Shown here in pieces: positions 1-64,000 of a stretch of DNA of 64,000 nucleotides. Where the stretch lies: assembly GCA_965198235.1 (NCBI GenBank), contig OZ240248.1, positions 576,001 through 640,000 on the forward strand, given 5' to 3'. A model generated the notes under the pieces. It saw nothing but the letters and a program-made list of their open reading frames with translations, was not told the origin of the DNA and ran no database searches. The stretch comes from Candidatus Poribacteria bacterium (GTDB lineage: Bacteria > Poribacteria > WGA-4E > WGA-3G). Numbering within the stretch: position 1 is the stretch's first letter; every line of letters begins with the position of its first letter. Made by a program: the position numbers and the translations under genes.

Positions 1-179
1 GAGCAGGTCGGATAGAATCGACAGGACGGTGGTAACAGCGGTGAAATAAAGCGTCGATAAAAGTGGATGGGTTGTAGAAGTATCACTGTCCCGTCCAACT
101 TACAGCGTATCCGCTGGCTCCTACTTTGGTTTACATCTTCTTCGTGGTGCTTGCAATGTGGCACGCCTCTATTCCTCAT
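1..179 (-). CDS. yidD: Membrane protein insertion efficiency factor YidD, N-terminal part (runs off window start)
   Basis: Manual translation from ATG at 179 gives ...[23 protein letters not shown], the YidD signature; lies downstream of rnpA as in the usual operon. Confidence 0.9.
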
Positions 180-193
180 TGACAGCTATCGTT

Positions 194-559
194 TTACCTT
201 GTCTTAGACTGTCGCTGGCTGGATTGTTTTAAAATAGATGCTTTCCGAAAAAGGTGAAACAATCCATCTCTTGCTTCTTGACATGTGAGTCGACACGCTT
301 CTGTCCTTCCGACGACTACGATGTCGTATTGAGTTTTTATCCGCGGGCGTAACTGCCGAAACGATTCACGAATGAGTCTTTTGACCCGATTCCGTTGAAC
401 GCTTTTTCCGGCTTTTTTGCTGACGGTTATTCCTAATCGGAGGTTATTGAAATGGGTGTGGAACACGTATATCACAAAGTAGCGATTCCAATACTTACTG
501 CCTTTCTGATAGGCGCGCTGGAATTCCCAACGCTTTTTCAGTTTTTTCGGATCTTGCAT
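194..559 (-). CDS. rnpA: Ribonuclease P protein component
   Basis: LKKRWEFQRAY, RLGITVSKKAGKSVQRNRVKRLIRE (RNR motif). Confidence 0.97.
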   Translation of the reverse strand: MQDPKKLKKRWEFQRAYQKGSKYWNRYFVIYVFHTHFNNLRLGITVSKKAGKSVQRNRVKRLIRESFRQLRPRIKTQYDIVVVGRTEACRLTCQEARDGLFHLFRKASILKQSSQRQSKTR

Positions 560-562
560 GAT

Positions 563-1099
563 TTAGTTGATATACAGATATTTTCTCCACGACGGGTGGC
601 ACCCGCGAAAATGACGATTGAGTTGCAAATAGGTCAAAATTGATGGTGTTTTCGGCTGACGCTGCAGTTTCAATCGCGCTTCGTAGAGCATTTTACTGCC
701 CTTTTTGTTATTACACTTTTTGCAGGCTGTCACAACGTTCTCCCATGTTGTTTCTCCGCTACGAGAGAGCGGTACCACATGGTCCATCGTGAGTTGCGCT
801 GCTGGGAACTCGCCATGACAGTATTGACATGTATACTGGTCGCGGACGAGAACATTCCTCCGTGAAAATTTGACGACGCTACGCGGGACATGGACGTAGT
901 TTACTAACCGAATTACATGTGGGACTCTCACCGCGGCACTTGGCGAATGAATCTCAACATCAGAAACTTCTTCAGTCTGTGCAGTGCCCTTAAAAACCAT
1001 TTTCATCGCGCGCCTGAGATTGCAAACGTTGATTGCTTCGTAGCTGGCGTTAAGTACTAAGACAGATATTTCCACTTGCATGCCCTCTAACTTAAACAA
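563..1099 (-). CDS. HNH endonuclease family protein (start may be ATG 1081)
   Basis: VLVLNASYE N-terminus; RD..TCQYC...TMDHVVPLSRSG..TWENVVTACKKCNNKK HNH/Zn motif. Confidence 0.9.
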   Translation of the reverse strand: MFKLEGMQVEISVLVLNASYEAINVCNLRRAMKMVFKGTAQTEEVSDVEIHSPSAAVRVPHVIRLVNYVHVPRSVVKFSRRNVLVRDQYTCQYCHGEFPAAQLTMDHVVPLSRSGETTWENVVTACKKCNNKKGSKMLYEARLKLQRQPKTPSILTYLQLNRHFRGCHPSWRKYLYIN

Positions 1100-1175
1100 C
1101 TGGCTTTAACCACATTAACTCCTATGAATTTTAACACATTTTCACCGTAATTGCAACTAAAATCTCTATATCGTC

Positions 1176-1240
1176 AATAGTTATCAGTTATCAGTTGTCA
1201 GTTGTCAGCAGTTAGCGGTCAGCGGTCAGCAATCAGCAAA
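1176..1240. repeat. Degenerate heptamer tandem repeat (CAGTTAT/CAGTTGT/CAGCGGT/CAGCAAT), a dispersed intergenic family
   Basis: Similar arrays near 10436, 11711, 17676, 21710, 26365, 26628, 27220, 27835 and 50010. Confidence 0.8.
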
Positions 1241-1482
1241 GAGTGGAAACAGACGAAGCTGTTTGTAGTAGTGCTATTTATTGAACGTTCGGAAGAACAA
1301 AGGAATATCGCGAGCAAAGCTCGCTCCTACAGCCAGCAGTCAGGAAACGGAGTTCCCTCTTACCAAGACTGGTAATAATGAATCTTTAGCAGATTGATGA
1401 AAGGGGAAATAAAGACACACCTGACGCACGGTTTTGTGTATAATGTTCAGTACAATGCGAGTTGGGTCTGAGAGGAATTTGA

Positions 1483-3102
1483 ATGCACAATAGGTTGCGA
1501 GACGCTATTGCGGTCTTGAGTTTTACGTTTATTTTCACGTTTATTTTCAGCAGTTATGCATCTGATATCCAATTTGTGGATGTCACTGAACAGGCGGGGA
1601 TCCATTTTGAGCACGCCGGTGGTATCGACTTGCGTGTGGTGCCCGCACTCGTCGGTTCGGGTGCGGCGTGGTGCGACTACGACAACGATGGGAAATTGGA
1701 TCTTTATATTGTCAACGGTGCCTTGGTGCGACCAACATCAGGAGCGGTGCTACCGAAGAACGCCCTCTATCGGAATAACGGTGATGGGACTTTCACTGAT
1801 GTAACGGATACCGCTGGAGTCGGCGATACAGGTTGGGGTATGGGATGTGCCTTTGCAGATTATGACAACGATGGCGATGCCGATCTTTATGTCACGAACT
1901 ATAAAGCGAACCTGTTCTATCGGAACAACGGCGACGGGACTTTCAAACGTTTTTCCTCCGGGGCAGGCGGCATTGGTCACGAGGGTTTCGGTGCTGGGAT
2001 CGCTTGGGGTGATTATGATAACGACGGTTACCTCGACCTTTACGTCGGCAATTATATCGAATATACCAAAGTTCCACAAGGGGATGAAGTCTTTTTCCCG
2101 TATGATTTCTTCGGACAAGCGAACCTTCTCTATTTAAATAAGGGAGACGGCGGTTTCATTAATATTACGGATGCCGCCAAGGTGAATGGTGGATTTCATC
2201 TGACACTTGGAGTCGCTGCAGCGGATTACGATGCCGATGGCGACTTGGATCTGTATCTCGCCAATGATACCGACCAGAATATCCTCTATCGCAACGATGG
2301 GGAGTTAACGTTCACGAACACGAACCGTCCAGATGCAAGGAGCCGCACCGGCGACATACGGAGTGGTATGGGCATTACTTGGGGCGATTACGATGCCGAT
2401 GGCGATTTGGATATCTTTGTTACAAATTGGTTAGATGAAAACAATGTCCTTTATAGAAATAATGGTGATGGGACCTTTACCGATGTTTCTGCACGGAGTG
2501 GTGTTTTTGAGTCAGGACTCAGTAAAACATGTTGGGGCACTGCCCTGTTTGATGCGGATAACGACGGCGATCTGGATCTCTTTTTCTCGGCAGGACACAT
2601 TGATCCGGCTTCGTGGGAAGCATATGGGCAAGCGGATGTTTTTCTCCAGAACAATAGAGACGGCACCTTCACTGATATTTCTGATGCCGTCGGACTTCGG
2701 GAATTCAGTTCCTACGGGGTTGGTAGAGGTGTCGCGGTTGGAGATTACGATGCCGATGGCGATTTGGATCTCTTTATCGTCAACAGTGGTGGGAAACCGA
2801 TATTGCTTCAAAACGAGGGTGGGAACCAACAGCAGTGGCTTCAGATTCGCACAGTCGGCACAATGAGCAATCGGGACGGTGTTGGCGCGCTTGTGAGGGT
2901 GAGTGCTGGCGACCTTCACCAAATTCAGCAGGTGGCGGCAGGCGACAGTTATCTTTCTCAGAGCAGTATCGATGTCGAGTTTGGACTTGCGGCCTACAAG
3001 ACAGTGGATCGAATTGTTATTCGATGGCCGAGCGGGACTGTGCAAACGTTGACCGATGTGCAAGCAAATCAGCGACTTGTTGTGGTTGAGCCCTCGGAGT
3101 GA
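1483..3102 (+). CDS. Secreted CRTAC1/ASPIC-UnbV family protein with FG-GAP (VCBS) repeats
   Basis: Signal peptide; many DYDxDGDLDLY and LYRNNGDGTFTDV repeats; C-terminal SNRDGVGA..SYLSQS..FGL..IRWPSG. Confidence 0.93.
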   Translation: MHNRLRDAIAVLSFTFIFTFIFSSYASDIQFVDVTEQAGIHFEHAGGIDLRVVPALVGSGAAWCDYDNDGKLDLYIVNGALVRPTSGAVLPKNALYRNNGDGTFTDVTDTAGVGDTGWGMGCAFADYDNDGDADLYVTNYKANLFYRNNGDGTFKRFSSGAGGIGHEGFGAGIAWGDYDNDGYLDLYVGNYIEYTKVPQGDEVFFPYDFFGQANLLYLNKGDGGFINITDAAKVNGGFHLTLGVAAADYDADGDLDLYLANDTDQNILYRNDGELTFTNTNRPDARSRTGDIRSGMGITWGDYDADGDLDIFVTNWLDENNVLYRNNGDGTFTDVSARSGVFESGLSKTCWGTALFDADNDGDLDLFFSAGHIDPASWEAYGQADVFLQNNRDGTFTDISDAVGLREFSSYGVGRGVAVGDYDADGDLDLFIVNSGGKPILLQNEGGNQQQWLQIRTVGTMSNRDGVGALVRVSAGDLHQIQQVAAGDSYLSQSSIDVEFGLAAYKTVDRIVIRWPSGTVQTLTDVQANQRLVVVEPSE

Positions 3103-3209
3103 TACGAAAATATTGCAATTGTGAGAAGAATATGTTATCCTTAATTCTAAGGATATGTTATCCTTAATTCCAATGTATGTCCATTTCTTAATTACAATCA
3201 GGAGGAAAC

Positions 3210-3857
3210 ATGCGACGAAGTTTATTTTTTGTTGTTTTGATTGCCGTATATGTTGCGGTAACGATCATCCATGACGCGGGTTCAGCCGAAGAGATTCGGG
3301 TATGGGGCGGCAAAGTGGAGGATTTTAAAGATTCCGATGGCCGTATCTGGCACGGTGGACAGAACGAGAAAAAGAAGTGGGGCGGGTGGATCGATCTGCA
3401 GCCTCGCATCGCTGAAGTCCAAAACCTTACGAAAGATGCCCAAAAACTGGCGAAGAAAGAAGGGTATGATGAGGAGCTCTTCTATGCTGTCAGTTGGGCA
3501 AGGTTCCCTGATGTCGTTAAGGTCGATCTGAATACCGGTAAAGGCACCTTTAATGTTACTTATCTCGTGGGTGAACACTGGTCACCGAACAATCGTGGCT
3601 TCGATATTATCATTGAAGAAGAGATTGTGGAGCCGCTCTATGTTACTCCCGGTAAAGATGAGATAGACATTAAACGCTATGAAGGCATTGAGGTTAAAGA
3701 TAAAGTGATGAGCCTTGAGTTTGCTGGCAATCAGAAGACCGGCAAGGGCGACCTGAACGCCATGTTCAGTGCGATAGAGGTAATCCCTGCATTAGCCGTT
3801 GACCCGAAACAGAAACTCGCTACGACTTGGGGAGCCCTGAAAGGGGAGCGGAATTAA
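3210..3857 (+). CDS. Secreted malectin-like domain protein with C-terminal TTWGALK motif (paralog 1)
   Basis: Signal peptide; GG..FKDSDGRIW, VTYLVGE..RGFDIIIE, AMFSAIEV; ends AVDPKQKLATTWGALK. Confidence 0.7.
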   Translation: MRRSLFFVVLIAVYVAVTIIHDAGSAEEIRVWGGKVEDFKDSDGRIWHGGQNEKKKWGGWIDLQPRIAEVQNLTKDAQKLAKKEGYDEELFYAVSWARFPDVVKVDLNTGKGTFNVTYLVGEHWSPNNRGFDIIIEEEIVEPLYVTPGKDEIDIKRYEGIEVKDKVMSLEFAGNQKTGKGDLNAMFSAIEVIPALAVDPKQKLATTWGALKGERN

Positions 3858-3878
3858 CGAATAGATGGAGGTATTTTA

Positions 3879-4526
3879 ATGAGACTATTGAGCATTTTGA
3901 CGATTGTCGCTTTTCTGGGGATTCTCGCAGTCCCGGCGTTGCTACCGGCTGAAGAATTTCGGGTGTGGGGTGGCAAGACAGATGACTTCACGGATTCACA
4001 AGGGCGGGTCTGGAATGGCGCGCAGCAGACGGACCAGGCATGGGGTGGTTGGACTGAATTGGAACCTCGTGTTGCTGAAGTCGCAACCTTGACAGCGGAC
4101 GCACAAGCGCAAGTAAAAGATGCTGGTTATGATGTGGAACTCTTCTACGCTGTCAGTTGGGCAAGATTCCCTGACACCGTCAAGTATCAGTTTAAGACTG
4201 GCGACGGCACTTTTGATGTTACCTATCTCGTGGGTGAGCACTGGTCTCCAAATAACCGAGGTTTCGACATTTTCATTGAAGAGGACAACGTCGAGCCGCT
4301 TTACGTGACACCCGGCAAAGACGAGATTGACATCAAAATGTATTCCGGGATTGAAGTCAGCGATGGCACCCTTGATCTCCACTTTGCAGGAAACGCGGAG
4401 ACGGGTGCAGGCGATCTGAACGCCATGTTCAGTGCTTTGGAGGTCGTGCCTGCTGTGGGGACTGCTGTAGATCCGAAGGCGAAACTCACGACAACGTGGG
4501 GTGCGCTGAAAGGCAACCGTCAATAA
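3879..4526 (+). CDS. Secreted malectin-like domain protein with C-terminal TTWGALK motif (paralog 2)
   Basis: Tandem paralog sharing long identical blocks (ELFYAVSWARFPD, VTYLVGEHWSPNNRGFDI, VEPLYVTPGKDEIDIK). Confidence 0.7.
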   Translation: MRLLSILTIVAFLGILAVPALLPAEEFRVWGGKTDDFTDSQGRVWNGAQQTDQAWGGWTELEPRVAEVATLTADAQAQVKDAGYDVELFYAVSWARFPDTVKYQFKTGDGTFDVTYLVGEHWSPNNRGFDIFIEEDNVEPLYVTPGKDEIDIKMYSGIEVSDGTLDLHFAGNAETGAGDLNAMFSALEVVPAVGTAVDPKAKLTTTWGALKGNRQ

Positions 4527-4541
4527 GGATACACCGAAATT

Positions 4542-4578
4542 AAAATGCCCGCGGTATTTTCGTTACCGTGGGCATTTT
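4542..4578 (+). terminator. Rho-independent terminator, probably bidirectional
   Basis: AAAATGCCCGCGGTA-loop-TACCGTGGGCATTTT hairpin between convergent genes. Confidence 0.8.
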
Positions 4579-4667
4579 GTTGTACATGGGCAAATGCGGG
4601 TGCGGTTGGGAAACCGCACCTACCGTTTTAGTTGTCAAGCAACAACCGTCAGCGGTCGAGAGGAATA

Positions 4668-5447
4668 TCATACCTTGGGTGTCGTCAAATCGCCGCTCAA
4701 GATTGTGGGACACCAGAATTTTTCAATGTATTCAATGATGAGTTGTGTGCCCTCTTCGTGGCTGACGTAAGGCGGTTTGAACGGGTTGTACATCGCATCG
4801 GTGAGGTCGCGGGCAAGAACGGCGTTGAAGCCCCAACGTACCATCTGTTTAATAGCGAAAGAACGTCCGAGGACGCACATATTGGTGTGAACGCCCATAA
4901 AGATAATATTCTTAATACCTTTGCGATCCAGCAGATTGTATACTTCCTGCCCGTTGTCGCTGATGGCATCTACATCAGAGATTTCAATGGCTGGGTGTTG
5001 ACGGTGCCACGCTTTGTAACCATCAGTCTCGCCGGTATCCGAGCCGCCATCGGAAGCGTCAACAGGTAAGGGTGGGTCAGGCAGTTCGCGTTCGGTGGGT
5101 GTGTCGGCGTGCGGTAGTTCTAAGACCGCACGGCGTGCTGGATGTGCCTCGTAGAAGTCCATTGTGTCAGATGGCGCGTGGATAATCTGTATGCCCTGCT
5201 CCCGCGCCCGCCCGAGTACGATGTCCATCCGCGGTGCCATCACGTTCACACGTTCCGTGGCTCCCCATGACCAGTGTTCATTCCACATATCAACGACAAC
5301 GATGGCGGTTTCGGAGATGTTCCAATTGACCTCTTCTTCGATGACACGCCAACCATTTCTGCCGACTGTCCGTGCTTCCTGTCGGCGGGTTGAGAGCGAC
5401 AGGTTCGTCGTCGCTGAAAAGGTTTGACTTAATAGGTTAAATAGCAT
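4668..5447 (-). CDS. Isochorismatase/cysteine hydrolase family protein
   Basis: TAIVVVDMW, IIHAPS, IIFMGVHTNMCV, ARDLTDA motifs. Confidence 0.85.
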   Translation of the reverse strand: MLFNLLSQTFSATTNLSLSTRRQEARTVGRNGWRVIEEEVNWNISETAIVVVDMWNEHWSWGATERVNVMAPRMDIVLGRAREQGIQIIHAPSDTMDFYEAHPARRAVLELPHADTPTERELPDPPLPVDASDGGSDTGETDGYKAWHRQHPAIEISDVDAISDNGQEVYNLLDRKGIKNIIFMGVHTNMCVLGRSFAIKQMVRWGFNAVLARDLTDAMYNPFKPPYVSHEEGTQLIIEYIEKFWCPTILSGDLTTPKV

Positions 5448-5925
5448 GAATTTCTACTCCTTTTCGGAAAACGTAAGCGTCTTTAGAACGTCCGTAGTAG
5501 TTTTTTCGGATACCACAAATGCGGAACCCGAACTGTCGGTAGAGATACTGCGCCGGTAGATTGCTGACGGCGACTTCCAAGAAAATTTCGCGTCCGTCAC
5601 GCGCTTGTATCATTTCTAAGGCTGAGGTGATCAGGTATTTGGCGATACCCTGTCGCCGATAGGCAACCGGCACCGCGAGGTTCAGGATATGCGCCTCTTC
5701 ATGGAGAATACTGAACACAATGTAACCGACGATGGTGTCCTCGTACCGAGCGGCATAAAAATGTTCGTATGATCGAGGTCGTTTCAGAGATAATGCGTAA
5801 TAGGTTTTGCTCCATGGATCCTCAAAGCACTCGTTTTCGATTTTTAGTACCTCCTGCAGATCACACAAGCGCATCGGTTCAAAGGTGAGGTTTAGAAGCG
5901 GATTTTGGGTTATCATCTGTGTCAA
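5437..5925 (-). CDS. rimI: Ribosomal protein S18 alanine N-acetyltransferase
   Basis: IENECFEDPWS, EAHILNLAV..RRQGIA, LEVAVSN..AQYLY..FGF..GIRKNYY. Confidence 0.9.
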   Translation of the reverse strand: MTQMITQNPLLNLTFEPMRLCDLQEVLKIENECFEDPWSKTYYALSLKRPRSYEHFYAARYEDTIVGYIVFSILHEEAHILNLAVPVAYRRQGIAKYLITSALEMIQARDGREIFLEVAVSNLPAQYLYRQFGFRICGIRKNYYGRSKDAYVFRKGVEIHAI

Positions 5926-6036
5926 TGTGTGTAGGTAAACCGAAGAGAATCATACATAGTTAGTGCTGCTCTTGGTAAAGATACCAAAGTATAGCACGAT
6001 GTGGAATTTGATGTCAATTGAGATAGTTATTTCGGT

Positions 6037-6179
6037 CAGGGCTATTCAATTCTCTCTATTTTCCGTCGGTCGTTGAAACTCCCTCTTCTGTAGGAGCGAG
6101 CTGTGCTCGCGATATTTCCTAAAAACGTTCACTTCTGTAAAGCAAAACCAAGATCGAAACCTACAATTGAATGACCCTG
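6037..6179. mobile_element. 143-bp MITE with 15-bp imperfect TIRs and 10-bp target-site duplication, carrying one GTAG-type REP
   Basis: TIRs CAGGGCTATTCAATT / AATTGAATGACCCTG; TTATTTCGGT at 6027-6036 and 6180-6189; internal GTAGGAGCGAGCTGTGCTCGCGAT. Confidence 0.85.
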
Positions 6180-6257
6180 TTATTTCGGTGTTGCCTTTTT
6201 TCAGGGAGTCTGTTATAATTCACTTATGTGGAATCTGCCAAGAAGAAGGAGTATACT

Positions 6258-7403
6258 ATGAAAGACTTTGGTTTTACAGGCGGGCGTCCGGATCCGTATA
6301 CATTCCCGACGGACGGGTTAATTGCAGCGAGTGAAAAGGCTCTCCGTAAGCTGGGCGGTGATCTGGTTAACTATCCGGGCGAATCAGGCTATCGGGGATT
6401 GCGGGAACTGGCATCAATGCGATTCGAGAGACGTGAAGGTGTCCCGCTGCCGATAGATAACATCTCAATTACCTCAGGCTCCATGCAGGCACTGGAATTG
6501 GTCCTGGGGACCTTGATTAACCCTGGCGATACGGTACTGACAGAGGAATATACTTACAGCGGCACCTTGGGGATCATGCGGCATTTCAAAGCGAATATCG
6601 TGGGGGTGCCGATGGACTACACCGATGGCATGAATATGGATGCGTTGGAGGCGAAACTCGCGGAACTCAAACGTCAGAATATTCGTCCATCATTCATCTA
6701 TACGACATCGAACCATCAGAACCCGACAGGGGCAATTCTCTCGCTTGAGCGTCGACATCGGATGTTAGCCTTAGCGGAAGAATATGATACACTCATCGTT
6801 GAAGATGATTGCTACGGCGATATTGACTTCACATCGACACCGACACCGGCTTCGCTTTTTAAGTTAGATACTTTAAATCGGGTGATCTTCATTGCGACTT
6901 TCTCCAAGATTTTAGGAGCAGGTGTTCGACAGGGGTATCTTGTGGCGAGAGAGCCTTATTGGGGGCAAATTCACCAGAACCGCTGGGACGGTGGGACGAG
7001 CGCGCTGGCGAGTGCGATCGTTGCTGAATTCTTCATGGAGCATTTGGAAGTGCATCTTGTGAAGACGAATGCGGCTGTGGGTGCGAAATGTCGCGCAGTG
7101 GTGGAGACGCTTGAGAAGCATGTCAGTGATCTCTGCACATGGACACGACCCCGCGGCGGGCTCTTCCTCTGGATAGATCTGCCGGAGACCACAGATCTCA
7201 ACAAGTTACAGGAACTTGCCTCGGCAAAAGGGGTCGGATATAGCAACGGAAGTGCGTTCCACTATGCGAATGAACCCGTAAAGGCGATCCGACTGGCGTA
7301 TGCTTACTGCCACGTGAATGATGTTCCCGAAGGGATTACTTATCTGTGTGAAGCGATCCGTGCGGCACAAGTGACCTCAGCGGATGTTGCGGCAGGGGAT
7401 TAG
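6258..7403 (+). CDS. PLP-dependent aminotransferase class I/II (MocR/2-aminoadipate transaminase-like)
   Basis: AAGGAG RBS before ATG 6258; NHQNPTG, IVEDDCY, TFSKILGAGVRQG. Confidence 0.9.
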   Translation: MKDFGFTGGRPDPYTFPTDGLIAASEKALRKLGGDLVNYPGESGYRGLRELASMRFERREGVPLPIDNISITSGSMQALELVLGTLINPGDTVLTEEYTYSGTLGIMRHFKANIVGVPMDYTDGMNMDALEAKLAELKRQNIRPSFIYTTSNHQNPTGAILSLERRHRMLALAEEYDTLIVEDDCYGDIDFTSTPTPASLFKLDTLNRVIFIATFSKILGAGVRQGYLVAREPYWGQIHQNRWDGGTSALASAIVAEFFMEHLEVHLVKTNAAVGAKCRAVVETLEKHVSDLCTWTRPRGGLFLWIDLPETTDLNKLQELASAKGVGYSNGSAFHYANEPVKAIRLAYAYCHVNDVPEGITYLCEAIRAAQVTSADVAAGD

Positions 7404-7420
7404 CGGAAAGGACCGAATTT

Positions 7421-8788
7421 TTGCGTAATATCATCCTCATCTCGTTAGATACGCTACGGGCATCGAGCATGAGTTGTTACGGGCATCGCAACCTGACAAC
7501 ACCGCACCTCGATGCCCTTGCAGAGACGGCGACGCTTTTTGAGAAGTGTATCAGCCCGCATATTCCGACACACCCTGCTCATACGACGATGTTCACGGGC
7601 AAGGATGTCTTGTCCCACCAAATTATTACACAGGGTGGGACGCTTAACTTGGCAACGAATATAAAGACGGCTCCTGAGCTGCTGAGTGAGGCGGGTTACT
7701 TCGCGGTTGCTGCGGACAATTTGGGACGCTGGTTTCAGCGCGGTTTCCCTGAGACGCAGTATCGTGGCTACCAATGGGAAATGGGTTACCGCAATGCTCG
7801 GAAAGCGGAGGCGGTTAATGAAACGGCGATTGAACTCCTGGACCTCGCCCAGGCACAGGATAAACCTTGGTTCGCTTTTCTTCACTATTGGGATCCGCAT
7901 ACGCCGTATCTGCCTCCGCTGCCGTTTGAACGGATGTTTTATAGCGGGGACGAATGTGATCCGAACAATCGAAGCATGGATGCTGTTTACGCATGCGAAC
8001 CTTTTACGGACTATTTCCGGCAGTGGATGTGCACGCCAGACCCATCGGATCCGGATAATATTGCGAAGAAGCGACTCTGGACGGACAGTCGGTATGTGAA
8101 CGCGCAATACGATGCCTCAATCGCTTATATGGACGCGTGCTTGGCGCAGTTGTTCCGATATCTGCGCGATTGTGGACAACTGGAGGAGACGCTCCTGATT
8201 CTTACCGCCGATCACGGTGAGGAACTCGATGAACACGAACTCTGGTATGACCATCATGGGCTTTATGAGACCAATTGCCACGTGCCGTTAATCGTTCACT
8301 GTCCGGCACTTATCCCTGAAGGACAACGGCTTAGCGGTCTTGTCCGTCTTACCGACATTGCCCCGACACTCCTTGATTATGCGGGGTTGACAGCGGTGGC
8401 GGCGCGTGAAAAGATGGAGGGCAGAAGCCTACGTGCCTTGATGGAAAACAGCTCGCACGATGGGACGACGGAGGCGGTCTATCTTACCGAGTGTGGGTGG
8501 ATGAAAAAGCGTGGGTGGCAAACCCAGAAGTGGAAATTGATTGTTGAAACCGGCGGCACGCCTGCCGTTTATAGGACACCGGATTTGGAACTCTACGATC
8601 TTGAAGAGGATCCCGATGAGGTTTATAATCTGGCTGAGGAGGCGGACGATGTCGTTGCGCATTTGAGAGCGGATATGGCGGCTTTTCTGCAACGCCGACT
8701 TGCCGAAACAGGTCTGCCCGATCCAACGGTTGAACAGGATATTACCATGCGACGCATCGGTGATACGTCTAAGGCAGTACCGCTTTGA
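7421..8788 (+). CDS. Sulfatase/alkaline-phosphatase superfamily hydrolase with non-canonical signature
   Basis: NIILISLDTLRA, PTHPAHTTMFTG, HYWDPHTPY, TADHGE, LYDLEEDPDE. Confidence 0.88.
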   Translation: MRNIILISLDTLRASSMSCYGHRNLTTPHLDALAETATLFEKCISPHIPTHPAHTTMFTGKDVLSHQIITQGGTLNLATNIKTAPELLSEAGYFAVAADNLGRWFQRGFPETQYRGYQWEMGYRNARKAEAVNETAIELLDLAQAQDKPWFAFLHYWDPHTPYLPPLPFERMFYSGDECDPNNRSMDAVYACEPFTDYFRQWMCTPDPSDPDNIAKKRLWTDSRYVNAQYDASIAYMDACLAQLFRYLRDCGQLEETLLILTADHGEELDEHELWYDHHGLYETNCHVPLIVHCPALIPEGQRLSGLVRLTDIAPTLLDYAGLTAVAAREKMEGRSLRALMENSSHDGTTEAVYLTECGWMKKRGWQTQKWKLIVETGGTPAVYRTPDLELYDLEEDPDEVYNLAEEADDVVAHLRADMAAFLQRRLAETGLPDPTVEQDITMRRIGDTSKAVPL

Positions 8789-8850
8789 AGAGGAACATTG
8801 TGAAATATAGATGTAGATTGTGCCTTGTTGTTTCGATTTTCAATAGCGTA

Positions 8851-9837
8851 ATGCGAACGCGAGCCGTGCTTGTGCCACTTGTGTTGATGCTTGTTTTCAA
8901 CGGTTGTGCTGCGTTAGAGGAAGCGCAGCGACGGCGCGAGAAACGGATACTCGAAGAACGAGATGCGACTTCGCTCATGCTGAGACCCACGAATGCAACG
9001 ATTGAGATTAGACCGGACGCGCTATTCGGTGAGAGCGATCACTATACCCTCAAATTTGCTGACGATTTGCGAGCAATTGAAGGATTTGACGAAGCTGAGG
9101 AACGGGAGATATTCACACGAAGTGCACTCGGTTATATGGAAAGCCTTTATGAGGCGATGAATCGGCTCTTCGGTTTTCAGCCGAAGCATAAGATTCACGT
9201 GACGCTACATCACTTCTATAGAGGCACTAATCTCGCAGCACTTACGCGCACCGACTATCGTTCAGGTATTCTGGACGGACGCTATGTGAAGTTCATTAAT
9301 GGTATTCAGATGGATTTCCCAATACGGATGTATGAAAAACACGGCGTGCGGGCCCACGAACTCACCCATGCTTTTACGAATATCTATTTTCTACCGGTAT
9401 GGTTCTCGGAAGGTATTGCTGTCCTGATTCAGACGGAATATGCGAAAGGTGGAACGCATCCTAAGTTTGACAGTCTTGAAAGGGATCTGCGAGTTGACCT
9501 TGATGGCGTGAATCAATTGGAGAGCTGGGGCGGACATACTGAAAACAGTCCGCTGACGCATCGGCGCTATAGATATGCGTATACGCTTGTTGCTGAGTTG
9601 TGGAAACGATACGGCAACGATTTTTACATCAGGGTTTTTAGGTTGATGGAAGCAGATGGTCTGCATCAAAAACTGGTAGGGACCATGAAGACCAGTTTTC
9701 TGGTTTATTATTTTAGCGAAGCCGCGGGTGAGGATCTGGTGCCGTTCTTTAGAAAATTGCATTTCAAGGTGCGTAAATTGACAAAAGAGGACATTCTCAA
9801 TCAGATTGAATCGAATAGGGTCCGTCGGAGGCGATAA
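8851..9837 (+). CDS. Putative lipoprotein zinc metallopeptidase (gluzincin-like HExxH...E)
   Basis: Lipobox-like VFNGC; AHELTHAF...PVWFSEGIA. Confidence 0.65.
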   Translation: MRTRAVLVPLVLMLVFNGCAALEEAQRRREKRILEERDATSLMLRPTNATIEIRPDALFGESDHYTLKFADDLRAIEGFDEAEEREIFTRSALGYMESLYEAMNRLFGFQPKHKIHVTLHHFYRGTNLAALTRTDYRSGILDGRYVKFINGIQMDFPIRMYEKHGVRAHELTHAFTNIYFLPVWFSEGIAVLIQTEYAKGGTHPKFDSLERDLRVDLDGVNQLESWGGHTENSPLTHRRYRYAYTLVAELWKRYGNDFYIRVFRLMEADGLHQKLVGTMKTSFLVYYFSEAAGEDLVPFFRKLHFKVRKLTKEDILNQIESNRVRRRR

Positions 9838-10439
9838 TGCATGTTAAATTCAAATCATATAGGGTGCACGCAGCCGTGTTATTGGGGTTGATGTGCCTAT
9901 ACTATGGTTGCAACCTCGCTCAGAACTGGAGCGAAAACTACGCGCTCCTGCCCGGTGTAACCGCCAACGATCCCGCAATCATTGATGGGAAAACTGAGAC
10001 TATCGGGCAATCCCAACGTAAAAAGGGGTCGGGCAGTCGCGTAACCGACCTTGATATTCCGTCGGAGGCGATTGTTTATTTACCGGAGAAGAAGTCAGTC
10101 TATCGGATTGTGATTCATTCCACGAATTTGGAAGAGTTCGAGTTGATGGCGTACAACTCGCGTGGAGAATGGGACAAAATCCATGACCAGCGGAGTAACA
10201 AGGATCCGATCATCGATATCCGCTTCAACAAAGTGGTTACGACAACGGGCATTAAATTGGTCGTGCATCGGACGACGGAGGATGCCGCCCGGAGACGGGA
10301 GAATGTCCAGATACGGCGCGAAAATGTGGAAATCAAAGAGGGACAAGTGCGGCGTGGACGCTTACTATACCGTATAACAGGACCAACAACGGCACTCGCG
10401 AAGATTGCGGAGATTGAGTTGTACGGCTACGAAGAATAG
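9837..10439 (+). CDS. Hypothetical lipoprotein, possible discoidin/F5-8-like fold
   Basis: YYGC after hydrophobic stretch; ends IAEIELYG; TAATG coupling to upstream gene. Confidence 0.5.
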   Translation: MHVKFKSYRVHAAVLLGLMCLYYGCNLAQNWSENYALLPGVTANDPAIIDGKTETIGQSQRKKGSGSRVTDLDIPSEAIVYLPEKKSVYRIVIHSTNLEEFELMAYNSRGEWDKIHDQRSNKDPIIDIRFNKVVTTTGIKLVVHRTTEDAARRRENVQIRRENVEIKEGQVRRGRLLYRITGPTTALAKIAEIELYGYEE

Positions 10440-10565
10440 CCGTCAGCGAATTGGCGTTCAGCCATCAGCAGTCAGCCATCAGCAAAACAATCTCACCCCC
10501 GCCCACCAATTGCCGACCACTGATAGCCCCTTCAGTACCTACCGCGTTTGGATAGAGAACCCACT

Positions 10566-11711
10566 ATGCAGTCCACTCGGCTTCAACAGCATTTAGACCG
10601 ATACTTTGGTATCCCGCTTTGTGTTCTGCTACGTCTATTTTCTAAGCAGGCACCGACAACACCCACCCCGAAAAAGATTCTTTTCATCCAACTCTCTGCT
10701 TTGGGTGACACGATTTTGGCGATCCCCACCCTTCGGGCGATACGACACGCCTTTCCGGATGCCGACGTCACGATGTTAGCGTCACCGACGAACCTAAATT
10801 ATTTAGCGGAGTGTCCTTATATTGACAGAAGTATCCCCTTCCATAAACCGGGAGGTCGGTTGATTTCGCTGCTGCGTCGCGAAAGATTTGATTGGGCAAT
10901 CGACTTAGAGCATTGGCCTCGATTGAGTGCGCTGCTTACTTACGCGACGGGTGCGCCGAGGCGAGTCGGGTTTTCGACGAAGGGACAGTATCGTCATTTC
11001 CTCTTCACAGAGACAGTACCGCACATCCAAGGACGGCATGAGGTCCGCAACTTCTTGAGCCTTGCGGCGCGATTGAACTGTTCAGTCCAAGAACTTGGGC
11101 TTGAGGCTTGGTGGAGTGAAAAGGAACGTGCGTGGGTGCGCGAAGTTTTGGCAGAAGAGGGCATCTCGCTGGAGAAACCGCTTATTGTGCTACATCCAGA
11201 GGCGGGCAGACGCGGTGAACCTCGCAGGCGATGGCCACAAGGACGCTATGTGGCATTGGCGAATGCCCTTGTTGCAAGGTATGGCGCACAGATCGTTTTG
11301 ACGGGAGCACCTGATGAGGCGACGGTCTCTGAAGAAATTGCCGAGCGGACGAAACATCGAGCAGTCGTACTTGCGGGGAAGACGGATGTCAATCAGCTCG
11401 CCGCGCTTTTTGCGGATGCGACATTGGTAGTGAGCGGCAATTGTGGCCCGATGCATCTCGCAGCGGCAACCGGAACGCCGGTTATCGGGTTGCATGGTCC
11501 CACGAATTTTGCGCAGTGGGGTCCTTGGAGTCGTAATTCGAGTATTGTGCGTGCGCGGATACCGTGTAGTCCGTGTCTTAATTTGGGGTTTGAGTATGGG
11601 TGCCAAGCCCTTCCTGATGGAACATCGCCGTGTATGCACACGGTTGCGGTTGCGGCTGTACTTCGGGAGTGTGAACGGTTGTTGTCGGAAACCACCGGCT
11701 ATCGGTGGTAG
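10566..11711 (+). CDS. Glycosyltransferase family 9 (LPS heptosyltransferase-like)
   Basis: KILFIQLSALGDTIL, RRWP, LAGKT, GNCGPMHLAAA, GLHGPT, PCSPC. Confidence 0.92.
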   Translation: MQSTRLQQHLDRYFGIPLCVLLRLFSKQAPTTPTPKKILFIQLSALGDTILAIPTLRAIRHAFPDADVTMLASPTNLNYLAECPYIDRSIPFHKPGGRLISLLRRERFDWAIDLEHWPRLSALLTYATGAPRRVGFSTKGQYRHFLFTETVPHIQGRHEVRNFLSLAARLNCSVQELGLEAWWSEKERAWVREVLAEEGISLEKPLIVLHPEAGRRGEPRRRWPQGRYVALANALVARYGAQIVLTGAPDEATVSEEIAERTKHRAVVLAGKTDVNQLAALFADATLVVSGNCGPMHLAAATGTPVIGLHGPTNFAQWGPWSRNSSIVRARIPCSPCLNLGFEYGCQALPDGTSPCMHTVAVAAVLRECERLLSETTGYRW

Positions 11712-11838
11712 GCTGTCAGCAATCAGCCGTCAGCAGACAAGATCGCGAGCACAGCTCGCTCCTACACGTGTTCTTGAATGACAATAGGTTTGACTTTTTA
11801 TGATTTTTATGTTAAACTTGCAAGTAGAGGAGGGCCAA

Positions 11839-12282
11839 ATGATGTCAGATCAAGAATTCCGAGATCGGATGCTGAGTGCGATTGAGGACCTGAAACGTAC
11901 CCATGAACGCTCCATTGCGGAAGTCAAAGAGGACATTGCAGAGGTCAAACGGACTACCGAAAATTCCATTGCAGAGGTCAAACGGACTACCGAAAGTTCC
12001 TTTGCAGAGGTCAAAGAGGACATTGCAGAGAGTAAACGGACTACCGAACACTCTATTGCAGAGGTCAAACGGGTCAACGAACGCTTCAGTGAAGAGATCC
12101 AACACGATATCAAGGGCATAAACAACGGGTTACGAAATGTAGAAACAGATGTTGCCTGGATCAAAGGTAAGTTGGAAGGCAAACAGGAATCAGCGACAAA
12201 TAAAGAAGCAAAATCTGCCCTCTGAATAGCACTCGGCTCGGCTGTTGCGGCTATCATATCGCTAATCAAGTCGTTTTGGTAA
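11839..12282 (+). pseudogene. Coiled-coil repeat protein (Bdr/DUF1640-like) whose C-terminal membrane anchor is cut off by an in-frame TGA at 12223-12225
   Basis: SIAEVKRTTE-type repeats; after the TGA the frame continues IALGSAVAAIISLIKSFW to TAA at 12280-12282. Confidence 0.7.
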
Positions 12283-12338
12283 TAGTGTTCTGGCGAGGTT
12301 CGGAAACCTCGCCAGCGGAATGAAACGGGATGAAAAAT

Positions 12339-12382
12339 AAAAAAAGGCGAGGTGTTTTCCCAAGGAAAACACCTCGCCTTTT
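12339..12382 (-). terminator. Terminator of groEL (bidirectional hairpin)
   Basis: AAAAGGCGAGGTGTTTTCC-CAA-GGAAAACACCTCGCCTTTT perfect inverted repeat. Confidence 0.9.
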
Positions 12383-12396
12383 GTTGTACTGACGGT

Positions 12397-14330
<1,934 letters not shown>

Positions 14331-14450
14331 GTCGCTGAATTCCTCCTTGAGTATGGTGTGAAAATTGTGAGGGAAGGCTTCTATGCCTTCACTCAGTTTC
14401 TCTATATCATAAGACGACGTGAAAACGTCGTCGTGTTTTCAAAATATTTA

Positions 14451-14469
14451 TTAGCAATTTTCGTGCCAA
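14451..14469 (-). promoter_or_regulatory. Sigma54 (-24/-12) promoter of groES-groEL
   Basis: Minus strand TTGGCACGAAAATTGCTAA matches TGGCAC-N5-TTGC. Confidence 0.85.
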
Positions 14470-14479
14470 TCTCTAAAAC

Positions 14480-14588
14480 TGCCATATAGTCAGGGTTACA
14501 CGGAAGAATGTGACATTTTGGCAGGTTTTCTGAAGTGACAATTTGTCGTTTTCAAAAATAGATTTGGGGCTACTGTGCCATTTTGACA
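14480..14588. promoter_or_regulatory. Four TG(A/C)CA-N3-TGxCA-like palindromes, candidate activator (enhancer) sites
   Basis: TGCCATATAGTCA 14480, TGACATTTTGGCA 14511, TGACAATTTGTCG 14536, TGCCATTTTGACA 14576. Confidence 0.6.
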
Positions 14589-14645
14589 CACTCTACACAG
14601 ATGTCGCCCCTACCGGGCTTTATTTTTCGATGGCTGACAGCCATG

Positions 14646-15632
14646 CTATGTAGCGGGACACGGAACCAACTGTCCTGTTTCCCCTGCGCGATATGCGGCG
14701 GCAAGAATCTCGTTTGCTCTTAATCCATCATTTCCCGTTGTGATGGGTGTTACACCTTTGTGGACACATGCTGCGAAATGCTCAAATTGATATTGATACA
14801 GGTCCTCGTATTGTGCGGGGATTAATTGCGGTTCGCCCTCAAAGTAGGTTTTGATTTTCCAACCGTCGTCATTGTAAATCCAAGTTGTGCCCTCCGTGCC
14901 GTAGAGTTCTAAAACGATATCGCATTGCGGCACTGAAAAACTGAGATCAGTGAAAGCTTGTGCGCCGTTATCAAAGCACATGAGGATGCCACCGGTTTCT
15001 TCGACAGCGGTGTCTTGGGTTATGGTGTTGTAAAACGCGCTGACGGCGTTCACTTCGCCAATGAGGTAGCGGAGTAGATCTACACTATGCGGACCGAGGT
15101 CCATGAAGCATCCGCCTCCACCCTTTTCTGGTTGCGCTCGCCATTCGTCTGGTGTGAGTTGATACTGTTTCAGAAATGGCATACGCCCATGGACTATCGT
15201 GCCGAAACGTCCCTCGTCTACCCACGTTCGGATCTGTTGGAAGCAGGAGTGAAACCGGAAGAGAAAGCAGACTTGCAGGTGGACACCGTTTGTTTCACAG
15301 GCGGCGATCATTTTTGTACATTCTTGTGGTGTGAGTGCCATCGGTTTATCGCAAAGCACATGCAAGCCGCGTTCCGCGGCGGCGATTACCTGCTCACAGT
15401 GTAGGTGAACGGGTGTTGAGACGTAGATTGCGTCGAGTGCGTCGTCTGCAAAGAGCGCCTCGACGGTGGTGTAGGCATTGGTTGCACCGTGTTCCCGTGC
15501 CAATCGTTCTGCCCGCGTAGCATCGCGTGAGAGCAAGGCGTGGAGTTCTGCTCCATCTGCCTTTTTAATGGCTGGCATTGCTCTGCGTTGTGCGACGCTG
15601 CCTGCGCCTAATACACCCCATTTTAAGCTCAT
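14646..15632 (-). CDS. Gfo/Idh/MocA family oxidoreductase
   Basis: WGVLGAG, YVSTP..LH, HVLCDKPMA, GGGCFMDLGPH. Confidence 0.92.
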   Translation of the reverse strand: MSLKWGVLGAGSVAQRRAMPAIKKADGAELHALLSRDATRAERLAREHGATNAYTTVEALFADDALDAIYVSTPVHLHCEQVIAAAERGLHVLCDKPMALTPQECTKMIAACETNGVHLQVCFLFRFHSCFQQIRTWVDEGRFGTIVHGRMPFLKQYQLTPDEWRAQPEKGGGGCFMDLGPHSVDLLRYLIGEVNAVSAFYNTITQDTAVEETGGILMCFDNGAQAFTDLSFSVPQCDIVLELYGTEGTTWIYNDDGWKIKTYFEGEPQLIPAQYEDLYQYQFEHFAACVHKGVTPITTGNDGLRANEILAAAYRAGETGQLVPCPAT

Positions 15633-15872
15633 TGTTTTTTGGACCTCGTTTATTTTGTTGTGCTGTTTATTATAGGGGATGTTAGGATATATCTCAATGT
15701 TTTTGTGTATGGCTATCGGCTGTCAGTAGGCGGCTGTTTTTGATGTAGCACGTATGGGGAGGCCTCATTTTTATTACTTTTTAGGGATTTGATGGCATCC
15801 GTTCAACCCAACCTACGGGACTGATTAAATCAAACGTCCTTTTACTGATGGCTGAAAGCCGACCACTGATGG

Positions 15873-16631
15873 CTAATTACTCAACAGGAGATGCACACCG
15901 GTCACGAATAGGAAGAAAAGGACGATTTTTGAAAAGAGGAGTTCCGGCACGCGGGTGTTGAGCGAGATACCTGTTAGCACACCTAATCCGATGAATGGAA
16001 GAAGCGCGAGTGCTTCAATCAGAATCTCGAAAGAGAAAAGTTGCAACTGGAAATAGAACGGAATTTTGATGAAGTTGAGTAGGAAATAGGTAGCAGTTGT
16101 GGTTGCGACGAAGGCGGTGTTGCCTAAGCGTTGTGGGAGTAGGTACATGACGACGACGAGTCCACCCATGTGCGCGAGAGTTGAGAACGCGCCTGCGAAT
16201 ATCCCTGCAAGTAGCCCTTGCCACGTTTTGAATTGGAGTGCTGTTTGGACGGGTTGCCCAGAATTTCCGAATAGTGGTTGCCAATACGCGCGTAGGAATT
16301 CTAATAGCGCAAATAAGCAGGCGATGCCACCGATGATCTTTTTTAGGTGGACATCAGAGATGTCCTTCAAAATCAGGCTTGCTAAGGTAATACCGAGTAG
16401 GGAGCCGAGGATCAGCCGTGTGACACTTTGACGATGCCACCGCTTCCAGTAGTGGGAAAGCGAGAAGATGTCTGTTGAGAACAGGAGCGGGAGCATTAAC
16501 CCGATGACGTTTCGAGCACTACGGAAATGTGTGAACATGGGGACGACGACCATCCCGATGCCACCGCCAAAACCGGCTTTGCTTACACCGGTGAGCCATG
16601 CCCCGAAGCAGAGGATGATGATTTCGTAGAT
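15873..16631 (-). CDS. TauE/SafE sulfite exporter family protein, probably starting at ATC 16631
   Basis: Frame extends 26 codons upstream of ATG 16553 (IYEIIILCFGAWLTGVSKAGFGGGIG); AGGAGG 7 nt before ATC; STLAHMGG repeat. Confidence 0.8.
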   Translation of the reverse strand: MYEIIILCFGAWLTGVSKAGFGGGIGMVVVPMFTHFRSARNVIGLMLPLLFSTDIFSLSHYWKRWHRQSVTRLILGSLLGITLASLILKDISDVHLKKIIGGIACLFALLEFLRAYWQPLFGNSGQPVQTALQFKTWQGLLAGIFAGAFSTLAHMGGLVVVMYLLPQRLGNTAFVATTTATYFLLNFIKIPFYFQLQLFSFEILIEALALLPFIGLGVLTGISLNTRVPELLFSKIVLFFLFVTGVHLLLSN

Positions 16632-16797
16632 GGTGTTGCCTCCTTTTTGGTGAGGTGAGTCTAACAGATTGTCGGCAAATTGTCAAGGGTATCAGTCTGA
16701 ATCGCGAGCACAGCTCGCTCTACCAATGAGAGAAGTCTGCCAATAGCCTATGACCGACCGCTGACAGCTGAAAGCCGACTGCCAATAGAAGAAATAT

Positions 16798-16826
16798 TTG
16801 ACATTCGGCGTGAGATGTGATATAAT
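16798..16826 (+). promoter_or_regulatory. Consensus sigma70 promoter of rpsU
   Basis: TTGACA-N17-TATAAT. Confidence 0.85.
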
Positions 16827-16873
16827 TTATGAAATGTTTTCGTAATCTTAAATTCTAATGGAGGCTTAAAAAA

Positions 16874-17134
16874 ATGGTTCAAGTAGAAGTAAGTGTCGAT
16901 TCAGGTGAGGCGTTTGATCGCGCCCTGGCACGCTTTAAGAAGATGTGTGGAAAAGCCGGTATTGTCACAGAGATAAAAAAACGGAGTTTTTACGAGAAGC
17001 CGAGCGAGAAACGACGCAGAATTGAGATGAAACGGCAGCGGAAGGTGAAACCCCGCAGAATGGGGGGTGAACGCCCACAATTTTATAACGGCGGTGGCAG
17101 TGGCAGTGGCAGTGGTAGTGGTAGTAATCGGTAA
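16874..17134 (+). CDS. rpsU: 30S ribosomal protein S21 with Gly/Ser tail
   Basis: [35 protein letters not shown]. Confidence 0.96.
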
Positions 17135-17153
17135 ATAGCTTGAGGAGGGATGC

Positions 17154-17672
17154 ATGGCAGATTTGGCTACTGGCGAGGCTTTAGAGAATTATAAAGGGCT
17201 TTTGATTCAATACTGCCAGGAACGCGGGCTACACCAACCGACTTACACTGAAACGCAGCACGGACCGGCGGATTCCCCACAATGGCAGGTAACAGTGTCT
17301 TACGGGGACTGGGTCCACGAGACACCGGAGCCGATTCCTGGTTCAAAAAGATTTGCGCACCAAGTAGCCGCACAGCAGGTGTTAGACGAAATTAATTCGC
17401 GGCGCGAGAGTTTTTTAGCAGGTGGGACAGTAGATACAACCCCTGCGCCCATTTCGGAACCTGTTCCAGATACGCTTACTCCGCTTGAAGTCCCTATACC
17501 GCTCGTGTCGAACGCACTGACGATTGCGAATGAACGGCTTACCGCGTCGCAACCTGCACGGTACCGGACGCTTACAGATGCTGAATTTTCGCAAAAACTC
17601 TCCAAATTGACGTTAGAGATTGTCCGGAGTCTGCTTGAGAGGGCAGAAGAGGACAAGATTACGTTTCGGTAA
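17154..17672 (+). CDS. Stand-alone double-stranded-RNA-binding domain protein
   Basis: NYKGLLIQYCQ..PTY..HGPADSPQWQVTV..GSKRFAHQVAAQQVL matches the dsRBD pattern. Confidence 0.8.
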   Translation: MADLATGEALENYKGLLIQYCQERGLHQPTYTETQHGPADSPQWQVTVSYGDWVHETPEPIPGSKRFAHQVAAQQVLDEINSRRESFLAGGTVDTTPAPISEPVPDTLTPLEVPIPLVSNALTIANERLTASQPARYRTLTDAEFSQKLSKLTLEIVRSLLERAEEDKITFR

Positions 17673-17956
17673 GTTAGCCATCAGCCATCAGCGATCAGCA
17701 GTCAGCCGTTAGAAAAGGTCGCGACCGGGAGGTCGTTCCTACAAGGGAGGCGAGGTTTAAAAACCTCGCCGTTTTTTTTGAGCGGTTGTCCGTATCTAGC
17801 CTCCCCACTATTCCGCTGGGGAGGTGTTTTCTTTTGACATTCCGTAGTGAAGTGCTATATACTACGGGGACAGACATTTTTTGCACAAAGAGCGGGGTTC
17901 GTGTCCTTCCCAGTAAACAGGTGAGGACCCCTCGTCAGCGACAGAAATATATGTGC

Positions 17957-18658
17957 CTACGGCTTTTTTCCGATGAAATAGACGGCTGATGCCAAAATAT
18001 GGGCATCTTTATGTAGGGAGAGCGGCACATCTAACAGTAGGATTGGAAATGTCAGCCATCCGACGATAAGAGAAATTGCTTTCGCGAGGAGTAAACTACC
18101 GAACGAGCAGATCAGTCCGATGTATTCTCGGAAGATCCAGTGTAAAGAGATCGTCGGACCGGCACAGGGACCACTCTCGAGTTCAGAGAAAGCGGCGCAG
18201 AGTTGGACGATGCCCGGGACTGTCCACCGCTGATAATCGTGAGGAGAGGCGTGGTAGCCTTGTAGGAATGGGACGGCGATGCAGATATTGCCCCCGGGTT
18301 TCAGTACACGGTAGATCTCAGCGACAATGAGATTCGGCGAGCGGACATGCTCAAGGACGGCTTCAGAGATCACCGCATCGAAGGTGTCGTCGCCGAATGG
18401 CAAAAAGTGTCCATCGGCAACAATATCGACTTCAGGAGTTATCTCGATTTCGAGGTTGATGACGTTTGGGGCGCGGCGGCGAGTGCCGGCACCGAGATCC
18501 AAGATTCTCGCGTCGGGACCGAGACGCTGGAGTAGTTTTCTGACACATCGATTCCATCGTGGGGCGGGATACGGGCATCCGATGAGGTAAAATAAGAACG
18601 GGTTTTGTCTAAGTTTGCGTTTTAAGTGTGAAATCAAATCCGGTTTCGAGTCTGTCAT
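17957..18658 (-). CDS. Class I SAM-dependent methyltransferase
   Basis: ILDLGAG, LPFGDDTFDAV..VLEHV, EIYRVLKPGG, PHDYQR. Confidence 0.9.
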   Translation of the reverse strand: MTDSKPDLISHLKRKLRQNPFLFYLIGCPYPAPRWNRCVRKLLQRLGPDARILDLGAGTRRRAPNVINLEIEITPEVDIVADGHFLPFGDDTFDAVISEAVLEHVRSPNLIVAEIYRVLKPGGNICIAVPFLQGYHASPHDYQRWTVPGIVQLCAAFSELESGPCAGPTISLHWIFREYIGLICSFGSLLLAKAISLIVGWLTFPILLLDVPLSLHKDAHILASAVYFIGKKP

Positions 18659-18663
18659 AAGAT

Positions 18664-19899
18664 ATGATGATACATAACCTTTCCGAAAAATATGAGGGAT
18701 ATTTTCGCGGTGCCCGGGTGTCTGTTTTGCGTCTCGGCGTGAACGTCTGGCACCAATTCATGGGGCATAAATGTCTCCAGCAGGCATCGTCGTTAGCGTT
18801 TAACACGTTACTATGTCTTGTGCCATTATCGGCGGTCGCGCTGTTTTTGCTGAAAACGTTTGGTGTTGTGGAAGATGGCAACTCGCCGTTAATCGCGATG
18901 CTCCGTGATAACTTTCTGCCACGCTATAGTGCTGAGGAAATTGTATCAGAACTCTCAGGATTTGCCAATAGAAATCTTGGTGGGCTGAGTGTCGGCGGGT
19001 TTCTGTTGTTTCTGCTGGTCTCGACGATGTTGTTCATGTCGGTGGAGCAACATTTCAATGACATTTGGGGGGCGCGGCGGCGGTTGCCGGTGGTGCAAGC
19101 GTTCCAGAAATACGCCGTTTTCTATACACTGCTCTCCGTGGGACCGCTTCTGCTCTGGCTCTTCTTTTCGACGGCTACCAACTGGGTGTTTGCACACGTG
19201 TTCCCATGGATGCTGGTCTACTGCCTGTTTTTCCTAATGTACATCGCGATGCCGAATACGTTCGTGAAGTGGAGTGCGGCACTGCTCGGTACATTCGTTG
19301 CCGGGACGTTCTTCCAGATCGCGAGGATCGCCTTTGGGCGTTATCTGGAACTGGTGTGGCAGAACTATAGTGACATCTACGGCGCGCTGGCGATGTTGGT
19401 TATCTTTGCTATCTGGATATATGTGGCGTGGGTGGTGATTTTGCTGGGTGCGGAGGTCTCGAATGCTGTCCAGCATTTCCGTCAGCAGGATGTTGCGCGT
19501 GGGCAGTTTCGCTATGAGTCCAACGGCTATCTGAACGCTTCCGGTGTTATTACTCTATTTTTGATTGTTGCAGAGCGTTTTGCTAAGGGTGAGGGTGCGT
19601 ATTTGGCGGAGGAGGTTGCTGCGCGTTCGGGTGTTTCGGCAGAGGTTGTGCATCAGAGTTTTGAACGGTTCAAGACGGCGGGGTTAATCTATGAGGTTGA
19701 CGGGGATACGGATGGGTATCTCCCGGCGCGTGCGTTAGAGGATATTACGCTGGCTGCGGTTGTGAATGCGGTTGAGGGTGAGATGACGACACATTTTGCG
19801 CAGGGCATATCGTCTGAATCGGGCGCGCACGTGTTGGGGACGCTCCAGCAGTCACAGCGGGAATGTTTGGAGAAGGTTACGGTCGCGTCGTTGTTGTGA
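18664..19899 (+). CDS. YihY/BrkB family membrane protein with C-terminal Rrf2-like winged helix
   Basis: ASSLAFNTLLCLVP, FNDIW, YSDIYGALA..WIYVAWVVILLGAE; GYLPARALEDITLAAV. Confidence 0.9.
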   Translation: MMIHNLSEKYEGYFRGARVSVLRLGVNVWHQFMGHKCLQQASSLAFNTLLCLVPLSAVALFLLKTFGVVEDGNSPLIAMLRDNFLPRYSAEEIVSELSGFANRNLGGLSVGGFLLFLLVSTMLFMSVEQHFNDIWGARRRLPVVQAFQKYAVFYTLLSVGPLLLWLFFSTATNWVFAHVFPWMLVYCLFFLMYIAMPNTFVKWSAALLGTFVAGTFFQIARIAFGRYLELVWQNYSDIYGALAMLVIFAIWIYVAWVVILLGAEVSNAVQHFRQQDVARGQFRYESNGYLNASGVITLFLIVAERFAKGEGAYLAEEVAARSGVSAEVVHQSFERFKTAGLIYEVDGDTDGYLPARALEDITLAAVVNAVEGEMTTHFAQGISSESGAHVLGTLQQSQRECLEKVTVASLL

Positions 19900-20089
19900 G
19901 ATTCGGTGAAAATTCGCTGGCTTTGACGTAATACAAAAATCCGATGCACATCTCATCTGTCGTTTTTTCGCCCCACCCGACAGGGATCGGTGGACTGTGC
20001 GGGTTCGCCGGGTTCTCTGAGGAATTATCGAAATGCGCGACGAGATCGACACGGGTGCCAGTGGGTAAGAAGAGCGGCTCGCGATAATG
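19877..20089 (-). pseudogene. Orphan C-terminal 70 codons of a copper type II monooxygenase-like (redoxin-associated) protein, abutting the IS right end
   Basis: Manual translation HYREPLFLPTGTRVDLVAHFDNSSENPANPHSPPIPVGWGEKTTDEMCIGFLYY...; no N-terminal part on the other side of the IS. Confidence 0.75.
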
Positions 20090-20129
20090 GTGATAGACCC
20101 AAGCCTAAAGACTTGGGCTTCTGCAATCA

Positions 20130-21341
20130 TTAAGCAGAAGCATTTGTGGAATTGAGAAGCGGACTACACGCTTCAACGGAGGTGCCGACAATCCTGTTGA
20201 ACAAAACAATCGGTCTTACGACTCCTAACCCAAAGGAAGCTACCCCTTCCTTAAGAATGTTCATAGCAGCGTTCTGGTCGCGGTCAAGGTGTGTTCCACA
20301 ACTTGGACACGTCCAGTGACGATCTGATAGCGTTAAGTCTTTATTATGATAGTTACAAACAGAACACGCTTTTGTAGTGGGCGACCACCGATTGATTTTC
20401 AGCACAGAACGGATACGCTTTTTGCTCTGGTGTTTGAGTTTCTGATAGAACTCACCAAAAGCAAGGTCAGATACCTGTTTGCCAAAGAGTGCTTTCATGC
20501 CTCGAAGGTTCAGGTCTTCAAAGAACAGGATGTCAAACTGACGACAAAGTTTTATCGCAAGTTTCCAGTGGTGGTCTATCCTTTGATTCGCCGTTTTCTT
20601 ATGGATACGGGCAACGTTCTTACGTTCTCGTTCCTGATTCTGAGAACCTTTGACTTTACGGGAATATACCTTTTGTGCAGTTGCCAACTTTTCAGCGTTG
20701 AGTTTGTAGAACATTGGCGATATTTCTCGGTGTCCGCTACTGGTAGTCAGGAAGTCTTTGATTCCAAAGTCGAACCCTTCAGCTTGACCCGTCTTGGGTT
20801 CATATCTGACTTCACTATAATCTTCAGTGAGCGTGATATACATATCTCCAAGTGCGTCTCTTGTAACCTGAACGCGTTTGATTTTTCCCTGTATCGGGCG
20901 GTGCAGCGCGAACCGATACCAACGTCCGTTGAGTCGGATTTTATACGTCGGGTGATTTCGCTTATGTTTGTGTTTATCGGAAACTTTTTCTATCGCAATC
21001 TGTTCGCCAGAGAACGTCATGCCTCTATGTTTCTTACACTTCTTGAACTTCGGGTGACCTTTGCCAAGGGTTTTCATTTCTTTGAAACTTTGTGCCAAAC
21101 GCTTTAGGACATTCTGCAACGCCCACGAGTAAGGGATATTCCAATGCCGATACTTCTCAAGACGCTTGAGTTTCGTCAAATGCTTCGACATTTTCGCATA
21201 CGAAAGTCCTTTACCATAGCGGCGGTAATATCGCATGCAGAGGGCGAGAAAGTGATTTTTGACAACGCCACAGATATTGCACTCGTCATGCAAGTGACGC
21301 AACGTCTTATCCTTGAATAGTTTGTGTTTTGTATTTCGCAT
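20130..21341 (-). CDS. tnpB: RNA-guided endonuclease TnpB
   Basis: RuvC motifs GFDFGI, FEDLNL, DRDQNAAMNI intact; Zn finger CSVC/CPSC. Confidence 0.96.
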   Translation of the reverse strand: MRNTKHKLFKDKTLRHLHDECNICGVVKNHFLALCMRYYRRYGKGLSYAKMSKHLTKLKRLEKYRHWNIPYSWALQNVLKRLAQSFKEMKTLGKGHPKFKKCKKHRGMTFSGEQIAIEKVSDKHKHKRNHPTYKIRLNGRWYRFALHRPIQGKIKRVQVTRDALGDMYITLTEDYSEVRYEPKTGQAEGFDFGIKDFLTTSSGHREISPMFYKLNAEKLATAQKVYSRKVKGSQNQERERKNVARIHKKTANQRIDHHWKLAIKLCRQFDILFFEDLNLRGMKALFGKQVSDLAFGEFYQKLKHQSKKRIRSVLKINRWSPTTKACSVCNYHNKDLTLSDRHWTCPSCGTHLDRDQNAAMNILKEGVASFGLGVVRPIVLFNRIVGTSVEACSPLLNSTNASA

Positions 21342-21345
21342 GGTC

Positions 21346-21434
21346 TATCAAGTCTCAAGTCTTTAACCCCGTTCAAGTGGGTAGGCAGACACGTAGCCTT
21401 GCGACTACGCTTGAACTGTCTGCCAACTTGATAC
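21346..21434 (-). ncRNA. Pseudoknotted structured RNA forming the tnpB 5' leader (copy 1)
   Basis: Five helices, four with compensatory changes versus copy at 39640-39727; begins ~6 nt after a TTGACG-N18-TATAAT promoter. Confidence 0.75.
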
Positions 21435-21743
21435 TACTAATTATACCACAATTTCGGACGAAACGTCAAGAAAAAAATGAACGTTTTGGTCCTTTCCAAG
21501 AAGGCGAGACTGTATCCCCGACCTAAAGGAACGGGGTTTTAGTCTCGGAGGTTTTGATAATAGGACTTACGCATGCTGCTCTTTTGTAGCACAAAATGTA
21601 TGAAGTTTCAGAAAATATTTCGCTAATACTATAAGGAACAATTTCCAATCAAAAACGGTTTCTCATCCTGGAAATCCTATAAAGATCGAAGAAGCCTGCT
21701 TCAGACAACTGATCGCCGACGGCTGACTGCTGACCACTGATGG

Positions 21744-22112
21744 CTAACATGCTTTAATGAAGGCGAGGATCACGCCGATGACAGCGACTTCAGCCCCAAT
21801 TACCCATTTCAGGGTTCCTATCCCGGCCTCGATGCGGTCTATACGGCCGCCGAAGTCATTAAACTGTTCACCAAGGTTGTCGACTTTTCCGTTAAGGCTA
21901 TCCAATTTTTCGTTGGTCGCGTCAAGGGCTGTCTGATCCGCTTTTGCGTCAAGTTTTTCGTGGATAAGGTCGATATCCGTCTTATCCGCTTTTGTTTCCA
22001 CCAAGCGGTCCATGCGGCTATCAAGACGGTCCATGCGGCTATCAAGACGGTCCAGCCGCACATTTATCTCTTTTAAGGTTTGCAGTAGTAGATCGTTAAA
22101 ATGATTCGCCAT
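21744..22112 (-). CDS. Coiled-coil protein with C-terminal membrane anchor (Bdr/DUF1640-like)
   Basis: DRLDSRM heptad repeats (21-bp DNA repeat), KADK motifs, TLKWVIGAEVAVIGVILAF; GAGGAG RBS. Confidence 0.75.
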   Translation of the reverse strand: MANHFNDLLLQTLKEINVRLDRLDSRMDRLDSRMDRLVETKADKTDIDLIHEKLDAKADQTALDATNEKLDSLNGKVDNLGEQFNDFGGRIDRIEAGIGTLKWVIGAEVAVIGVILAFIKAC

Positions 22113-22655
22113 GGAAATTCCTCCTCTGTTACACTATAATAGAAGTGAGGAGTGGATGTCAAACAATTTTAGTTGTCAGCAATCATCCGTCAGGGGGTAG
22201 CAGCAGCGGGTGGTGGAACAGCTGTCTGAAGCAGGATTTAGCGGACTGGCAGGAAGAAGAGAGCATCTGAAGCAGGTGTTGAGGTTTGCCCACTGTCTGA
22301 AGCAGGATTTACAGGATTCTAAGGATTTTCAGGAGAACCACCCGCTCCGATTGACTTTCATCTTTTCAGCATTACCACTTACTTTTTATACTTCATCAAA
22401 CCGCACCTACCCGTGAAGTGCGTAAGTCCTCTTCCAATCAAAAACGGTTCACATCCTGGAAATCCTATAAATCCCGAAATAACAAAAACTTTACACACCC
22501 GTCCGCTACCGGTTTTGCTATACTTTAGACACGTTTATCCCTAAGCGCATCATTTCTTGAAGAAGATGCCAGCCAACCCAACTCAACTCGCTCATTAGCG
22601 ATGACTGGGAAGCTAATAGACATCAGCATCCCAGCTATCCTATGGTCATTTGATA

Positions 22656-25600
22656 CTATTTCAAAATAACCATCTTCCGCATTGACGACATCGTGTCGGT
22701 TTCAAACTGGTAGAAATAGAGACCGCTCGCAACCTGTTCGCCAAGCGCATTCCGACCATCCCAATACGCCGCACGATCCCGACCCGTGTAGTAGCCAGCC
22801 GACTGTTGTCCCAGCTGCAACCTGCGGATCACAACACCTTGCGTGTTGTATATCGTGATCTCCACATGCGTATCCGTCGCCAATTCATACGGAATCCACG
22901 TTTCTGGGTTGAACGGATTCGGATAGTTCGCCAGCAACTGTGTTTTCTCTGGACGTGCCGTCGCGAGGAGCTGCTGCAGATATACCAGCGTCCGCATCGC
23001 CGCCGGGGACCGATCACCTGTTGCGATTAACAGATCGATCTGTTCTTCGATGCGATCTATCTGCGCAGCACTCAGCTGCATGCCAACGAGTGTCGGCGCG
23101 CCCGCTGCACCCGGATCACGATTGTCAAAGACGAGCAGGAGGTCAAGGAAGTTGACCGTGCCGTCTCCGTTAACATCGTACCTGGCGTTGCTTGTGTTCA
23201 TGGCAGCTGCGACTAAACTTGCGTCCGTGTTATCGACCGCGCCGTCGGAATTGACATCATACTTAGAACGAGAGGCGGTCGTCGGGGTCGTCGTAGTCGT
23301 CGTAGTCGTCGTGGGTGCCGAGATACTGTTGCTCAGCACGAGTTCACCCGGACTCCCTAAACCGTCAACGACGTTTTTGATCTTACTGCCGTCGAGGTTC
23401 GCACTCTGGATTCTGCCACGGGCGTTCGTCCAATAGAGTTTGCTCCGTGAACCGTCAACGGCAATCCCTATCGGAGCGGCAAGGATTGAGGCGAGTTGTG
23501 TCGCACCTGTGCCGTTGAGGTTCGCACTGTTGACTGTGCCACCACTCTCACCCGTCATCTCCGTCCAGTAGACTTTACCGCCACCGATCACGAGGCTTCC
23601 AGGGGTATCCGTACCTGTTGAAACATTGCGAACAACTTTTTGACCCTTGAGGTTCACAAACCGGACGCTTCCGGTGCCCTGTGTCCAATACGCATTGCCA
23701 CCCGCAAGTCCGATATCCATCGGATTGTCCAGGTTTTGCAGCACGTTTGTGATACCGGAACCGTTGAGGTTCGCACTCTGGATTCTGCCAGCGGAGTTCG
23801 TCCAGTAGAGTTTACTTCCCGCCGCGTCAACAGCGATCCCTATCGGGGTAGCAAAGATCGAGGCAAGCTCGGTTACGCCTGTCCCGTTGAGGTTCGCACT
23901 GTTGATGGTGCCACCACTCTCACCCGTTTTCTCCGTCCAGTAGACTTTACCACCACTCACTGCGATGTTCAGTGCGTTATCCACACTCGGTGCGAATCTT
24001 TCGGGGCTTGCACCCACAAGTGCGTAAATCGCGCCACCGTCTACCCATAACATCGGTGGACGACTCGCAGCACCGACATGCACAACCGGACTGACCGTAC
24101 CGGGCGTCGTGCCTGTGCCGGGAGTCCTTGTGGTCGTAGGTGCTGACCCCGTCGTGATGGTGAACTCGACGGTGTCAGAAATATCGTCAGTACTTGCTCG
24201 AACCGTGATAGTGCCATCATCCGTGGGCGTGAAATTGGCGCGTGCGTGGCCCCTTGAATCCGTCTGGACTCCGATTGCACGTCCGTTTCCGCGATCCGAA
24301 AGCTTACCCCGTCCGGAGATAACACGGAAAATGACTCTCGCATTTGCAACACCTATGCCGTTATCATCAAGGACCTGGACGATCAGCGGGGAATCAAGTT
24401 GCGTGTTCACCGTGCCACTTCGTGTCGCTGGACCGGTAATCTCGATGCTACTCGGAGACCCTGCTGCGGTCACTGGCGGCACTGGCGGCACCACTGGCGG
24501 CACCACTGGCGGCACCACTGGCGGCGCAACCGTCTGTCCCGTCGTGCTTAGTGTGAACAAGCGTGTCGCATAGCCCGGGGCACTGAGCGTCACCGAGTAG
24601 GGGCCTCCCGTGGCTGGTAGCGTGATAATTGCCGGGCCGGTGCCGTCAAGAGTGTCTACAGTTCTGGAGACAGCACCCCTGAGTGTTACAGTCACAGGAG
24701 CGGTTTCCGATGTGCCATCTGCCTTTGTCAGGGTAATCCGAATCTGTTGCCCCCCGTTGGCTGCTCGGGCACCGACTTCAGTAAGCGAAATTGTGCCGGG
24801 TGCTGGCGGAGCAGCGACCGTGAGAGTTCGTGATCCCTGTGAATATATCCCTGATTGATCAGTCGCGAAAAGCCTATAACTCCCAGGTGTGGTCGGCAGC
24901 GTAATCGGTGTAGACGTGCCGGTGGTAACCGCTTGGGACAACGTGAAGTCCGTGCTACTCAACGTCACCAGGATCCCCGGGACAGATCCCCCCGCTGCGT
25001 TGAGAGCGTTAACAGTTACCGTCCGCGTCGTGCCTGTGCCACTGGTAGTGATCGTGAGCCTCGGCGTCGTCTGCGTCGGCGTCGTTACGGGAGTCCCTGT
25101 TCCAATATACCTAAACTCAATTATCTTCCTCGTGTCAGGCGATCCTAAAACATAGGCAGAAACTAAGTTAGTCGTGCGATTCATGTTAATATACACTTTA
25201 AGGGCTTGATGTGCCTGCAAGATTGTCTTAAGTGTCGAGTTTGCTTCGGTATACAGCGTCCCACTGCCCGTAACAACCTCATAAACAATAGTCTTTTGAC
25301 CACCACTCGGAAGTTCAGTACTGGAAAATAACCCATCAAATAATGCATCAATTCTCTCAGTATTCTTTGCAGTGGGTAAAGCACCATCGTCAAGGGTTGG
25401 AGCACTTCTTACCAGCACAACAAGCTCTCCAATCTCCTCTTCAGCATTGGCAGTAGCTCTTGCTACATGACCAACTGGGTAGTCCTTATCAACGGTCGCG
25501 TTATTGATTGTAATGCTTCGGCTTGCTGTAGTTATAGTATCTAAAACTTCACAAATCAAAGTAATTGAGGCACTTGTGGCATCGGCACTGGTTGTTAGGT

Positions 25601-26345
25601 CGGTGGCGGATGAATGAGCTCCGGTTAGCCTTTCTGTTAATTCAGTACCATCTGAAGCGATCTGTAAACCGTTGCTCTTCAGTTTTAGTGTGAGCCCGGT
25701 GTCATGACTAATCTTAATGACTTCCTGATCGTAATAATATCTCTTAGAGTCAGGCTCTTTGGACTCCCAATGCACAGGAAGTACTTTTACTCGAACACCC
25801 AGATGCTCCTCGTCCACATCAGTAGTGCTGGCATCGTCAGGTCTATAATAATAAAGCAGATTACCGGTCCCGTCATACACATATCCACTGCTGTCAGATA
25901 ATACAGGGGTTGCCTCGACAGATCCAGAACCACCCGTTCGTTTTCTGTGAATCGCCGTATAACCATCTGGATTCTCACTTGATGTATAAGCTACACCTAC
26001 GCTCGTAAGTTTTCGACGGTCTATAGTAGTACCTTCTATCCGGGTAGCGGGATATCCGTCTTTATCAATCCTGTTACCATTGAGAGTAGAACTATTGTCC
26101 ACATCTTCATCCGCGTACCCTCCAAGCGGATGATTTATAAGTTCTCTCCTATTAAGTGTAAACTGGAATGTTACCTCAAATGACTGCCCCGCTTCTACCT
26201 CAACCTTTGATGAACCTATTGGTGAACCAGGTACATTAGTGTCTATCGATACTGTCACTGCTTGTACCACACTCTGCATACCGAACGCCAGCATAAGCGT
26301 CATCAGCATGCCAAGGACGGTTTTTCGCGTCGTTAAATTGTTCAT
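22656..26345 (-). CDS. Large secreted surface protein: variable N-terminus, Ig-like domains, YWTD/LDL-receptor-B propeller repeats, dockerin-like EF-hands, T9SS/FlgD-like C-terminal domain
   Basis: Signal peptide; KVYWTE/KLYWTN..IQSANLNG repeats; YDVNxDGxV; LLANYPNPFNPETWIPY..WDGRN..GLYFY..RKMVILK. Confidence 0.88.
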   Translation of the reverse strand: MNNLTTRKTVLGMLMTLMLAFGMQSVVQAVTVSIDTNVPGSPIGSSKVEVEAGQSFEVTFQFTLNRRELINHPLGGYADEDVDNSSTLNGNRIDKDGYPATRIEGTTIDRRKLTSVGVAYTSSENPDGYTAIHRKRTGGSGSVEATPVLSDSSGYVYDGTGNLLYYYRPDDASTTDVDEEHLGVRVKVLPVHWESKEPDSKRYYYDQEVIKISHDTGLTLKLKSNGLQIASDGTELTERLTGAHSSATDLTTSADATSASITLICEVLDTITTASRSITINNATVDKDYPVGHVARATANAEEEIGELVVLVRSAPTLDDGALPTAKNTERIDALFDGLFSSTELPSGGQKTIVYEVVTGSGTLYTEANSTLKTILQAHQALKVYINMNRTTNLVSAYVLGSPDTRKIIEFRYIGTGTPVTTPTQTTPRLTITTSGTGTTRTVTVNALNAAGGSVPGILVTLSSTDFTLSQAVTTGTSTPITLPTTPGSYRLFATDQSGIYSQGSRTLTVAAPPAPGTISLTEVGARAANGGQQIRITLTKADGTSETAPVTVTLRGAVSRTVDTLDGTGPAIITLPATGGPYSVTLSAPGYATRLFTLSTTGQTVAPPVVPPVVPPVVPPVPPVTAAGSPSSIEITGPATRSGTVNTQLDSPLIVQVLDDNGIGVANARVIFRVISGRGKLSDRGNGRAIGVQTDSRGHARANFTPTDDGTITVRASTDDISDTVEFTITTGSAPTTTRTPGTGTTPGTVSPVVHVGAASRPPMLWVDGGAIYALVGASPERFAPSVDNALNIAVSGGKVYWTEKTGESGGTINSANLNGTGVTELASIFATPIGIAVDAAGSKLYWTNSAGRIQSANLNGSGITNVLQNLDNPMDIGLAGGNAYWTQGTGSVRFVNLKGQKVVRNVSTGTDTPGSLVIGGGKVYWTEMTGESGGTVNSANLNGTGATQLASILAAPIGIAVDGSRSKLYWTNARGRIQSANLDGSKIKNVVDGLGSPGELVLSNSISAPTTTTTTTTTPTTASRSKYDVNSDGAVDNTDASLVAAAMNTSNARYDVNGDGTVNFLDLLLVFDNRDPGAAGAPTLVGMQLSAAQIDRIEEQIDLLIATGDRSPAAMRTLVYLQQLLATARPEKTQLLANYPNPFNPETWIPYELATDTHVEITIYNTQGVVIRRLQLGQQSAGYYTGRDRAAYWDGRNALGEQVASGLYFYQFETDTMSSMRKMVILK
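24469..24525. repeat. 12-bp coding tandem repeat (PPVV linker)
   Basis: CACCACTGGCGG units. Confidence 0.85.
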
Positions 26346-26947
26346 GAAAAATATACCTCAATTTATAGCCGTCGGCTATCAGCCGTCAGCCGTCAGAGTT
26401 TTGGCTGTCAGCAATCAGCCGTCAGCCGTCAGAATGTTATATTAACCGTCAGCGGTCAGCTCTCAGCGGAGTAGCCATCAGTCGTCGGTAAAGAGATTTT
26501 AGGTTAGTGGAACGTCTCTTTCTGATTGCTGATGGTTTCCGAGAGCCAACTGCCAATAGCCATTGGCTATTAATCTTTAGATCTGATACGCTTCAGTAGA
26601 GAAGTTAGCATCTTCTTCACACTAATTATGGTTGTCAGTTGTCGGTGGTCGGTTGTCAGTGTATTAGCCATCAGCCGATGGCTGAGTGTCTTTGTTCTTA
26701 TTGGTTCTCGGTTGTCGGCAGTCAGCGGATCGCGAGCATGGGGAAATCCGAAGAAATACCCAAGTAATACGCAGAAATCCGCAGAAACGCCCTATCAAAA
26801 ACCCCTATCAAAAACACCCCAAGCAAAAACCCTCGCTCCTACAGAAAAAGTGCTAATTGCCGACTGCCATTAAAAAAGATCGGGTTATGTAAATTGTATC
26901 ATATATCTATATGGATTGTCAAGTTTTTTTATTAGCGGTGTTAGCGG

Positions 26948-27217
26948 GGGTGTGTAAAGTTTTTGTCATAACAGCCGGGACCCTCAAACACATAGCACTC
27001 CGCTGGAGTGCAAGAGAAGGGCTCGTCTTTTCTATAGACATATTGCTCCGCTGGAGCAACAGACGGACACCTCAGAAGTCAGGGGCATCCTCACGCCAGA
27101 GGCGTGATATGTCTATAGAAATATGGAGGGTCGGTTTACGCACTCCAGCGGAGTGCTATGTAAATACACCGCTCCTCTTTGAAAAAATCAATACGCCGCC
27201 AAAAACTTTACACACCC
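26948..27217. mobile_element. ~270-bp MITE-like element with 18-bp TIRs enclosing inverted REP palindromes
   Basis: GGGTGTGTAAAGTTTTTG ... CAAAAACTTTACACACCC; inside ACATAGCACTCCGCTGGAGTGC and its inverse, the same family as the 31360 array; solo TIR halves near 22485 and 42594. Confidence 0.75.
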
Positions 27218-27684
27218 TATTAGCGGTCAGCAATCGACTATCAGCCGTCAGTATGTAGCAGACACGTTTCGTTTGAATATCACAAGGTGATTTTGCTGAA
27301 TGCTGAAAGGGTTGTGTAGTAACCCGTACCGACAACTGATTACCATTAATATTCTGGCAATTTTTGATTTTAAACGATGGGTTTGTGGGGTGGTTACAGA
27401 TTTTTTAATAGTTGTCAGTTATCAGTAGAATTGGTAACAGATAAATATTAACCGCCCCTTTCTGTAGGAGCGAGTTTCACTCGCGATCCTCCGTTTGTAG
27501 TCGTGCGATTCATCGCACGTTCTTACTGATCGCTGATGGCTGACAACTCATCCGTCAGAATCGCGGAAGGCGCGGAGAACACGGAGGACGCGGAACGGGA
27601 CGGGCGAGGGGACCTCGCCCCTACCTCTGACAACTGATAGCCGATAACCAATATAGTAAAGTCGAAAGATAACTCTCACTGCGA

Positions 27685-27820
27685 GGCAGTTTTGTAGCAT
27701 AAACTGTTAGTTTGTGCATCTGTAGGACGCAGACTCACAGTCTACGCTACAGGGCAGTTTTGTAGCATAAACTGTTAGTTTGTGCATCTGTAGGACGCAG
27801 ACTCACAGTCTACGCTACAG
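27685..27820. repeat. Two tandem ~68-bp palindromic (REP-like) units
   Basis: GGCAGTTTTGTAGCATAAACTGTTAGTTTGTGCATCTGTAGGACGCAGACTCACAGTCTACGCTACA x2; related half-copy near 28790. Confidence 0.85.
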
Positions 27821-28094
27821 AATGGGACTATAATTCTGACAACTGATAACTGATAGCGAACGCAGTGAGTGTGCTGACAACTCAATTGAAGTTTTACCGT
27901 AGGTTGGGTAGAGCGGTAAAAGCGCGAAAGCCTTTCGTTTATACGGAGAGAGTCCATCGGTAAGGAATCTTTAATGAAAAAATCAGAAGCCAGTAACCGT
28001 CAGAGGGCGGACACTCACGTTTGCAATATACGCGATGATATGCTATAATTCGATAACAGAACACTCAAAACACACCACATTTATGGAGGCATGT

Positions 28095-28673
28095 ATGTCA
28101 TCTCTCGCAGCACAAACGATTCTCACACCTGAAGAATACATTGCTTCGGAACGCAAGGCAACGCTCAAAAGCGAATATCTCAATGGAGAGATACTCGCAA
28201 TGTCCGGGGCGAGTCTCGCGCATACTCGCATCACGCTGGATATAGCGACTGAACTTAACATTCAAATGAGAGGACAGGGTTGTGAGGTTATTACCAACGA
28301 TATGCGCGTGAAGACGGGGCCGAAAGGTGCCTATTTTTACCCGGATGTCGTGGTTTTTTGTGATGAACCCCAATTTGAAGATAATGTTTTTGACACACTT
28401 CTCAACCCGATTATCGTCGTAGAGGTGCTTTCACCGTCAACCGAAGTGTATGACAGGGGTGAGAAGTTTGCACATTATCAGGAACTCACGTCCCTGCGAG
28501 AATACATTCTCGTTTCACAGGACAGGATTCGCGTTGAACATCACCGTCTCATCAAGACACAGTGGGTACAGACAGAGTTTCACGGACAGGAAGATGTGAT
28601 GCCGCTCGTTTCCATCGGATGCGAACTCCGTTTGCGGGATATTTACAGACGCGTTCCAGAAGTCATCTTATAA
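28095..28673 (+). CDS. Uma2 family (PD-(D/E)xK) endonuclease
   Basis: EYLNGEILAMSGAS..H, YFYPDVVV, NPIIVVEVLSPSTEVYDRGEKF..Y. Confidence 0.93.
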   Translation: MSSLAAQTILTPEEYIASERKATLKSEYLNGEILAMSGASLAHTRITLDIATELNIQMRGQGCEVITNDMRVKTGPKGAYFYPDVVVFCDEPQFEDNVFDTLLNPIIVVEVLSPSTEVYDRGEKFAHYQELTSLREYILVSQDRIRVEHHRLIKTQWVQTEFHGQEDVMPLVSIGCELRLRDIYRRVPEVIL

Positions 28674-28966
28674 TACACACCCATAATCCTGAAAATCATT
28701 GAATCACAGAAATCACAGTTCTGACGAATTCGCAATCCGTTTCCGTCAGGGCGTTAGGTTCAGCAAACCGCTATATTACGTCTTCAAAGACGCAAACTAA
28801 CAGTTTGAGTTACAAAAAACGCCTCAACGGACAGCAGACAGTAAGATCGCAAGCATCGGGGAAATCCGTAGAAACATGATGTCGATCCCTTCTTCAAGAA
28901 TGGTCAGCATTGTTGCGGCTGACATTATTTTTGAGATGTTCTCGGCTACGGCATAGAAAGCCATTA

Positions 28967-29012
28967 AAAAAACAACAGAGCGGTGAACCGAAGTCCATCG
29001 CTCTGTTGTTTT
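28967..29012 (-). terminator. Rho-independent terminator after the decayed TTWGDLK gene
   Basis: AAAACAACAGAGCGGTG...CATCGCTCTGTTGTTTT. Confidence 0.8.
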
Positions 29013-29041
29013 GGGTAGGTTAGTTAGAAATATCCCTGAGT

Positions 29042-29542
29042 TTACTTTTGTGTCTTCAAGTCGCCCCACGTCGTCGCTTTGCCAGCGGCACCTACATGCC
29101 CTTTCAGCACGACATCCGTCGCATTCTTGCGTGCCAAGGCGGCTTGCGCATCAGCAGCGGCTTTCTCAGCAGAAGTTTGGAAATGCCCAGTACCAGGGGT
29201 ACCAATCCGGCGACCCACTTTAGACACGTCAAAGTTAATGCCAAGTCCAGTGGCTGCATCACCCGATGCCATCCAACTGGTTGACAGCCTGCCGTCTTCC
29301 GGTTTCCCCGTTGTCGCATTCATCAGACGATACATGGAAATAACCGGCTGTGTGGGCGCATCGGATCACCAACGTCTGCTCTTACAAAGTGAATCTCAAT
29401 GGATACAGCGGCACTCTTACCGTCAGCTTTTCTGGCACCCGCGCCATCAAGCTGGGCTCGCGGATCCGCAAGCTCGACCGCATGTTTCGGTATAAGGAAG
29501 GATCAACACTCTTAAGGAAAATGTTCATTTATTAGACAACAT
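29042..29542 (-). pseudogene. Collapsed remnant of a secreted protein with C-terminal KATTWGDLK motif
   Basis: GGAG RBS + ATG TTG TCT AAT AAA TGA; protein-like fragments in shifting frames; last ORF contains RIGTPG and ends KATTWGDLKTQK. Confidence 0.65.
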
Positions 29543-29858
29543 TACTAATTTTCCTCCATTTAAATCAAACTAAAAAACATCCGTATATCGTGGGGCAGTA
29601 GGGATTCATGCCCCTGCACACTTCACATCGTGTGCTTCATTATCAAACAGCAAGAACAGATTTTCAGGGATGAAATCTATTCTGAACTAACCTTATTGTG
29701 CGTGCCTTTGAAGCCTACGGAGTTAGGGAACCTCGCCTACCGGTAAGGGTAGATGTCTTCGGAACACGCTTGGAAATTTGGGCTTGGGGTTCTCGCTTTA
29801 TGGTGTTGTTTGAAACATCGCCATAGATTGAGCCAAACCACTTATATAAACGTTGCTA

Positions 29859-30383
29859 ATTGTAAACGAGTTACGAAAAGATGTCAAGTCTTTTTTGCGG
29901 TATAAGGAATCGCCCAAATCAGAATTCAGAAGTCCATTCTACCGCAATTATGTAATTATTATACCACATTTGTCGTGTGGTGTCAAATTTTTCTTCAAAA
30001 AAATTTCATTTTTCGCTGGCGAAGTTTCTAACCTCGCCCAAAGGTACTGGGTTTCACGGTTGTTCAACCCAACCTACGATTAATTATACCGTAGGAGGCA
30101 TTCTTTGTCAAATTTTTTTGAAAAAATGTTTTCACGGGGTGGAGCGTTCCGATTCTCGGTTTTAAGGAGAATTCGGCCTCCATATTCATACCCCTTTTTA
30201 ACACCCGTAATTGTAAAATAGTTACGAAAAAAAGTCAACATTATTTTCCGCACGTTAGGAATTTTACCGAAATTGGGTGTTTTTGTCAAGTATTTTCTTT
30301 CAACACGGTGCAAAAAACACGCATTTCGGCGTTTCTGCGGTTGAATTGATATTAATTATAGTGTAACAGATATTTTTTGTCAA
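29859..30383 (-). promoter_or_regulatory. Array of six co-oriented near-consensus sigma70 promoters
   Basis: All N17 spacing: 29859-29887, 29958-29986, 30083-30111, 30210-30238, 30261-30289, 30355-30383. Confidence 0.8.
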
Positions 30384-30660
30384 ATATTTTTTATTACTCG
30401 TCAGAAGTCAGGAATTGGGCGCGTATTGTCTGAATCGGGATTTATGAGATTAGTGGATGATAGAATCTGACCGATTGATAATTGAACTCCGCTGGCGAGG
30501 GTTTTGTGTGGGATACCTTGTAGGTTGGGGATAGGTCGTCTGAATCGCGGATTGCACAGATGACGCAGATTGCGCGGATTTTTTATTGGTTTCCGTCGGT
30601 GTGTATTGTCTGAACCGAGATTTATGGGATTATAGGATGAGTGGGATGGGAGAACCGTCT

Positions 30661-30749
30661 TGATTGAAAAGCGTTCCTCACGCCGTAGGCGTGATATGTC
30701 TATAGAAAACGCATGCAAGCAGAAACGCACTCCAGCGGAGTGCTATGTT
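30661..30749. repeat. Inverted copy of the REP unit flanking the Y1 transposase
   Basis: Reverse complement of most of the 121-bp unit at 31360. Confidence 0.85.
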
Positions 30750-30794
30750 CATAGAAAAAATCTTATCGCTGCGCCAGTAACCGTGCACCATAAA

Positions 30795-31274
30795 TTATTC
30801 TTCAGACGGAAAACCCTCAACCGGATCAAAAACGTATCTTATATCATACGCAACGCCAAAACGCTCCAAGAACGCAAGATATTCATCACGGAACGTTCGC
30901 CGTGAATGATGAGTCTCCTGATTTTCAATGTATGCTGCTACCTCGGGTATCTGAGAATGTGAATAACTGAACGCGCCGAACCCCTCCTGCCATCCAAATT
31001 GGCCCACAGTCCAATGTTTCTGATTAATAAAGCGTGTCGAATTTACCTTGATGTCTTTTACTAAACCAGACAATGCAGCATCCGGGGTCATACCAATCAG
31101 AATGTGGATATGATCTGGCATTGAGTTGATTTGAATCAATTTCTGTTTTTTATTTCTGATAATACCGGTGATGTATTTGTGAAGTTCAGCCTTGTGGCAT
31201 TCGGGAATGAGGGCTTGTCTACCTTTAACGGAAAACACGATATGTACATAGAGTTGTGTATAGGTATTTGCCAT
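30795..31274 (-). CDS. tnpA: IS200-like / REP-associated tyrosine (Y1, HUH) transposase
   Basis: YVHIVFSVKGR, MPDHIHIL (HUH), FGWQEGFGAFSYS, YIENQETHH. Confidence 0.92.
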   Translation of the reverse strand: MANTYTQLYVHIVFSVKGRQALIPECHKAELHKYITGIIRNKKQKLIQINSMPDHIHILIGMTPDAALSGLVKDIKVNSTRFINQKHWTVGQFGWQEGFGAFSYSHSQIPEVAAYIENQETHHSRRTFRDEYLAFLERFGVAYDIRYVFDPVEGFPSEE

Positions 31275-31359
31275 AGGCTCTTGCATTCCTCCAGAATTTG
31301 CTGTATTTATCTATAGCATCCATATTATATATCCATTCCCATTTATATGTCAACACCAA

Positions 31360-31841
31360 AAGGATTAGGGACATAGCACTCCGCTGGAGTGCCCTTCTGC
31401 CTATATCTCATTTTCTATAGACATATCACGCCTACAGCGTGAGGAACGCTTTTCAATCACGTAGCCTTCATAACCCTGATAAGGATTAGGGACATAGCAC
31501 TCCGCTGGAGTGCCCTTCTGCCTATATCTCATTTTCTATAGACATATCACGCCTACAGCGTGAGGAACGCTTTTCAATCACGTAGCCTTCATAGCCCTGA
31601 TAAGGATTAGGGACATAGCACTCCGCTGGAGTGCCCTTCTGCCTATATCTCATTTTCTATAGACATATCACGTCTACAGCGTGAGGAACGCTTTTCAATC
31701 ACGTAGCCTTCATAATCCTGATAAGGATTAGGGACATAGCACTCCGCTGGAGTGCCCTTCTGCCTATATCTCATTTTCTATAGACATATCACGCCTACAG
31801 CGTGAGGAACGCTTTTCAATCACGTAGCCTCCATAATCCTG
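31360..31841. repeat. Four tandem 121-bp REP/BIME-like units
   Basis: Units start 31360, 31481, 31602 and 31723; palindromes GCACTCCGCTGGAGTGC and TCACGCCTACAGCGTGA. Confidence 0.93.
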
Positions 31842-31933
31842 ATTCTGGCGGACCGCTGACCCCTGACAGCCGATAGCTAAATTTGCGAAACCGCCGCAAC
31901 TATGCTATAATGTTTCATAGGAGGCACTTCATC

Positions 31934-34888
31934 ATGACAGCAGACCTTGCCATCGCGCAGTTACTTTTAAGTACACTCCTGATCGGTGTTACCTTAATAT
32001 GGGGCATCTTTCGGTACCGACGGAGCGGTTACTGGCGGCGCGGTGTTCATAACAAATTGCAGGCATATCTGCTCTGGACGCTCAGCGTCCTGATCGCACT
32101 CAGCTGCTTCATCCCCTTGGCACATCTCTATACAGAACATCTCTGGTTTGAAAACGTCGGATACGTCGATGTATTCTGGGGACTTCAGAAGGTCCGATGG
32201 GGCATCTTTGGTGTCTGTTTCATCGCCGCCGCTGGATTTATGAACGCCAACGCGGCGATTGCACATATATTGTGTCCGGAATCCCGCGAGTTTCGAAGGT
32301 GGACACATACACAGACTTTCTCTTTCCATCGGATGGTAATCTGTATCACGCTGATTGCGGCACTTTTGCTTGCAATACCGATGCTTCTGTTGGACGATGT
32401 AGTGCTTCGGTACCTGAATCAGCCCGACGCAGCAGTGGCGAGGTTGGGAAACCTCGCCAGCGAAGAAGGAGGAGCGGCGGAGGGATCTCTCCATTTCGGG
32501 ATGGACCGGAATTTCTATCTCTTCAGTTTCCCGCTGCACCGATGGGTGAGCCTCTGGGTAGAGATAACGCTGTGGGTAACGTGTGTTGTCGTCGGGTTGC
32601 TGTATCATTTCTACTACCGTCGGGACGCACACACGATGGCACGTGTGAAGCGACATATCATCTTTCACGGATCGGTTTTATGGCTGCTGCTGTTGATCGT
32701 CGCGGGATGGCGGAGTTATGTGAACCTCTGGGACAAGGTTTATACGAAACCACTGACGAATGGGCTGCGGACCCTCCACGGCTTGTTTTATGTGGACTTT
32801 CACCTTGCGGGTGCTACGAAGATTTACTGTGGCGTGCTGATAGGCATCGCCATTGTTATCGGGATTAACATCTTCTGGCGGAAACGGCTGTTGTGGTATG
32901 TAACCGTGGCTGTGTGGGGATTGAGTTACGGGCTGTTGATTCACGTATATCCGTTAGGTCTCCACGTGGCGCGCATGCGTGTAGAACCGTTTCTCAAGGA
33001 GGGACGGTACTTGCAGAGGCATATCGAAGAGACGCGCCGTGCCTTTGATCTCGATGAGATTGTGAGGGTCAACCGCGAGCCTGGGATTGCAACCCTGGAA
33101 ATGATAACCGAGAACGCCGAGGTCAAGAAGAATATCCAGATTTGGGATCGACGCGTGCTGTATGAGGCACTCCGAGAGACACAGATTAAACCGCATTACA
33201 ACTTCCACCCCTATACCGATGTCGACAGATACACAGTAGATGGTGAATATCGGCAGGTCTTGATAGCCGCACGCGAGATTGATCCCGGGGACGAGATTAC
33301 AGGGTGGGACCGTCTGAAAACGGATCTACGCTCATTTACGCACGGCTATGGCGTGTGCGTCGCACCGGTGAACGAGTTCGTCGGCGAAGGTTTACCGAAA
33401 CTTTGGGTCAAGGATACGCCGATAGATAGCGAATATGAAGAACTGACGGTAGAATATCCACAGATTTACTACGGTGAGATGATTCGCAATTACATGATTG
33501 TGAACACCGATCGCGATGCAAATCGTGCTGGACGCAGGACGGATACCGAAAGTGCTGACGGTGTTGCGGAAACTCCAGAAATACCTGAATGGATGCAGCA
33601 TACTTATGACGGGGACGGCGGTGTGCCTTTAGGGGGTTGGTTCCGGCGACTCTGTTTCGCACTCCGATTCGATTTCCTCCCTATCCTCATCTCAGAGAAG
33701 TTGACACCGGAGAGCCGAATCATGTTCCGCCGAAGGATCGGCACCCGACGCAACGACCGCCTCGTCAAAGATCGTGTTTCATATATAGCCCCCTTCCTGA
33801 ATTACGATCCTGACCCGTATATTGTGATTAACGACGAACAGTTATATTGGATCATCGACTTCTATGTGACGAGTCGGTATTATCCGAACGCGCAGATGTA
33901 TGTGGACGATAAGACGCAACTCACAAACAGTGAGCTCTATGAGGAACCGGATTTTGATACGTTCAACTACATCCGGAATGCCGGGGTCGCTGTTGTCAAC
34001 GCTTACACCGGGGCAGTGGATTTCTATGCCATCAAGAAAGATGAAGAAGACGAAACCGTGATGCAGACCTACCAGAAAGCGTTTCCAAATCTCTTCAAAC
34101 CACTATCGGAGATGCCAGAGCGGTTGGCGGCGCACTTGCGGTATCCCGACTACCTGACACGGATTCAAGCGAGACTCTACGGCGATTATTACCGGCAAGC
34201 GAGCGGCTTTTATGATAATACGAACCCGTGGTCAATACCGAAAGAGGCGTATTACTCCTCAGAGGCGGATCAGGAGATGATGCCCTACTACGCCATGCTG
34301 AAGTTGCCGGGTGAGGAGAAGGTCGAGTTTGTGAATATGATTCCATTCGCGCCGCGGGATCGAGAGAAGCAGTTGAAGGCGTGGATGGTGGCGCGCTGCG
34401 ATCAACCACACTACGGTGAGCGCACCGTTTATGTGCTACCTGAGAATGCGGGAGTCGCCGGACCGACACAGGTCGAAGACGATATTAATAAGAAGACGGG
34501 CGATCAACAGCGCGGTTGGCAAGCCGCGAACGATGTGATCCGGGGCAATCTACTGATTATTCCGATTGAGGACGCACTGTTCTATCTTGAGGCGATTTAT
34601 CTGCAAGCGAAAAAGCCAGAAGGTGAAGATGGAAATGATGACAAGCCGCGGCGTCCGAAGTTAGAAATGGTGGTCTTGAAAGCGGGATCGAATGAACTTG
34701 CGGCGGTGGAGGCACAGACGTTTGATGAGGCGTTGAATATGCTCTTGTTGGGGATCCCGACGAATGGCGAAACGCCGACGAATGGTGAGAAGCCGTCAAC
34801 GTTGGCGGAGTTAGTTCAACAATATCGTGAGCGAGAAGCCGATAGCGACCGGCTCCTTGAACAGATTCTTGAGAAGATGGTGGAATAG
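31934..34888 (+). CDS. UPF0182 family membrane protein
   Basis: LWFENVGY, FYLFSFP, IQIWD, DVDRY, FTHGYG, PQIYYGE, APFLNYDPDPY, FNYIRN, HLRYP, VIRGNLLIIP. Confidence 0.93.
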   Translation: MTADLAIAQLLLSTLLIGVTLIWGIFRYRRSGYWRRGVHNKLQAYLLWTLSVLIALSCFIPLAHLYTEHLWFENVGYVDVFWGLQKVRWGIFGVCFIAAAGFMNANAAIAHILCPESREFRRWTHTQTFSFHRMVICITLIAALLLAIPMLLLDDVVLRYLNQPDAAVARLGNLASEEGGAAEGSLHFGMDRNFYLFSFPLHRWVSLWVEITLWVTCVVVGLLYHFYYRRDAHTMARVKRHIIFHGSVLWLLLLIVAGWRSYVNLWDKVYTKPLTNGLRTLHGLFYVDFHLAGATKIYCGVLIGIAIVIGINIFWRKRLLWYVTVAVWGLSYGLLIHVYPLGLHVARMRVEPFLKEGRYLQRHIEETRRAFDLDEIVRVNREPGIATLEMITENAEVKKNIQIWDRRVLYEALRETQIKPHYNFHPYTDVDRYTVDGEYRQVLIAAREIDPGDEITGWDRLKTDLRSFTHGYGVCVAPVNEFVGEGLPKLWVKDTPIDSEYEELTVEYPQIYYGEMIRNYMIVNTDRDANRAGRRTDTESADGVAETPEIPEWMQHTYDGDGGVPLGGWFRRLCFALRFDFLPILISEKLTPESRIMFRRRIGTRRNDRLVKDRVSYIAPFLNYDPDPYIVINDEQLYWIIDFYVTSRYYPNAQMYVDDKTQLTNSELYEEPDFDTFNYIRNAGVAVVNAYTGAVDFYAIKKDEEDETVMQTYQKAFPNLFKPLSEMPERLAAHLRYPDYLTRIQARLYGDYYRQASGFYDNTNPWSIPKEAYYSSEADQEMMPYYAMLKLPGEEKVEFVNMIPFAPRDREKQLKAWMVARCDQPHYGERTVYVLPENAGVAGPTQVEDDINKKTGDQQRGWQAANDVIRGNLLIIPIEDALFYLEAIYLQAKKPEGEDGNDDKPRRPKLEMVVLKAGSNELAAVEAQTFDEALNMLLLGIPTNGETPTNGEKPSTLAELVQQYREREADSDRLLEQILEKMVE

Positions 34889-34895
34889 CTGATTG

Positions 34896-35636
34896 CTAAT
34901 GGCGAATCGCATCTTCACGCAGTGCCTCATAACACTCCAAACACACCGCTAACACCTTCTCCAATTCCGCGGGAAACGGCTCCGATTTCGGACGATACGG
35001 CGCAAACCCTGTGCTTCGATGCACGTTCTGATACCAATACCGTGCCCACACCCCGTCCGCAGGATTCCCGCCTGCCTCCCAAGACAGCATCGAACGTTTA
35101 AATTGCAACCCGAGCCGTTCACACAACTGCGACAAAACACTGGATGGATTTTCCAATAACAGTCGCGCGTCAAGAATTGGAGGGGATTGCCCCGCGGCGC
35201 GTAGATCGTTTAAGAGATCGTATTGTGTTTTGAGCCCTGTGTCGGCGAGTGTCGGTGTCCCGATGACTTTTGCGAGAGACGGGAGCATCTCTCGTGGGTC
35301 GCGGATAAGGAGGACGTTGCAGGTATGTTGGAGGAAGCTTAGGTCAATGTTGATGAGGTGGTGCGCCATCTGTTTCATGAAAAGCACGGGCTTCTCACAG
35401 GGACCGAGGATCACCTGTTCGATGACTTGTACGCCGTCCGTTGACATCGATGCTATTACCTCTGCTGTACCGGGATGTGTACTCTTGAGAACCTGTGTCC
35501 CGTATTTTGTGTAGAGGTAGTGTGCGTAGAGGGGTTCGTCGATGACCTCAGTATCCCTGCGTTGCGCGAAGGCGTACATCAGTGCGGTTGAGACGTTCCG
35601 CGGTCCCGACCAGAGACAGATACGTTTTGTGCTCAA
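34896..35636 (-). CDS. Sulfotransferase-like P-loop protein (BCAT-like N-terminal domain family)
   Basis: LWSGPRNVSTALMYAFAQRRD..DEPLYAHYL, KQMAHH, LIRDP, WARYWY..V..STGF. Confidence 0.85.
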   Translation of the reverse strand: MSTKRICLWSGPRNVSTALMYAFAQRRDTEVIDEPLYAHYLYTKYGTQVLKSTHPGTAEVIASMSTDGVQVIEQVILGPCEKPVLFMKQMAHHLINIDLSFLQHTCNVLLIRDPREMLPSLAKVIGTPTLADTGLKTQYDLLNDLRAAGQSPPILDARLLLENPSSVLSQLCERLGLQFKRSMLSWEAGGNPADGVWARYWYQNVHRSTGFAPYRPKSEPFPAELEKVLAVCLECYEALREDAIRH

Positions 35637-35650
35637 GTTGCGTGTCCTTA

Positions 35651-36490
35651 TTACCGCCGCTGGCGGTGTCTGCCCCGTCTATTCCGTTGACGCGACTTCG
35701 CACCCTCGCCTTCTCCTGCTTCGCTGGCGAGGTTACTCACTTCGCCTTCCGCTATGCGGGGACGGGTACGCATCCAGAGAATGAGCACAATGCCGATAAT
35801 GAATGCCGCGATACTGAAAAGTTGCGCCGCTGACATCCATCCAAGTACGCGTGGTGTAATCCGCCAAAACTCGGCAATAAACCGCTCTACCCCCAACAAC
35901 ACAAGACTCGCGCCGAACAGAGCACCAGGGGTCCACTCAAACCTACGCCGTTGAGACCAAAGAACACCGAAAAATGTCCATGACAGGAGCGTCTCGTAGA
36001 TAGGGGTCGGATGGACAGGAACATCGGTTGGAACGGTTCCGTTAGGGAATGCCATCGCCCACGGTAGATCCGATGGGGGTCCATAGTCGCCATCGCCAGC
36101 GAGGAAACACCCGATTCGACCGATGCCGTATCCGAGTAAGAGCGTCGGACCGATGATGTCGATTGTAGGTAGGAACGGGTTCGGGGAGCGGAGGACCACG
36201 ATAATAACGGCGAGACACCCGCCGATGAGACCACCATACCAAACTAACCCACTCGTTGAGAAGAGTTCTCGGAAGGTAATTTGACCGTCGAGTAACGCGG
36301 AATAGATTTTCGCACCGACAATGCCACCGATCGCTGCAGCCATGACGATAGTCGAGGCGAGTTCCGGGACAAACCCTCGTCGCTTCAATTCGGATTGTAT
36401 AACAAAGACGACTGTAATAAACGCAGTGGCTAACATCAACCCGTAAGAATGGATGCCGACGGGCCCGAAATCAACAATCGTTGGATACAT
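35651..36490 (-). CDS. lgt: Prolipoprotein diacylglyceryl transferase
   Basis: IHSYGLM, GLVWYGG, IGRIGCFLAGD..YG, HPTPIYE, RFIAEFWR. Confidence 0.93.
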   Translation of the reverse strand: MYPTIVDFGPVGIHSYGLMLATAFITVVFVIQSELKRRGFVPELASTIVMAAAIGGIVGAKIYSALLDGQITFRELFSTSGLVWYGGLIGGCLAVIIVVLRSPNPFLPTIDIIGPTLLLGYGIGRIGCFLAGDGDYGPPSDLPWAMAFPNGTVPTDVPVHPTPIYETLLSWTFFGVLWSQRRRFEWTPGALFGASLVLLGVERFIAEFWRITPRVLGWMSAAQLFSIAAFIIGIVLILWMRTRPRIAEGEVSNLASEAGEGEGAKSRQRNRRGRHRQRR

Positions 36491-36496
36491 TAATAT

Positions 36497-37201
36497 TTAT
36501 TCTCCGAGGTAAGCCTGTCGCACGCGTTCGTCGGCTAACAGGTCGGCAGAGGTGCCTTCAATTGTAATTTCACCGGTCTCCATGACATAGCCTCTATTGG
36601 TCACTTGCAGTGCGATTTGCGCGTTCTGTTCGACGAGGAGGACGGTTGTGCCGTCGGTGTTAATTTGCTGGATGATCTCGAAAATCTGCTTGACGATAAG
36701 GGGTGCGAGTCCTAAGGAGGGTTCGTCCAACAAGAGAAGTTTCGGCTTGGACATGAGGGCACGTCCGATTGCGAGCATCTGCTGTTCGCCGCCGCTGAGA
36801 CTGCCGCCGCGCTGTTTCTGCCGGTCCTGTAGGACGGGGAAAAACTGGAAGATTCTGTCTAAATCGTCTTTGATGCCGCTTTTGTCGGTCCTTGAATAGG
36901 CACCGAGTTCGAGGTTTTCAAGGACGCTCATATCCGGGAAGATAAGCCGTCCCTCCGGAACCTGTGAGATACCGAGGGTGACGCGTTCTTCTGCCGATGT
37001 TGTTGTGATGTCGTTGCCATCAAAGTGTATACTGCCCTCGATGGGGATGTGTATACCGGATGCCGTCATGAGCGTTGTTGATTTTCCGGCACCGTTCGCA
37101 CCGATCAAACAGACCATCTCGTCGCTGTTGACAGTGATGGAGATGCCTCGAACGGCGCGTATGTTTCCGTAATAGGTATGAATGTTCCTAAGTTCAAGCA
37201 T
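36497..37201 (-). CDS. livF: Branched-chain amino acid ABC transporter ATP-binding protein LivF
   Basis: GANGAGKST, VPEGRLIF, LSGGEQQMLAIGRALM, LLDEPSLGLAP, AYLG. Confidence 0.93.
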   Translation of the reverse strand: MLELRNIHTYYGNIRAVRGISITVNSDEMVCLIGANGAGKSTTLMTASGIHIPIEGSIHFDGNDITTTSAEERVTLGISQVPEGRLIFPDMSVLENLELGAYSRTDKSGIKDDLDRIFQFFPVLQDRQKQRGGSLSGGEQQMLAIGRALMSKPKLLLLDEPSLGLAPLIVKQIFEIIQQINTDGTTVLLVEQNAQIALQVTNRGYVMETGEITIEGTSADLLADERVRQAYLGE

Positions 37202-37976
37202 CGTCAGAAGCCCCCAAATATGCCTCAATGACGCGTTCGTCGTTCTGCACGTCCGCGGGTATCCCTTCGCTGATTTTTTCACCGTGGTCTAACACCGTAA
37301 CCCAATCGGAGATTTGCATCACCAGTTTTACGTCGTGTTCGATGAGGAGCACAGTGACACTTTGCTCTCGTATCGCGTAGATGAGATCGATAAGCTCCTG
37401 TGTCTCTTGAGGATTCATCCCGGCGGCGGGTTCATCGAGGAGAAGGAGTCTCGGTTCGGTTGCCAAGGCTCTGGCGATTTCGACGCGTCGTTGGTCACCG
37501 TAGGAGAGGTTTCCTGCTGTCTGGTCGCTGATGTCGTCTAACCCGACAAATTCGAGCATATCGTGTGCACGTGTGGCGATCGCCTCTTCCTCGCTCTTCT
37601 GCGTATTCGTGCGGAAGACTGCGCCAACAAACGTGCTGGTAGTGCGGGGATGTCTCCCGATTTTGACGTTATCAAGGACCGTGAGTTCGGCAAAGAGTCG
37701 TATGTTCTGAAATGTTCTGCTGATGCCGAGTTTCGTGACTTCGTCTGGACGGAGTCCTGTAATGGATTCTCCTAAGAAATCAACGGTGCCGAATGTCGGT
37801 TTATCCAAACCGGTAGCGCAGTTGAAAAGCGTCGTTTTTCCGGCACCGTTCGGTCCAATTAAGCTGAAGATTTGTCCGGGGTGTACAGCCATTGTCACTT
37901 CGGACAACGCGATGACACCACCATAATGCCGGCTGAGTCCGTTTGTTGAGAGCAGGCGTATGGGGGTATTTTCCAT
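37194..37976 (-). CDS. livG: Branched-chain amino acid ABC transporter ATP-binding protein LivG
   Basis: GPNGAGKTT, RTFQNIRLF, LSYGDQRRVEIARALA, DEPAAG, IEHD. Confidence 0.93.
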   Translation of the reverse strand: MENTPIRLLSTNGLSRHYGGVIALSEVTMAVHPGQIFSLIGPNGAGKTTLFNCATGLDKPTFGTVDFLGESITGLRPDEVTKLGISRTFQNIRLFAELTVLDNVKIGRHPRTTSTFVGAVFRTNTQKSEEEAIATRAHDMLEFVGLDDISDQTAGNLSYGDQRRVEIARALATEPRLLLLDEPAAGMNPQETQELIDLIYAIREQSVTVLLIEHDVKLVMQISDWVTVLDHGEKISEGIPADVQNDERVIEAYLGASDDA

Positions 37977-38062
37977 TTCTCTCTCCTCGTTCGATTGTCT
38001 ATCTTAAAGTATACCTTTAACTAAGGAGAGGTGTCAATTTGTTTTTTGGGATGGTGAACTTG

Positions 38063-38214
38063 TTGTAGGAGCGAGTTGTGCTCGCGATTCCCAATGTCTT
38101 TTTCTTGTAGGAGCGAGTTGTGCTCGCGATTCCCAATGTCTTTTTCTTGTAGGAGCGAGTTGTGCTCGCGATTCCCAATGTCTTTTTCTTGTAGGAGCGA
38201 GTTGTGCTCGCGAT
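38063..38214. repeat. Four GTAG-type REP palindromes in 42-bp tandem units, downstream flank of the RAYT pseudogene
   Basis: TTGTAGGAGCGAGTTGTGCTCGCGAT x4; inverted copies at ~40146 and ~40198; dispersed copies near 1308, 6089, 11742, 16701, 27463, 42678, 50040 and 57121. Confidence 0.93.
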
Positions 38215-38423
38215 ACGTATTAGGATTTGTGGGTTGATCTGCGCTCGCGATTTACTCCATCTCAAATTTACATCGCCAATACGGATAATCCTTGGCGGCC
38301 TTTGCCAATCCCCGTCTCACAGGATTTTCATAGCAGTAGCGGATAATTGCTTTCAATGATTCATCCTGCCGAATACCGTGTTCGTGATAGACCCAAGTCT
38401 AAAGACTTGGGCTTCTGCAAATG

Positions 38424-39635
38424 TTAAGCAGAAGCATTTGTGGAATTCAGAATCGGATGGTTCGATTCAACGGAGGTGCCTACAATCTTGTTAAACAAAA
38501 CGATAGGTCTTACAACTCCTAACCCAAAGGAAGCTACCCCTTCCTTAAGTATATTGATAGCAGCGTTCTCGTCGCGGTCGAGGTGTGTCTCACACTTTGG
38601 ACACGTCCAGTGTCTATCTGCAAGCGTTAGGTTTTTATTATGATAGCCACAAACACAACAGGTTTTTGTGGTGGGAGACCACCGATTGATTTTCAGCACA
38701 GACCGTATCCGCTTTTTGCTTTGGTGTTTGAGTTTCTGCAGAAACTCACCAAAGGCGAGGTCGGAGACTTGTTTTCCCCACAAGCGTTTCATACCCAAAA
38801 GGTTGAGGTCTTCAAAGAACAATATATCAAAAGAACGGCACAGGTCTATCGCCAGTTTCCAATGATGGTCTGCTCTCTGGTTCGCCGTTTTCTTATGGAT
38901 ACGTGCCACATGCTTACGGGAGCGTTCTTGATTATGAGAACCTTTGACCTTACGAGAATACGCCTTTTGTGCAGTTGCCAACGTTTCAGCGTTGTGTTTG
39001 TAGAACATCGGAGAGGTATATCTATGACCCTCACTGCCAGTCAAGAAGTCTTTGATACCAAAATCAAACCCTTCAGCTTGACCCGTCTTGGGTTCAATTT
39101 TAATTTCGGTATAGTCTTCTGTCAGCGTAATATACATATCTCCGAGTGCGTCCCTCGTTACGTGAACTTCAACGATGATGCCCTTGATTTCACGGTGCAA
39201 CGCAAAACGATACCAACGCCCATTCAATCGGATTTTATACGTCGGGTGGTTTCTTTCCTTCTTTTGCGCGTCCAGCACTTTTTCTATTTTCACCTGTTCA
39301 CCAGAGAACGTCATCCCTTTGTGTTTCTTGCACTTCTTGAACTTCGGGTGACCTCTGCCAAGTGTTTTCATCTCTTTGAAACTCTGTGCCAAGCGTTTGA
39401 GCATATTCTGAAGACTCCACGCGTAAGGGATATTCCAATACGCATATTTCTCCAAACGCTTGAGTTTCGTCAAATGCTTCGACATTTTAGCATACGAAAG
39501 TTCTTTACCATACCGACGGTAATATCGCAGAGAGAGCGCAAGGAAGTGGTTTCGCGCAATACCTATGATATTCAGGTCATCGTGCAGACCCTTCAACGAT
39601 TTCTCATGAAAAAGTTTATGTGTTGTGTTTCGCAT
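38424..39635 (-). CDS. tnpB: RNA-guided endonuclease TnpB (diverged paralog of 20130..21341)
   Basis: GFDFGI, FEDLNL, DRDENAAINI; CCVC/CPKC. Confidence 0.96.
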   Translation of the reverse strand: MRNTTHKLFHEKSLKGLHDDLNIIGIARNHFLALSLRYYRRYGKELSYAKMSKHLTKLKRLEKYAYWNIPYAWSLQNMLKRLAQSFKEMKTLGRGHPKFKKCKKHKGMTFSGEQVKIEKVLDAQKKERNHPTYKIRLNGRWYRFALHREIKGIIVEVHVTRDALGDMYITLTEDYTEIKIEPKTGQAEGFDFGIKDFLTGSEGHRYTSPMFYKHNAETLATAQKAYSRKVKGSHNQERSRKHVARIHKKTANQRADHHWKLAIDLCRSFDILFFEDLNLLGMKRLWGKQVSDLAFGEFLQKLKHQSKKRIRSVLKINRWSPTTKTCCVCGYHNKNLTLADRHWTCPKCETHLDRDENAAINILKEGVASFGLGVVRPIVLFNKIVGTSVESNHPILNSTNASA

Positions 39636-39639
39636 GGTA

Positions 39640-39727
39640 TATCAAGTCTCAAGTCTTTATCCCCTATTCAGTGGGAGGCAAGCACGTCACCAAGCGGTAA
39701 CGCTGAATATGCTTGCCAACTTGATAC
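39640..39727 (-). ncRNA. Pseudoknotted structured RNA forming the tnpB 5' leader (copy 2)
   Basis: Same fold as 21346-21434 with compensatory substitutions; follows TTGACT-N17-TATAAT (39732-39760). Confidence 0.75.
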
Positions 39728-40323
39728 TCTAATTATACCACATTTTTAGGTAAAAGTCAAGTCTTTTTTCAACAGAGACCCACGGTCTAATTCACAACGG
39801 CGAGACTGTATCCCAAACCTAAAAGGATTGGGTTTTAGTCCTCGGAAGGTTAGATAAGCCTCGGCAAAGTTTGCTCGCTCCCAAGTTGAATGACCGCGTG
39901 AATATGATCTGGCATCACGACAACACAAAACCATTCGAGTCGCTCGTTGGCTTCTAGCCAATCAAAAGATTTAAAAATGATGTTTGCGGCTTCGGGATTT
40001 GCGAGAAGTGGTCTTTTGTCGAGGGTGCAAACTGTGAGGGAATAGTAGAAACCGGGTATTGAATGTCTGCCTTTCCGTAGTTGACGGTATCCTCGGGGTG
40101 GTGTTTGCGGCATGTTTTTTGTTTAATCGGTTATTAACGTGAAGGATCGCGAGCACAACTCGCTCCTACAGAAGAAATCGCAAGCGAGACACAGGGAATC
40201 GCGAGCACAACTCGCCCCTATAGCAGAAACGCAACACAGATTTGACATCTGTTTGGATATTATGCTATACTTCACTTATATATTAAGGTACAAAAGAAAT
40301 ACTCTCTGGAAATGTAAATAGAT

Positions 40324-41286
40324 ATGACACATTCGGAAAAAAAGAACACTGCTCTTGAATACTGGCTGGCACTTGCCTCTGTTGAGGGACTCGGTAGCGT
40401 GCGGATTAGACGGCTGATAGCACGTTTCGGTAGCGTACAGGCAATTTTTGAAGCGGAACTCCCCGAAATCGCGCGGTTACCCTCCTTCAACCCCGTTCTC
40501 GCATCTCGTATACTCACAGTATCCGGTAACTTTCCGACCTTTCGCGAGAGACTCAGCGCTCTCGAAGATCAGGATGTCCGAGTGATGTGCCTTGAAGATC
40601 CAGACTATCCGGCACAGCTTAAAAACTTGCCCGATGCCCCAGGAATACTCTGCAGCGTCGGTATGTTAACCGAAATCGGCGATCGGTGTGTCTCGATTGT
40701 GGGGAGTCAGAATCCGAGCATAGAGGGGATTGAACTGACGCTTTCGCTGGCGACGCAACTTGCGCTCGCCGGATTTACGGTTGTCAGTGGGTTAGCAACT
40801 GGTATTGATACGTATGCACACTCCGGTGCGCTCGCGGGTATGGGAAAGACGATTGGCGTTGTCGGAACGGATCTCTCTTCCATCTATCCGGGACGGAATA
40901 ATCCACTCGCCGTGAAGATTTATGAGCATGGATGTCTGTTTTCGGAACATCCATTCCCGACAGCCCCCTCACCGGGCAACCTCGTGCAGAGAAATCGTAT
41001 TATCAGTGGGCTTTCTGTAGCAACGATTGTGATTGAGGCGCGAAAGGCCGGGGGTGCGATGCATACAGCACGGTATGCGCAGCGTCAGGACAGATCGGTA
41101 CTCGCCTGCCGCTGGGATACAGAGCACGCGCAGCGCGAGGGCCCCCAAGAGTTGATAGGGACAGGAGCATTTCCTTTCGCACCGACCGAGGTTGACAAAG
41201 TGATTGATGTGCTAACGCATCCAGAACGTCTTGAAACGTATGCGAGTGGAGCAACGAGTGAGCAGATGGGATTGTTTGAAGATTAG
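40324..41286 (+). CDS. dprA: DNA-processing protein DprA
   Basis: YPAQLKNLPDAP, SIVGS, VVSGLATGIDTYAH, RNRIISGLS..IVIEA..GAMHTA. Confidence 0.93.
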   Translation: MTHSEKKNTALEYWLALASVEGLGSVRIRRLIARFGSVQAIFEAELPEIARLPSFNPVLASRILTVSGNFPTFRERLSALEDQDVRVMCLEDPDYPAQLKNLPDAPGILCSVGMLTEIGDRCVSIVGSQNPSIEGIELTLSLATQLALAGFTVVSGLATGIDTYAHSGALAGMGKTIGVVGTDLSSIYPGRNNPLAVKIYEHGCLFSEHPFPTAPSPGNLVQRNRIISGLSVATIVIEARKAGGAMHTARYAQRQDRSVLACRWDTEHAQREGPQELIGTGAFPFAPTEVDKVIDVLTHPERLETYASGATSEQMGLFED

Positions 41287-41306
41287 CCGTCAGCCTATAA
41301 AAAAAA

Positions 41307-41516
41307 TTGCTTTTTTTTTCAATTTGTGATATACTATATAATGTCCTCAAACTTGATTTTGCGAGCACATGTACCATTTTTTTCTTGACAACGTTAAAAT
41401 TTATGGTAAATTTACGTTAGAATGAAGTTTTCTCTTGACAAAAGAGATTAATTTTCATATAATTTTGAGAAAGTCCGTAATTTTACCTTTACAAAGTTTG
41501 CAATTTTTGCTAAACT
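41307..41516 (+). promoter_or_regulatory. Four tandem sigma70-like promoters
   Basis: TTGCTT-N17-TATACT 41307; TTGACA-N16-TAAATT 41385; TTGACA-N17-TATAAT 41435; TTTACA-N17-TAAACT 41488. Confidence 0.7.
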
Positions 41517-41538
41517 TTAAGGTACTCGTTTAGATATT

Positions 41539-41823
41539 GACTTTCGGGCGAGGGGTGCAACAATCCAATGGTGTTTTACTCTGTTAACTGCCCTCGCGGA
41601 ATTCTGTTCTCAACGTGTCGGTTTGTTCTTTACGCATTGCGGAAAGAGCAGCAAACGAAATAGCCTTACGTTATTTGACTTAACGAGAATATGATCATAG
41701 GTTTCAAGGGCGTTGTTGAATTGTACAATCAGCGACGTAACCGAAACCGACTTTCCCGAGTGCTTTTGCGAGTGTCTATGGGAAAGGACCGAAAGTTGTT
41801 AGGACACCCTATCCGAAGGGTGT
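41539..41823 (+). ncRNA. Candidate multibranched structured 5' leader RNA
   Basis: Closing helix GACTTTCGG/CCGAAAGTT plus six or more nested helices. Confidence 0.55.
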
Positions 41824-41860
41824 ATTTTGATAAACTTTACAATTTAAGGAGTTAACTCTA

Positions 41861-42514
41861 ATGGCAAAATTGTTTAGAACCTTCGCTTTATTATTGGTGG
41901 CCTTGTTCACCCTTTCGCTGATGGTCGGCTGTGGTGGCGGCAATGGAGACGACAATGGCGACGTCCTACCAGCGAACTTCGTAAGCGCAGCTCCGCCGGG
42001 CGGCGAGATTGCTGCGAATGGGAGTATCACGGTTACCTTTGACAACGCACCAGCTGATGTCACGGTGAGTGCTGGTACTGTCACGGTTGCAGGCAAATCA
42101 GCGACTATCACAGGTCCTTTCACCCCTGGTCCGCTCTCATTGACGATCACTTGGGCTGATGGAACCCAGGCACTGAACTATACTGTCACCGCACCGGATA
42201 CCGATCCGCCCGCAGTCACTGGCGGCACCGTCAAAGATGGCGACAAAGATGTTGATCCCGAAGCTATCAACACCGACGGAAAGATCGAGATTGAGTTCAG
42301 TGAAGATGTCTCTGGTAACGTCGCCCTACAGACCGAAGGCGGCGACGATGTCGGTTGGCTTGGCAAAGTCGAAGGCAACAAAGGGATACTCGAAATCGTC
42401 AAAGGCAAAGAGATTGGCAACGAGACGACCTATGTTATTAAAGGCAAAGTCTCAGACGCTGCTGGTAACTCTGCTGATATCAGTGTAACCTTTGTAACCA
42501 AGGGTAAAGAGTAA
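41861..42514 (+). CDS. Lipoprotein with Ig-like (Big_5-type) domains
   Basis: AAGGAG RBS; lipobox MVGC; ITVTFD, IEIEFSEDV, VSDAAGN. Confidence 0.8.
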   Translation: MAKLFRTFALLLVALFTLSLMVGCGGGNGDDNGDVLPANFVSAAPPGGEIAANGSITVTFDNAPADVTVSAGTVTVAGKSATITGPFTPGPLSLTITWADGTQALNYTVTAPDTDPPAVTGGTVKDGDKDVDPEAINTDGKIEIEFSEDVSGNVALQTEGGDDVGWLGKVEGNKGILEIVKGKEIGNETTYVIKGKVSDAAGNSADISVTFVTKGKE

Positions 42515-42532
42515 ATTTGAGGCTATTTCGAC

Positions 42533-42570
42533 AAAGAGGGCGGCGTATTTTCAATACGTTGCCCTTTTTT
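42533..42570 (+). terminator. Rho-independent terminator
   Basis: AGGGCGGCGTATT-TTC-AATACGTTGCCCT followed by T tract. Confidence 0.85.
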
Positions 42571-42863
42571 CTGTTTCAGATATGTCTTTTGACAAAAACT
42601 TTACACACCCTGTTTTATTTTTCTTTACACAATTTTGGGATTAATGCTATAATAAAACCCGCGACTGGATAGACACTGTAGGAGCGATTTTCAAATCGCG
42701 ACTTTTTTATAGGATTCACAAAAAACCGCAAACTGGATGCCTCCAGTTTCACAAAAGATTCTACTGAGCTGAAACTAAAATAAATATCATTTTTTTTGAA
42801 CGGTTTTCAAAAAGGCGTTGTCTAACCCATTAATCAGTTAGAAACCTGTAAGGAGAAAGTTCG

Positions 42864-43448
42864 GTGGAAAGAACTGAAGCCTTGCTCATTGCCGATCTTT
42901 GCGAAGGCGACGAGACAGCATTGGTGCCGTTGGTGGAAAAATATAAGCGGATGGTATACCGTCTCGCGATGCAGATTACCAAGAACCACGCCGATGCCGA
43001 CGATGTCATGCAAGAGACCTTTATCAAGGTGTACCGCTCGATTCGGACGTTCCGGAGGGATGCGGCTTTTGAGACGTGGCTCTACCGAATAGCCGTCAAT
43101 GAAGCACTGAACTTTGTCAAACGTAGAGAGCGTCAGCGAGAGTCTACACTTGAGACAGCATCGGAAGCGGAGTATGAGGCGACCACGCGATACCGCGCCC
43201 AGATCGCCAACGACCCGCATGCGCATGCTGAAAAAGCTGAACTGCGACACCATGTCACAGAGGCAGTCAATAGTCTCTCACTGAAACATCGGACAGTTGT
43301 TATCCTTCATGAATTTGAAGGCTTAACGCACGCGGAGATCGCTTCAATCCTAAATTGCTCCGAAGGCACAGTCCGCTCCCGCTTGCACTATGCGCGCAAA
43401 AAGCTCCGAACTTTGCTCAAACCGTACGTAGATGCGAGTAACGTTTAG
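42864..43448 (+). CDS. ECF RNA polymerase sigma factor
   Basis: DADDVMQETFIKVY, FETWLYRIAVN, EIASILNCSEGTVRSRLHYARKKL. Confidence 0.95.
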   Translation: MERTEALLIADLCEGDETALVPLVEKYKRMVYRLAMQITKNHADADDVMQETFIKVYRSIRTFRRDAAFETWLYRIAVNEALNFVKRRERQRESTLETASEAEYEATTRYRAQIANDPHAHAEKAELRHHVTEAVNSLSLKHRTVVILHEFEGLTHAEIASILNCSEGTVRSRLHYARKKLRTLLKPYVDASNV

Positions 43449-43541
43449 GTTTCGATTGAAAGGAAAATTTCGGTTCCCGAAATTAGTTGAGTTTCGTGGG
43501 TTTATAGACGTGTAGAACACACAATCTCGAGGAGAATATCA

Positions 43542-44537
43542 ATGAGATCGAAGTGTGACAAAATAGAACGCCTTTTATCTGACTATATAGATGGGACGCT
43601 TTCCAAACGGCAGAACAGCGTAGTCGCCTTGCATCTTCGCTCCTGTGGATCGTGCAAACGAGAAGTAGTAGACCTGAAGAAAACGAACCACCTCCTCGAA
43701 AACTTTTATGTTGAACCGGAGGCATCCGATGCCTATTACGCCCGGTTTACAACGCGATTTCAACAACGTATTGAACAGAGTGCACCAACTGCACTTCATC
43801 AACGGCTCTTTGCGGTCACTATGCGTCTTGGGTGGTATCTACTAACCCAACTCCATCGACGTATTGATCATTCCCGTTTGGGCGGGTTCCTCTCGATAAA
43901 ACAACACGCTTTCCCGTATTATATTCTCGGACTAACGCTGACGATGTTAGTTGTCGCGCCGCTTCTGCTAAACCAGGTTTCGCCACACGATGACGGTAAC
44001 CATGTGCTTGGACGCCTGTATGCAGCGGCGAAAATTCGGTTTTTCTCTGCCGATCTATCTGCCTCGGTCCAACCCACCGCAGCACTTGCTATCAAACAGG
44101 ATACGACTGGTACTCAACCTACGGGTATCCGTCGAAATGTCAGTAGTGGGCGCACGACAGAGACCCCCGCTATTAATTCAGGTTCCGATGTCTGGCTATT
44201 CACCGATGAACCGATGACGGAGGGATATATCTTCACCGCACTCCAAGAGAATGATTCTGATACAGTACCGAGTGTCGCGTTAGACATTGACTCGGAATTG
44301 CTCGCTTATGCCGAACTTCCGGTACAGGGAACATTCTGGGCACGTCTCACGGGTCGTGATGTATTAACCGAAAGTAGGTACGCACTCCTCTTGTTGCAGG
44401 GTATGGATGCAGGACAGCACGCACTCCAACAGTATGAGCGGAAGTGGAGCGGATTTAAAGGCTTTTCACAAAAATTGTTAGATGTACCGTTGGAAATATT
44501 GTCTATTCCAGAAGTCTACGATTCCAGAGAGTTGTAG
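43542..44537 (+). CDS. Zinc-finger (zf-HC2) anti-sigma factor with TM helix
   Basis: LLSDYIDGTLS..HLRSCGSC; central hydrophobic segment; follows ECF sigma. Confidence 0.85.
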   Translation: MRSKCDKIERLLSDYIDGTLSKRQNSVVALHLRSCGSCKREVVDLKKTNHLLENFYVEPEASDAYYARFTTRFQQRIEQSAPTALHQRLFAVTMRLGWYLLTQLHRRIDHSRLGGFLSIKQHAFPYYILGLTLTMLVVAPLLLNQVSPHDDGNHVLGRLYAAAKIRFFSADLSASVQPTAALAIKQDTTGTQPTGIRRNVSSGRTTETPAINSGSDVWLFTDEPMTEGYIFTALQENDSDTVPSVALDIDSELLAYAELPVQGTFWARLTGRDVLTESRYALLLLQGMDAGQHALQQYERKWSGFKGFSQKLLDVPLEILSIPEVYDSREL

Positions 44538-44665
44538 ACGGGCGTTATTATTCTATAGTAAAGTCGATAATTAAAGATCTTATCGAAAAGTGTTTGAAGT
44601 TAACTTAAGTATTTAATCTCGTGGGCGCGTTTTCAGCGTGCACGACGTAAACAAGGAGAATACGA

Positions 44666-47600
44666 ATGAACCCAAGGATTTTGGGCATTATTGGTGGTAT
44701 CGCCTTATTAGTTGCGCTCCTTTCACCTTTTATGATGGGTAGCTCCAAAAAGGTGGAGCAACTCTTCCAATCCGCTGAAGATTTGTATGGACAGGCGGAT
44801 TATGAGGGTGCAATTGGAAAGTATACTGAGGCGCTCGAAGAATCAACAAAACGTGGTGTGAAAACCGAAGTTATTGACAAGGATTTCGCGACCCTCGCGA
44901 ACTATAAGATCGCAGTGAGCTATTCCCGTCTTGCCGAACAATCAGGCGATGTGAATTATTACGATACCGCGATCGAGTACATTGAAAAGGTTGCCCCGAT
45001 AGCAACGATACCGAAACACCAAGAGGGGTTAACCTACCTCTGGGGACACATCCTCTATCGGACGGAGCAGTTTGAGTTGGCGGAGCCGAAGTTCACGCAG
45101 CTCATTGAGAACTTCCCGAACAGCCTTTTTGTCGAAAACGCTTGGTATGCTATCGGGCAGCTCAACTATAAACTGCAGAACTACGAGGACTCCCGACAGG
45201 CATTTAAAGCTGTTCTTGATGGTTTCCCAAATTCCGATTTTAAAGATGACGCACAACACCTGATCGCGCAGTCGTTCCTCAATGAATCCAACTACGAGCA
45301 GGCGTATCAGGAATTCGATAAGATCGCTACAGAGGCGTTCAAGAACTACCCGGATCTACAAGCCGAAGCGATGTATAAAGCCGCTTATAGCTTGAACCAA
45401 CTCGGTAGGGACGATGAGGCGATCGGTCGGTATACCAACTTCATCACGCAGTTCCCGGAAAGCCAATACGTCACGGCGGCATACTTCGACCAGGGCGCGA
45501 TTTACGCTCGTCAGAAGGACTATGACAACGCGCGCGTCAACTACGAATTGGCACTCCAAAACACTGCAGACCGCACACTCCAATCAGAAATTCAGTCTGC
45601 CATCGGACGTACCTACTTCGATCAAGGGGACTATGAAAACGCCATTGTTGCCTATAACACGCTCCTTGAAGAATACTCGGATAGCGACTTTATCGCCGAA
45701 GCGAAACTCGGTATTGCCGATAGCCATTTCCGCTTAGAGAATTGGAGTGAGGCGACTTCAGCGTATGAACGTGTTATCAACGAACACGAAGAAGCCACCG
45801 ATTTTGTTCCGTACTGCTCTTATCAGATTGGTGAAGCCTACTACAAACTCGGCAGCAATCAGGTAAAGGCTGGGGACGCTGAAACCGGAATGGCAACCCT
45901 TGAACTCGCACTGCAATGGTATCAAGAAACGGTTGACAACTATCCGCAGGATCCCGTCGCTCCACACGCGCTCTACGGCGCAATTTGGGCACTCAACGAT
46001 CTCGGACGCAAAGGCGAGTTGGAAACAATCGCACGCGAGTTTATTGAGAAAAACAAAAACGATAACGAGTTTGACATCCTCGCCGCTGAGGTACAGCTCC
46101 GGTTCGCCGACATCAAGCGGACAGAATTCAAACAGTACGTTGAAGCCGCTGAAGAATATGCGAAATTGTGGGATTACCGTCCACTACCGAAGTTCCATCT
46201 CGTCAAGTTGATGGGTAAATTCTTTGAGGGGCGTTCCTACTACGAAGCTGCCAAACCTGAAGGCTATCAGGAAGGCGAGGCAGACGTGAACTTCAATCAG
46301 GGCTACCTGCAGCAGTCTGTTTCGGCGTATCAGGAAGCAGTCGCTATGTTCACTGACGATGCCTTCCTCCCAGGTGTCGCCCAAGAACGTTACGATGACT
46401 TCAGTGAGCGTGTCGCTCAGGTGGAAGCGTGTATCATGAACGAAGCACTCTCCCACGAAATGCTCGGTGACTGGACGCAAGCACGCGACCGCTACGCATC
46501 TATTCCTGACACAAGTGAATACTACGAACGCGCACTCCTTCTCGTCGCCAACAGTCATGTCAAGGAAGGCGATAAAGAGGGTGCGATTAACTACTACAAT
46601 AGCATTTTAGACAAACTTGCCGATGCCGACAACCGTTCGTTGGCAGAGATTAAACTCGCTGACCTGCTCCGCGCGGAGGAGCGGTTTGAAGAAGCTGCCG
46701 CCCAGTATCAAGCTGTGGTTGAGGGGAATCCGACTGGTGAATACGCAGACGATGCACTTTATCTCGTCGGGCTTTGCTATTACCAAGCCGCTTCTGAGAA
46801 TCCAGCACTCTTGGAATCCTCCGAGACGGCGTTCAAACGCGTAATTTCCGAGTATGCCGATAGCCCCAACGCTGTTGAAGCGTATTACGGTTTGGCACTC
46901 GCCTATCGCGATACGGCACAAAAGCAGAGTGATGTCGAAAAATGGCCCCTCATCCTGCAACTCGCCGACGAAGCAAGCGATAAGTATGCATCCAGTGACA
47001 ATGAGCTCGTTCTCAAGACACTCGGACATATCGACTTGATTAAAGCCACCGCCATTGAAAACAGTGGTGAAGAAGTTGATATTGATGCGCTCGTGGCTTC
47101 GCTCAAGCGAATTGTCGATAACACAGGTGCTCCGGAAGAGGCACGCAGCCGTTCGCAACTGAAGATCGGGCACACTTACTATAGTGCGAAACGCTATGAT
47201 GAAGCACTTGCGGAGTATCTCCTCTTTGTGCAAACTTTCCCGAATAGCGAACTCGCACCGAATGCGCAGTACCAAGCAGCAGTCTGCCATTATCAGATCG
47301 CGCAAGCCGCGACGGATGCAGGCAGCAAGCAGTTGAGCCTGCAGAACGCTGTAAGTGCTGCGGAAAAAGTGACGACGCTGACGGATGATGCGGACAACCT
47401 CATCAGTGCTAACTACACTGCAGGTTTGGCGTTGCTCGGACTGGAGGACAATAGAGGTGCTGCAGACGCATTCAAAGCGGTTACAGCATTAGAGGGACAG
47501 ACCGAAAACGAGGCGCGCAAGTCGCTTATTTTCCAAGCACACTCCCGTCTTGCTGAACTCAACGGAACCCTCGGCGACCACGCCGCAGCGGTGCAAGAGT

Positions 47601-49369
47601 ATCAATACATTATTGAGAACACCGATGAGGCAGACATGAAGGGACGTTCCTACTTCGCAATGGCATTTGCCCAAGAGGAGCAATTGAAAACTTATCAGGA
47701 CGCATTGATGAGTTACCAAAACGCCATTGAGTTAATAGAAGACGAACTCGTCAAAGCGCAATCCTACTATCGGATGGGTTTGATTTATCAAGACCAGCTG
47801 AAACAGCCGTCTAAGGCGTTGGGAACCTTCCAAACCCTCATCGGAGAATATAGCGGTTCGGACAACGCGAATGTCGCCTCAATGGTGGCAGATGCTGGCA
47901 TCCGTCGCTCGACCCTCTACGTTGAATTGGGACGTTTGGATGAAGCAATCGTTGAAGCGATTGAAGCACTTGATCGGACGAAAGGCAATCCGAATGCGAG
48001 TGTGGCAGAGAAAGCCGCTGCGCAATACAACCTCGGTTTCCTCTATTCCGACAAAGCGCGTTCCCTCTTCTCCACAGAGGCAGGCACAGACCTGAAACCC
48101 TATATTGATGCGAGTCGGGATGCCGCAGGTACATTCTTTGAAGTCGCTTCGATCGCAGCACCGGTTGAAAAGGCGAATAAACAGAGGGTCATCCCGTATG
48201 TGCAGAATTCGCTGTTCCAAGCCGGTCAGATTTACTATTCTGTCGGGATTGGCATCAAACTTCAGGAAGACCTACTAAGTGCGTTGACACCGCTCACGAC
48301 GTTCGTGAGTTATATTGATAAGGGACTCTTCCCGAAATCGGATGCACTCCGTAAAAACACGGAAACCGCACTGAATTACACGGCCGCTGCGAACTTTGAG
48401 CTCGGGCGGATGCAAATAGGCCTTGACGGCGAGATGTCTGAAAAAGCGGTAAGTTATTTCATTGCCGCTGGCGATGTCTTCCGTGATATGGTGCGTCGTT
48501 ATCCGAGTGCTAACGATGCCGCTTTCTGGCAGTATCATGTCGGTGAATCCTACTACGCCGCGCAACAGTTTGAGAAAGCGATTGAAGAATACGAGAAGGT
48601 TCTCACTGTCAACAAGACCCACAAGAGTGCTGCTGAATCGTTGTATGCTATCTCGACATGTGCGCAGCTCCTCAGTGAAGCCGCCGAAAAGTCTGGCGAT
48701 GAGGACGCGAGACAGCGCTGGTATGACCAGCTCTTTGAGGTGAACAAAGTCCTCGCCGCTGAGTATCCGAACAGTCAGTACACTGCTGATGCGCTTATTA
48801 ATATCGGCAACAAGTACTACAACGCAGGCTCCGATGAAACTCTGGAGCAAGCGGAACGGATCCGTCTCTATCAGATGGCGATAGAGAACTACCAGAAAGC
48901 GATCAGTACGCCCGGTATCGGTGCGGAGTCGAAATTGACAGCACAAAGCTATCTCAACGACACTGCGAACGCTCTTGCTTTCTACGAGTATGAGCACGCA
49001 ACGGATCTGCTGAATGAATCGAAACTCGCGAGGGGTGACGAGCAGAAACCTGCTGTCGAAGCCGCTATCGCTGAGTACCAGAAGATCACTGAGGCGTATC
49101 CGGGGACCAAGTATGCAGACCTCGGTCTCGTGCAGATTGGTGAGGCATACATGGTGTTAGCTGATAGCGACGATGCGTATTTCAACGATGCGTTGGATTA
49201 CTTCAACCGTTTGTGGGCAAAATATGAGACAACGCCGCCTGTAGACATAAAGGTCAACCAGGCACTTACCTATGCAATCAGCCAGATCCAGACGATTCAA
49301 AGCTACATGCGGGCGAATAATCTGGAAATTCGTGGTACGACTGTTGGTGGTGGCGGCGGTGGCGAGTAA
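44666..49369 (+). CDS. Giant N-terminally anchored tetratricopeptide-repeat protein (1567 aa)
   Basis: N-terminal hydrophobic helix; many A.Y..G..Y....Y..A...Y..V...YP.S repeats (BamD/CpoB-like TPRs). Confidence 0.9.
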   Translation: MNPRILGIIGGIALLVALLSPFMMGSSKKVEQLFQSAEDLYGQADYEGAIGKYTEALEESTKRGVKTEVIDKDFATLANYKIAVSYSRLAEQSGDVNYYDTAIEYIEKVAPIATIPKHQEGLTYLWGHILYRTEQFELAEPKFTQLIENFPNSLFVENAWYAIGQLNYKLQNYEDSRQAFKAVLDGFPNSDFKDDAQHLIAQSFLNESNYEQAYQEFDKIATEAFKNYPDLQAEAMYKAAYSLNQLGRDDEAIGRYTNFITQFPESQYVTAAYFDQGAIYARQKDYDNARVNYELALQNTADRTLQSEIQSAIGRTYFDQGDYENAIVAYNTLLEEYSDSDFIAEAKLGIADSHFRLENWSEATSAYERVINEHEEATDFVPYCSYQIGEAYYKLGSNQVKAGDAETGMATLELALQWYQETVDNYPQDPVAPHALYGAIWALNDLGRKGELETIAREFIEKNKNDNEFDILAAEVQLRFADIKRTEFKQYVEAAEEYAKLWDYRPLPKFHLVKLMGKFFEGRSYYEAAKPEGYQEGEADVNFNQGYLQQSVSAYQEAVAMFTDDAFLPGVAQERYDDFSERVAQVEACIMNEALSHEMLGDWTQARDRYASIPDTSEYYERALLLVANSHVKEGDKEGAINYYNSILDKLADADNRSLAEIKLADLLRAEERFEEAAAQYQAVVEGNPTGEYADDALYLVGLCYYQAASENPALLESSETAFKRVISEYADSPNAVEAYYGLALAYRDTAQKQSDVEKWPLILQLADEASDKYASSDNELVLKTLGHIDLIKATAIENSGEEVDIDALVASLKRIVDNTGAPEEARSRSQLKIGHTYYSAKRYDEALAEYLLFVQTFPNSELAPNAQYQAAVCHYQIAQAATDAGSKQLSLQNAVSAAEKVTTLTDDADNLISANYTAGLALLGLEDNRGAADAFKAVTALEGQTENEARKSLIFQAHSRLAELNGTLGDHAAAVQEYQYIIENTDEADMKGRSYFAMAFAQEEQLKTYQDALMSYQNAIELIEDELVKAQSYYRMGLIYQDQLKQPSKALGTFQTLIGEYSGSDNANVASMVADAGIRRSTLYVELGRLDEAIVEAIEALDRTKGNPNASVAEKAAAQYNLGFLYSDKARSLFSTEAGTDLKPYIDASRDAAGTFFEVASIAAPVEKANKQRVIPYVQNSLFQAGQIYYSVGIGIKLQEDLLSALTPLTTFVSYIDKGLFPKSDALRKNTETALNYTAAANFELGRMQIGLDGEMSEKAVSYFIAAGDVFRDMVRRYPSANDAAFWQYHVGESYYAAQQFEKAIEEYEKVLTVNKTHKSAAESLYAISTCAQLLSEAAEKSGDEDARQRWYDQLFEVNKVLAAEYPNSQYTADALINIGNKYYNAGSDETLEQAERIRLYQMAIENYQKAISTPGIGAESKLTAQSYLNDTANALAFYEYEHATDLLNESKLARGDEQKPAVEAAIAEYQKITEAYPGTKYADLGLVQIGEAYMVLADSDDAYFNDALDYFNRLWAKYETTPPVDIKVNQALTYAISQIQTIQSYMRANNLEIRGTTVGGGGGGE

Positions 49370-49424
49370 TTGCCACATTCTGTTCCCATAGCCTCGCTCC
49401 CCTGAGCGGGGCTTCCCTTGAAAG

Positions 49425-49456
49425 GAGGGTGCTGTCCGGCACCCTCCCCTTTTTAT
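49425..49456 (+). terminator. Terminator after TPR gene
   Basis: GAGGGTGCTG-TC-CGGCACCCTC then T tract. Confidence 0.7.
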
Positions 49457-49529
49457 GCTAAGAAATTGCAAAATTATGTTCATAGTGCCCCCATTAAACC
49501 AAAACGGTAGCCTGCAACAACGGCGCAGG

Positions 49530-50009
49530 ACGCTCCTCGAAAACTATTGGCACGGTGAGAAGCGGAGTTATCATCACACTGTCTCAATGTCCCTTATCTA
49601 TGCATTGCGGGAAGCATTGCGCGTTGTTTTGGAAGAGGGGTTGGATGCCCGCTATAAACGGCATGTGCACAATGCCCGTGCCCTCCTCGCGGGGGCAAAA
49701 GCGATCAATCTGCAACCTGCAGCCGAAGAGGGCTACCGCGCACCGATGCTCACTACATTACGTATTCCTGACGGCATTGACGATGCGACGATTCGGAAAC
49801 GTCTAATTGCGGACTACGGCATAGAAATCGGTGCAGGTTTGGGTGTTTTTGCTGGAAAGGCGTGGCGAATTGGACTGATGGGTGAATCTTCAAACGAACG
49901 GAACGTTATGCTTGTCCTGAGTGCGTTAGAAAAGCTCCTCATTGAGTCAGGGCATAATGTGGAGCGTGGTGCAGCTGTTCACGCCGCATCGCAAGTCTAT
50001 TCAGCGTAA
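49530..50009 (+). pseudogene. C-terminal fragment of alanine-glyoxylate/serine-pyruvate aminotransferase (class V)
   Basis: LLENYW..RSYHHT..LIYALREAL..EEGL, GIEIGAGLG..GKAWRIGLMG; N-terminal domain with the PLP lysine is absent. Confidence 0.8.
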
Positions 50010-50068
50010 TGGCTATCAGCCGTCAGCGGTTAGAAACCGTCGCGAGTAAAACTCGCTCCTACAGTTAC

Positions 50069-51646
50069 CTATTCCCACTCAATCGTGCTGGGCGGTTTTG
50101 AACTAATATCGTAGACGACACGGTTGATGCCTTGCACTTCATTGATGATACGGCTGGAGATTCTGGCGAGCACATCGGTCGGTATGCGCGCCCAATCCGC
50201 CGTCATCGCATCACTACTCGTGACCGCTCGGAGTGCGACTGCGTTTTCATACGTCCGTGCGTCGCCCATCACGCCAACGCTTTTGACGGGTAGAAGAACC
50301 GCTAAAGCCTGCCAAATTTCGTCGTACAATCCCGCTTCTTTGATTTCAGAGATAAAGATAGCGTCCGCTGAACGGAGTACCTCTAAACGTTCGTGTGTCA
50401 CCTCACCCAAAATGCGGACGGCGAGTCCCGGTCCCGGAAATGGGTGCCGTCCACGGACATGCGCCGGCACATTCAGTTCTGCACCAACGGCTCGTACCTC
50501 GTCCTTGAAAAGCTCTCTGAAGGGTTCGAGCAGTTCAAACGGCATGTCGGATGGAAGTCCTCCGACATTATGGTGTGTTTTAATCGTAGCCGACGGTCCC
50601 TTCACAGAGACACTCTCTATAACATCGGGATAGAGTGTGCCTTGCGCGAGGAATCGGAAGTTGTGTCCCAATTCTTGCACCGTTGTTTTGAAAGTTTCGA
50701 TGAATTGTGCCCCAATTACCTTTCGCTTCTTTTCTGGATCGGTCACTCCTGCCAACCCATTGAGAAATGGCTCCACTGCGTCAACAGCAACGAGAGGTAT
50801 TCCGAGTTGCTCACAGGTTTTGAGCACTTCAGCGGTTTCGTTCTTCCGGAGGAGACCATTGTCAACAAAAACCGGTACAAGCGCATCTCCGATCGCCTGA
50901 TGTAAGAGCGTCGCCAGCACCATTGAATCGATACCGCCACTAACAGCACACAAGACGCGTTCATCTCCGACCTGTTCCCGTATTTGTGCTGTGGCGCGGG
51001 CGATGAAGGCACGCATTGTCCACGCGTTACGACATCCACAGATGCTACGCGTGAAGTTCGCCAAAATCCGGTCGGCATCCTCGGTATGTTCAACCTCAGG
51101 ATGGAATTGTAATCCGTAAAACGCGCGTGCGGAATCCACCATAGCGGCGATGGGGGCGTTCTGTGTTTGTGCGATTGCTTGGAATCCAACGGGTGGTGCC
51201 TCGATACGATCGCCGTGGCTCATCCAAGCAGAAAATCGTGAGGAAAGTCCTGCGAAAAGTGGGTCAGCTGCGTCAAGCACTTGGAGGGGCGCGTGCCCGT
51301 ATTCTCGTTGCATCGCTGGATGGACTTTTCCACCTGCTAACAGTGCCGCCATGAGTTGCATACCGTAACAGATACCTAATATCGGTGTTTCCAACTCGAA
51401 GAGTTTCGGATCGATTTTTGGGGCATTAGTCTCGTAGACGCTTGCAGGTCCACCGCTGAGAATAATCCCTTTGGGTGCAATGGCTTCTATCTGCGAAAGG
51501 GATAACGTGTACGGATAAATTTCGCAGTAGACATTTTGCTCACGGATGCGTCGGGCAATAAGCTGCGTGTACTGTGAGCCGAAATCCAAAATGAGGATAG
51601 TCTCTTGCTGTGTGGATGCTGTGTTTGTGTTGTTGGTGTTAGTCAT
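50069..51646 (-). CDS. guaA: GMP synthase (glutamine-hydrolysing)
   Basis: [47 protein letters not shown]. Confidence 0.99.
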
Positions 51647-51793
51647 ATCTTCGATGGCTCAGGTGCTTGTGGTTTTATGGACTATAGTGAATTATAAAAA
51701 TAAGTAGACACTTCCTGGCAGATGCGGTTTCAAACCACACCTACCGCGGTGCCCAAATAATTATAGGCTTTAGCATAAATAACCACTGCTTCT

Positions 51794-52081
51794 CTAACCG
51801 TACGGTACGGTTTCGCAATCGATAATGTCACCCGTCAGCGGCTCGAAAATCGCGCCGTATGCTCCAGGGGGTGCGAAATCGACATCGCTTGACATAGCCA
51901 AACCGGTGTTTGCGTCCTCTAAGTAGTAGCATCCACGGTGCGGATGTCCCGGTGTATTGATGGACCGCAGATGGTAACAGTGGTTGTGGAACTGAATCGT
52001 ATTCCCGTAAATGATGATATATCTATCTCCAAACAAACCCATTGCGATCTGATTGACGAGATAAGGGTCTTTGTGTTGCAC
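51794..52081 (-). CDS. Hypothetical protein
   Basis: 95-aa ORF directly downstream of the OmpA gene on the same strand; no motif recognised. Confidence 0.55.
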   Translation of the reverse strand: MQHKDPYLVNQIAMGLFGDRYIIIYGNTIQFHNHCYHLRSINTPGHPHRGCYYLEDANTGLAMSSDVDFAPPGAYGAIFEPLTGDIIDCETVPYG

Positions 52082-52087
52082 AAGTTC

Positions 52088-53731
52088 TCAGTTCGTCTTG
52101 ATAATTATATCAATCCTGCGGTTTTGTTCCTCTTTGTTCACCCCATCTTCGACGATAGGTTGGGTTTCTCCCAAACCTACAGCGGTGAGGCGTTCTGGAG
52201 CAACACGCTCCTCAACGAGGGACCTCTTGATTGAGTCTGCACGCCCCATACTCACATTTCGATTGACGCTCGCATTTCCCAAGGCACTTGTGTGTACCTC
52301 AATTCGGACGGGATAGCTACTAAAACCCTCCCTACGTAAGACCCTTGCGAGCTGCTCGAATGTCTCAGAAAATTCTTTTTGGAGTTGCGTGCTACCGTGG
52401 GCAAACGCGTTGCCTCTGATACGGATGAGTACACCATCTCTCTGCTCTATAACGGTGGCTTTAGGAATTTGTCTTGCTGCCTTCAGTAAATCTGACTTCG
52501 CCGACGTTATCCGTTGCGTGTTTGCAATGGCGCGCTCCAAATAATCGCTGCCCTCCGCGGAAGCTTTGATAGCCGTCTCATATTCCTTGTTTGCTAATGT
52601 GGTTTTTGCCTTTGCGTAAGCCGTATTGGCAAGCTCATAGAGTCGTGCTTCTAACTGCGGGACCCGTGTGTTTGCTTGTGCTGCGAGTTTTCTTTTTAGG
52701 GTGTCAACCGCTCGTTGCGCTTCCGCCGCACGCCGATCTAACTCCTTCTGTGCGCGTTGTCTAAATTCCGCCGCTTCTGCGATTATGACTGTCTCGTCGG
52801 CGGTTTGTTGTGCTTGCTGCGCAAATTGTTGTGCTTGCTCGTAGCGATTAGTGGCTAATTGCTGTTTCGCGCGCCTCAATTGTCCAGTTGCCTCTTGGAG
52901 CTGCTGCTGCGCGTGTTGACTGGCATTGAGGTATTGCGCACGCTGGATGATTACTTCTGCCTTCGCAATAGAGACTCGCGCGTTCGTCCGTGCTTCCGCC
53001 TCCACCTTCTGGTTTTCCTGCGCCAATTGGTAAAGGTTGTCGCCCAATTTCTGGGCATCCGAGATAGCATTCTCTGCTTCGACGAACGCCTCCTGCTCAA
53101 TGAGGCTGGCTATTGAAGCGATTGATGCTTGGGCGCGCTCATAGTCTGCAGTTGTTTCGATCGCTGGATAAGTATATTTTGAAATATTAACGAGCGATTC
53201 CACATTTGTGAGTGACAGGCGGAGTTCCGTTTGACGTAGCGATGTTTTTAAATGCGTGATTTTCGTTGAAAGTTGTTCTGTCTGCTGTTGTCCTCTGTCG
53301 CGGGAACTCAACGCACGGGCGAGCTGCTCCTCAAGGATTGCCGCACGGATACGCGCGATTTCGAGTTCGTGCTCGTGTGCCTTTATAATTTGTTGGTATA
53401 TCTGTTCTCGGATGGCAACGGCATTTTGCCGAGCGTGATGCTGCCGCGCTTTTGCGCCGGCGATCTGTGCGACTAACTCTGCCTGATACGCAAATTCAGC
53501 ACTTTGGGGAATGTCGCCTTTTTCTTGCGAGTTCCGAGCGAAATTCAGAAGTTTCACTGCACGCCCGAATTCCTCTGGCACCACAGGTTCAGCATCCAAT
53601 GCAGCTGCATTATTGATCGCCTGCTGCGCGTCTTGGAGTTGTGTCGCGAGCATAACTTCATCGATCTCCGGTGCGATGCATCCGGATGCGATAAGGCATG
53701 TAGCTAAAAGTAGCAATCCGTAATATTTCAT
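52088..53731 (-). CDS. Lipoprotein with DUF4398-like coiled-coil repeats and C-terminal OmpA-like domain
   Basis: Lipobox ASGC; F..GSTQL, EVHTS..GN..VN..VS..RA, GLGETQPI..NRRIDI. Confidence 0.85.
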   Translation of the reverse strand: MKYYGLLLLATCLIASGCIAPEIDEVMLATQLQDAQQAINNAAALDAEPVVPEEFGRAVKLLNFARNSQEKGDIPQSAEFAYQAELVAQIAGAKARQHHARQNAVAIREQIYQQIIKAHEHELEIARIRAAILEEQLARALSSRDRGQQQTEQLSTKITHLKTSLRQTELRLSLTNVESLVNISKYTYPAIETTADYERAQASIASIASLIEQEAFVEAENAISDAQKLGDNLYQLAQENQKVEAEARTNARVSIAKAEVIIQRAQYLNASQHAQQQLQEATGQLRRAKQQLATNRYEQAQQFAQQAQQTADETVIIAEAAEFRQRAQKELDRRAAEAQRAVDTLKRKLAAQANTRVPQLEARLYELANTAYAKAKTTLANKEYETAIKASAEGSDYLERAIANTQRITSAKSDLLKAARQIPKATVIEQRDGVLIRIRGNAFAHGSTQLQKEFSETFEQLARVLRREGFSSYPVRIEVHTSALGNASVNRNVSMGRADSIKRSLVEERVAPERLTAVGLGETQPIVEDGVNKEEQNRRIDIIIKTN

Positions 53732-53813
53732 CGGTTTCCCTCGTGTCGCGCAAACCTGGGATTCCCGGTTGCATATCCATTCAGTCGTTCTGCAGTTATA
53801 GCACTTGATTTCC

Positions 53814-54218
53814 TTAGAATTTCTGTAACGCCTCAAGTTCAACTTTCATAGCCTCAAGCCTTTGGCGCACTTCGTCAACGTTCTGCTCGGTGAGTGTGAG
53901 CTGCGCTTGTGCCTCTTGAACGTTTGCTTCCTCGCGAATCGCGATGGCGATCTCAGTTGCGATTCGCGCGTGAAGATACGCGCGTAGTGCGAGTCGATAT
54001 GCCTGCTCTACATCACCAGCATTCATTGCGTTTTCAGCCGTGACAAGCATCTCTTGAGCGGTGCGTAACGGGGTACCGGCAGTCTCCTGTGCCCCCATAG
54101 CGTTGGCGGAGGTGAGTGCTACCTGAGCGTTTTCCATCGTTTCCACGGCGAGTTGCTGTAACTGTCCGCCACACCCAAGTAAAGCAGTTAGCGCGATGAG
54201 CCAAACTATCCATTTCAT
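53814..54218 (-). CDS. DUF4398-like lipoprotein
   Basis: Lipobox LLGC; A..GA..A..L..A...L..A pattern; usual pairing with an OmpA protein. Confidence 0.75.
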   Translation of the reverse strand: MKWIVWLIALTALLGCGGQLQQLAVETMENAQVALTSANAMGAQETAGTPLRTAQEMLVTAENAMNAGDVEQAYRLALRAYLHARIATEIAIAIREEANVQEAQAQLTLTEQNVDEVRQRLEAMKVELEALQKF

Positions 54219-54318
54219 TGTTAATTGTTTCCTGTCTGTTTTGCGAAGGCACTATTTTATTAAGTTATTGGGTTTCCGAAGCGAGTTAAAAAACGAATGA
54301 GTGGGTAGTTCTTGGATT

Positions 54319-54369
54319 AAAAAAACCTCGCTTGGGTGATGCGCGCTGCAGCACCCTAAGGCGAGGCTT
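54319..54369 (-). terminator. Terminator after rpmA
   Basis: CCTCGC..GGGTG...CACCC..GCGAGG hairpin with T tract on the minus strand. Confidence 0.7.
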
Positions 54370-54400
54370 CTGGTCGTTGATTCCTGAGACGGTATACCCG

Positions 54401-54667
54401 CTAAAATTCAGGACGCTCTGTATAGACACTCACCTTCCGGCGATATTTGTCTTTTCGCTCAAACCATACATATCCATCAATTTTCGAGAAGAGCGTATAG
54501 TCCTTTCCGACCCCAACGTTGTTTCCGGGATGGATGTGCGTTCCACGCTGTCGGGTGAGAATGCTCCCTGCGGTGACATAATTTCCGGAAAATCTTTTGA
54601 CACCGAGTCGTTTTCCGATACTGTCGCGTCCGTTCCGAGTGCTTCCGCCGCCTTTCTTATGAGCCAT
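54401..54667 (-). CDS. rpmA: 50S ribosomal protein L27
   Basis: [34 protein letters not shown]. Confidence 0.98.
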
Positions 54668-54995
54668 CAGATTGTTCCTCCACCGCGCCAATCGCGGTAA
54701 TTTTCACGCGTGTAAATGATTGACGGTGCCCCAACTTGCGTTTGTAACCTTTACGGCGTTTCGATTTGAACACAACCATCTTTTTTCCGCGTGCCTGTTG
54801 GACCACTTCGGCTGTAACTGAAGTATCGTCAAGATAGGGCGAGCCGGCTTGTAACTGACCATCATCGCCAGCGACAGCCAGAACGGATGAGAATGTGACG
54901 CTAGCACCGACCTCTGCATCGAGTTTTTCAACATCGATCAGGTTTCCGACCTCTACCCGATGCTGTTTCCCCCCGCTCGCAAAGACTGCATACAT
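54657..54995 (-). CDS. rplU: 50S ribosomal protein L21
   Basis: [31 protein letters not shown]. Confidence 0.98.
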
Positions 54996-55104
54996 TTTTA
55001 TATATCACTCCTTTCTGATTAAATTATACCCTAAAAACGCGTCGATGTCAATTCAGATTTGCAATTCGTTACAGGTCCCACCTTAGCAGGTACCTTCCAT
55101 TACG

Positions 55105-56685
55105 TTAATCGAGAAACAATTCTTCACCTTTTCCGACGAAGATTCGGTAATCTTCGAGGTGCAAGTCGGCATCAGGTTCCAGAATGAGATCTAATTTTAA
55201 TGACTTCTTAAGTTCTCGCAATTTATTCGACATCTGCGACTTTATATGCGAGACGACATAGTCATTAGCGATAACACGTAATTGGGACTGGCGGGTTTGT
55301 TTATGCGCCATCTTTATCGCACGTAGCAACTGAATGACGACGGTTTCGACGGATAGAATAGTGCCATGTCCGTCGCAGTAGGGACACTCCTCCATCAATA
55401 GGGTAGAGAGGCTTGGACGGGTGCGTTGGCGTGTCATCTCGACGAGTCCTAAATCTGAAAAATGAAGGATATTTGTGCGGGCACGGTCCTTCCGGAGTGC
55501 TTCCTGTAGCATTTTAAAGACCCGTTTCCGATGCGAAGCCTCTTCCATATCAATAAAATCAACGACGATAATCCCACCCAAATCTCGTAATTGAATTTGG
55601 CGGACGACCTCCTCGACAGCCTCAAGGTTAGCACTGAGAATAGTGTTATCTGGATCAGATTTTCCAACGAATCGACCGGTGTTGACATCAATCGAGACCA
55701 TGGCTTCAGTCTGTTGGATGATAATATGTCCTCCACACTTGAGCCAAATTTTCTCACTGAGTGCCTCCTTGAGTGCGCGTTCAACACCGTAAGCCTCAAA
55801 GAGCATTGGGTCCTCCCGATAGAGCGAAACCCGAGCTTGCAGATTGGGCATGACGGAGGAAACGTATTCCATTGTCTCCTGGTACCCTGGGTCTGAATCG
55901 ATAAGCAGTTGCTTGACCTCCTTCGTGAGCATATCCCGGACGATCCTGTTGGTAAAACTGAGGTCTTTACTAACGAGACTGGGGGCAGATTTTCTGTCTG
56001 CGCGTGTGCATATCTGTTTCCATTGATCGATAAGGTATCGGATTTCGGCTGCGAACTCGGTTTCGTTCAATCCTTCAGCGGCAGTACGGATGATAAATCC
56101 ACCTTCAACATCGGCTTTCACTGCCTTTGCCATGTTACGGAGTCTGTCCCTTTCAGTGGCAGACTCAATGCGTCGTGATACGCCGATATTCGAGGAATTG
56201 GGCATGTAGACGACATAACGTCCGGGGAGTGTGATGTTACTGGTAACCCGCGCCCCCTTTGTTCCGATAGGCTCCTTGCCGACTTGAACGAGGAGTTCCT
56301 GTTTCTTTGAAATGAGGTCACTTATGAGAAATGGGAACCCGCGTCCACCGCGTGTTTGTTTGGATTGCTTTTTCTTCAGATCCAATATTGCGGTGTTTTT
56401 GTTGGATTTTCGGTCTCCGTTCTGCTTCCCATTTGCGTCCTCATCTTCGTCAGCATGCTCATATTTGAGATCGGAAATATGTAGGAAGGCATGCCGTTCC
56501 AATCCGATGTCAACGAATGCTACCTGCATTCCGGGTAGTACGTTCTCAACGCGTCCTTTGTAGAGATTCCCCAATGTTTGCGTCGCTGCTTTCCGTTCAA
56601 TGTAAATTTCATTCAGCACCCCCTGCTCAAGTACCGCACAGCGTGTTTCATACTCATCATCAGAAATAAGTATTTCCTTTTCCAT
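55105..56685 (-). CDS. rng: Ribonuclease G/E family
   Basis: GNLYKGRV..VLPGMQVAFVDIG, KEPIGTKGARV, IDVNTG, LRDLGGIIVVDFIDM, CPYCDG. Confidence 0.95.
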   Translation of the reverse strand: MEKEILISDDEYETRCAVLEQGVLNEIYIERKAATQTLGNLYKGRVENVLPGMQVAFVDIGLERHAFLHISDLKYEHADEDEDANGKQNGDRKSNKNTAILDLKKKQSKQTRGGRGFPFLISDLISKKQELLVQVGKEPIGTKGARVTSNITLPGRYVVYMPNSSNIGVSRRIESATERDRLRNMAKAVKADVEGGFIIRTAAEGLNETEFAAEIRYLIDQWKQICTRADRKSAPSLVSKDLSFTNRIVRDMLTKEVKQLLIDSDPGYQETMEYVSSVMPNLQARVSLYREDPMLFEAYGVERALKEALSEKIWLKCGGHIIIQQTEAMVSIDVNTGRFVGKSDPDNTILSANLEAVEEVVRQIQLRDLGGIIVVDFIDMEEASHRKRVFKMLQEALRKDRARTNILHFSDLGLVEMTRQRTRPSLSTLLMEECPYCDGHGTILSVETVVIQLLRAIKMAHKQTRQSQLRVIANDYVVSHIKSQMSNKLRELKKSLKLDLILEPDADLHLEDYRIFVGKGEELFLD

Positions 56686-56693
56686 TAAATATT

Positions 56694-57092
56694 CAAGAAA
56701 CCTGAGCCCCTATCTTTAGGTAGGAGCGGAAGGTTTCCCCCTCCTTTTTGTTTTTATAGCATATATTTATTGATTGATGCTATAATATTCTTAGAGAAGT
56801 TCGATCACACAGCAGTTGTGTATAAGGTTGTCCGCAGGTCGCAGAACGTCTATATCTTGCGGAGCGTAAAACTGAAAAAGGTATACTCTTTCACCACCAA
56901 TAGACCCTCTTGAGTGTAATGGATGCGAGGAAGTAAAACACCCGATCCGAAAAACGCACTCTCAAACTAAAATAGTCGCTATATGTGAGAGGGCTGCTTG
57001 CGCTCCCTTTGTGGAGTAGATGTAAGACCTTCCGCGGAAGGCTAACTATGATGAAGCACAAGCTCCACCCTTCAGGGTGTGGGTGCCTTGAC
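56694..57092 (+). mobile_element. Non-autonomous, non-coding mini IS200/IS605 derivative retaining left end, promoter and omegaRNA-like right end
   Basis: Left end CAAGAAACC..CCTATCTTTAGGTAGG..GGTTTC; right end TGTAAGACC..GATGAAGCACAAGCTCCACCCTTCAGGGTGTGGGTGCCTTGAC; no ORF of 60 aa or more. Confidence 0.72.
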
Positions 57093-57184
57093 TATTACCT
57101 TCTATCGTACCTTTTTTCAAATCGAGAGTAGAACTCGCTTCTACAGAAGAACTATCTATCTCATCTCGGCTTGCCAGCTGCGTC

Positions 57185-58753
57185 TTACAGCCGCGGTGTC
57201 AACGTTACGACAGGCGTTATGAGTTCACCCATCGAGATACCGCCGTGCTGGAACCCTCCTTGAAACTGCCGTTTATACTTATAAAAATCGTTCGGATAGA
57301 CGAAATAATAATCGTCTTTCGCGAGAATGTAGTCCTTGCTTGCGTTTTCCGCCGGTAGTCGGTATTCCTTTGGGTTTCGGAGATATACCGCTTCGCCTTC
57401 TTCGCATCCTAAGTTAGAGCCGATTTTAAACCGGAGGCTGGTGGTAGTCTCACGATTACCGTAAGCGCGGGTTGCTCGGTTACAGAAGACAGAGCCATGA
57501 TCGCTGGTGAGGACTACAGTTGCGTTTTGTGCTGCAATAATGCGTAAAATATCGAAAAGTACCGAATGCGAGAACCATGAGCGCGCCAGAGCCCGAAAAG
57601 CGGATTCATCAGGGGCAAGCTGCTGTAGAACATCGGATTGCGAGCGCTGATGGGTCAAGATGTCAATGAAATTGATAACCAGTGCTGAGAGACTCACGCG
57701 CGTGTTCGCTGCGACCCGTTTTTTGTAGGTGTTGCCACCTCGGGCATCAAAAATCTTGAAGTATTGGATTCCGGGCTTCAGTTTGATACCCCTGCGCTTC
57801 AGATGTGCTTCGAGGAACTGGCGTTCGTACCGATTTGTACTTGTGTCCCCATCAGATTCTTCCTGCCAGTACTGTGGATAGCGTTCGGCAATCTCTAGTG
57901 GGAACAAGCCGCTGAAGAGGGCATTTCGTGCATACATTGTCGCACTCGGTAGGATTGAAAAACTATATTGACGGTCGATAGAGAAATAAGGGTACAAGAG
58001 TGATTCCACTGCCAACCAATGGTCTAAGCGGAAGCAGTCAACCACAATAAAATAAACAGATTTTCCGGCTTGAAGTTGAGGGATAACATGCCCGTCGAGA
58101 ACGTTGACCGATAACGGTGGTGCGTCTGCGCTACCTGCGACCCAATCAGGATAATGCGTTGCGACAAAGTCAGAGAATTCGGCATTGCACTCTTTCTTCT
58201 GTGCAAGATGTGTTTCCTCTAACCCACCCTCGGCTAACTTTTCAGATACCAGATCCCATTGTAATAATTTCACATAGATATTGACCCAGTCTTGCCAACT
58301 CGGCGACGAGTCCTTCATCGCGCGGATAGCGTTGAAATCTGTCGTGTACCGACTCGGAATTTGATTTATGACTATCTGCGGCTGATCGAGGACGCGCTTT
58401 AGCGTTGAGACGATCTGGGCTACACCGATCGGTTTCACCAAGAAATCGGTTACCTGCTTGCCAAGAGCGACCTCAACAAATTGTTCATCGCTGGATTGAG
58501 TGACGAGGATGACTGGGATTTGTGCATTGATGGTACGGATTGCATCGAGCGTTGCCATTCCATCTTTACCGGGCATCACCTGGTCAAGTAGGATAGCACT
58601 GTACTGTGTATCACCGCGCGTTAAAAGCGCGATGCCGTCTTCACCATTTGTCGCGGGTGTGACGGCATAACCTCGGTCGCGCAGCACAAGAATATGCGGT
58701 TGCAACGCTTCTATTTCATCATCAATCCATAAGATTTGGTGTGTTTGCGACAT
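57185..58753 (-). CDS. porX: PorX-like response regulator (receiver + PglZ alkaline-phosphatase domain)
   Basis: ILWIDDEIEAL, LLDQVMPG, VVDCFRLDHW, LPSATMYARNALFSG, TSDHG, FQHGGISMGE. Confidence 0.85.
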   Translation of the reverse strand: MSQTHQILWIDDEIEALQPHILVLRDRGYAVTPATNGEDGIALLTRGDTQYSAILLDQVMPGKDGMATLDAIRTINAQIPVILVTQSSDEQFVEVALGKQVTDFLVKPIGVAQIVSTLKRVLDQPQIVINQIPSRYTTDFNAIRAMKDSSPSWQDWVNIYVKLLQWDLVSEKLAEGGLEETHLAQKKECNAEFSDFVATHYPDWVAGSADAPPLSVNVLDGHVIPQLQAGKSVYFIVVDCFRLDHWLAVESLLYPYFSIDRQYSFSILPSATMYARNALFSGLFPLEIAERYPQYWQEESDGDTSTNRYERQFLEAHLKRRGIKLKPGIQYFKIFDARGGNTYKKRVAANTRVSLSALVINFIDILTHQRSQSDVLQQLAPDESAFRALARSWFSHSVLFDILRIIAAQNATVVLTSDHGSVFCNRATRAYGNRETTTSLRFKIGSNLGCEEGEAVYLRNPKEYRLPAENASKDYILAKDDYYFVYPNDFYKYKRQFQGGFQHGGISMGELITPVVTLTPRL

Positions 58754-58881
58754 ACGTAAGTTTTCAAAATCTGCTCAGGTGCGGTATCGTGCCCAATTAA
58801 CGCGAGTGAAAGTTTTCTCCTCAGCGGAAGCAGGAAAAATGCACAGGTAATTATTTTGCCTACAACGACTGTTAATGTGGG

Positions 58882-60390
58882 CTACACGACTGGCAGCCGA
58901 ATTTCAAAAGTTGTTCCGTCAGGACTCGTTTTAATCATGCGGATGCTTCCGCGATGGTACTCACCGATGATCCGATGTACGACAGTCAATCCGAGTCCCC
59001 ATCCGTGTGCCTTGGTAGACATCCCCGGTTCAAAGATCTTTCGCTGATTTTCGCGGGCGATCCCGCTTCCATTGTCCGCATACTGGATAACAACATCGCT
59101 GCGTCGTTTGTCATACGTTGGTTCAATCTGGACCCATCCGTCCGCTTTGTCCATGGCATCCAACGAATTACGAATTAAGTTTTCAAACACCCAGTGCAGT
59201 AATTGCGCGTTTGCGAGTATAGGCGGTGTTTTATGCAGTCTCAATCGGATTTCAACGCGTCGACTAATATGCGGCAGCCGTTTTTCAAAATATGCTCGGA
59301 CTTCTTCAAATACTTCATCCATATTTACTTCGGTAAGAGGTGGCTGCGTGCCAATCATACCGAAGCGCGCCGTTGTTTTCTGCAAACGCTCCAGATCGTT
59401 TCTCATACTTTCGGAGAGTTCAGCGAGTGCTACATCATTTTTCTCTTTACTCCGTTCATGCAGAAGTTCTGTCCATGCCAACAGCGACGAGATAGGTGTT
59501 CCGAGTTGATGCGCGGTCTCTTTGGCTAAGCCTCCCCAGATTGCCGAGTGTTCATAAGACTTTATCCGTTGATAGACGAGGAAACAGACAGTTCCAAATG
59601 CGAATAGGACTACCGGTGCTATGAGCGGCACGACCAATCCATAGTATGGTTTACTTTCATAATAGAAGTAGCCCTTGTGCCATTCGGGTGTTGTTTCAAT
59701 CACAGAGGATGCCGGTGCGTTCTGAATGAAAATTTTCGCTCGTTCCTGTTCCTCCGCAGTTGCCTGATCCGCAGTAATAACATCGCCCCATATCTGCCAT
59801 TTCTGAGGTGTGCCAGTGGTATCGGTTATCACAAAAGGCAGATGCGCCATTTCACTGGGTGCGGCATCGCCATAGTAAGTATACCCCTTTAACTGCCTGT
59901 CTTCAAGGAGCATGTGTATTTCACGAGGCAGATGTTTTTTTTTCATGCGCGCCAATGTTGACTGTAGTAAAGCGCGCTCACTTTGTGTTAACGAAATTTC
60001 CTCATTTTGGTTGACCTTGATATCCAAACTGTCGATCTTTGCGTCTAATTGTTGGTCAACTCCTCGTGTAATCCAGACGTTTTCCTGTGCATCCGTGATG
60101 ATAAACGAGAAGGTGCGCGATCTGTCTTCAGCGAATGACTTTTTGACGATCGCAATTAACTTCTGTTGTAACCCTCGGTTTTCAACGCCGGGGATTTCCG
60201 CTGCGAGATCAGCGAAAAGGTCTATCTGGGCTTCTATATCGGCATTCAGCCGAGAAATCTGTTGGGCATAATGAAAGAACCCAAATATTAGTGCTCCCAA
60301 TCCGACGATGAAGTAAACGAGTATTAAACGGGTGGTCGTATACCCAGGGATAATTCGACGATTCAACCGCAACTTCGTATTCCTCCGCAC
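58882..60390 (-). CDS. Sensor histidine kinase
   Basis: Two TM helices; AKETAHQLGTPISSL H-box; ENLIRNSLDAM, DNGSGI, GWGLGL. Confidence 0.93.
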   Translation of the reverse strand: MRRNTKLRLNRRIIPGYTTTRLILVYFIVGLGALIFGFFHYAQQISRLNADIEAQIDLFADLAAEIPGVENRGLQQKLIAIVKKSFAEDRSRTFSFIITDAQENVWITRGVDQQLDAKIDSLDIKVNQNEEISLTQSERALLQSTLARMKKKHLPREIHMLLEDRQLKGYTYYGDAAPSEMAHLPFVITDTTGTPQKWQIWGDVITADQATAEEQERAKIFIQNAPASSVIETTPEWHKGYFYYESKPYYGLVVPLIAPVVLFAFGTVCFLVYQRIKSYEHSAIWGGLAKETAHQLGTPISSLLAWTELLHERSKEKNDVALAELSESMRNDLERLQKTTARFGMIGTQPPLTEVNMDEVFEEVRAYFEKRLPHISRRVEIRLRLHKTPPILANAQLLHWVFENLIRNSLDAMDKADGWVQIEPTYDKRRSDVVIQYADNGSGIARENQRKIFEPGMSTKAHGWGLGLTVVHRIIGEYHRGSIRMIKTSPDGTTFEIRLPVV

Positions 60391-60682
60391 AAATCGGATG
60401 CAACATGTTTGCCTATTGATTGTCTACGTGTTAATTAATGGTATCACTTTTAAAAGGAAATTGCAAGTCTATTTTGATTCAAGCGTGTTTTGTGCCGATT
60501 TTTCTGGCGAGCCTGTTCTTTTTTGGAGAAAGTGAAGTTTACAGAAAAGCGAAAACTGAATATCCTCAATCAAACCACATATCGCTTGATTTTTTCGGAT
60601 AAATCGGGTAAAATGGAAGTATGTTCTGTAATATGAGTCGCTTCTACAGTGAAATGGAAACGCAAATTAGAAATGGAAACAT

Positions 60683-61423
60683 TTGATGCTCAAAGCTATT
60701 ACATTTGATTTTTGGCAAACCCTCTATGCAGATTCTGATAGCAACTGGCGAAAGCGTCAGGCGATACGTGTTAAACACTGTTATACGTACCTTGACAGTC
60801 GCGGCTACGCTTGTACATTGAATGACGTGGAATTCGGACTTGAAGAGGCATACGATTTGGTGGCATCTCTATGGCATCAACATAAAGGGATCTCAGTGAA
60901 GCGGGGCATGCATCGGTTCGCTGAGGTGCTTCACCTTCAGCTTGAGGAGGAAGACCTTGATCAATTGATTGAGTGTCTTGGCACGGCTTTTTTGGAAACA
61001 CCACCGATTATGATGCCACATGTCAAACCGGTCATTTCTCGGTTGAGTGAAAGTTATCCGCTTGGAATTATCTCAGACTCGGCACTAACGCCCGGCAGTT
61101 TTGTTCGAAAACTGATGGCGCGCGACGGTATTTTACAATACTTTACAGCTTTCACATTCTCCGACGAAACGGATTATACAAAACCTCAAATGGTGCAATT
61201 CCATTCAACTTTAGCACAACTGAACGCTAAACCCTCGGAAGCGGTGCACGTCGGCGATATTTTCCGAACGGATATTGTCGGCGCGAAAAATGCGGGGATG
61301 AAAGCGATTCGTTTCGCAGGCTTCAATAAAGGAGAAGGAGACGACACGCTTAGTGATGCTGTTGTTGACGACTATCGGAAGTTAGAGACCGTCATCACTG
61401 AGTTGTCAAAATACGGAACATAA
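60683..61423 (+). CDS. HAD-superfamily hydrolase
   Basis: ITFDFWQTL, GIISD, KP, HVGD..TDIVGAKNAGM. Confidence 0.92.
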   Translation: MMLKAITFDFWQTLYADSDSNWRKRQAIRVKHCYTYLDSRGYACTLNDVEFGLEEAYDLVASLWHQHKGISVKRGMHRFAEVLHLQLEEEDLDQLIECLGTAFLETPPIMMPHVKPVISRLSESYPLGIISDSALTPGSFVRKLMARDGILQYFTAFTFSDETDYTKPQMVQFHSTLAQLNAKPSEAVHVGDIFRTDIVGAKNAGMKAIRFAGFNKGEGDDTLSDAVVDDYRKLETVITELSKYGT

Positions 61424-61433
61424 GGGAGAAAAA

Positions 61434-62342
61434 ATGGCAAAAGTATTGGTCTCCGGTGGCACCGGGTTTATCGGCAGTCGAGTCTGCACTGCTCTCCACG
61501 AACAGGGTGATACGGTGCATGTATTATCTCGCAATCCGACACGTGCACAAACGAAATTGAAATCCGCAAGAGCGGCCTACGGTTGGAAGCCTGAAACCGA
61601 AAAACTTCCTTCAGAAGCCACATCAGATGTGAAAGCGGTAGTTCATCTGGCGGGTGAAACCATCGCAGGTAGATGGAATACCGAAAAAAAACGGCGGATA
61701 CGGGACAGTCGAATTCTTTCTACGCGAAACCTCGTTGCGTCGTTTGCTGGAGCGTCCACAAAACCCGATGTGCTTGTCTGTGCTTCCGCAATCGGATACT
61801 ACGGCGATAGTGGCGACGAGCACTTTACGGAGGTGTCGTCCGCTGGCACCGACTTTCTCGCCAAAACCTGTCAAGAATGGGAGACAGAAGCCCAAAAAGC
61901 AGATGAGTTTGGGATTCGGGTGGTCATGGTTCGTATTGGGCTTGTGCTTGGGTTAGGCGGTGGGCTGTTAACACAGGTCCTTCCACCCTTTAAAATGGGA
62001 TTCGGTGGCATACTTGGCAGTGGTCGGCAGTGGATGTCTTGGATCCATGTCGATGATGTGGTTGGTATTGTGATACACGCTTTAGAGAATGAAGAGATTC
62101 GGGGTCCCCTGAACGCGACGGCACCTATTCCTGTCAGAAATGTGGAGTTCACGAAAACGCTCGGCACTGTGCTACGGCGACCAACGCTGTTTCCTGTCCC
62201 AACGCTCGGCTTGCGGTTGATGATGGGTGAATTTGCGGACTTCGTTGTGCTGAGTCAGAACGTGCTTCCAGAGAAAACAGAGGTAAGCGGTTACGAATTT
62301 CGCCACCGGACGCTTGAATCCGCTTTGAGAGACCTGCTATAG
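61434..62342 (+). CDS. TIGR01777 (YfcH-like) NAD-dependent epimerase family
   Basis: SGGTGFIG, HLAGE, SAIGYYG, GSGRQWMSWIHVDD. Confidence 0.93.
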   Translation: MAKVLVSGGTGFIGSRVCTALHEQGDTVHVLSRNPTRAQTKLKSARAAYGWKPETEKLPSEATSDVKAVVHLAGETIAGRWNTEKKRRIRDSRILSTRNLVASFAGASTKPDVLVCASAIGYYGDSGDEHFTEVSSAGTDFLAKTCQEWETEAQKADEFGIRVVMVRIGLVLGLGGGLLTQVLPPFKMGFGGILGSGRQWMSWIHVDDVVGIVIHALENEEIRGPLNATAPIPVRNVEFTKTLGTVLRRPTLFPVPTLGLRLMMGEFADFVVLSQNVLPEKTEVSGYEFRHRTLESALRDLL

Positions 62343-62364
62343 ACGCGCAGAACCCCAACGAAAT

Positions 62365-63702
62365 ATGAAGATCCGCGATGTGCTGCTTTCTGATTACGGA
62401 AAAGCCTCAAGTATACCTTCCCCGGTTAACCAGCTGATGACCGATTTCGCTATCGGTTTTCGAGATGAACGCGACATCAATCTCGGTGTCGGATATGTCA
62501 ATGAACGGACGATTCCGCATCAGCAGATTCAACACGCCTGCGAAGAAGTTCTCGCTCACCCTAAAAAATACCGCGCTTCTCTAAATTACGGCGGTGCACA
62601 AGGCTCTCCAAACCTGATTGAGTCGCTCAGAAGGTTCCACATTGAAAATCGGATTGGCGGAATCACTGAACAAACTTTAAACAATCGAGACATTGTTATC
62701 GGCGCGAATGGCGCGACGAGTTTGTTAGAGAGCATCACCCATCTACTTCCTGTTGGTATTGTGATGACCGCAGATCCGATGTATTATATCTACTGCAACG
62801 ATTTGGGGAGGAAAGGTTTTAGCGTTATAGCGATACCTGAAGATGATGAAGGACTTGATGCCGAACGTTTGAGAGCGAAACTAACGACGCTCGGCAACGA
62901 AAAAGAGGCTATTCGCTTTTTCTATGTTGTAACCGTTAACAATCCGACCTGCACAATTCTATCCAATAATCGTAAGAGAGAACTCGTTGACATTGTTACC
63001 CGACTTTCATACGAAGTCGGACGGAAGATCCCGATTTTTTTCGACAATGCCTATCGCGACCTCGTGCATGACAGTGCCGTAGAACCTTTGGAGTCTGCAC
63101 TCTGCTACGATACACTCGGCATTGTCTATGAGATTGGTACGTTGTCAAAGATCCTCGCACCTGGGTTACGCATCGGTTACCTCATCGGTCCCAAAGGTCC
63201 GTTTCTCGACAGCATTATTCAACGCACAAGCGACATCGGTTTCAGCGCGCCGTTAATCAATCAAGAAATTGCAAGCTACTTGCTCGACCACGGTATTGAA
63301 GCACAAATCCAAAAGGTTAATAACGGGTATCACCAGAAGGCGAAACAGGTCGAAGCGTGGATAACAGAATTGCTGGGCGATAGCATTCAGGAGTGCCGGG
63401 GTGGAAATGCTGGATTCTACTACTACTTGACGCTGGCGAGTGTCGTAACGGGTTCAACCTCCGATTTTTTCAAGTTTTTGACGCGAACGACTGGACGGGC
63501 AGAGGTCGACGGACCCTTACGCTCCGAACATCCCAAAGTGATTTACATTCCGGGTGAACATTGTGTCCATCCAGATGGCGAAATGGTCGAGGTTGGGAAG
63601 CGACAGTTCCGTATATCCTACGGATTTGAGGAACTCCCTCAGATTCACGCTGCGTTGAAACACATGAAATCCGCGGTAGCCTATAGCCATGAAAATTCGT
63701 AA
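62365..63702 (+). CDS. PLP-dependent aminotransferase class I/II
   Basis: INLGVGY, VNNPT, FDNAY, TLSKILAPGLRIGY, FRISYG. Confidence 0.88.
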   Translation: MKIRDVLLSDYGKASSIPSPVNQLMTDFAIGFRDERDINLGVGYVNERTIPHQQIQHACEEVLAHPKKYRASLNYGGAQGSPNLIESLRRFHIENRIGGITEQTLNNRDIVIGANGATSLLESITHLLPVGIVMTADPMYYIYCNDLGRKGFSVIAIPEDDEGLDAERLRAKLTTLGNEKEAIRFFYVVTVNNPTCTILSNNRKRELVDIVTRLSYEVGRKIPIFFDNAYRDLVHDSAVEPLESALCYDTLGIVYEIGTLSKILAPGLRIGYLIGPKGPFLDSIIQRTSDIGFSAPLINQEIASYLLDHGIEAQIQKVNNGYHQKAKQVEAWITELLGDSIQECRGGNAGFYYYLTLASVVTGSTSDFFKFLTRTTGRAEVDGPLRSEHPKVIYIPGEHCVHPDGEMVEVGKRQFRISYGFEELPQIHAALKHMKSAVAYSHENS

Positions 63703-63752
63703 TCTCCGATAAGCGCGTTTACAAGGCGCTTTCCCAAAAAGGAAATTGAAAA

Positions 63753-64000
63753 ATGCGATTGAAGGATAAGGTTGTGTTGTTCGGTGGTGCCGGTTCAAAC
63801 ATGAGCCGTGCGACTGCTCTGCTTTTCGCACAAGAGGGTGCGAAGATCGTACTTGCTGCACGCACGATAGAGACAATGGAAGAGACAGCGAAACGCATTC
63901 GTGCTAACGGTGCAGATGTGCTAACGCATCAAACCGATTTGACAGATGCGGCGCAAGTAGACGCGCTTATTGATGCTGCGGTGGCGAAGTTTGGCGGTGT
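63753..64000 (+). CDS. SDR family oxidoreductase, N-terminal part (runs off window end)
   Basis: Manual translation MRLKDKVVLFGGAGSNMSRATALLFAQEGAKIVLAAR...DLTD..QVDALIDAAVAKFGG. Confidence 0.88.
   Translation, partial: MRLKDKVVLFGGAGSNMSRATALLFAQEGAKIVLAARTIETMEETAKRIRANGADVLTHQTDLTDAAQVDALIDAAVAKFGG

Follow-up and report, generated by a model that had tools for sequence, protein, structure and literature searches.

The window, a 64,000-nt (64-kb) stretch of a Candidatus Poribacteria genome, carries two tnpB genes on its minus strand (Table 1), and both products contain OrfB_IS605 and Cas12f1-like TNB domains (PF01385, E-values of 2e-15 and 4e-16; PF07282, 1e-18 and 4e-19). The two copies align from inside a common TTATC flank through ...GGGTCTATCAC, with left ends at about 21555 (copy 1) and 39852 (copy 2), right ends at 20090 and 38384, and element lengths of ~1.47 kb. 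The left-end hairpins (CCCCG..UUUAGG..CGGGG or CCCAA..UUUAGG..UUGGG) are related to the right-end hairpin (CCCAAG..UUUAGG..CUUGGG). With these domains and related end hairpins, copies 1 and 2 are the tnpB-only form of an IS200/IS605 element. Their setting had been described as a TnpA-less element. This is correct for the two elements themselves, neither of which has tnpA between its ends, but not for the genome; six PF01797 (Y1 transposase) matches are found elsewhere, three of them within tnpA-tnpB elements, so TnpA is available in trans. Judging from published TnpB biology, the tnpB 3' end and right end of copy 1 presumably serve as the omegaRNA scaffold.

A structured RNA, encoded on the minus strand in both copies, fills the entire tnpB leader from promoter to AUG. 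The original prediction placed four helices and a pseudoknot here, and all of them (P1, P2, P3, P4 and the bulge/P4-loop pairing) are present at the positions proposed. Copy 2 has the layout of copy 1 at 39726-39640 and carries the base substitutions listed there. P1 begins 6 nt past the -10 box in both copies, in keeping with the ~5-6 nt first estimated. A promoter scan of each 401-nt region returns a single sigma-70-like site, scoring 11/12 with a TG extension for each copy, and no terminator-like site follows either leader in the same regions. The promoter-leader layout is kept in 25/25 genomic copies of this leader type, which we call type A. Four metatranscriptome runs from one study include part of the stretch. 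Their contigs, which carry no ends, strand or level, may reflect DNA carry-over and derive from a multi-copy element, lie over the leader bins in 4/4 runs, with depths of 9.2, 0, 0, and 0.55 upstream of the -10 box (bin 21450-21511); one contig, 21366-21532, spans the promoter.

Table 1. Coordinates of the two tnpB elements in the window and of their leader RNAs
Feature	Position	Strand	Remarks
Copy 1 tnpB, 403 aa	20130..21341	(-)	OrfB_IS605 and Cas12f1-like TNB domains
Copy 1 tnpB 3' end and right end	20090..20270	(-)	ends ...GGGUCUAUCAC at 20090; presumed omegaRNA scaffold
Copy 1 left end	21512..21560	(-)	TTATC flank 21556-21560 and subterminal hairpin CCCCG...CGGGG; boundary placed where the copies stop aligning
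Copy 1 promoter TTGACG-18-TATAAT	21440..21469	(-)	-35 21469-21464, -10 21445-21440; TG-extended, 11/12
Copy 1 leader RNA, type A	21342..21434	(-)	entire 5' UTR (about +1 to base preceding AUG)
Copy 1 P1 5' strand UAUCAAGU	21426..21433	(-)	at or adjoining predicted transcript start
Copy 1 P2	21384..21424	(-)	GGCAGACA 21424-21417 with UGUCUGCC 21391-21384; encloses bulge and P3
Copy 1 P2/P3 bulge GUUCAAG	21416-21410	(-)	pairs with CUUGAAC 21377-21371 in P4 loop, 7-bp pseudoknot
Copy 1 P3 hairpin CGUAGUC-GCAA-GGCUACG	21409-21392	(-)	
Copy 1 P4 hairpin	21366..21382	(-)	ACCC 21382-21379 with GGGU 21369-21366
Copy 1 repeat 1 ACUUGAG	21354..21360	(-)	distal partner of P1 5' strand, register A
Copy 1 repeat 2 ACUUGAUA	21346..21353	(-)	proximal partner, register B; then GACC and AUG 21341-21339
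Copy 2 tnpB, 403 aa	38424..39635	(-)	OrfB_IS605 and Cas12f1-like TNB domains
Copy 2 right end	38384..38423	(-)	ends ...GGGUCUAUCAC at 38384
Copy 2 promoter TTGACT-17-TATAAT	39732..39760	(-)	TG-extended, 11/12
Copy 2 leader RNA, type A	39636..39727	(-)	
Copy 2 P1 5' strand	39719-39726	(-)	
Copy 2 P2	39710-39717 with 39677-39684	(-)	
Copy 2 bulge UAUUCAG	39703-39709	(-)	partner: P4 loop strand CUGAAUA 39665-39671
Copy 2 P3	39685-39702	(-)	
Copy 2 P4 hairpin	39660-39676	(-)	
Copy 2 repeat 1	39648-39654	(-)	
Copy 2 repeat 2	39640-39647	(-)	

The sense strand folds with z-scores of -3.56 (copy 1) and -5.78 (copy 2), more stably than the antisense strand, and 0/200 shuffles are as stable. In the 5.17-Mb genome, a core-motif search and covariance model R1 recover the identical set of 25 copies. 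Each is followed directly by a tnpB reading frame or fragment; these represent several subfamilies, with 30-100% protein identity. Twenty-two distinct genomic copies were placed in a MAFFT alignment (A2) that was not fitted to any structure; the copies are kin and so not independent. Across this alignment, 96.1% of 743 cells are paired, compared with a shuffle mean of 83.3% and 29-42% for slid partners. Both-sided changes occur at 16/34 pairs, and the observed covariation score is reached by 0/500 shuffles. The pseudoknot helix is paired in 98.7% of cells, with double changes at 6/7 pairs; P2 is 100% paired, and P3 is 99.4% paired with both-sided changes at 4/7 pairs. The sense strand has many G-U pairs, and at one position in P3 the pair is U-G in 10/22 copies. 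RNAalifold, which is independent of the proposed structure, recovers P1, P2, P3, and P4.

The larger set of 143 distinct type A leaders comprises all related-genome loci fetched together with those of this genome, and again its members are kin rather than independent. The pseudoknot is complete (7/7) in 136 of them, 6/7 in five, and less in two, using 42 different bulge 7-mers. A covarying, pseudoknotted sense-strand RNA is thus borne out by the 22-copy alignment and the 143 leaders. Loss of covariation in a larger alignment had been named beforehand as grounds for rejecting the structure, and covariation is retained across the 143 leaders and the five leader types described below.

Divergence is distributed unevenly over the fold. 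When the genome's ten complete type A elements are compared with one another (45 pairs), the differences per site come to 0.63 for the five variable positions of the bulge, 0.33 for third codon positions, 0.20 for P3, and 0.05 for P2. Even the most similar non-identical pairs (87-89% CDS identity) differ at 4/5 bulge positions, and some pairs with 84% CDS identity have identical bulges. This pattern suggests either diversifying selection or a reshuffling of leader segments among copies.

The 3' strand of P1 is present in tandem, and the two P1 registers that this arrangement was predicted to allow both covary and are under selection. Across the 22 copies, register A (repeat 1) is paired in 96.4% of cells and register B (repeat 2) in 96.1%. 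Two downstream sites with at least 5 contiguous bp of complementarity to the leader's own 5' strand are found in 127/143 leaders. The two-site complementarity holds in 16/18 sequence classes, compared with 130/2160 combinations when tails are swapped in from other classes. Of the 129 leaders with at least two sites when 4 bp is the minimum, 121 have them 7 nt apart. An alteration of the 5' strand is thus matched by two alterations downstream, which is hard to account for unless both pairings matter.

The proximal register is held close to the start codon, with the repeat-2 helix ending 3-6 nt upstream of it in 108/113 type A leaders. In both window copies the gap from P1 to AUG is the 4 nt originally noted, and neither leader has a Shine-Dalgarno sequence. 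The 16S rRNA of this organism ends with the anti-Shine-Dalgarno CCUCC, and an SD-like 4-mer occurs at -16..-5 of 46% of 3258 long ORFs versus 10% in a control window. Nested energy models, which leave out the pseudoknot, give a mean E(register A) - E(register B) of -1.9 kcal/mol (sd 3.0, range -7.7 to +4.8) over the 113 type A leaders, with the difference no more than 2 kcal/mol from zero in 45 of them. The same kind of model, again lacking the pseudoknot, assigns register B occupancies of 70% (copy 1) and 92.5% (copy 2) and register A occupancies of 13% and 2.4%.

The fold was first taken to be a leader module of tnpB. It is real at both tnpB genes, but that scope proved too narrow, as it is type A of five types (A-E) that share a common architecture and differ in sequence. 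Tandem sites of unrelated sequence also occur in 2/3 type D copies and in the three remaining types (B, C, and E). In type B (family f3), P2 is GUGGGAGA/UCUCCCAC, the pseudoknot is GUGUCAG/CUGAUAC, and P4 is UCC/GGA; the tail consists of a tandem AAGCCAGA-AAGCCA followed by AUG. Type C has P2 GGUAGAGA/UCUCUACC and P4 helices of CCG/CGG, CCA/UGG, and others. A DNA search finds it in 36/61 genomes of the genus, and R1 detects it only with unfiltered scoring. This genome has a single type C copy (C1:241001-241088), and the tnpB that follows it is 90% identical to copy 1. Where a type C leader directly adjoins an ORF, the AUG falls within a repeat in 7/7 scored cases, and both repeats contain an in-frame AUG in 4/7; the inter-repeat spacer is purine-rich and resembles AAGGA/GAGGA. 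Many type C copies lie 30-250 nt away from the first long ORF. By eye, some of these distant copies have short uORFs that start in repeat 2 and others do not.

Type D is represented by three copies in this genome, two in ~0.5-kb mini-elements that lack tnpB and one alone. The mini-elements are ordered as left end, promoter, leader, spacer, omegaRNA-like scaffold, and right end. A hairpin and a U-tract come after type D copies, and no ORF adjoins the mini-element copies. Type E has P2 GGGUGGCA/UGCCACCC and a tandem AACUGG-AACUGG without a Shine-Dalgarno, and its AUG lies 7-8 nt past the repeat-2 helix. Its pseudoknot is 8 bp and covaries (CUGCAAAG/CUUUGCAG, CUACGAAG/CUUCGUAG, CUGCUACG/CGUAGCAG, and others). 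Two type E copies are present in this genome, and DNA matches occur in 83/176 genomes of the phylum. We note that a 'CC' stands immediately upstream of the AUG in types A, B, and E.

Seventy distinct leaders of all types were aligned to a second covariance model, R2. In this alignment, which is biased towards the R2 structure, 93.2% of 1739 cells are paired versus 35-51% for slid partners, both-sided changes occur at 23/26 pairs, and the covariation score is 0.705 versus 0.200 for shuffles. P2 has both-sided changes across types at 6/8 pairs. Complementarity of at least 7 contiguous bp between the bulge and the P4 region is present in 56/70 leaders, compared with 2.4% in a cross-RNA control that matches each bulge to the loops of other leaders. 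The junctions vary by type: J4/1 is UAAAG, CAUGAAA, or GA, J2/4 ranges from 1 to 5 nt, and J1/2 also differs. The sole unpaired position that we noticed to be constant in types A-D is an A on the 5' side of the pseudoknot strand, where AC is found in type E.

Genes other than tnpB also follow these leaders. Twelve type C downstream ORFs, hand-picked from 30 loci and so not a census, were run against Pfam; three encode TnpB and four match no family. Single ORFs among the 12 carry AbiJ_NTD4 with a CAP12/Pycsar TIR domain, an MvaI/BcnI restriction endonuclease, DUF4268, a trypsin-like peptidase with CARDB, and sub-threshold GIY-YIG matches. Type E leaders precede a family of 113-131-residue proteins with a signal-peptide-like N-terminus, for which Pfam returns only sub-threshold DUF4315. 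The non-tnpB copies have promoters of their own, and host genes farther downstream have ordinary Shine-Dalgarno sequences. A control module specific to tnpB is therefore not what these data describe, since related leaders are also found at other genes and in ORF-less mini-elements. Among the genes behind these leaders are nucleases and defence genes, whose tight control would be reasonable.

The family is widespread in part of the phylum. R1 matches occur in 24/24 other genomes of the same genus, with 2-40 copies each, and in 0/16 genomes from three other families in a first sample; these counts understate the family because R1 with default filters misses types C-E. At E-values up to 1e-4, R2 finds matches in 112/151 sampled genomes of the phylum, from records titled Candidatus Poribacteria. 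By family these are 91/100 in f1, 20/26 in f3, and 0/24 in seven others. The matches number at least ~1450 across the sampled phylum genomes, with at most 27 counted per genome; model E-values are rough and the genome counts are samples. The exact type A pattern is present in at least 110 stretches of a species-representative genome collection; among the matches listed, 108 are titled Candidatus or uncultured Poribacteria and two 'uncultured bacterium'. The leader has no blastn match in a plasmid collection, and the exact type A pattern has 0 matches among viral contigs.

The original prediction allowed for a match to a catalogued IS605-orfB motif, and a check against Rfam 15 found none. At gathering scores there are 0 matches in the whole 64-kb window; at E-values up to 10, the region 19900-21700 gives only a chance snoRNA match (16.9 bits vs a cut-off of 45). 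Ten loci with types B-E, searched at E-values up to 1, return two tRNAs and one weak sRNA match, all located elsewhere. Models of IS605-orfB-I (RF03065), riboswitches, small ribozymes, and group I introns match none of the types. The chief risk to novelty is a 'Poribacteria-1' motif, reportedly contained in the supplement of a published paper, which may be the same RNA; if Rfam includes that motif, it gave no match here. To our knowledge, no catalogued leader contains a literal tandem copy of the 3' strand of its P1. Full-text literature searches turned up no title or abstract that describes a structured tnpB 5' leader, and PMC5737381 names neither Poribacteria nor IS605 in its main text.

The leader is, as proposed, a second RNA module apart from the omegaRNA; the copy 1 fold occupies 21346-21433, between promoter and AUG, and the right end lies at 20090. 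Like the omegaRNA and IS605-orfB-I (RF03065), it is structured, contains a pseudoknot, and belongs to the same transposon and the same primary transcript. The omegaRNA, however, is found at the 3' or right end and has a guide, running from the tnpB 3' end to the right end and into the flanking guide, whereas the leader is located at the 5' end, has no guide, matches no omegaRNA model, and also precedes non-transposon genes. In copy 1, UAAAGACUUG of the leader is complementary to CAAGUCUUUA in the right-end hairpin; we judged this pairing to be chance because copies with other P1 sequences retain an identical right-end hairpin. Nor does the leader resemble an IStron, being ~90 nt long and without an Intron_gpI match.

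Several regulatory leaders offer parallels. In the IS200 tnpA 5' UTR, a stem-loop hides the ribosome-binding site. That UTR, like the leader, is structured and precedes an IS200/IS605-family gene, and it limits translation of a transposon protein, as the leader is proposed to do. It differs in serving tnpA, in being a simple hairpin without a junction pseudoknot or a duplicated 3' strand, and in having neither a sequence relation to the leader nor a structure shared with host genes. Kinetically controlled leaders include those of the phage MS2 maturation gene and hok mRNA, and the rpsO/S15 operator is a pseudoknot. In these, as proposed for the leader, translation is limited by which of two folds forms, and the proteins are needed sparingly. 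There is no homology, the leader uses the same 5' strand with two identical partners, and its kinetics are proposed here by inference.

We regard it as roughly an even call that the leader is a cis-acting translational gate with two mutually exclusive P1 registers, a reading drawn from sequence. The original suggestion of a cis-regulatory switch on translation is consistent with selection on both registers, but such a switch is not restricted to TnpB. In the proposed mechanism, a three-way junction composed of P1, the P2-P3 arm, and the P4 hairpin would be locked by the 7-bp pairing between bulge and P4 loop. The 5' strand of P1, at or near the first transcribed nucleotide, could pair with either copy of its tandem complement. 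In register A, pairing with the distal copy would close the junction and leave the proximal copy and start region single-stranded, making translation possible. In register B, pairing with the proximal copy would form an 8-9-bp helix 3-6 nt from the AUG, in the usual place of a Shine-Dalgarno, and would block initiation by hindering binding of the 30S subunit. The register B helix of the type C relatives would cover the AUG itself.

Repeat 1 is transcribed first, so the nascent RNA may pass through a short translation window and then relax to equilibrium. In both window copies the equilibrium is predicted to favour the closed register (in the nested model without the pseudoknot). 'Closed at equilibrium' is not general, because the mean energy difference over the 113 type A leaders favours register A. 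The gate would keep production of a potentially harmful nuclease low and self-limited, and the base-paired 5' end may add a benefit in RNA stability. Translation of the adjacent gene cannot be the sole function because of the ORF-less type D and the distant type C copies.

It is possible, if unlikely, that the leader is a sensor, in which register A is selected when a ligand or host protein binds to the folded junction or to the P2/P4 face, as in a riboswitch-like ON switch. Translational riboswitches, such as those for purines and THF, use three-way-junction aptamers held by loop-loop contacts. The leader resembles them in having a junction closed by P1, two arms tied together over a long range, and an alternative pairing that frees or hides the start region; its pairings are mutually exclusive and covarying, and the proximal register adjoins or covers the start codon. 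Conservation of P2 within a type (0.05 differences per site vs 0.33 at third codon positions) and the occurrence of one fold at unrelated genes (tnpB, defence nucleases, small secreted proteins) also suit a sensor. On the other hand, the sequence and length of J1/2, J2/4, and J4/1 differ from type to type, few unpaired positions could serve as a binding pocket and none is conserved across types, and the gene set points to no metabolite. The leader further departs from riboswitches in having no known ligand and no match to an Rfam riboswitch model, and in that its alternative partner is the P1 3' strand itself, literally duplicated in tandem. A small-molecule riboswitch is thus unlikely, because no unpaired nucleotides are conserved across types.

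An improbable broader form is a phylum-specific regulon, in which a cellular signal (a small molecule, alarmone, or host protein) stabilises the knotted junction and switches genes in concert. If true, TnpB nucleases, restriction and abortive-infection effectors, and small secreted proteins would be switched on together, and the fast-changing pseudoknot sequences would prevent trans pairing among dozens of co-expressed leaders.

Protection of the 5' end as the only role is likewise doubtful. Here the knotted fold would shield the transcript from 5'-end-dependent decay, the tnpB transcript being also the omegaRNA precursor, and the spare repeat would hold P1 closed while a ribosome occupies the start. 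The start of P1 ~6 nt past the -10 box in both copies, and retention of the fold both in mini-elements that have no ORF and at a long distance from some ORFs, agree with protection. It leaves unexplained the 3-6-nt spacing to the AUG, the type C AUG inside repeat 2, and the missing Shine-Dalgarno. Protection is compatible with the translational gate rather than exclusive of it, and the two roles may coexist.

A trans-acting small RNA, in which the ~90-nt fold is released, alone or with a downstream hairpin, to act on other RNAs, is very unlikely. In its favour, a hairpin and a U-tract come after type D copies, some copies of types C and D are solitary units with a promoter of their own, and PMC5435999 provides a precedent, describing the processing of the IS200 tnpA 5' UTR into regulatory RNAs. 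Against it, the window copies are not followed by a terminator-like site, and the fold exposes no conserved single-stranded seed, its variable parts all being paired.

Very little probability attaches to an autoregulatory operator whose ligand is TnpB, either alone or in complex with omegaRNA. The leader sits at the start of tnpB, whose product binds RNA, but the same fold stands ahead of genes for a restriction endonuclease, a peptidase, and small secreted proteins and ahead of an AbiJ/TIR gene. Its presence at unrelated genes and in ORF-less mini-elements argues against autoregulation by TnpB. Moreover, one leader type serves TnpB subfamilies that are ~40% identical and have different right ends, and the leader/right-end complementarity of copy 1 does not covary.

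A self-cleaving ribozyme, also raised by the original prediction, is highly improbable and found no support. Small ribozymes are common in mobile elements, and the leader is a compact pseudoknotted junction within one. However, hammerhead, twister, twister-sister, pistol, hatchet, and HDV-like models give no match even at E-values up to 10, and a promoter directly upstream removes the need for 5' processing. Junction and loop nucleotides differ among types A-E; this lack of unpaired nucleotides conserved across types makes a ribozyme unlikely.

Finally, IS200/IS605 elements transpose in single-stranded form with their ends folded, and mini-elements retain the fold. According to PMC5737381, DNA and RNA structures are hard to distinguish by sequence alone. 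Even so, a single-stranded DNA structure for transposition is scarcely credible because the fold occurs at ordinary genes with other promoters (type E and most type C copies), quite apart from its position ~80 nt inside the left-end hairpin and exactly between the conserved promoter and AUG, the frequent G-U pairs (10/22 at one P3 pair), and the finding of an IS-end hairpin upstream of 0/17 type E copies in a crude scan in which only 4/23 type A copies reach threshold.

In an uncultivated phylum of sponge symbionts, the fold ranks with the most abundant structured RNAs, and its covariation support is unusually clean. TnpB proteins are RNA-guided nucleases ancestral to Cas12 and are now used for genome editing. 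If the leader is a translational gate, it would be a natural, compact, portable element that throttles TnpB translation, and would be of practical interest. Mobile-element nucleases, defence genes, and host genes come together under this one type of leader, and their common factor is directly testable.

In the type A leaders, the form of the pseudoknotted RNA found 5' of both tnpB genes of the window (copies 1 and 2), the pseudoknot shows 0.63 differences per site over 45 pairs, vs 0.33 at the third positions of codons in the tnpB that follows it, so that its sequence changes at roughly twice the rate of those positions. Helix P2 is nearly frozen, with 0.05 differences per site, and the pseudoknot sequence is mosaic among copies.

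Coordinates of the features discussed (G000:C1, contig of the host genome; loci given on it lie outside the window)
Feature	Position	Strand	Remark
Pseudoknot strands, copy 1	window 21410-21416 with 21371-21377	minus	
Pseudoknot strands, copy 2	window 39703-39709 with 39665-39671	minus	
tnpB 3' end and right end, copy 1	window 20090-20270	minus	
Lone Y1-transposase gene (PF01797)	window 30918-31262	minus	
Repeat array	window 31360-31843		upstream of Y1-transposase gene
Full tnpA-tnpB elements	G000:C1 near 119838, 4381488, 4792784		
tnpB copy	G000:C1:4993640-4994845	minus	77% identical
Type C leader	G000:C1:241001-241088	minus	5' of tnpB 90% identical to copy 1
Type D leaders	G000:C1 near 3783677, 858423, 537403	plus, minus, minus	
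Type E leader	G000:C1:3481722-3481818	plus	directly 5' of small non-transposon ORF
Type E leader	G000:C1:4454155-4454254	minus	directly 5' of small non-transposon ORF

In two of the three full tnpA-tnpB elements of the genome, tnpA starts only ~8 nt past a TG-extended TATAAT and would therefore be nearly leaderless; the type A leader begins at the position that a tnpA start would take. The element near 119838, the only one inspected for these features, has a tnpB that overlaps the tnpA stop and no structured leader between the two genes. The 77% identical tnpB copy retains the left-end hairpin and has neither a promoter-like site nor a leader.

The window also contains a Y1-transposase gene without an adjoining tnpB. 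The array upstream repeats a 121-bp unit 4.0 times (98% matches), each unit carrying the hairpin GCACUCC-AGC-GGAGUGC, and the locus looks like a REP-associated (RAYT-like) transposase plus its repeat array. Two similar loci occur elsewhere in the genome.

Among RNA-library contigs, coverage within the copy 1 element is deepest over the tnpB 3' end and right end, which would fit an abundant omegaRNA (the TnpB guide), though contig depth cannot rank gene parts. Bin 20086-20147 reaches a summed depth of 312-718 across four runs, a figure that adds up paralogues and is subject to the same limit.

Leaders of the same architecture are also found elsewhere in the genome. The type C leader has helices other than those of copy 1, with an SD-like AAGGA between its two repeats and the AUG inside repeat 2. 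The ORFs behind the two type E leaders encode 119 aa with a signal-peptide-like start and 86 aa; the 119-aa family has several copies and is genus-wide. The three type D leaders lack a tnpB; a promoter of the same kind precedes them. Two of them lie within tnpB-less mini-elements of ~0.5 kb, which retain the left end, leader, omegaRNA-like scaffold and right end and may be guide-only derivatives.
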